Below, piece by piece: positions 1-20,000 of a DNA stretch of 20,000 nucleotides. Position numbers and translations under genes: made by a program. Origin of the DNA: an uncultured virus (IMG/VR IMGVR_UViG_3300018050_001813) (lineage: Duplodnaviria > Heunggongvirae > Uroviricota > Caudoviricetes); IMG/VR virus record IMGVR_UViG_3300018050_001813, positions 57,828-77,827 of that record. One strand, given 5' to 3'. Under the pieces are notes generated by a model. The model was not told where the DNA came from. It did not search any database and was given only the letters and a program-made list of their open reading frames with translations. The first letter of the stretch is position 1; the number at the start of each line of letters is the position of its first letter.

Positions 1-462
1 ACGTTGTGGAGTAGCTGTTACTCCAAGTAGAAACGACGGATTGAAGTAATCCAGGATACGACGATACGTAGGAGCCGCTGCATGATGTGCCTCATCTATA
101 ACTATGCTATTAAAGTAGTCAGGTGGATACTTTTGTATTCGAGTTGATTGAGCTCTACCAAGAGTTGGAACACTAGCTACAACAACATCTACATGTCCAG
201 CATGGTTTTCGCCTTGTTCAATTTCTACAGTTAAATCAGGATTAGACCAAGATATTTTTTCTTTTGCCTGATGAAGAAGTTCTTCTCTGTGAGCTAGAAC
301 AAGCATAGGTAGGCTTTTTTGTTTGAACTGTGGAAGGTGGGAAAAGATAACAGTTTTCCCTGCACCAGTAGGGAGGACAACAAGTTGACGGACTATACCC
401 TTTTCAGAAAAAGATACAACAGAATCTAAAGCTTCTTGTTGGTATGGTCTGAGTTGCAACAT
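1..462 (-). CDS. SF2 DEAD/DEAH-box helicase (ResIII-like), N-terminal part; runs off the left edge of the window
   Basis: Manual translation from ATG at 462: MLQLRPYQQEAL (Q motif), LPTGAGKT (Walker A), LAHREELLHQ (motif Ia), IVIDEAHH (Walker B), GVTATP (motif III). Not in the ORF track because it has no stop in the window. Confidence 0.95.
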   Translation of the reverse strand, partial: MLQLRPYQQEALDSVVSFSEKGIVRQLVVLPTGAGKTVIFSHLPQFKQKSLPMLVLAHREELLHQAKEKISWSNPDLTVEIEQGENHAGHVDVVVASVPTLGRAQSTRIQKYPPDYFNSIVIDEAHHAAAPTYRRILDYFNPSFLLGVTATPQR

Positions 463-480
463 GATGTCCCCCCTAACGGT

Positions 481-648
481 TTAGTTGAATTCAAGTTCTG
501 TTAAATAATATTCAGAGTCCATAAGGCGTCTGATGTTTTGCTCAAACTCCTCATCTGACATAACATATGATTTTACCATATGGGGAGTTTGATATTTGTT
601 TGCGCTACAGTTGGTAACGGCAATGTATTTAATTTCTTTGTCTTGCAT
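481..648 (-). CDS. small hypothetical protein (55 aa, MQDKEIKYIAVTNCSANKYQTPHMVKSYVMS...)
   Basis: ATG-to-TAA frame that fills the gap between co-oriented genes. Confidence 0.6.
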   Translation of the reverse strand: MQDKEIKYIAVTNCSANKYQTPHMVKSYVMSDEEFEQNIRRLMDSEYYLTELEFN

Positions 649-666
649 TATTATTCATTTTCTATG

Positions 667-1263
667 TTACTGATGAATTGCACTATAATATGCAATTTTA
701 AGGGAATCAAATATCTGAAGCGAAGCTCCAGAATAACTAAGATACGAAAGACATTCGTGAACAGTATATGGCGAGGAATCTAAGTGAGTGAACATAAAAA
801 AAAGATTAATCATATCTTTTGTAGGACCTTCAAAGTTTGTGTCAAGAAGGTTCTGAGTAGTAAAATGATCAGAGTGCCAAGTGATAGTTTTATCTTGATT
901 TTTTGTATATGGAAGCTGAATTATATATCCTCGGTATTCTGAAATAAGAAAAAGTTGTAGACAATCAATTTCTTGATTATCAGAATTTTTAATAATAGAA
1001 TCCAAGGAAATTAAAGCACAGCTAGAATCTAAACAAGGATAAAGATAAAGTGCTTCAGCGAGCTTAGATAAAGTATTGGAAAAAGACTGCTGAGGAGCAG
1101 GAGTGACAACTACTTGACGAGTTTTTTCATTCTTAAAAAATGTTATCATAGGATGGTATTTAGCATCACGAGATGCTGTATCCATCAAAACATTTTGAAG
1201 AATATTAATTTCTTCATCAATAATTGCACATTCTTCTTTAATTTTTTCTAGATCGTATGTCAT
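667..1263 (-). CDS. hypothetical protein (198 aa)
   Basis: Long ORF with AGGA upstream, tightly packed in the minus-strand operon; no recognised motif. Confidence 0.8.
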   Translation of the reverse strand: MTYDLEKIKEECAIIDEEINILQNVLMDTASRDAKYHPMITFFKNEKTRQVVVTPAPQQSFSNTLSKLAEALYLYPCLDSSCALISLDSIIKNSDNQEIDCLQLFLISEYRGYIIQLPYTKNQDKTITWHSDHFTTQNLLDTNFEGPTKDMINLFFMFTHLDSSPYTVHECLSYLSYSGASLQIFDSLKIAYYSAIHQ

Positions 1264-1270
1264 ATCTGTC

Positions 1271-1597
1271 CTATAAAAGAACCATTATAGCACTAAAAAG
1301 TGCGTAGGTTCCATAAAGATAAAGGAATAAAGCGGAGAAGAAAACAAAAGAACTGGAAGCTGTCAACATAATGATAGAGAACAATACTGTTTCTACAGCC
1401 CAATAGCTGATTAGTGAAGCAGCTTTTGTTTCGTCTTTACGAAAAAAGGCAATAGACTTTCCAAGAGCTTTACCAAGCTTATGAAAGATGTTTTTATTTT
1501 TCTTAGCAGGGACAGCTAAAGCATAGGTATACGTATAAGCGTTTCCGGTAGCAATAGTTGGATTATGCATTTGAACAAGAGCATTAATAGTATTCAT
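1271..1597 (-). CDS. hypothetical membrane protein (108 aa, about 2 C-terminal TM helices)
   Basis: Hydrophobic C-terminal segments; ATGA-type overlap with the upstream gene. Confidence 0.75.
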   Translation of the reverse strand: MNTINALVQMHNPTIATGNAYTYTYALAVPAKKNKNIFHKLGKALGKSIAFFRKDETKAASLISYWAVETVLFSIIMLTASSSFVFFSALFLYLYGTYALFSAIMVLL

Positions 1598-1797
1598 AAA
1601 ACTTCCTTTCGTTTTTGAATAATTATTTCATTTTGAGGAAGCCATCCAAACCAATTTGTCTTGAGACTTTTTAGAAGAATAGATCCCTGCCGATTTGAAT
1701 TCTCAATGAATTCAAAATCAGGACCAGCTTCATTGATACGGTTTCGTGTACGACCACTAGCTGTCTGTGGATTTTTCTTGATTGTTAAAATTATCAT
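1594..1797 (-). CDS. hypothetical protein (67 aa, MIILTIKKNPQTASGRTRNRINEAG...)
   Basis: Internal ATG at 1797 of the listed 1594..1926 ORF is preceded by AGGA. Overlaps the upstream gene by 41 nt, and its stop overlaps the next start. Confidence 0.6.
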   Translation of the reverse strand: MIILTIKKNPQTASGRTRNRINEAGPDFEFIENSNRQGSILLKSLKTNWFGWLPQNEIIIQKRKEVL

Positions 1798-2221
1798 TAA
1801 TAATATTCCTAAAAGTTTTATCTCTTTCGCGATTCTGTTTAATGACATCAACGATCTGCTGAGCGAGCTCTTCAAGATCGTCTTTAAGATCTTCAGGAAC
1901 TTCATGATCTTGTTCATAGATGTCAATATGCTCCTGAAGTTGTTCAGGAGTCATTTGAAGAGTTTCGGCATATTCATTAATATAATTTCCGATAAGAGTA
2001 TAATGATAAATATCTTCATCAGACAAACCAGTTTCTCTTTGAAGATGTTCATGAGCAGCATGAACTGGTCTTACTTTAAGAAAAGCTTCAGTAGTACTAT
2101 CAGTAATTTGATTCATATAATAGATGAACAAATCCTGTTTACGACGGAAAAGCCACAGGCACTTCAATGCATGAAATTTGTCTGGATGAAAATTATCAGG
2201 AGTGTAATCATTAATATTCAT
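1757..2221 (-). CDS. hypothetical acidic helical protein (154 aa)
   Basis: ORF starts 1 nt after the dioxygenase stop; AGGA upstream. Confidence 0.8.
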   Translation of the reverse strand: MNINDYTPDNFHPDKFHALKCLWLFRRKQDLFIYYMNQITDSTTEAFLKVRPVHAAHEHLQRETGLSDEDIYHYTLIGNYINEYAETLQMTPEQLQEHIDIYEQDHEVPEDLKDDLEELAQQIVDVIKQNRERDKTFRNIINDNFNNQEKSTDS

Positions 2222-2222
2222 T

Positions 2223-2831
2223 TTAATATCCTGCGACTTTATAATCGAGTTGCTCTTCTGTCAGATTTCCGTTGGCACGATTTTCCATAAATTTGTCGTA
2301 GTCATCACGAGTATTTTTGGAGATCTGCCAAACATTAATGCCCCAACGATCTGGATGAGCATTCTCTACCCAGTGAGGATTTTTAGTATTAAACATAAAA
2401 ACCTCTCCGCCTGTTAAATCATAACGCCCTACGGGCACTGATTCATGAAGGCCGGGTTGCCAAAAATATTGGTCATTAGAACGCTCATAGTACCAAGTAA
2501 CTTTACCAAGATTGATAGACATACCTCGGTAATCAGCGTAACGCGCATCACGATGACGCCTAATATTGCCACCCTTAGTGACAAGAACTGCTTCAGGAGT
2601 AAATCCTGGAGGAGAAATAAGACGAATATAATTCATAATTCTTTCGTCTTCAAATCCTACGTGCCAAGTAGCAGAAGATGTAAGGGGTGGTGCAGTTTGG
2701 ATCCAAAGCTGACGACGACCCTTAGCAGCTCCTTGGCTATTAATGATCATGTGAGGTAGGATAGTTTCGTTAAGATAATCAACAATAGATTTTTGATTAT
2801 CTGCAGAAATTGTTTTAATATACTCTTCCAT
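2223..2831 (-). CDS. 2OG-Fe(II) dioxygenase, AlkB-like (202 aa)
   Basis: HxD motif (IRRHRDA), distal His (FNTKNPH) and Arg (DRWGINVW) in double-stranded beta-helix spacing. The ATG at 2831 follows GGGAG. Confidence 0.75.
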   Translation of the reverse strand: MEEYIKTISADNQKSIVDYLNETILPHMIINSQGAAKGRRQLWIQTAPPLTSSATWHVGFEDERIMNYIRLISPPGFTPEAVLVTKGGNIRRHRDARYADYRGMSINLGKVTWYYERSNDQYFWQPGLHESVPVGRYDLTGGEVFMFNTKNPHWVENAHPDRWGINVWQISKNTRDDYDKFMENRANGNLTEEQLDYKVAGY

Positions 2832-2930
2832 AATATATATTTCTCCCAAATAAAATAAAAGGTTCAGATTTTTGTATGAACTATTATTTTTTAAAAACAC
2901 TTAATCTTCATGTTACGTAATCGTGTTGTA

Positions 2931-3675
2931 TGGTTCATTTCCAGGCGTTGTTACAATTGCACGCGCTTGATTCATTCTGGTATCTTAATATAAGTCAACG
3001 GTATTGATTCATTCGACCCAAATGATATAAATCGCTCGCGATAATTCATTCAAACTGGGTGTTACAATTCTGAAGATTTGATTCATTCTACTGGGATGTT
3101 ACAATTCGTACTGCGTGATTCATTCTTTCTGCTTGTTACTAATTATTCATGATGATTCATTCGGGTACGCTGTTACTAATTTTTCCATTTGATTCATTCG
3201 TTCAATATAATACAAGTCAAAAAGGCTGATTCATTCTAGAGCTATAATACAATTCGGATAGAGTGATTCATTCTGAACAATTGATACAGTTCATGGAAGG
3301 TGATTCATTCATGAAGTGTGATATTTATTTTTGGGTTTGATTCATTCATCAACAATGATACTAATCTTAGAAAATAATTCATTTATTGTGAGTGTTACAA
3401 ATCATTGAGTATAATTCATTCGTCCGATTTGTTATTAATCATATTTGATGATTCATTCTTAGATGATGTTACTAATCTATCCTTTTGATTCATTCGCGGT
3501 CGATGTTACTAATTCCATATCGTGATTCATTCAATTCGGCTGTTACTAATTTTTCCATTTGATTCATTCTGGCAACTTGTTACTAATTACGCTTTTTGAT
3601 TCATTCGCTTTCGTTGTTACTAATCGGTCAGAATGATTCATTCATTCGCGCTGTTACTAATCGGGCCCATTGATT
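2931..3675 (-). ncRNA. TIGR-like dual-repeat guide-RNA array: 20 units of 37 bp
   Basis: Plus-strand unit is TGATTCATTC-N8-TGTTACTAAT(variants)-N9. Units start exactly every 37 bp (2931, 2968, 3005 ... 3634), with a partial repeat at 3671 and a degenerate half-unit at 2911-2930. The variable segments are almost all unique. Adjacent to a Nop-domain gene. Confidence 0.9.
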
Positions 3676-3702
3676 TAAATTTTATTATAAAAAATTTGTA
3701 TA

Positions 3703-3736
3703 CCGAGGTACACCCATATTTCTGGATATACCCCGG
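3703..3736 (-). promoter_or_regulatory. 14-bp stem-loop between the tas gene and the array (leader, processing or terminator hairpin); TATAAT at 3684-3689
   Basis: Minus strand CCGGGGUAUAUCCA-GAAAUA-UGGGUGUACCUCGG pairs fully only when G-U pairs are used on the minus strand. Confidence 0.6.
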
Positions 3737-3749
3737 CAACAAACACTAG

Positions 3750-4676
3750 TCATGCAAATGGATTGTTAGGAATAGCAATTTCATGTACGTGTCCACCATG
3801 TTCAATGATGTACGGGCGAGGCGCAGGTGTGCCATGATGAGCCTGATATGCCACTGCGTGATAGTGGCTCAGGAAGATCTTGGCAGCAAAGCGTCGTGCT
3901 TGTGCATCAATCTGTGCAGGAGGAAGCTTGCCTGATTCGAGACAGGTACGAGTAGGATTATTGCCCCACTTCTTAGTGGTAAGAATCTGCTTAGCAAATT
4001 CTGCATAATCTCCAGCTTCGTTCTTTTCGATGCGGCGAGCCTTATCCTGCTTGTAGAGATGACCGTAGAAGCACTGATCTTTATTGGAGAACTTCATGAA
4101 GCTCTGACCAATCTTCCAAGTGAGAGTCTTCAACTGTGCGTTGAAGGGGCGCTTCTGGCCTTTTTCCCACTTGATAGTAGGATCAATACCAGCGTAACGC
4201 CAGATTGCTCCAGCAGTCGGTGCCTTCTCGATGTCAATATGAGCAACGAGTCCAGCAGTAATAACTGGTCCAATGCCATACTGGCTTTTAGCCCAGTTGC
4301 CGACTACGAACTGATCACCAAAGTGATCAAGCGGAGAGACAAGTGACTTCTCTAGCATCTCAATAACAGTTGCATAATAGCTGAGCAGTTCATGAGGACT
4401 ACCAGCCTTAGTCAAGTCACGGACTTGGTTGTTATAACCAAGGCGTGCTTTCTGCAAGTCATAATAAAGCGAGACAAGTTCGCGTGCGGAGCGTCGATCA
4501 AGATCAACTTCCATCTTGCGAACATCCTTATTGAGGACTCGCTGATTGAATTGAAAGAAATCGAATGCTTGACGAACAATGTCGTCAGGATGAGTTTGAT
4601 CTTCAAGAATATCATCAAGAAGATGATCATCTTCATGGATTTCATTGTCATTAATGTGGAATTCTGCGGAAGTCAT
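3750..4676 (-). CDS. tasA: TIGR-associated Nop-domain protein, TasA-like (no RuvC/HNH), related to the IS110 C-terminal domain and Nop5
   Basis: Coiled-coil segment (YYDLQKARLGYNNQVR), then YGIGPVITAGLVAHID..AGAIWRYAGIDP, GQKRPFNAQLKTLTWKIGQSFMK and AQARRFAAKIFLSH. No N-terminal DEDD RuvC motif. The dual-spacer array is immediately downstream. Confidence 0.85.
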   Translation of the reverse strand: MTSAEFHINDNEIHEDDHLLDDILEDQTHPDDIVRQAFDFFQFNQRVLNKDVRKMEVDLDRRSARELVSLYYDLQKARLGYNNQVRDLTKAGSPHELLSYYATVIEMLEKSLVSPLDHFGDQFVVGNWAKSQYGIGPVITAGLVAHIDIEKAPTAGAIWRYAGIDPTIKWEKGQKRPFNAQLKTLTWKIGQSFMKFSNKDQCFYGHLYKQDKARRIEKNEAGDYAEFAKQILTTKKWGNNPTRTCLESGKLPPAQIDAQARRFAAKIFLSHYHAVAYQAHHGTPAPRPYIIEHGGHVHEIAIPNNPFA

Positions 4677-4738
4677 AAATACTCCTTAAGTCTATTAACA
4701 AATTTTTTTATTATATAGCGATTCTTTTATGTATGTAG

Positions 4739-4785
4739 AAAAAAGTTGTGGAGGGACCCGATAGGGCAGGTCCCTCCACAACTTT
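4739..4785 (-). terminator. intrinsic terminator after the RNA polymerase gene
   Basis: 17-bp perfect inverted repeat AAAGTTGTGGAGGGACC/GGTCCCTCCACAACTTT, ending in a T run on the minus strand. Confidence 0.8.
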
Positions 4786-4800
4786 GTATGAACATGCTGT

Positions 4801-7368
4801 TTAGTACAGCGACTTCTCCAGCTTTCTGACAGGAGGCTTAGGGCTGACGAAGACGATAGGAGACTGCTCCGCGTGAGCTCTCTGAAACTCAAGCGGATCA
4901 GTATATTCCACTTCGATGCCTTGGGCATCCTTCCAGAGCCAACTCTTCTTGATATCTGTAACAATCTTCATGCGATCTTTGACAAGTTCGCGATGGGCAG
5001 AACGAGCAATTCCGTAATACTGAAGAGCTTCTTCAAGATACGGAAAGACGAATCTGTTCATCACAACCTGGTCAGTGACCTTACCAGTAGAAGTAGGGTT
5101 CTTGATTGATTCAGAATAGAGTGCAATCACAAAGTCATATGAATCGAGAATTCGCTCATAAGAATTGATCTTGTCAACAATATCTGAATACAAATGTTCC
5201 CACGAAGAACGCTGGATTGCTCCAGAGCTCTTCGTTACTTCTGTGGAATTAGTATTGTACAGGTTCATTCGGAATTGGCGAAGAACTGGATAAGCATGAT
5301 GGCGAAGACGATTGCCAAGTTGGTGAATGATCTCATCAGGACGGGCGTTCTTCTGAGACCAATCACGAACGCTGTTTACGTAACGCTTGAAATAAGTGTC
5401 ACATAGTGCGTTCAGCTGCGAGAGCTTACCGTGATAAAGTTCCACGGTTTCGCCTCGCTTAAGGAATCGCTTCATTCCACGCTTGTACCAAAAGTCCTCA
5501 TCAATCGGTTTGCCGGATTTGATGACTTCACGCATCATCTGTTCGGCTTCACGATCAATAGCAAGGACATCAGCGGCGTTGTCGGGATTAATGCACTTAT
5601 CGATAGCAGTTTCCAAAGTGCACAATTGGACAGGTCGATGCTTAGCAATGACCATAGAATGGGCCATTGCGGCGTTGACGAATCCACCGACGTTACCACC
5701 AGCCATAGCAATTTTGATGTCACGAATGACATCATCTTGAGTGTAAGGGCCAGTTCGCTTTACCTTAGGCAATGCTTCGGAAGGAAGTCCAGTATACTGG
5801 ATCTTATTCGCAAAGATTGAGCTAGACAAGCGAGGAGGCCATCCACGACCGTTAACTTCGGGGAACATGACGGGAGTACCATCTGCCTTATGCCACGTGG
5901 GGGCCCAAGAGCCCTCCACATAGCGGAAGATGGTGTATTCGCCGTAGCCATTTGGTGAACGAGTGGCTACAACGACTTTCTCTCCGTCATAATCTCCGCC
6001 TTGCATGGTGCGGTAGAAGAGCTTGAAGAAGTCATCTTCATCCATACCACCATGGCTCTCATACATTTCGAGCCAATCGCAATCGTTAACGACGTGACAA
6101 CCAAGAGCATTGCAACGTACGATTGTATCCTCTTCAACGATCATATCATATCCTGCCATGCGAGCAAGGCTTTCCGGAATGATCTGTTCGTAGACTGAAC
6201 AGGGAATAACAATCTTAGTTTGCAATGGCTTTGCGTGACTGATAGCAACGGTTTCGAACAACCAAGGAGACTGAGTAACCTTGAAGCCAGCAGCAGCCCA
6301 GCGATAGCCCACATATGCCATGCGGGCTCGCGCTTCGTGCTCTTCTGCTAGATCAACGTTAGATTCATTCTTCTTGGAGTCTTGCCATTTGCGCTGATAA
6401 ATGTACTTCCAGTTAGTAAGAAGATTACCGCTAGTAGCTTGCTCAAAGAGCTTCTTGTAATCTTCACTAAGCCACATTTCCATGTCGCTCTTGCGGAACA
6501 GTTTGGGAAGGTTGATGACGGTTTGGTCATCGGTAATCACTCGGGACTTCGGGCCTTGAGGTTCGGCGAGGAACCGATAGCCTTTGTCATAAGTGACTTC
6601 CTTCTTGATGTTCTCACGAGAGGTGATGACGTCAACTCCTTCGGGCAAATCTGCCACAAAGGCATTACCCTTCAGGAGTCCGTCAGCGAAAATGAGGCGC
6701 GCATTAACGACTGTAGAATTCAGAAGATCGTCTACCATTTGCTGGTAAACACGAGGATCATAATAATAATCATGATCCTCCATCTTATCCATGGAGAGGT
6801 GGAACGGAATGTTCTTCACCGATTCCTGGATGATTCTACGACTGATGACGAAACCGCCATCAAGGAGTCGTGCTACAGTTTCTGGAGCAGAAAGCCAAGA
6901 GGCAACACCGTTTTCGGCATTGCTGTCTTGGAAATTGTAGCGGGAATATTCGGTAGGCTCAACATAACGAATGTTGAGATTGTCGAAATGAGCGTTGAGC
7001 AGAGTGGGTCGGTGGAATGACTTGAGACGCTTATTGGTCTTGTCGCCAGAATGAACGTTGTAACCAAGTTCATTGACGACAGACATCCAACCGGGACGCC
7101 CGTCAACAACAACAAAGACAACTTTGTTCTTATCGACAAGGGCGTACTGCACCTTGGGGTTATTGACCAGCGAAACAGCATAGTTAAACTGCTTTTCATT
7201 CTTAGGAATGGGAAGAGTAAAGACTTTGTATTCGCCGGCTGCAACGTGGTTTAGAATCTCGCGGAGAACTCCAGCGTCGTAGAATCCGAAACGATAGCGT
7301 TCTCCACCACGGAGAGGTCCTTGATATTCTGACTGCAAACGCAACTTGGGTGTGTAAATTTCTTCCAT
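4801..7368 (-). CDS. single-subunit two-barrel RNA polymerase, YonO / eukaryotic RdRP-related (855 aa)
   Basis: RdRP-family motifs: LDGGFVISRRI (~DGxGxIS), R..GLLKG...ITSRENIK, acidic loop HGGMDEDD plus GGDYDGE, VVATRSP, NVGGFVN (~lGxixN), LETAIDK (~AVDxxK). Confidence 0.75.
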   Translation of the reverse strand: MEEIYTPKLRLQSEYQGPLRGGERYRFGFYDAGVLREILNHVAAGEYKVFTLPIPKNEKQFNYAVSLVNNPKVQYALVDKNKVVFVVVDGRPGWMSVVNELGYNVHSGDKTNKRLKSFHRPTLLNAHFDNLNIRYVEPTEYSRYNFQDSNAENGVASWLSAPETVARLLDGGFVISRRIIQESVKNIPFHLSMDKMEDHDYYYDPRVYQQMVDDLLNSTVVNARLIFADGLLKGNAFVADLPEGVDVITSRENIKKEVTYDKGYRFLAEPQGPKSRVITDDQTVINLPKLFRKSDMEMWLSEDYKKLFEQATSGNLLTNWKYIYQRKWQDSKKNESNVDLAEEHEARARMAYVGYRWAAAGFKVTQSPWLFETVAISHAKPLQTKIVIPCSVYEQIIPESLARMAGYDMIVEEDTIVRCNALGCHVVNDCDWLEMYESHGGMDEDDFFKLFYRTMQGGDYDGEKVVVATRSPNGYGEYTIFRYVEGSWAPTWHKADGTPVMFPEVNGRGWPPRLSSSIFANKIQYTGLPSEALPKVKRTGPYTQDDVIRDIKIAMAGGNVGGFVNAAMAHSMVIAKHRPVQLCTLETAIDKCINPDNAADVLAIDREAEQMMREVIKSGKPIDEDFWYKRGMKRFLKRGETVELYHGKLSQLNALCDTYFKRYVNSVRDWSQKNARPDEIIHQLGNRLRHHAYPVLRQFRMNLYNTNSTEVTKSSGAIQRSSWEHLYSDIVDKINSYERILDSYDFVIALYSESIKNPTSTGKVTDQVVMNRFVFPYLEEALQYYGIARSAHRELVKDRMKIVTDIKKSWLWKDAQGIEVEYTDPLEFQRAHAEQSPIVFVSPKPPVRKLEKSLY

Positions 7369-7417
7369 AATACCCCCTTAGGTAAGGTGTCCTGTCTTTT
7401 GTATAAACAAATATTTA

Positions 7418-7879
7418 TTAAGCTTGATTACGAGATGCATGACGTGCCTTGAAGGCACGATACTTATTCATGTAAAGTTGAAGCTTTTCAAGAATGGAAC
7501 GAGAAGCCCAAATTGGAAAGGTAATGATTCTCAAAATCTTATAGATAAGATGAAGAGTGTCTTTGGTAACTGTTTTGGTTTTATCAGAATAATACTTGAT
7601 AAGGTTGCCACCTTTGGCTTGAGCTTCTGGAGAGTCATAAGCCCATTCCAAGACGGCATAACCAGGAACAGCAATAACAGTAGAAATGATTGCTGCAGCC
7701 ATGGCAATAAGGCCAGCTGCACCAAACATAATACCCAAGACAAATGATAAGGCAATAGATATTGCAAGGTTGACTGCTTTATTCTTCTTTGCTGCACGGC
7801 GCCAAGCTGGAAACTTGGATGCAAAGGTAAGCTCGACAATCGCTGAAGCGATAGCGAGCATCATCATAAATGCGAACAT
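7418..7879 (-). CDS. hypothetical membrane protein (153 aa, about 3 TM helices)
   Basis: Ala-rich hydrophobic helices; GGAG upstream. Confidence 0.8.
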   Translation of the reverse strand: MFAFMMMLAIASAIVELTFASKFPAWRRAAKKNKAVNLAISIALSFVLGIMFGAAGLIAMAAAIISTVIAVPGYAVLEWAYDSPEAQAKGGNLIKYYSDKTKTVTKDTLHLIYKILRIITFPIWASRSILEKLQLYMNKYRAFKARHASRNQA

Positions 7880-7917
7880 TGATCTCCGATCATAGATGGT
7901 GTTTTTTTGGATATAGC

Positions 7918-7959
7918 AAAAGACGAGGACTTGCCCCTGCTAGCAGAGGTGTCCTCGTC
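7918..7959 (-). terminator. probable intrinsic terminator
   Basis: GACGAGGAC/GTCCTCGTC stem with an inner CTGC/GCAG stem, followed by TTTT on the minus strand. Confidence 0.6.
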
Positions 7960-7990
7960 CTTTGTATGGACTGTAGGTTGTGATTAAATA

Positions 7991-8497
7991 CTATTTACAT
8001 CTTGTAGCCCAAGGTCTCCAGCCACAACCATTGCGATCTTGACTGTATTGCCACATTGCCCATCCTGCACGCAGGTTGGTTAGTGGATCAAACAGATCTT
8101 CGCATGTGTTGAGGATGGATTTTTGTTGCAGCCAACCGTTAGGGTTGTATTTGTTTTTTCTGCACCAATATCCATTAATCTGAATGAGACCACGGCTACC
8201 TCCGTTAGGATCAGACTTGTTGAAGGAAAATGTATTACAGCGAGATTCACGATACATTACCTTGCTAAGAGTTGGCCATTGTGATTCTGGCCAGCCTGCT
8301 TGAATAGCAAGATCATGATACTCGCCACATCTTCCATAGATAAGTCTTCCTAGTTCAGTCCAATTTACTTGAGAAAAGTCAATTGGAGTATCCGAACTTT
8401 TAGGAGAGTATGCCGATATAGGCTGGTTTGATGTGAATAGAATTCCGGTAGATAAAATCAACGCGGAAATGATTACAACTAACTTGTTATTAGTCAT
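7991..8497 (-). CDS. secreted lytic transglycosylase-like (SLT/lysozyme-fold) protein
   Basis: N-terminal signal or TM segment; catalytic RESRC, SRGLIQIN, LFDPLTNL and GWRPW motifs. Confidence 0.85.
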   Translation of the reverse strand: MTNNKLVVIISALILSTGILFTSNQPISAYSPKSSDTPIDFSQVNWTELGRLIYGRCGEYHDLAIQAGWPESQWPTLSKVMYRESRCNTFSFNKSDPNGGSRGLIQINGYWCRKNKYNPNGWLQQKSILNTCEDLFDPLTNLRAGWAMWQYSQDRNGCGWRPWATRCK

Positions 8498-8499
8498 AA

Positions 8500-9066
8500 T
8501 CAATCACCCCATGTTGTGCCAGAAAATCTCCATGGTTTCCATCCTGAGGTTTCCCACAGGCGGAAAGCAAATGTTAGATTATATTCTGGATTAAACATAT
8601 CATCGGGGTGAGACCATCCCATGTCGGAAAGCCACTGAGAATGGACTTGATTGATTTGGGTGAGACCCGCATCAGCTCCATTCCATGAATCAGTAATGCA
8701 ACGTGACTCGCGCCACATTACTTGCTGAAGACGTGGCCATTCCTCTTCAGGCCATCCAACTTGAATAGCAAGATCGTGGTATTCACCACATTTGCCATAG
8801 GTTGCTCTGGCCAAAGCAACAAAATCTACGCCAGATAAATCTGGAAGTGTAGTTGTTGTTTGGGAAGGGATGGTCGTAGTTTGTATAGGTGGATTTGTCG
8901 TTGTTACAGCCGGGATTGTAGAGACTGGTGTTAGAGTTTTGCTAGTGTCTTTGTCTGAAAGACAAGAAGCTAACGAAACGACAGTCAACAATCCAGCTAT
9001 AGCATAGACAAGTCTTAGCTTATACTTGGATAAATGTTGATATATATGTTTGAACCGATTATCCAT
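8500..9066 (-). CDS. lytic transglycosylase-like putative lipoprotein with a Thr/Pro-rich linker
   Basis: Lipobox-like SLASC, Thr/Pro-rich linker, RESRC, AGLTQIN, MFNPEYNL and GWKPW motifs; paralog of 7991-8497. Confidence 0.85.
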   Translation of the reverse strand: MDNRFKHIYQHLSKYKLRLVYAIAGLLTVVSLASCLSDKDTSKTLTPVSTIPAVTTTNPPIQTTTIPSQTTTTLPDLSGVDFVALARATYGKCGEYHDLAIQVGWPEEEWPRLQQVMWRESRCITDSWNGADAGLTQINQVHSQWLSDMGWSHPDDMFNPEYNLTFAFRLWETSGWKPWRFSGTTWGD

Positions 9067-9243
9067 GGTTCGCTCCTTTCGGTAAGCATACTCTGGAATT
9101 TCCAGTGTATGTATATCGCAGGTTGCGAAACAAGGTCTACATGCCTATCTAATTGGCAGCGGTAAGTTTTTCCTCATTTCACAAGTATTCTTGCTACATG
9201 TGGGAATTAGTATCCCGTGCCCGTTAGGGCATGTGTTATTATA

Positions 9244-9432
9244 TCATGGATTTGGTGGTGTAACAACAATGTTTTCAGTGGAATTCTCCTTGTTAGGATC
9301 CACTGCATGTTGCTCCCGAAGAGCACGAACTTCGTCCGTTAGCTCTTCGAGCTTCTTGGAGATTAACAGAATAGATTTAAGGAGATTATTGAAATCCCGA
9401 GTAAATCCATTTGTCATGAAATAATCTGACAT
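9244..9432 (-). CDS. small coiled-coil hypothetical protein (62 aa)
   Basis: The ATG at 9432 follows GGAGG. Confidence 0.7.
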   Translation of the reverse strand: MSDYFMTNGFTRDFNNLLKSILLISKKLEELTDEVRALREQHAVDPNKENSTENIVVTPPNP

Positions 9433-9463
9433 GTTAACCTCCGTAAGAGTGGATCGGTTCCAA

Positions 9464-9507
9464 AGGAGTGGCATAAGGGTTCCGCCCGCTTATGCACAGC
9501 CACTCCT
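9464..9507 (-). terminator. stem-loop, possible terminator or stabiliser
   Basis: AGGAGTGGC/GCCACTCCT outer stem with a GCATAAG/CTTATGC inner stem. Confidence 0.45.
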
Positions 9508-9556
9508 GCTAACCTTATTTCTAAGGTAGCATAATAGTACTCACCAAATTTAATTA

Positions 9557-9784
9557 TCACCAAGTAATTGAGTCATTTGTGTCAGTATTGGAGACGGATG
9601 TCACAGTACTGGCTTTGATGAGGTATGTACCACGCTTAACCTTCTCGAAACGAGAAGGGTTATTCTTTATATACGACAACACAGTTGGAAGACTGCAGTT
9701 GGTAGCCTGCACAAGTGCAGTTGTACTGACAGTTCCTCCAATAATTGTGTTGATGTAATCTTCGATTACTTGCTGCTTTGACAT
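9557..9784 (-). CDS. small winged-helix DNA-binding protein (75 aa)
   Basis: HTH pattern VSTTALVQATNCSLPTVLSYIK plus wing FEKVKRGTYLI; AAGGAG RBS. Confidence 0.65.
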   Translation of the reverse strand: MSKQQVIEDYINTIIGGTVSTTALVQATNCSLPTVLSYIKNNPSRFEKVKRGTYLIKASTVTSVSNTDTNDSITW

Positions 9785-9946
9785 AAATACTCCTTAAATA
9801 GCTGTATAAGGTTATATAAAATTGCAAGTATAATTATAAAGTTTATGAAATTTGTTGCGTTATCTATATATGTCGATTACAAATCATATATTTATATGTA
9901 TGATTGACATCAAACATATATAAATCTAAGCACTCAACAAATTTGG

Positions 9947-10192
9947 TCATTTGTATTCACTGTAATGAGACTGACAAATGAGTTCGAACATCTCAGTTGT
10001 CTTGTAAGTAATTTCACCGATACGATTCATAAGACCATAAAATGTCTTTCTGAAATCTACAGCTGATTGATCAGTTGAGGTGAAATTGACAAGATGAGAG
10101 TATTCTTGAAGTAGATTAGCCTTAGATGAAATCTGGGCTAGGGATTCATAGAAGAGTGATTCTGCTTCCATTAAAGTAGTGTCGTTTACCAT
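9947..10192 (-). CDS. hypothetical protein (81 aa)
   Basis: ORF with AAAGG upstream. Confidence 0.7.
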   Translation of the reverse strand: MVNDTTLMEAESLFYESLAQISSKANLLQEYSHLVNFTSTDQSAVDFRKTFYGLMNRIGEITYKTTEMFELICQSHYSEYK

Positions 10193-10231
10193 GGTTGCCT
10201 TTCTGGTTCATGTGTTTATATGAACCAGGGC

Positions 10232-10347
10232 TGTCGGTCAGTCCCCGCTTGCTAAAAGCAAAATGGTCTTCGTAAAAGGAGGCTAAACTCCGACCATGAT
10301 CATTCTCACTGGGGGCAATGGAGAACGCTCACGGAGACCAACCGACA
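10232..10347 (-). ncRNA. candidate structured ncRNA (multi-way junction)
   Basis: 17-bp closing helix UGUCGGUUGGUCUCCGU/GCGGGGACUGACCGACA (G-U pairs on the minus strand) enclosing two branched stems. Confidence 0.55.
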
Positions 10348-10356
10348 TCTGTTATG

Positions 10357-10446
10357 TCAGAAGCTAGTCTCTGCTAGAATGCTGGGAGCATTCAAGCGGA
10401 TCGTAGTGTTGACATTGACCTTAAATGTTGCTAGAAATTTTGACAT
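10357..10446 (-). CDS. 29-aa peptide MSKFLATFKVNVNTTIRLNAPSILAETSF
   Basis: Strong AGGAGA RBS; ATG..TGA. Confidence 0.5.
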   Translation of the reverse strand: MSKFLATFKVNVNTTIRLNAPSILAETSF

Positions 10447-10539
10447 GCAAATCTCCTGATTATAGTAGTTAATATAATGTTATAGAATTATAAATTGGCG
10501 TGTAGTACACCTTATTTTTATTTGTGCATTGTGGTATAG

Positions 10540-10613
<74 letters not shown>

Positions 10614-10622
10614 ATCCGGTAT

Positions 10623-10631
10623 ATTATACCA
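10623..10631 (-). promoter_or_regulatory. extended -10 promoter (TGGTATAAT) for tRNA-Arg
   Basis: Perfect TGnTATAAT 9 nt upstream of the tRNA 5' end. Confidence 0.65.
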
Positions 10632-10645
10632 GATTTAGAAGAATT

Positions 10646-10909
10646 TCAGAAGGGAGATTCTTCAATTTTCGGCAGAGATTCACCGTTTATCAGGCAATCA
10701 TTGATATGGTAAGTTGCGTGATTGATGACGGGAATAAGGGAATTAATGAACTCTGCGAGTTGCTCAGTGTCAGTGAAGAAATACGTGGTATTGCTATCTG
10801 ACACATTGATGGTAATTGTAGAGAACTTTACGGGTTCATCATAGGTGGTGAATGATGAACGAATGTTGGAAGAGTTATGTGAGAGATGTACGTTAATTGT
10901 GGTGCTCAT
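10646..10909 (-). CDS. hypothetical protein (87 aa)
   Basis: ORF with AAAGGA RBS; ends in IEESPF. Confidence 0.75.
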   Translation of the reverse strand: MSTTINVHLSHNSSNIRSSFTTYDEPVKFSTITINVSDSNTTYFFTDTEQLAEFINSLIPVINHATYHINDCLINGESLPKIEESPF

Positions 10910-11060
10910 CGTGGGATTCCTTTAGGTAAGTAGGGGGGAGCGTGTTGGTGGAAGAACATTTGGATTTATCTCTGGCAGGATGCCAAGAAATATCGCAGAC
11001 TATGCAGCGACGTTTGTCATCGAAATTTATCCAAATGTGTGATGTTTGTTTGGGGTTCAT
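10893..11060 (-). CDS. small putative Zn-binding protein (55 aa, H..W...CIVC...C)
   Basis: ATG overlaps the TGA of the upstream gene; manual translation MNPKQTSHIWINFDDKRRCIVCDISWHP... Confidence 0.55.
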   Translation of the reverse strand: MNPKQTSHIWINFDDKRRCIVCDISWHPARDKSKCSSTNTLPPTYLKESHDEHHN

Positions 11061-11392
11061 GATGTGGGATTTTGTTTAAGATTTAGTAGGTCTAAACTTT
11101 TGATCATACCGGGAGTAAGATCCCGATATCCGACGATCATTAGTCCAGCGTAGCTTTCTTGAAGTACTGTTTCACATTGCTCAAGAGTGCCACGGTAAAG
11201 GACAAAATCGTCTGCGTGATCAATGACAAAATATTGTCGCATGGTATGCTCCTTAATGATAGTGCGTGTACGATCATATGTCAGACCATATTTCCGAGAA
11301 ATCTTGATGATAGATCTCCCAGAAATATAGTCTTGGAATATGGCGTGGTTACGATGGACTTTTTGATTGAGTGTCATTGAATATTTAGGCAT
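11057..11392 (-). CDS. HTH DNA-binding protein (Mor / sigma-4-like N-terminal HTH)
   Basis: RNHAIFQDYISGRSIIKISRKYGLTYDRTRTII pattern. Confidence 0.7.
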   Translation of the reverse strand: MPKYSMTLNQKVHRNHAIFQDYISGRSIIKISRKYGLTYDRTRTIIKEHTMRQYFVIDHADDFVLYRGTLEQCETVLQESYAGLMIVGYRDLTPGMIKSLDLLNLKQNPTS

Positions 11393-11707
11393 TTAGCACC
11401 AGGAATAATGGCAGCCATCAGGATGGGTGTCAGATTGTACTCTGCAGGTTTCGACTGGATGTCCGCCGGCAAAGAAATTGTCTTTGAATTCCTGCGGAAA
11501 CATATCGATAACCTTAATAGAGCAATCATGACATAGACAGATGGATGTTAAAGCTTGAAAAGAAGCTTCGTCTATCGGATCTGCCATCATGCCATAGCCT
11601 GTATGAATAGCCAAATGGAGTCCGCCTGAAGGCTGAATATTTGCATTGTGTTCTTGAAACTCGTTATGAACTGGATTTTCGCACATAGTGCAAATTAAAG
11701 TAGTCAT
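11393..11707 (-). CDS. Cys-rich hypothetical protein (CxxC...CxxC Zn ribbon)
   Basis: CTMC and LCHDC motifs. Confidence 0.75.
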   Translation of the reverse strand: MTTLICTMCENPVHNEFQEHNANIQPSGGLHLAIHTGYGMMADPIDEASFQALTSICLCHDCSIKVIDMFPQEFKDNFFAGGHPVETCRVQSDTHPDGCHYSWC

Positions 11708-11786
11708 GTTTTAACCTTTGAATGAAATGCGGAGAATAAGATATACCATCAGAATGAATGATAAGGTATTGAATAACTCTAGCAAG

Positions 11787-12008
11787 TCAATCTCCTACGT
11801 AATCCCAAAGATTACCGTAACGGGTACGAGCATAGTCGTACATGTCGTTATTGATGATTCCAGCTAGGAGAGCTGATCCCCAATAAGCTGAACGACTATT
11901 GTAGGCGTACTGATCCGGAACATTGTTTTTGGCCCACTCGTCAACTGTGTTGCGCGTGTGGTCCCAATGTTCTTGTTCTGCCAAAGTGAGTTGTTTCTTA
12001 GAAATCAA
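11787..12008 (-). CDS. hypothetical protein (73 aa)
   Basis: TTG start after AAGGAG. Confidence 0.7.
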   Translation of the reverse strand: MISKKQLTLAEQEHWDHTRNTVDEWAKNNVPDQYAYNSRSAYWGSALLAGIINNDMYDYARTRYGNLWDYVGD

Positions 12009-12019
12009 GGGATGTCTCC

Positions 12020-12322
12020 TTATTCTTGTTCTTCGTCTTCGAGCTTTTCAAGTTCTTCGAACATGTTGATAGTGTTATTCATGACGGATTTCATGAGATT
12101 CTTGACGCCATCCATCTGAAGCTGGGCAATCTGCTCTGGAGTTTCCAAAGCATCAATGCGCTGATTGGTGCTGAGATAAACCCTAGTGAAGGGCATTTCA
12201 ACGTCATCTTCAGGCTCATAAGTGTCTCTTCTCATCATGACGATGAAAGCAGGGTTGAGTTCGATTTTATCTTGGTCAAGATCTGTAAGGGTGATGAAGT
12301 TTACCATGTTGTTTTGGGACAT
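12020..12322 (-). CDS. FlbD/SwrD-like small beta protein
   Basis: FITLTDLDQDKIELNPAFI...TRVYLSTNQRIDALETPEQI resembles the FlbD consensus pattern. Confidence 0.6.
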   Translation of the reverse strand: MSQNNMVNFITLTDLDQDKIELNPAFIVMMRRDTYEPEDDVEMPFTRVYLSTNQRIDALETPEQIAQLQMDGVKNLMKSVMNNTINMFEELEKLEDEEQE

Positions 12323-12639
12323 GTTTTTATCCTTTAGTTTAGGGTAGGTAGATAGTGTATAGGTGTAGGGTTAGGGGTTGTAAGAGAGGGGGGAGTATGC
12401 CAGCTAAATCGCCGGCAAAAACAAAATGATATATATTGTATAGAGATAATATATATAGACAGAATAAACAAGACATCCCCCTAACGGGGGATGATGAGTC
12501 TACTGTTTTGTATGTACAATACTTCGATAATTATAATATGATTCTCTGGTGTGCAGAGCAAGGTAAGGATACCTTTTTTTTTTATAATGGGTTCCCCCAT
12601 GAGAGGTCTGATTTTTTTCTGTTGTGAAACAAAAATGCT

Positions 12640-12683
12640 AGAGGCCACGGTAGGGACACCACCTGAACCCTACCGTGACTCTC
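12640..12683 (-). terminator. stem-loop terminator
   Basis: CACGGTAGGG/CCCTACCGTG stem with a T run downstream on the minus strand. Confidence 0.6.
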
Positions 12684-12700
12684 CAGTTGGTAGGAGAATC

Positions 12701-12916
12701 CTACACGGTCAACTCGACATTATAGAGTCTCTTGAAGTCTCTTCTCATGGGGTGGATTGCGGATTCCGTTCCATGAGTTGTGTACATGGGTCCTTGTATC
12801 GTGGAGGGAGGGTAGATACTGTAGGATCCGGACTTCTTATGTATTACATTGAATCCTAGTCTTTCAAGTTCTTTGAAGACTTGTTTCATTGTTTTTGATT
12901 GATGCTGTCTAGGCAT
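12701..12916 (-). CDS. HicA-like (dsRBD-fold) small protein (71 aa)
   Basis: The ATG at 12916 follows GAAGGAG. KQVFKELERLGFNVIHKKSGSYSIYPP resembles HicA, but the GSH histidine is absent. Confidence 0.5.
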   Translation of the reverse strand: MPRQHQSKTMKQVFKELERLGFNVIHKKSGSYSIYPPSTIQGPMYTTHGTESAIHPMRRDFKRLYNVELTV

Positions 12917-13369
12917 CTTGTTTGTACTCCTTCGAGATGTGTATTGGATTTTCCTTCCGGGCATCCAGTATATCATCTCTCTATAGAAATGCAACCTATC
13001 TTCGTAGGTTTTTTTCTGGGATAAGGTATTGGATTTTATAGTTGGGCGCCGGCGAAAAAGACTCAAGTTTAGTCTTATATACAGATGCTCCATACTGAGA
13101 GTAGAATGGACCATGTACGACTACACTTTCCTTATCTTTTTCTACGATTACCCAAATCATAAAAATCCCGCTTGCAGCTATAGGCCTATTTGTTATTTTT
13201 TTTTACACAAATAGCCATTGCTACTGCGCTTATAATATCTTATCATATGGGTCCCCCCCGGCTTCGCCGGGTCCCCCCCAAAAGTCTATTAAGATATTTT
13301 TTATTATACACATACAGAGGAGTATACAGATACCATAAGGTACCCATATACTCCTCTGATAGATGTTTG

Positions 13370-13585
13370 TCATGCGAACATTTTCTTCCAGCATTCGGGA
13401 TGAATGCCTGTGAGAAGTTGCTCGCGTTGGTCACTGCTGAGAGTTGGGAAGGCGTCTTGAATAAGAGCACCTTCTTGACTCTTTTTGATGCCGGCGAACC
13501 AGATTTCTGTGGGGATCTCCAGTTCACCTTCTTTGCCACACTGGAAACACCTGGGTGTGGGGATTTTGCTGAGCTTAGTTGTCAT
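13370..13585 (-). CDS. Zn-ribbon hypothetical phage protein (71 aa)
   Basis: CFQC...IQDAFPTLS.DQRE.L.TG.HPECW; AGGAGG RBS. Confidence 0.8.
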   Translation of the reverse strand: MTTKLSKIPTPRCFQCGKEGELEIPTEIWFAGIKKSQEGALIQDAFPTLSSDQREQLLTGIHPECWKKMFA

Positions 13586-13752
13586 TTCCAGCCTCCTGTA
13601 CGGGAATCGTAGTTACGGAATGATGAGCCTTCATCTGGCGAGTGCGTGAAGCAATACGGTTCGTCATGATACAGGATCATGCTATCGCAGCCTTCTTGTT
13701 CACACTTGTGCCGACAGGGCTCTGTTTCGCAGAGATGCATTTCGTATGTCAT
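13582..13752 (-). CDS. Cys/His-rich small protein (56 aa, MTYEMHLCETEPCRHKCEQEGC...)
   Basis: AGGAG RBS; TGA overlaps the next ATG. Confidence 0.7.
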   Translation of the reverse strand: MTYEMHLCETEPCRHKCEQEGCDSMILYHDEPYCFTHSPDEGSSFRNYDSRTGGWK

Positions 13753-13761
13753 GTGTTACTC

Positions 13762-13980
13762 CTATGCGTAGACAAACTTGATGTTGGTGATGCCCTTATC
13801 AGCAAAGTGCTGACGGGCGCTGTCTTCAGTGAAGGGATTCAGTACAATGTCTTTGTCTGAATCTTTGTTGTCGGAGTCAACGAAATCGTATATTTCGATG
13901 GTTCCATCGGGATGAGTGAGATCGCCGTCCATGAAGCCGGACCACGTCTCAAAGTAGCAGAGATACTTGTATTCGGGCAT
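13762..13980 (-). CDS. hypothetical acidic protein (72 aa)
   Basis: AAGGA RBS. Confidence 0.75.
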   Translation of the reverse strand: MPEYKYLCYFETWSGFMDGDLTHPDGTIEIYDFVDSDNKDSDKDIVLNPFTEDSARQHFADKGITNIKFVYA

Positions 13981-14030
13981 GATGATTCCTTTTCTCTTTT
14001 GTATGAACTATTAAGAAATATTTTTTTTAG

Positions 14031-14164
14031 TGGAGCCAGAGGAATCGAACCTCTCTGAAATGGTTTTGCACGAAGACATGATGTCCATAATATACAATGT
14101 AGTATGTAAAGATTACATACCATTGCATTATGCTTTAAACCAGATACTTGTAACCATTAGCCCC
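14031..14164 (-). ncRNA. tmRNA-like / tRNA-Ala-like RNA of 134 nt
   Basis: 5' GGGGCUA pairs with 3' UGGCUCC-A (G3-U70, discriminator A). T arm AGAGG-UUCGAUU-CCUCU. No D stem. An extended helix closes two hairpins. Confidence 0.7.
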
Positions 14165-14168
14165 AAGG

Positions 14169-14456
14169 GGGTGGTATATTGATACGACGTTTTAGATACA
14201 TATACCAGGTATCCATGATCATGTCGGGCTCGTATCAGACCCCAAGGTTACACTGTTTATACTCTTGCAACCGAGTTGGTGGTATATTGGTAGCCATGTG
14301 GCTCGCATATACCAGACGAGACATAGTAAGCAGGTCGCTACCAATCCTGACGCTTCACTAAAGACAAGCGCAGCCTATCTGATCTATTATTGCTCGGATA
14401 CTTCTTCAATCAGACTTTACTAGAGTATCTTAACTTGTACTCTCCATTGGGATACC
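14169..14456 (-). ncRNA. candidate large structured RNA upstream of the tmRNA-like element
   Basis: Nested long-range complements (ggtatcc/ggatacc, aaggtta/taactt, atactct/agagtat, tctgat/atcaga) and two copies of a TGGTATAT..ATATACCA hairpin. Confidence 0.45.
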
Positions 14457-14528
14457 TTCTCTCCAAGTTAGATAGGGTAAACGTCCGTTTTTTTTACACA
14501 GAACGGACAAACTGTGTCTAACTGGGGG

Positions 14529-15548
14529 TCAGAAGGGGTCGGGATCTGAACCGTTGTCGCTAGAGCCAACCGTCGTATTCGACGTATTAGCACGAGCGGA
14601 GTTCGTCCACAGATCGACTTCAACAGGATTGTTGTCGACGAGCATAGTGAAACGCCCACACGGAGCATTTACCGGATCCCAAACATTCTGAGTTTCCTGC
14701 TTGCCATTGGACTGGACAACGATACGCTGCTGCGCACCAGACCAGTTCGACACCCACTGACGGCTCATTGCCGAAAGAAGATCAGCATGCTCGCGAGCCT
14801 TCTGAGTCTTCTCCTGCGACCAACCAGTAGCAGTGTCCACCTTCACGCGGAGAAGCTTGCTCTCCTTACGAAGCTGAACAACACGCTCAAAGTTGGCGAC
14901 AGTTGCGTCAATGAGGTTCAAGAAGCCCTGCTTGGTACGTGACTTCTCACGATCCACAGTGCCAACCTCGAAAGCAGTGACGGGAACACCATCGTTGTGC
15001 TGATACGCAGCTTCGATGCGACCAGGATTATTCATCGAACCGATGACATCCTTGGCGCCAGCAGCTACGAAAGCCTCACGAGCCTTCGTCCAACCGTCGA
15101 TGCTAGCACCGAACTGCTGGAAGAAGTACGGCATACCATCCGTGAGGTTCAGACCAATCTTGCGAGCGGTTTCCAAGAACTGCTCACGAGTGATCTTGTT
15201 CATGGACTTCTCGTTGATTGCAGCAGTGAGAACATCGATGATATTCATCTTCTCACCGTCCAACGTCACAAACAAGTCCATACGCACAGGACGCATGATG
15301 CCGGTAACCAGGAAGTATTCCTTGCCAGTGTTCGGGCTGACCTGCTTGAGAAGGGTCAGGCGAGTCAGCTTGGCATCGTGAAGAACAGCCGAAGCCGGCA
15401 CTTCAATGCCATTGATGCTGCCCTTGAAGGAAATCTCGCGTCCAACACGAAGCGTGTTTGTCTTGCCAGTTGACTCGAACATTTCCGGGGTGTCGGCCAC
15501 GGCAGAGAACAAGTCAAAATCAATATTGAAATCAGTAAAGATACTCAT
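14529..15548 (-). CDS. hypothetical protein (339 aa) with an SSB-like acidic C-terminal tip (SDPDPF)
   Basis: Long ORF with strongly biased codons, AAAGGA RBS, and a low-complexity tail ending DPDPF. Confidence 0.85.
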   Translation of the reverse strand: MSIFTDFNIDFDLFSAVADTPEMFESTGKTNTLRVGREISFKGSINGIEVPASAVLHDAKLTRLTLLKQVSPNTGKEYFLVTGIMRPVRMDLFVTLDGEKMNIIDVLTAAINEKSMNKITREQFLETARKIGLNLTDGMPYFFQQFGASIDGWTKAREAFVAAGAKDVIGSMNNPGRIEAAYQHNDGVPVTAFEVGTVDREKSRTKQGFLNLIDATVANFERVVQLRKESKLLRVKVDTATGWSQEKTQKAREHADLLSAMSRQWVSNWSGAQQRIVVQSNGKQETQNVWDPVNAPCGRFTMLVDNNPVEVDLWTNSARANTSNTTVGSSDNGSDPDPF

Positions 15549-15623
15549 AGTGTGTTTGTTTCCTTTTGCTAAGTTTACTTACAGTGTTTTTCTAAAGGGA
15601 CTATTTGATTTTATTTATTTGTT

Positions 15624-15666
15624 GAAACCTGGAGAAGGGCCTGTGATAGACCCAACTCCAGGTTTC
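15624..15666 (-). terminator. stem-loop after the 50-aa gene
   Basis: GAAACCTGGAG/CTCCAGGTTTC perfect 11-bp stem. Confidence 0.55.
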
Positions 15667-15673
15667 TGTATGT

Positions 15674-15826
15674 TCAGCTGTCCGACGAGATGCCGGCGTT
15701 GAACCCATTCTTGAACTGGTTCTTTGCGGAAGAAAGACCATTCTTGGTCTTTGTAGGAGCTGCTTTGGTAGCAGACACCAACTTGCCGGTTACTTTGCCA
15801 GTCTTTTGAATAATGTTCAGCTTCAT
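15674..15826 (-). CDS. small Lys-rich protein (50 aa, MKLNIIQKTGKVTGKLVSATKAAPTK...)
   Basis: GAGGG RBS; ATG..TGA followed by a hairpin. Confidence 0.7.
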   Translation of the reverse strand: MKLNIIQKTGKVTGKLVSATKAAPTKTKNGLSSAKNQFKNGFNAGISSDS

Positions 15827-15914
15827 GCTGTTACCCTCTTTCTGTTTTGTGGTTAATTATCTCCAAAAATGGAGTCGATAAGATCAAAGAACCATCCGAA
15901 CAATATTTCGAACA

Positions 15915-16124
15915 TCAGCTTTCTTTGCGGGTGTTACGTCGAGCCCAATCGCTTGACTCTTGAATCGCTTGCTTGAGAAGATCTTCTTTCTCAGCCATAG
16001 CGAGGATCATGCTCTTCAAGTCGCCTTCTGCTTCATAGATCCTGATCGCAGCTTCGACTTGATGCAACATTTCCATTGTTTTGTAGTCACAGCGAGGCCG
16101 TGGCCTTGTCATGTTTGCTTGCAT
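15915..16124 (-). CDS. hypothetical protein (69 aa)
   Basis: AAAGGAG RBS. Confidence 0.75.
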   Translation of the reverse strand: MQANMTRPRPRCDYKTMEMLHQVEAAIRIYEAEGDLKSMILAMAEKEDLLKQAIQESSDWARRNTRKES

Positions 16125-16142
16125 GTTTTCTCCTTTGTTTGT

Positions 16143-16710
16143 GCTGCAAGTCTTAGGACTCGCAGCTATTTTTTAGAATGTGAAACCATTGGCGCCAGTG
16201 GTCCACCCGCTGATATGTGAGCGAGTGGAGCCACCGGGAGGCGCCATGCGAATAGCCCAGTTGATAATGCGTACATTATCTCTAGGGGGACTGGGTGCTC
16301 CCCTTGCATACTGGCTGATCAGGCCGAACAATATGTTCTTTGGACATCCGTATACAAGATAGCCCTCTAGTTATATCTATGCCGATGTAATCCTGAACTA
16401 GAACTGATTACACCTGTATCTTTATATCGCTTTATTGCGAGCAGATTCTCGTCTGCACATAAGTTTTTATATTACGACAAGACCATATCATAATATAATA
16501 TCCCAAAGAGAGTTATCCAGACTCTCAATCCATTTTTCCGATTTAGAATCGGCCAGGACACACACTGGTATGTGTGCGGGTACTCGTTACCTCCCCCGCG
16601 TGAGCAGGGGAACGCACTAAGCCTAAAACGGTTTATACTCGCTTAGTCGAGTTTTTCGCCCACACTTCTAGCAGACCCAAGGTTAGGCCGAAGAACAAGC
16701 TTTTCTTCCA
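16143..16710. ncRNA. candidate ~570-nt hairpin-dense structured RNA
   Basis: No credible ORF; more than a dozen consecutive stem-loops. Confidence 0.45.
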
Positions 16711-16757
16711 ATGTTTGCGTTGAAACGTTCTGATATCACGAAAGTATTCTCTCATGA

Positions 16758-17063
16758 TCAGACCGCCCGCGCAAATGAAGTCTGCTTGGGATGTGTTTCA
16801 CTGAAAGCATTACGACATGCTTCAATAGCATCATCACGATTCCAATAGGTTTCCTTACAAAGGTTACCCATTTCATTCACACACATGTACTTCTTGCATC
16901 CGTTGTATCGGATGATCACAACGTGACCGGCACGCTTTTGTCCAACCATGACCTTCTTTCCGTAAAGACGACGATTTGTGATAGCCGACTTGACGTGATA
17001 TTGAATTGTGTAGGCGCTGAATCCCAAGAGGAACACGGCGCACGTCCAAACAATCTGCATCAT
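16758..17063 (-). CDS. hypothetical protein with an N-terminal TM helix (101 aa)
   Basis: AAGGAG RBS; hydrophobic N-terminus. Confidence 0.75.
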   Translation of the reverse strand: MMQIVWTCAVFLLGFSAYTIQYHVKSAITNRRLYGKKVMVGQKRAGHVVIIRYNGCKKYMCVNEMGNLCKETYWNRDDAIEACRNAFSETHPKQTSFARAV

Positions 17064-17117
17064 TTCTATTTCTCCTTATAGGGCTAGATAGTTTTTACAA
17101 CTTTTTATAACTATAAG

Positions 17118-17149
17118 CCCCCTGACACACCCGAAGGCATGCCAGGGGG
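17118..17149 (-). terminator. GC-rich stem-loop
   Basis: CCCCCTG/CAGGGGG arms around ccgaagg. Confidence 0.45.
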
Positions 17150-17192
17150 ACTTACGGGGAGCTAGGAGCTCTCTCGTTACTCCCACCCGAGA

Positions 17193-17324
17193 GATCAAGC
17201 AGTTTTACGACATGCTTAGGTCGTGTGCAGGGCATCTACGAGTTCTCATACCTGCGTTTGAGAACACCGCCATCTCCCAATGAGATGGATTTATGCAGTT
17301 TAACGACGTGCAGGTCGTTTGATC
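17193..17324. ncRNA. candidate structured RNA with a duplicated ACGAC/GTCGT hairpin module
   Basis: GATCAA/TTGATC closing pair and four internal hairpins; two of them share GCAGTTTWACGAC..TGC..AGGTCGT. Confidence 0.45.
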
Positions 17325-17466
17325 AGCGATCCGTGTGAATGAGTCGCTCTTCGAGGACGCATGCCTCGGCATGCAGACGGAGGGATTCCGCGATGCTGTT
17401 GGCATTTCTTGCTGCCTCGCGAAGTTCCTTGATCTTTGTTTCCATGGTTTCTTGCTGGTCGCTCAT
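17323..17466 (-). CDS. small helical protein (47 aa, MSDQQETMETKIKELREAARNANS...)
   Basis: AAGGAGG RBS; ATGA overlap with the upstream gene. Confidence 0.7.
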   Translation of the reverse strand: MSDQQETMETKIKELREAARNANSIAESLRLHAEACVLEERLIHTDR

Positions 17467-17798
17467 GATTGAGCCTCCTTCTTGTTTTTTGGACATTTTC
17501 CGTCAATCAGAAATCGACGGGATCTGATACAACCGTAGTCATCCATACGGTTTGCGACTTTCTGATAGTGACGCTTGTCACCAATCATGCGAATGTAGGG
17601 TTTACCGGTTATTCCACCGATAATCCTTCCGATACCCCAAGAGATATCTGATAGTTCATCCAAGAGTTCGCTTTTAGAACGAACCTCAAACAACTCCCAA
17701 AGTTCTCCGACTTTCTTTCCATCTACGAGTCGCCGGCTGAACAAATCAGCCAAACCACCACGGGTGGATTTTACTTCCATGCAATTGCACCAGTGCAT
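17463..17798 (-). CDS. MazG-like nucleotide pyrophosphohydrolase-fold protein
   Basis: GELWELFE...ELLDELSDI (ExxE...ExxD); AGGAGG RBS. Confidence 0.55.
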   Translation of the reverse strand: MHWCNCMEVKSTRGGLADLFSRRLVDGKKVGELWELFEVRSKSELLDELSDISWGIGRIIGGITGKPYIRMIGDKRHYQKVANRMDDYGCIRSRRFLIDGKCPKNKKEAQS

Positions 17799-18091
17799 TA
17801 GTCGCCTCCTGACGATTGTGGGTCTACTTGCTTTTTACAACTTTTTGAAGCCTCGCGTGCCTGGTGTGGCTCGCGTGCTTTCTGTGAAAACCCGTGAGCC
17901 TGGAACCCCCTAGCTTTGAGGGTTCCAGACTCACTTGGTCACTGTGATTACGCAGATTGCAGCCTGCGGACAGCAATGACACTGTCTCCTCGTGCGGAAA
18001 CCGCGGCACAAACATTGCTATTCTGTAGCCAATGAAAGCTTGAGGATGCCCGATTTGAGGTGCTAGTTCTTTTTAGAACTTTTTGAGGCTA

Positions 18092-18128
18092 AGCCAGCCG
18101 AGAACCACCAACAGGTTCCCGACTGGCT
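18092..18128 (-). terminator. stem-loop after the SSB-like gene
   Basis: AGCCAG..GAACC / GGTTC..CTGGCT stem. Confidence 0.5.
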
Positions 18129-18138
18129 CGCGTGCCTC

Positions 18139-18516
18139 TCAGAGGTCGCCGAGGTTGCCCTCGTCGTTCTTGCCGACCTCTGTGCCCCAGGTGGGCGTGG
18201 TTGCCATGCGGTAGTAAACCGCGATCTGGGAAACCTCTTCGCCAGCCTTGTTGGTCCAGCGCTCCTCGCGGGGCCCCGAGGTGCCGTCCGCGAAAATGAC
18301 CTCGTTGAAGTCTGCGGAGACCGTGAGGATCTTGTCGGTTCCCTTCAGCTCCGAGAGCTTCTTGGCAACCTTGAGAGCCACGACTTCCGTGGTGCGGATG
18401 GTGACCTTGTCGGCCTCCTCGGTGTGACCCAGAGGAGTGACCAGCAGGTTTCCGAAGGTGCCGAAGGCTCCCTTGGCGGTTCCTGCCCAGTTGACTTGGT
18501 ACTTCTTGGTGTTCAT
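18139..18516 (-). CDS. hypothetical protein, possibly OB-fold SSB-like (125 aa)
   Basis: REERWTNKAGEEVSQ resembles the SSB RxxxWxDKxG loop; acidic tail; AAGGAGG RBS; high-GC3 codons. Confidence 0.6.
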   Translation of the reverse strand: MNTKKYQVNWAGTAKGAFGTFGNLLVTPLGHTEEADKVTIRTTEVVALKVAKKLSELKGTDKILTVSADFNEVIFADGTSGPREERWTNKAGEEVSQIAVYYRMATTPTWGTEVGKNDEGNLGDL

Positions 18517-18716
18517 TGTGCCTCCTTAGGCTTCTTGGGACCCAGGTGTAGTCCTAGTTCAATCCCACAACTTGAATTTAGAATACGGACTACTAATGCC
18601 CGTAAACTAAAGACTAGGGTTCTAGTCCAAAAGATCTAAATTTAATTATAGATCTATAATATAAAAGATGTCCTTTCCCCGAGGAGCAAACCTCCCCGGG
18701 GAATGAACAATCTTCA

Positions 18717-18911
18717 TCAGAACAAGGTAGGTTGACTCTTATGAAGAGCCTTCCTGCTAACTGCCTTGCTCTTGTTCTTCGTGCGAGACGATGCACAGGG
18801 TTTGCACATCGTCACCCACTCGAAAAGGGGAACCCATATCCTTTTCCCTTCTCCCTTGTAAACAAACTCGCCACACTGGTGGCAATGCTCGTTATGATAG
18901 TTATATGCCAT
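18717..18911 (-). CDS. small Zn-finger protein (CHQC...CKPC)
   Basis: Two CxxC motifs; GGGAG RBS. Confidence 0.7.
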   Translation of the reverse strand: MAYNYHNEHCHQCGEFVYKGEGKRIWVPLFEWVTMCKPCASSRTKNKSKAVSRKALHKSQPTLF

Positions 18912-18973
18912 AACTCTCCCTTCTATCCTTTACTTTTGTTTCAAGGACTATGGTATTGAATTAAATTTTGGGG

Positions 18974-19023
18974 GTCTATCCTCAAAGAGAAAACCCCCTT
19001 CCCAGGGGGCCTCCTCCTTGTCC
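18974..19023 (-). repeat. 50-bp intergenic repeat, copy 1 (terminator-like hairpin plus conserved flanks)
   Basis: Near-identical to 19892-19941. Confidence 0.85.
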
Positions 19024-19055
19024 GACGGTTGACCGCTTACCGCCGGAACTGGTTG

Positions 19056-19253
19056 TCAGACTTCCTGATTCGTTGTTGCCGGATCAGGAAGCAGGGTGGC
19101 GATGATCATCTTCAGACAATCGACACAGTCGATGTCTTCGAGATAATCTGCCATGGGCATCAGGTCACACGCAATGCGCGTGTCACATGATGCCTCCTCG
19201 GCAGCCCAGTGTTTCAGGCCGCCTTCCTCATGGATTTGGTAGTTCTTCTTCAT
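19056..19253 (-). CDS. small Cys-containing hypothetical protein (65 aa)
   Basis: The ATG at 19253 follows AAGGAG; contains CVDC. Confidence 0.7.
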   Translation of the reverse strand: MKKNYQIHEEGGLKHWAAEEASCDTRIACDLMPMADYLEDIDCVDCLKMIIATLLPDPATTNQEV

Positions 19254-19602
19254 TTGGGTTCTCCTTTTTTGTGTCCGGCTTAACGTACCGGACTTGGTTA
19301 TCACGTTTCCACGGTATTGGTCTCCTTCAGGCTAGGCGAATATGTGGCCCAGTTACCCTGTTGGAATCCGCTCACGTAGTTTGCGGACGGCAGTACCCGA
19401 ATGCTAGGACCCTACGGTCACCACTAATTAGTGGTAGCAAATCGGCTCGTAGCCGTAAGGATGCGGTCTATCCTCAAAAAACAACTCCTTTCTCCCCACC
19501 CCGGAGCCCGAAGGCCCCGAGGCAGGGATGGTGGTTTGACTCCTTCTGTTCCCAGGCTGGAGATTGGCCCGGCCACCCGTGTCGTGGCTGTTTGACCCCT
19601 GG

Positions 19603-19851
19603 TCAGGCGGACTTCGCCAGCTTGAGGCCGAAGCTCTTAACGAGCTCATTGGCCTCAGCCTTGGCGTTGTCATCCGTCTGAGCCTCCAGGTCGTGCTTCT
19701 TCCAGCTAGAAGAAGCGCTACCCTTCAGGATCAGCCGGTAGCCCTTGCAGCCCAGGCTAATCTCACGATACAACCTGGCTCGCACGAGCCTGCCCGACTC
19801 AGTGTGAACGAGCAAACGCTCCTCGCCCAACTGGGTCCTGGTGATGGACAT
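19603..19851 (-). CDS. hypothetical protein (82 aa)
   Basis: AAAGGAGGTG RBS. Confidence 0.8.
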   Translation of the reverse strand: MSITRTQLGEERLLVHTESGRLVRARLYREISLGCKGYRLILKGSASSSWKKHDLEAQTDDNAKAEANELVKSFGLKLAKSA

Positions 19852-19891
19852 GTTTCACCTCCTTTCTTTGGTGAATGGGATTTGACTGAGT

Positions 19892-19941
19892 GTCTATCCC
19901 CAAAGAGAAAACCCCCTGTGAAGGGGGTCTCCTCCTTGTCC
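19892..19941 (-). repeat. 50-bp intergenic repeat, copy 2
   Basis: GTCTATCCYCAAAGAGAAAACCCCCT-N4-AGGGGGYCTCCTCCTTGTCC. Confidence 0.85.
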
Positions 19942-20000
19942 CGGTCGCCCGTTGATCCGTCTTTGGCCGGTGTGCCTAGGTAAGACGGTGCCCTATGCCT

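Follow-up and report, generated by a model that had tools for sequence, protein, structure and literature searches.

The locus examined here raises the question of what kind of RNA gene lies at positions 14031..14164 on the minus strand of the window, and what such an RNA could do for the phage that encodes it. The window is the whole stretch of DNA that was analysed, 20 kb in length, and forms the final part of a 77.8-kb IMG/VR record that is ~37% complete by estimate, near-complete related phages measuring 180-194 kb. Genes in the window run in the minus-strand direction, and the 134-nt RNA gene follows the same orientation. The nearest named features outside the RNA are the following:

14529..15548, minus strand: upstream gene of 339 aa, an ORF whose product may be SSB-like, with an acidic tail that terminates in PF
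13762..13980, minus strand: downstream gene of 72 aa, an ORF with no family match in Pfam or PHROG
16585-16652, 2.4 kb upstream of the RNA: pistol ribozyme, 65.3 bits in Rfam

Pfam and PHROG searches also returned no match for the upstream 339-aa protein; a weak Atlas lead (0.84), together with the acidic C-terminal tail and its final PF, hints, as a lead only, that it may be a single-stranded DNA-binding protein. A pistol ribozyme is present in one of the relatives (L005) as well.

Relatives of the locus were gathered in three ways, namely through the upstream 339-aa protein, an exact T-arm pattern and conserved inner motifs. The upstream protein led to 13 related loci, eight of which carry a long form of the RNA and five a 78-nt form in the same slot, and pattern scans of IMG/VR located the long form on eight contigs besides the window record. 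These eight contigs and the window record contain seven distinct long-form sequences of 130-135 nt, every one from closely related phages of ~190 kb. Among 50,697 GenBank phage records, blastn found no homologue of the 548-nt intergenic region, the 134-nt element or the 78-nt allele, the sole match being a 31-nt stretch of T arm shared with a tRNA-Trp (E 0.4), and tblastn with an 855-aa protein gave no match in the same collection.

The architecture of the RNA, from its 5' to its 3' end, can be laid out as follows:

14031..14164, minus strand: whole tmRNA-TLD-like RNA (TLD, tRNA-like domain), 134 nt, from G1 (14164) to the discriminator A (14031), based on sequence, fold (z = -3.69), covariance model R1 (145.2 bits) and covariation
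14158..14164, minus strand: 5' strand of the acceptor, GGGGCUA, with G1 to U6 paired and A7 unpaired; pairs 1-134 to 6-129 are 100% standard in alignment A7
14143..14157, minus strand: stemless analogue of the D loop, 15 nt, with GG for the elbow; its first 13 nt are invariant in 7/7 variants
14137..14142, minus strand: 5' strand of the closing helix ('helix 2'), UGGUUU, partner 14061-14066; 90.5% of cells paired, one compensatory pair
14130..14133, minus strand: GCAU of the inner closing helix (helix 3), partner GUGC at 14068-14071; invariant
14092..14128, minus strand: long hairpin 1, in which letters vary and pairing is kept (helices 4 and 5, five pairs with double changes)
14074..14086, minus strand: short hairpin 2, GGACA/UGUCU (helix 6), 97% paired, no covariation
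14068..14071, minus strand: GUGC, 3' strand of the inner closing helix; invariant
14061..14066, minus strand: AAACCA, 3' strand of the closing helix, from the covariation alignment
14038..14054, minus strand: T arm with a 5-bp stem, AGAGG/CCUCU, and the loop UUCGAUU (helix 7, two compensatory pairs)
14031..14037, minus strand: 3' strand of the acceptor, GGCUCC, and the discriminator A; five other variant types have one base more here

Many of the features that an earlier note had listed, with no strand given, can be read directly from the minus strand, including the G3.U70 acceptor, the discriminator A73, the canonical T loop, the stemless D region, the length of 134 nt and the lack of an encoded CCA, the letters ACUA coming next. 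ACCA is encoded in one long-form variant, and the missing CCA is normal here because seven of the eight tRNA genes that ARAGORN finds in the window phage lack an encoded CCA too. G3.U70 occurs in six of the seven long variants, the remaining one having G3-C70 with the G.U moved to 4:69; the discriminator is A73 in five variants and G73 in two. The total of 11 bp that had been counted for the acceptor and T stems stands for the window type, but its division has to be revised: position 111 covaries with position 127 (A-U in four variants, G-C in one, U-A in one, U.U in one), and therefore the acceptor has 6 bp and the T stem 5 bp rather than 7 and 4. This stack contains 11 pairs in the window and L006 types; the five other types have 12 layers, an additional base of the 3' strand facing A7 as an A.A mismatch (A7.A66), and the seventh acceptor pair is never standard in any of the seven variants. 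A previously suggested UCUG/CAGA helix competes with the covarying T-stem pair at position 111 and is unsupported.

The closing helices UGGUUU/AAACCA and GCAU/GUGC together comprise 10 pairs, one of them compensatory. The earlier proposal of a UGGUUU/AAACCA helix is upheld by three invariant pairs and the single compensatory one and weakened by two pairs that are each non-standard in two of the seven variants, and the proposed long hairpin is strongly borne out by its five compensatory pairs. The GCA/UGC helix and the short hairpin show no variation among the variants.

Several lines of evidence bear on the reality of this structure. The 134-nt element has a minimum free energy of -38.1 kcal/mol compared with -26.5 +/- 3.2 for shuffled sequences, none of 200 of which was as stable. 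Model R1, built from the seven long-form variants, was used to search four related phage records and found exactly one copy in each of three (G000, G001 and G003) and none in the fourth (G002). Across the seven variants, standard pairs fill 94.1% of pair cells, against 34-49% when the partners are slid, and eight pairs show compensatory double changes, against 0-2 when slid, with none of 500 shuffles reaching the observed values. These eight pairs lie in the T stem (two), the closing helix (one) and hairpin 1 (five); the acceptor stem, GCAU/GUGC and hairpin 2 show no covariation among the seven variants. The seven-variant alignment was fitted to R1 and is thus biased towards the model structure; RNAalifold on a plain MAFFT alignment of four variants gave 41 pairs, eight of them compensatory. 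No additional conservation of unpaired columns was found (26 of 78 paired and 20 of 57 unpaired columns are variable, p = 0.86), and neither a sigma-70 promoter nor an intrinsic terminator specific to the 134-nt RNA was detected. Two overlapping reading frames were considered and set aside: a 94-aa ORF on the minus strand (13839-14123) starts within hairpin 1 and meets a stop after two codons in L006, and a 50-aa ORF on the plus strand (14030-14182) runs antisense across the RNA. The element is, with high confidence, a real structured RNA gene of the tRNA or TLD-like kind.

The same observations bear on whether the sequence could be what is left of a mini-tmRNA or tRNA-Ala gene in decay, or else an attP-type fragment used for integration into the host ssrA, with no function as an RNA. 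Such decay would be in keeping with the failure of the element against all family models, the loss of the seventh acceptor pair, the 1-nt deletion in the window type and the drift of identity elements in some variants. It is difficult to reconcile, however, with eight compensatory pairs spread over the T stem, closing helix and hairpin 1 (0/500 shuffles), or with the retention of full length although the flanking protein has diverged to 89-93% identity or more; the case of a decayed tRNA pseudogene, which the earlier note had named as its refutation, is contradicted by these compensatory changes. Att fragments contain the 3' part of an RNA gene only, whereas both acceptor strands are present here, and no integrase was seen beside the RNA in the Pfam and PHROG search of neighbouring genes. 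A functionless remnant is the most improbable of the explanations considered.

Family detectors give a largely negative picture of the long form. ARAGORN in default and intron mode did not call the window element, although it found eight phage tRNAs, and Rfam models RF00023 (cut-off 47 bits) and RF00005 gave no match at the gathering threshold, nor at E<=10 on 1.5 kb or on 151 nt. Against the whole of Rfam 15, the 151-nt slice retrieved only tmRNA_permuted (15.2 bits, E 0.17) and beta_tmRNA (9.7 bits), both through the T arm, and five further long variants yielded nothing at E<=1. The ARAGORN and Infernal tmRNA and tRNA models, once put forward as the check on this element, thus leave it uncalled, and by model score it belongs to neither the tmRNA nor the tRNA family. 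Two sets of weaker signals were discarded: with its threshold lowered (-ps80), ARAGORN made 14 permuted-tmRNA guesses scattered over the record, only two of them overlapping the region and the other 12 falling outside it, which were treated as noise; and weak RF00023 matches of 12-26 bits occur elsewhere in the phage records, those in G000 coinciding with ARAGORN tRNA-Ser and tRNA-Met genes.

Examined feature by feature, the RNA shares with tmRNA the alanine identity of G3.U70 and A73, a T arm with a 7-nt loop, and a helix 2 that closes the interior. It departs from tmRNA in its stack, where a 7-bp acceptor and 5-bp T stem (12 stacked) would be expected and the window has 6 + 5 = 11. The tmRNA consensus motifs UCGAC in the D loop and GGAC before the T stem have a role in SmpB binding; the window has UUACAAG and UUUCAG in their place, with the GG kept. 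An mRNA-like domain is represented only by a paired GCA-UAA in six of the seven variants, and no frame of the window element encodes a tag-like peptide; this absence fits the TLD-only subtype and not a full tmRNA. As for a tRNA cloverleaf, sequence and covariation reveal neither a D stem nor an anticodon arm. Splicing of the insert, which had been raised earlier, is disfavoured because ARAGORN's intron mode returned nothing and no tRNA is left after removal.

The connection to tmRNA comes mainly from the short allele. Two distinct versions of the 78-nt RNA (L005 and L018, whose flanking proteins are 89% and 93% identical to that of the window) pass RF00023 with 54.6 and 53.8 bits against the cut-off of 47. 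The match spans RF00023 positions 1-374, with 15 nt standing for 310 model positions, and the 78-nt form is a TLD-only mini-tmRNA. Comparison of L004, which carries the long form, with L018, which carries the short one, reveals flanks that are nearly identical to within a few bases of G1 and again from the CUCCACUCAUA end onward, so that the two forms exchange exactly. Where the short allele has its 15-nt loop, the long form has a two-hairpin insert of ~57 nt; in both forms, AAAGC immediately follows the 5' strand of the closing helix and GUGCA immediately precedes the 3' strand. These shared 5-mers would fit an insertion of the two hairpins into the apical loop of the short form and, as two short strings noticed post hoc, are suggestive only. 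R1 found none of the short forms at E<=1, and in the 3' 36 nt the long and short forms are identical at 23 of 39 positions, no better than the 19-25 obtained with the phage's own tRNAs; homology of the two forms thus rests on locus and architecture only.

The 5' motif of the short allele is the start of full-length tmRNAs in many phyla (at least 120 bacterial loci), with lengths of 379-414 nt in 25 of these. The motif had been considered as a clue to the host and was rejected for that purpose, its spread across many phyla making it uninformative. Among phages, it occurs at 67 IMG/VR loci, and the 3' end could be located in 27: 25 of them measure 302-444 nt, one is the short-form relative already described, and one, in an unrelated phage, is a 99-nt mini form, which shows that the inner part of such RNAs varies in size. 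A weak match of the short allele to Rfam mascRNA (21.7 bits, E 0.92) only reflects generic tRNA likeness.

The earlier claim of a tmRNA-like RNA consisting of an alanine-identity TLD with no mRNA-like domain is partly sustained, by the anatomy and by a same-slot allele that passes RF00023, and is qualified by the silence of the detectors, the missing UCGAC and GGAC motifs, and a sequence that resembles the short allele no more than it resembles the phage's ordinary tRNAs. The window element is probably derived from, or equivalent to, a TLD-only mini-tmRNA, and is best read as an expanded allele of this tag-less type.

A different possibility is that the long form is a working minimal tmRNA with a one-codon tag, GCA-UAA, which would add Ala-Ala and free ribosomes without a degradation mark. 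The GCA-UAA frame lies inside the closing helix, after an A/U-rich stretch, in six of the seven variants. Resume codons of tmRNAs are single-stranded, whereas this GCA is paired within the invariant GCAU/GUGC helix. The seventh variant reads UAU in place of UAA, opening a frame of 19 codons that has no tag-like end, and the RNA contains neither pseudoknots nor a long helix 2 that could position such a frame within the mRNA channel; a GCA-UAA frame is, moreover, absent from the short allele. Although tmRNAs with a two-residue Ala-Ala tag are described in print (PMC11915505), a translated tag at this locus seems very unlikely.

The surroundings of the RNA contain further structured elements and one promoter-like motif:

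14483-14517, minus strand: H-type pseudoknot PK0, located between the upstream gene's stop codon and the RNA modules (alignment A11)
14280..14482, minus strand: Module 1, an unclassified structured RNA of ~200 nt, with blocks 93-96% identical in relatives
14280-14343, minus strand: pseudoknot unit that forms the 3' tail of Module 1
14172..14237, minus strand: Module 2, a pseudoknotted unit of ~65 nt inserted only in the window phage lineage (alignment A8)
13997..14007, minus strand: TTCATACAAAA, a promoter-like motif that is preceded by an A/T run and lies before the next gene (consensus match only)

PK0 consists of two stems and an A-rich third loop. It is present in all seven distinct loci aligned, with 92.2% of cells paired and covariation in both stems; eight of its 11 pairs show double changes, a level reached by none of 500 shuffles. 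It precedes the RNA block in L145 too, despite a different end of the upstream gene. The ~315-nt insert between PK0 and G1 is found only in the window and L015 and is made up of Modules 1 and 2. In L093, L100, L103 and L107, Module 1 immediately precedes the long form at 93-96% identity; by variant type, it is upstream in four of the seven (window, L145, L146 and L147). In Module 2, an 8-bp helix encloses a hairpin that covaries, and the loop of this hairpin pairs with the sequence immediately 3' of the helix (95% paired, five compensatory pairs); the model of Module 2, R2, detected two copies in G000 and none in the other three of the four records searched, and in other phages the unit is located ~20 nt ahead of a ribosome-binding site. 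Downstream of the long form, a structured block of ~125 nt occurs in three of the seven types (L144, L145 and L147). None of the flanking modules matches Rfam. Since unrelated RNA modules frequently settle at this slot, occupation of the same slot by the long and short forms need not mean a shared function. The promoter-like motif recurs before other genes, with 21 matches at <=2 mismatches against 10.6 +/- 3.3 expected, and is conserved downstream of the RNA in L004, L006 and L018.

This setting lends some weight to a tRNA-like punctuation or 3'-end signal, in which RNase P and RNase Z would cut the transcript, the upstream part would end in the protective PK0, and the tRNA-like piece would be a by-product. 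A covarying pseudoknot with an A-rich third loop precedes the element or its modules in 7/7 loci and is unique in the 77.8-kb record in a generic pseudoknot scan; other conserved structured RNAs flank the element (Module 1 in 4/7, the ~125-nt block in 3/7); the lack of a promoter or terminator of its own, the loosely kept alanine identity and 12-layer stack, and the nearby pistol ribozyme as a sign of RNA-level processing in these phages all point the same way. Familiar tRNA-like processing signals are the mascRNA of MALAT1, which has a structure upstream that protects the 3' end, and the t-elements of plant mitochondria. The present locus resembles them in having an anticodon-less tRNA-like fold located 3' in the transcript with a compact A-rich structure upstream, and differs in that those systems are eukaryotic or organellar, PK0 is an H-type pseudoknot instead of a triple helix, and cleavage of the window RNA is putative. 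A bare cut site, however, would need neither G3.U70, kept in six of seven variants, nor a two-hairpin domain with five compensatory pairs, and the tmRNA-specific sequence with which the short allele passes RF00023 would be superfluous for an RNase P handle. A processing signal is the main rival to the decoy reading, although as a complete explanation it is rather unlikely; it is compatible with a role for the released RNA as a decoy, and the two readings are not exclusive.

The released-decoy explanation can be outlined as follows. Read-through from the upstream gene would yield a joint transcript, from which the RNA would be freed by host RNase P at G1 and by a host 3' nuclease after A73, with CCA supplied by a host enzyme. 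Once free, it could engage AlaRS, SmpB and EF-Tu, the factors that recognise the tRNA-like domain of tmRNA; having no message, it would serve as a decoy and thereby dampen trans-translation and ssrA tagging in the infected host. Because no SmpB, CCA-adding enzyme or RF-1/ArfB domain was found in the four phage records searched, the RNA would need the factors of the host. Alanine charging may be under no strict selection, given the 11-bp stack, the G3-C70 in one of seven variants and the G73 in two. An expanded, tag-less mini-tmRNA acting as a released decoy is the best explanation of the whole, with a likelihood just short of even, and the specific mechanism against host trans-translation is proposed more tentatively still.

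A decoy could also be aimed elsewhere, as a sponge for some other host factor that recognises acceptor ends or tmRNA, such as a defence nuclease, a toxin or an SmpB-like sensor domain. The region resembles a phage early or replication region, and the tRNA-like surface of acceptor and T arm is kept. Anticodon nucleases are the best-known tRNA-directed defences, but they are not addressed by an RNA that has no anticodon arm, which also makes the formerly suggested mimicry against such nucleases unlikely. SmpB-like OB folds are described for the predicted RNA-targeting CoCoNuT defence systems (PMC10542128). Nothing direct points to a partner of this kind, and another target is regarded as improbable.

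For a decoy of host trans-translation, the closest precedent is mycobacteriophage DS6A, for which a 'TLD only' ssrA is described in passages of two publications (PMC4131195; PMC11915505). According to the former, which cites Mao et al. 2009, a molecule similar to the DS6A 'TLD only' ssrA brought about strong tmRNA inhibition, perhaps via titration of SmpB (PMC4131195). The likeness extends to a phage-encoded tmRNA tRNA-like domain with alanine identity and no tag frame and to the absence of an SmpB of its own (none in the four phage records here), and the 78-nt sister allele is just the DS6A type. The window RNA differs from DS6A, taken by its description, in its length of 134 nt and its two-hairpin domain of ~57 nt in the apical loop, as well as in its lack of the tmRNA D-loop and GGAC motifs, its 11-layer stack and its invisibility to Rfam and ARAGORN. 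Reduced tmRNAs without a coding sequence are also described from jakobid and oomycete mitochondria, along with two plastid forms of ~65 bp (PMC11915505). They likewise retain the tRNA-like domain without a tag frame and differ, by that account, in being organellar, in occurring alongside SmpB and in being smaller than the window RNA; in the search with the whole Rfam 15 library, no family, the organellar CDS-less type included, rose above the weak T-arm matches. Compared with bacterial tmRNA (RF00023), the window RNA shares the G3.U70/A73 acceptor, the T arm, the stemless D region and the closing helix, and differs in lacking an mRNA-like domain, PK1-PK4 and a tag, and in measuring ~134 nt instead of roughly 300-440 nt.

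The decoy and processing roles might even be combined, PK0, modules and tRNA-like RNA forming a phage counterpart of MALAT1/mascRNA with a double use, in which the end of the upstream mRNA or module is protected and a chargeable mini-tmRNA is released. The RNase P cut would leave the upstream mRNA (supposedly highly expressed and SSB-like) or a module ending in an exonuclease-resistant, A-rich PK0, and the two-hairpin insert would give the enlarged mini-tmRNA a new activity on host ribosome rescue. So elaborate an arrangement is speculative and considered quite unlikely.

What is already known, and in print for DS6A, is that a phage can encode a TLD-only tmRNA. New are the enlarged form of 130-135 nt with its two-hairpin insert, which standard tools miss, its exact allelic exchange with a canonical 78-nt form, and the constant company of a covarying pseudoknot. 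ARAGORN and Rfam annotation misses mini-tmRNA derivatives of this sort, and the locus also brings to light, in large phages of freshwater type, a pseudoknot specific to it and a set of structured RNA modules that belong to no established class. Tag-less mini-tmRNAs represent a barely studied phage route to host ribosome rescue and protein tagging, and closely related phages carrying either the 78-nt or the enlarged form in one and the same slot provide a natural comparison through which to ask whether the function is conserved between the two forms and what the insert contributes to it.

The upstream gene's stop codon is followed directly, 5' of the tRNA-like RNA block, by an H-type pseudoknot, PK0, whose third loop is A-rich and whose counterparts occur at several loci from other phages (L-numbers):

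Window 14483-14517, (-): H-type pseudoknot PK0, with stem covariation
L145:210-243; L146:207-240; L143:412-443; L144:412-443; L005:4027-4058; L018:2531-2562: PK0 counterparts

Both stems covary, with double changes in 8 of the 11 pairs (0 of 500 shuffles), and a scan of the 77.8-kb record found PK0 to be the sole such structure. It may protect a 3' end, terminate transcription by a phage polymerase or serve as a recoding signal.

Two structured RNA blocks occupy the interval between PK0 and the long, 134-nt form of the tRNA-like RNA, and neither Module 1 nor the pseudoknotted unit of Module 2 has a match in Rfam:

Window 14280-14482, (-): Module 1, a conserved non-coding block of about 200 nt, also in L093, L100, L103 and L107
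Window 14172-14237 and 14280-14343, (-): pseudoknotted RNA unit of about 65 nt (Module 2 and the 3' tail of Module 1, respectively), with covariation
L060, L081, L095, L099, L112, L137: the unit of about 65 nt at other loci

Module 1, which is 93-96% identical between phages, stands directly 5' of the long form in four variant types and is missing from three. The unit of about 65 nt consists of a covarying hairpin of 3-4 bp enclosed in an 8-bp helix, and its hairpin loop, UGGUAUAU, pairs with AUAUACCA immediately 3' of that helix, the invariance of this pairing being built into the search pattern. Among the four related phage records searched, the unit is present in G000 only, and in other phages a ribosome-binding site follows it by about 20 nt. 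Ribozyme, riboswitch and processing signal are all candidate roles for this unit.

Further elements, all lacking Rfam matches, adjoin the tRNA-like RNA on its 3' side:

L027 (=L144) about 465-590; L093 (=L145); L107 (=L147): block of about 125 nt, directly 3' of the long form

This block is found in three variant types and has the closing pairing CUGCAGG/CCUGCGG. A separate GC-rich element of about 45 nt lies 3' of the short form in L005, and it is found again in L095, upstream of Module 2. An RNA whose size falls between those of the 78-nt and 134-nt forms is found in an unrelated phage, with canonical tmRNA 5' and 3' ends and an inner domain of about 40 nt:

L321 (IMG/VR contig) 451-549: 99-nt mini-tmRNA

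The gene preceding PK0 is itself preceded by a self-cleaving ribozyme, in a position conserved between the window and L005:

Window 14529-15548, (-): gene for a 339-aa protein
Window 16585-16652, (-), 65.3 bits; L005:1821-1888, 48 bits: pistol ribozyme (gathering score 34.5)

The 339-aa protein has no match in Pfam or PHROG; a weak Atlas lead (0.84) points to phage single-stranded-DNA-binding proteins. Its acidic C-terminal tail, which ends in PF, is retained in divergent homologues.

Elsewhere in the window, a transposase-like gene occupies a stretch of low GC content (about 36%; the rest of the window has 41-56%), and a short motif occurs repeatedly upstream of genes:

Window 3750-4676, (-): gene for a 308-aa protein, PHROG 4285 'transposase', E 4e-42
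Window 2870-2880, 4782-4792, 7397-7407, 12506-12516 and 13997-14007, (-): motif (A/T-rich)-GTTCATACAAAAG

At two of these sites a strong hairpin and its T-run come after the motif. The motif may serve as a promoter of the phage or as a signal that combines stop and start.
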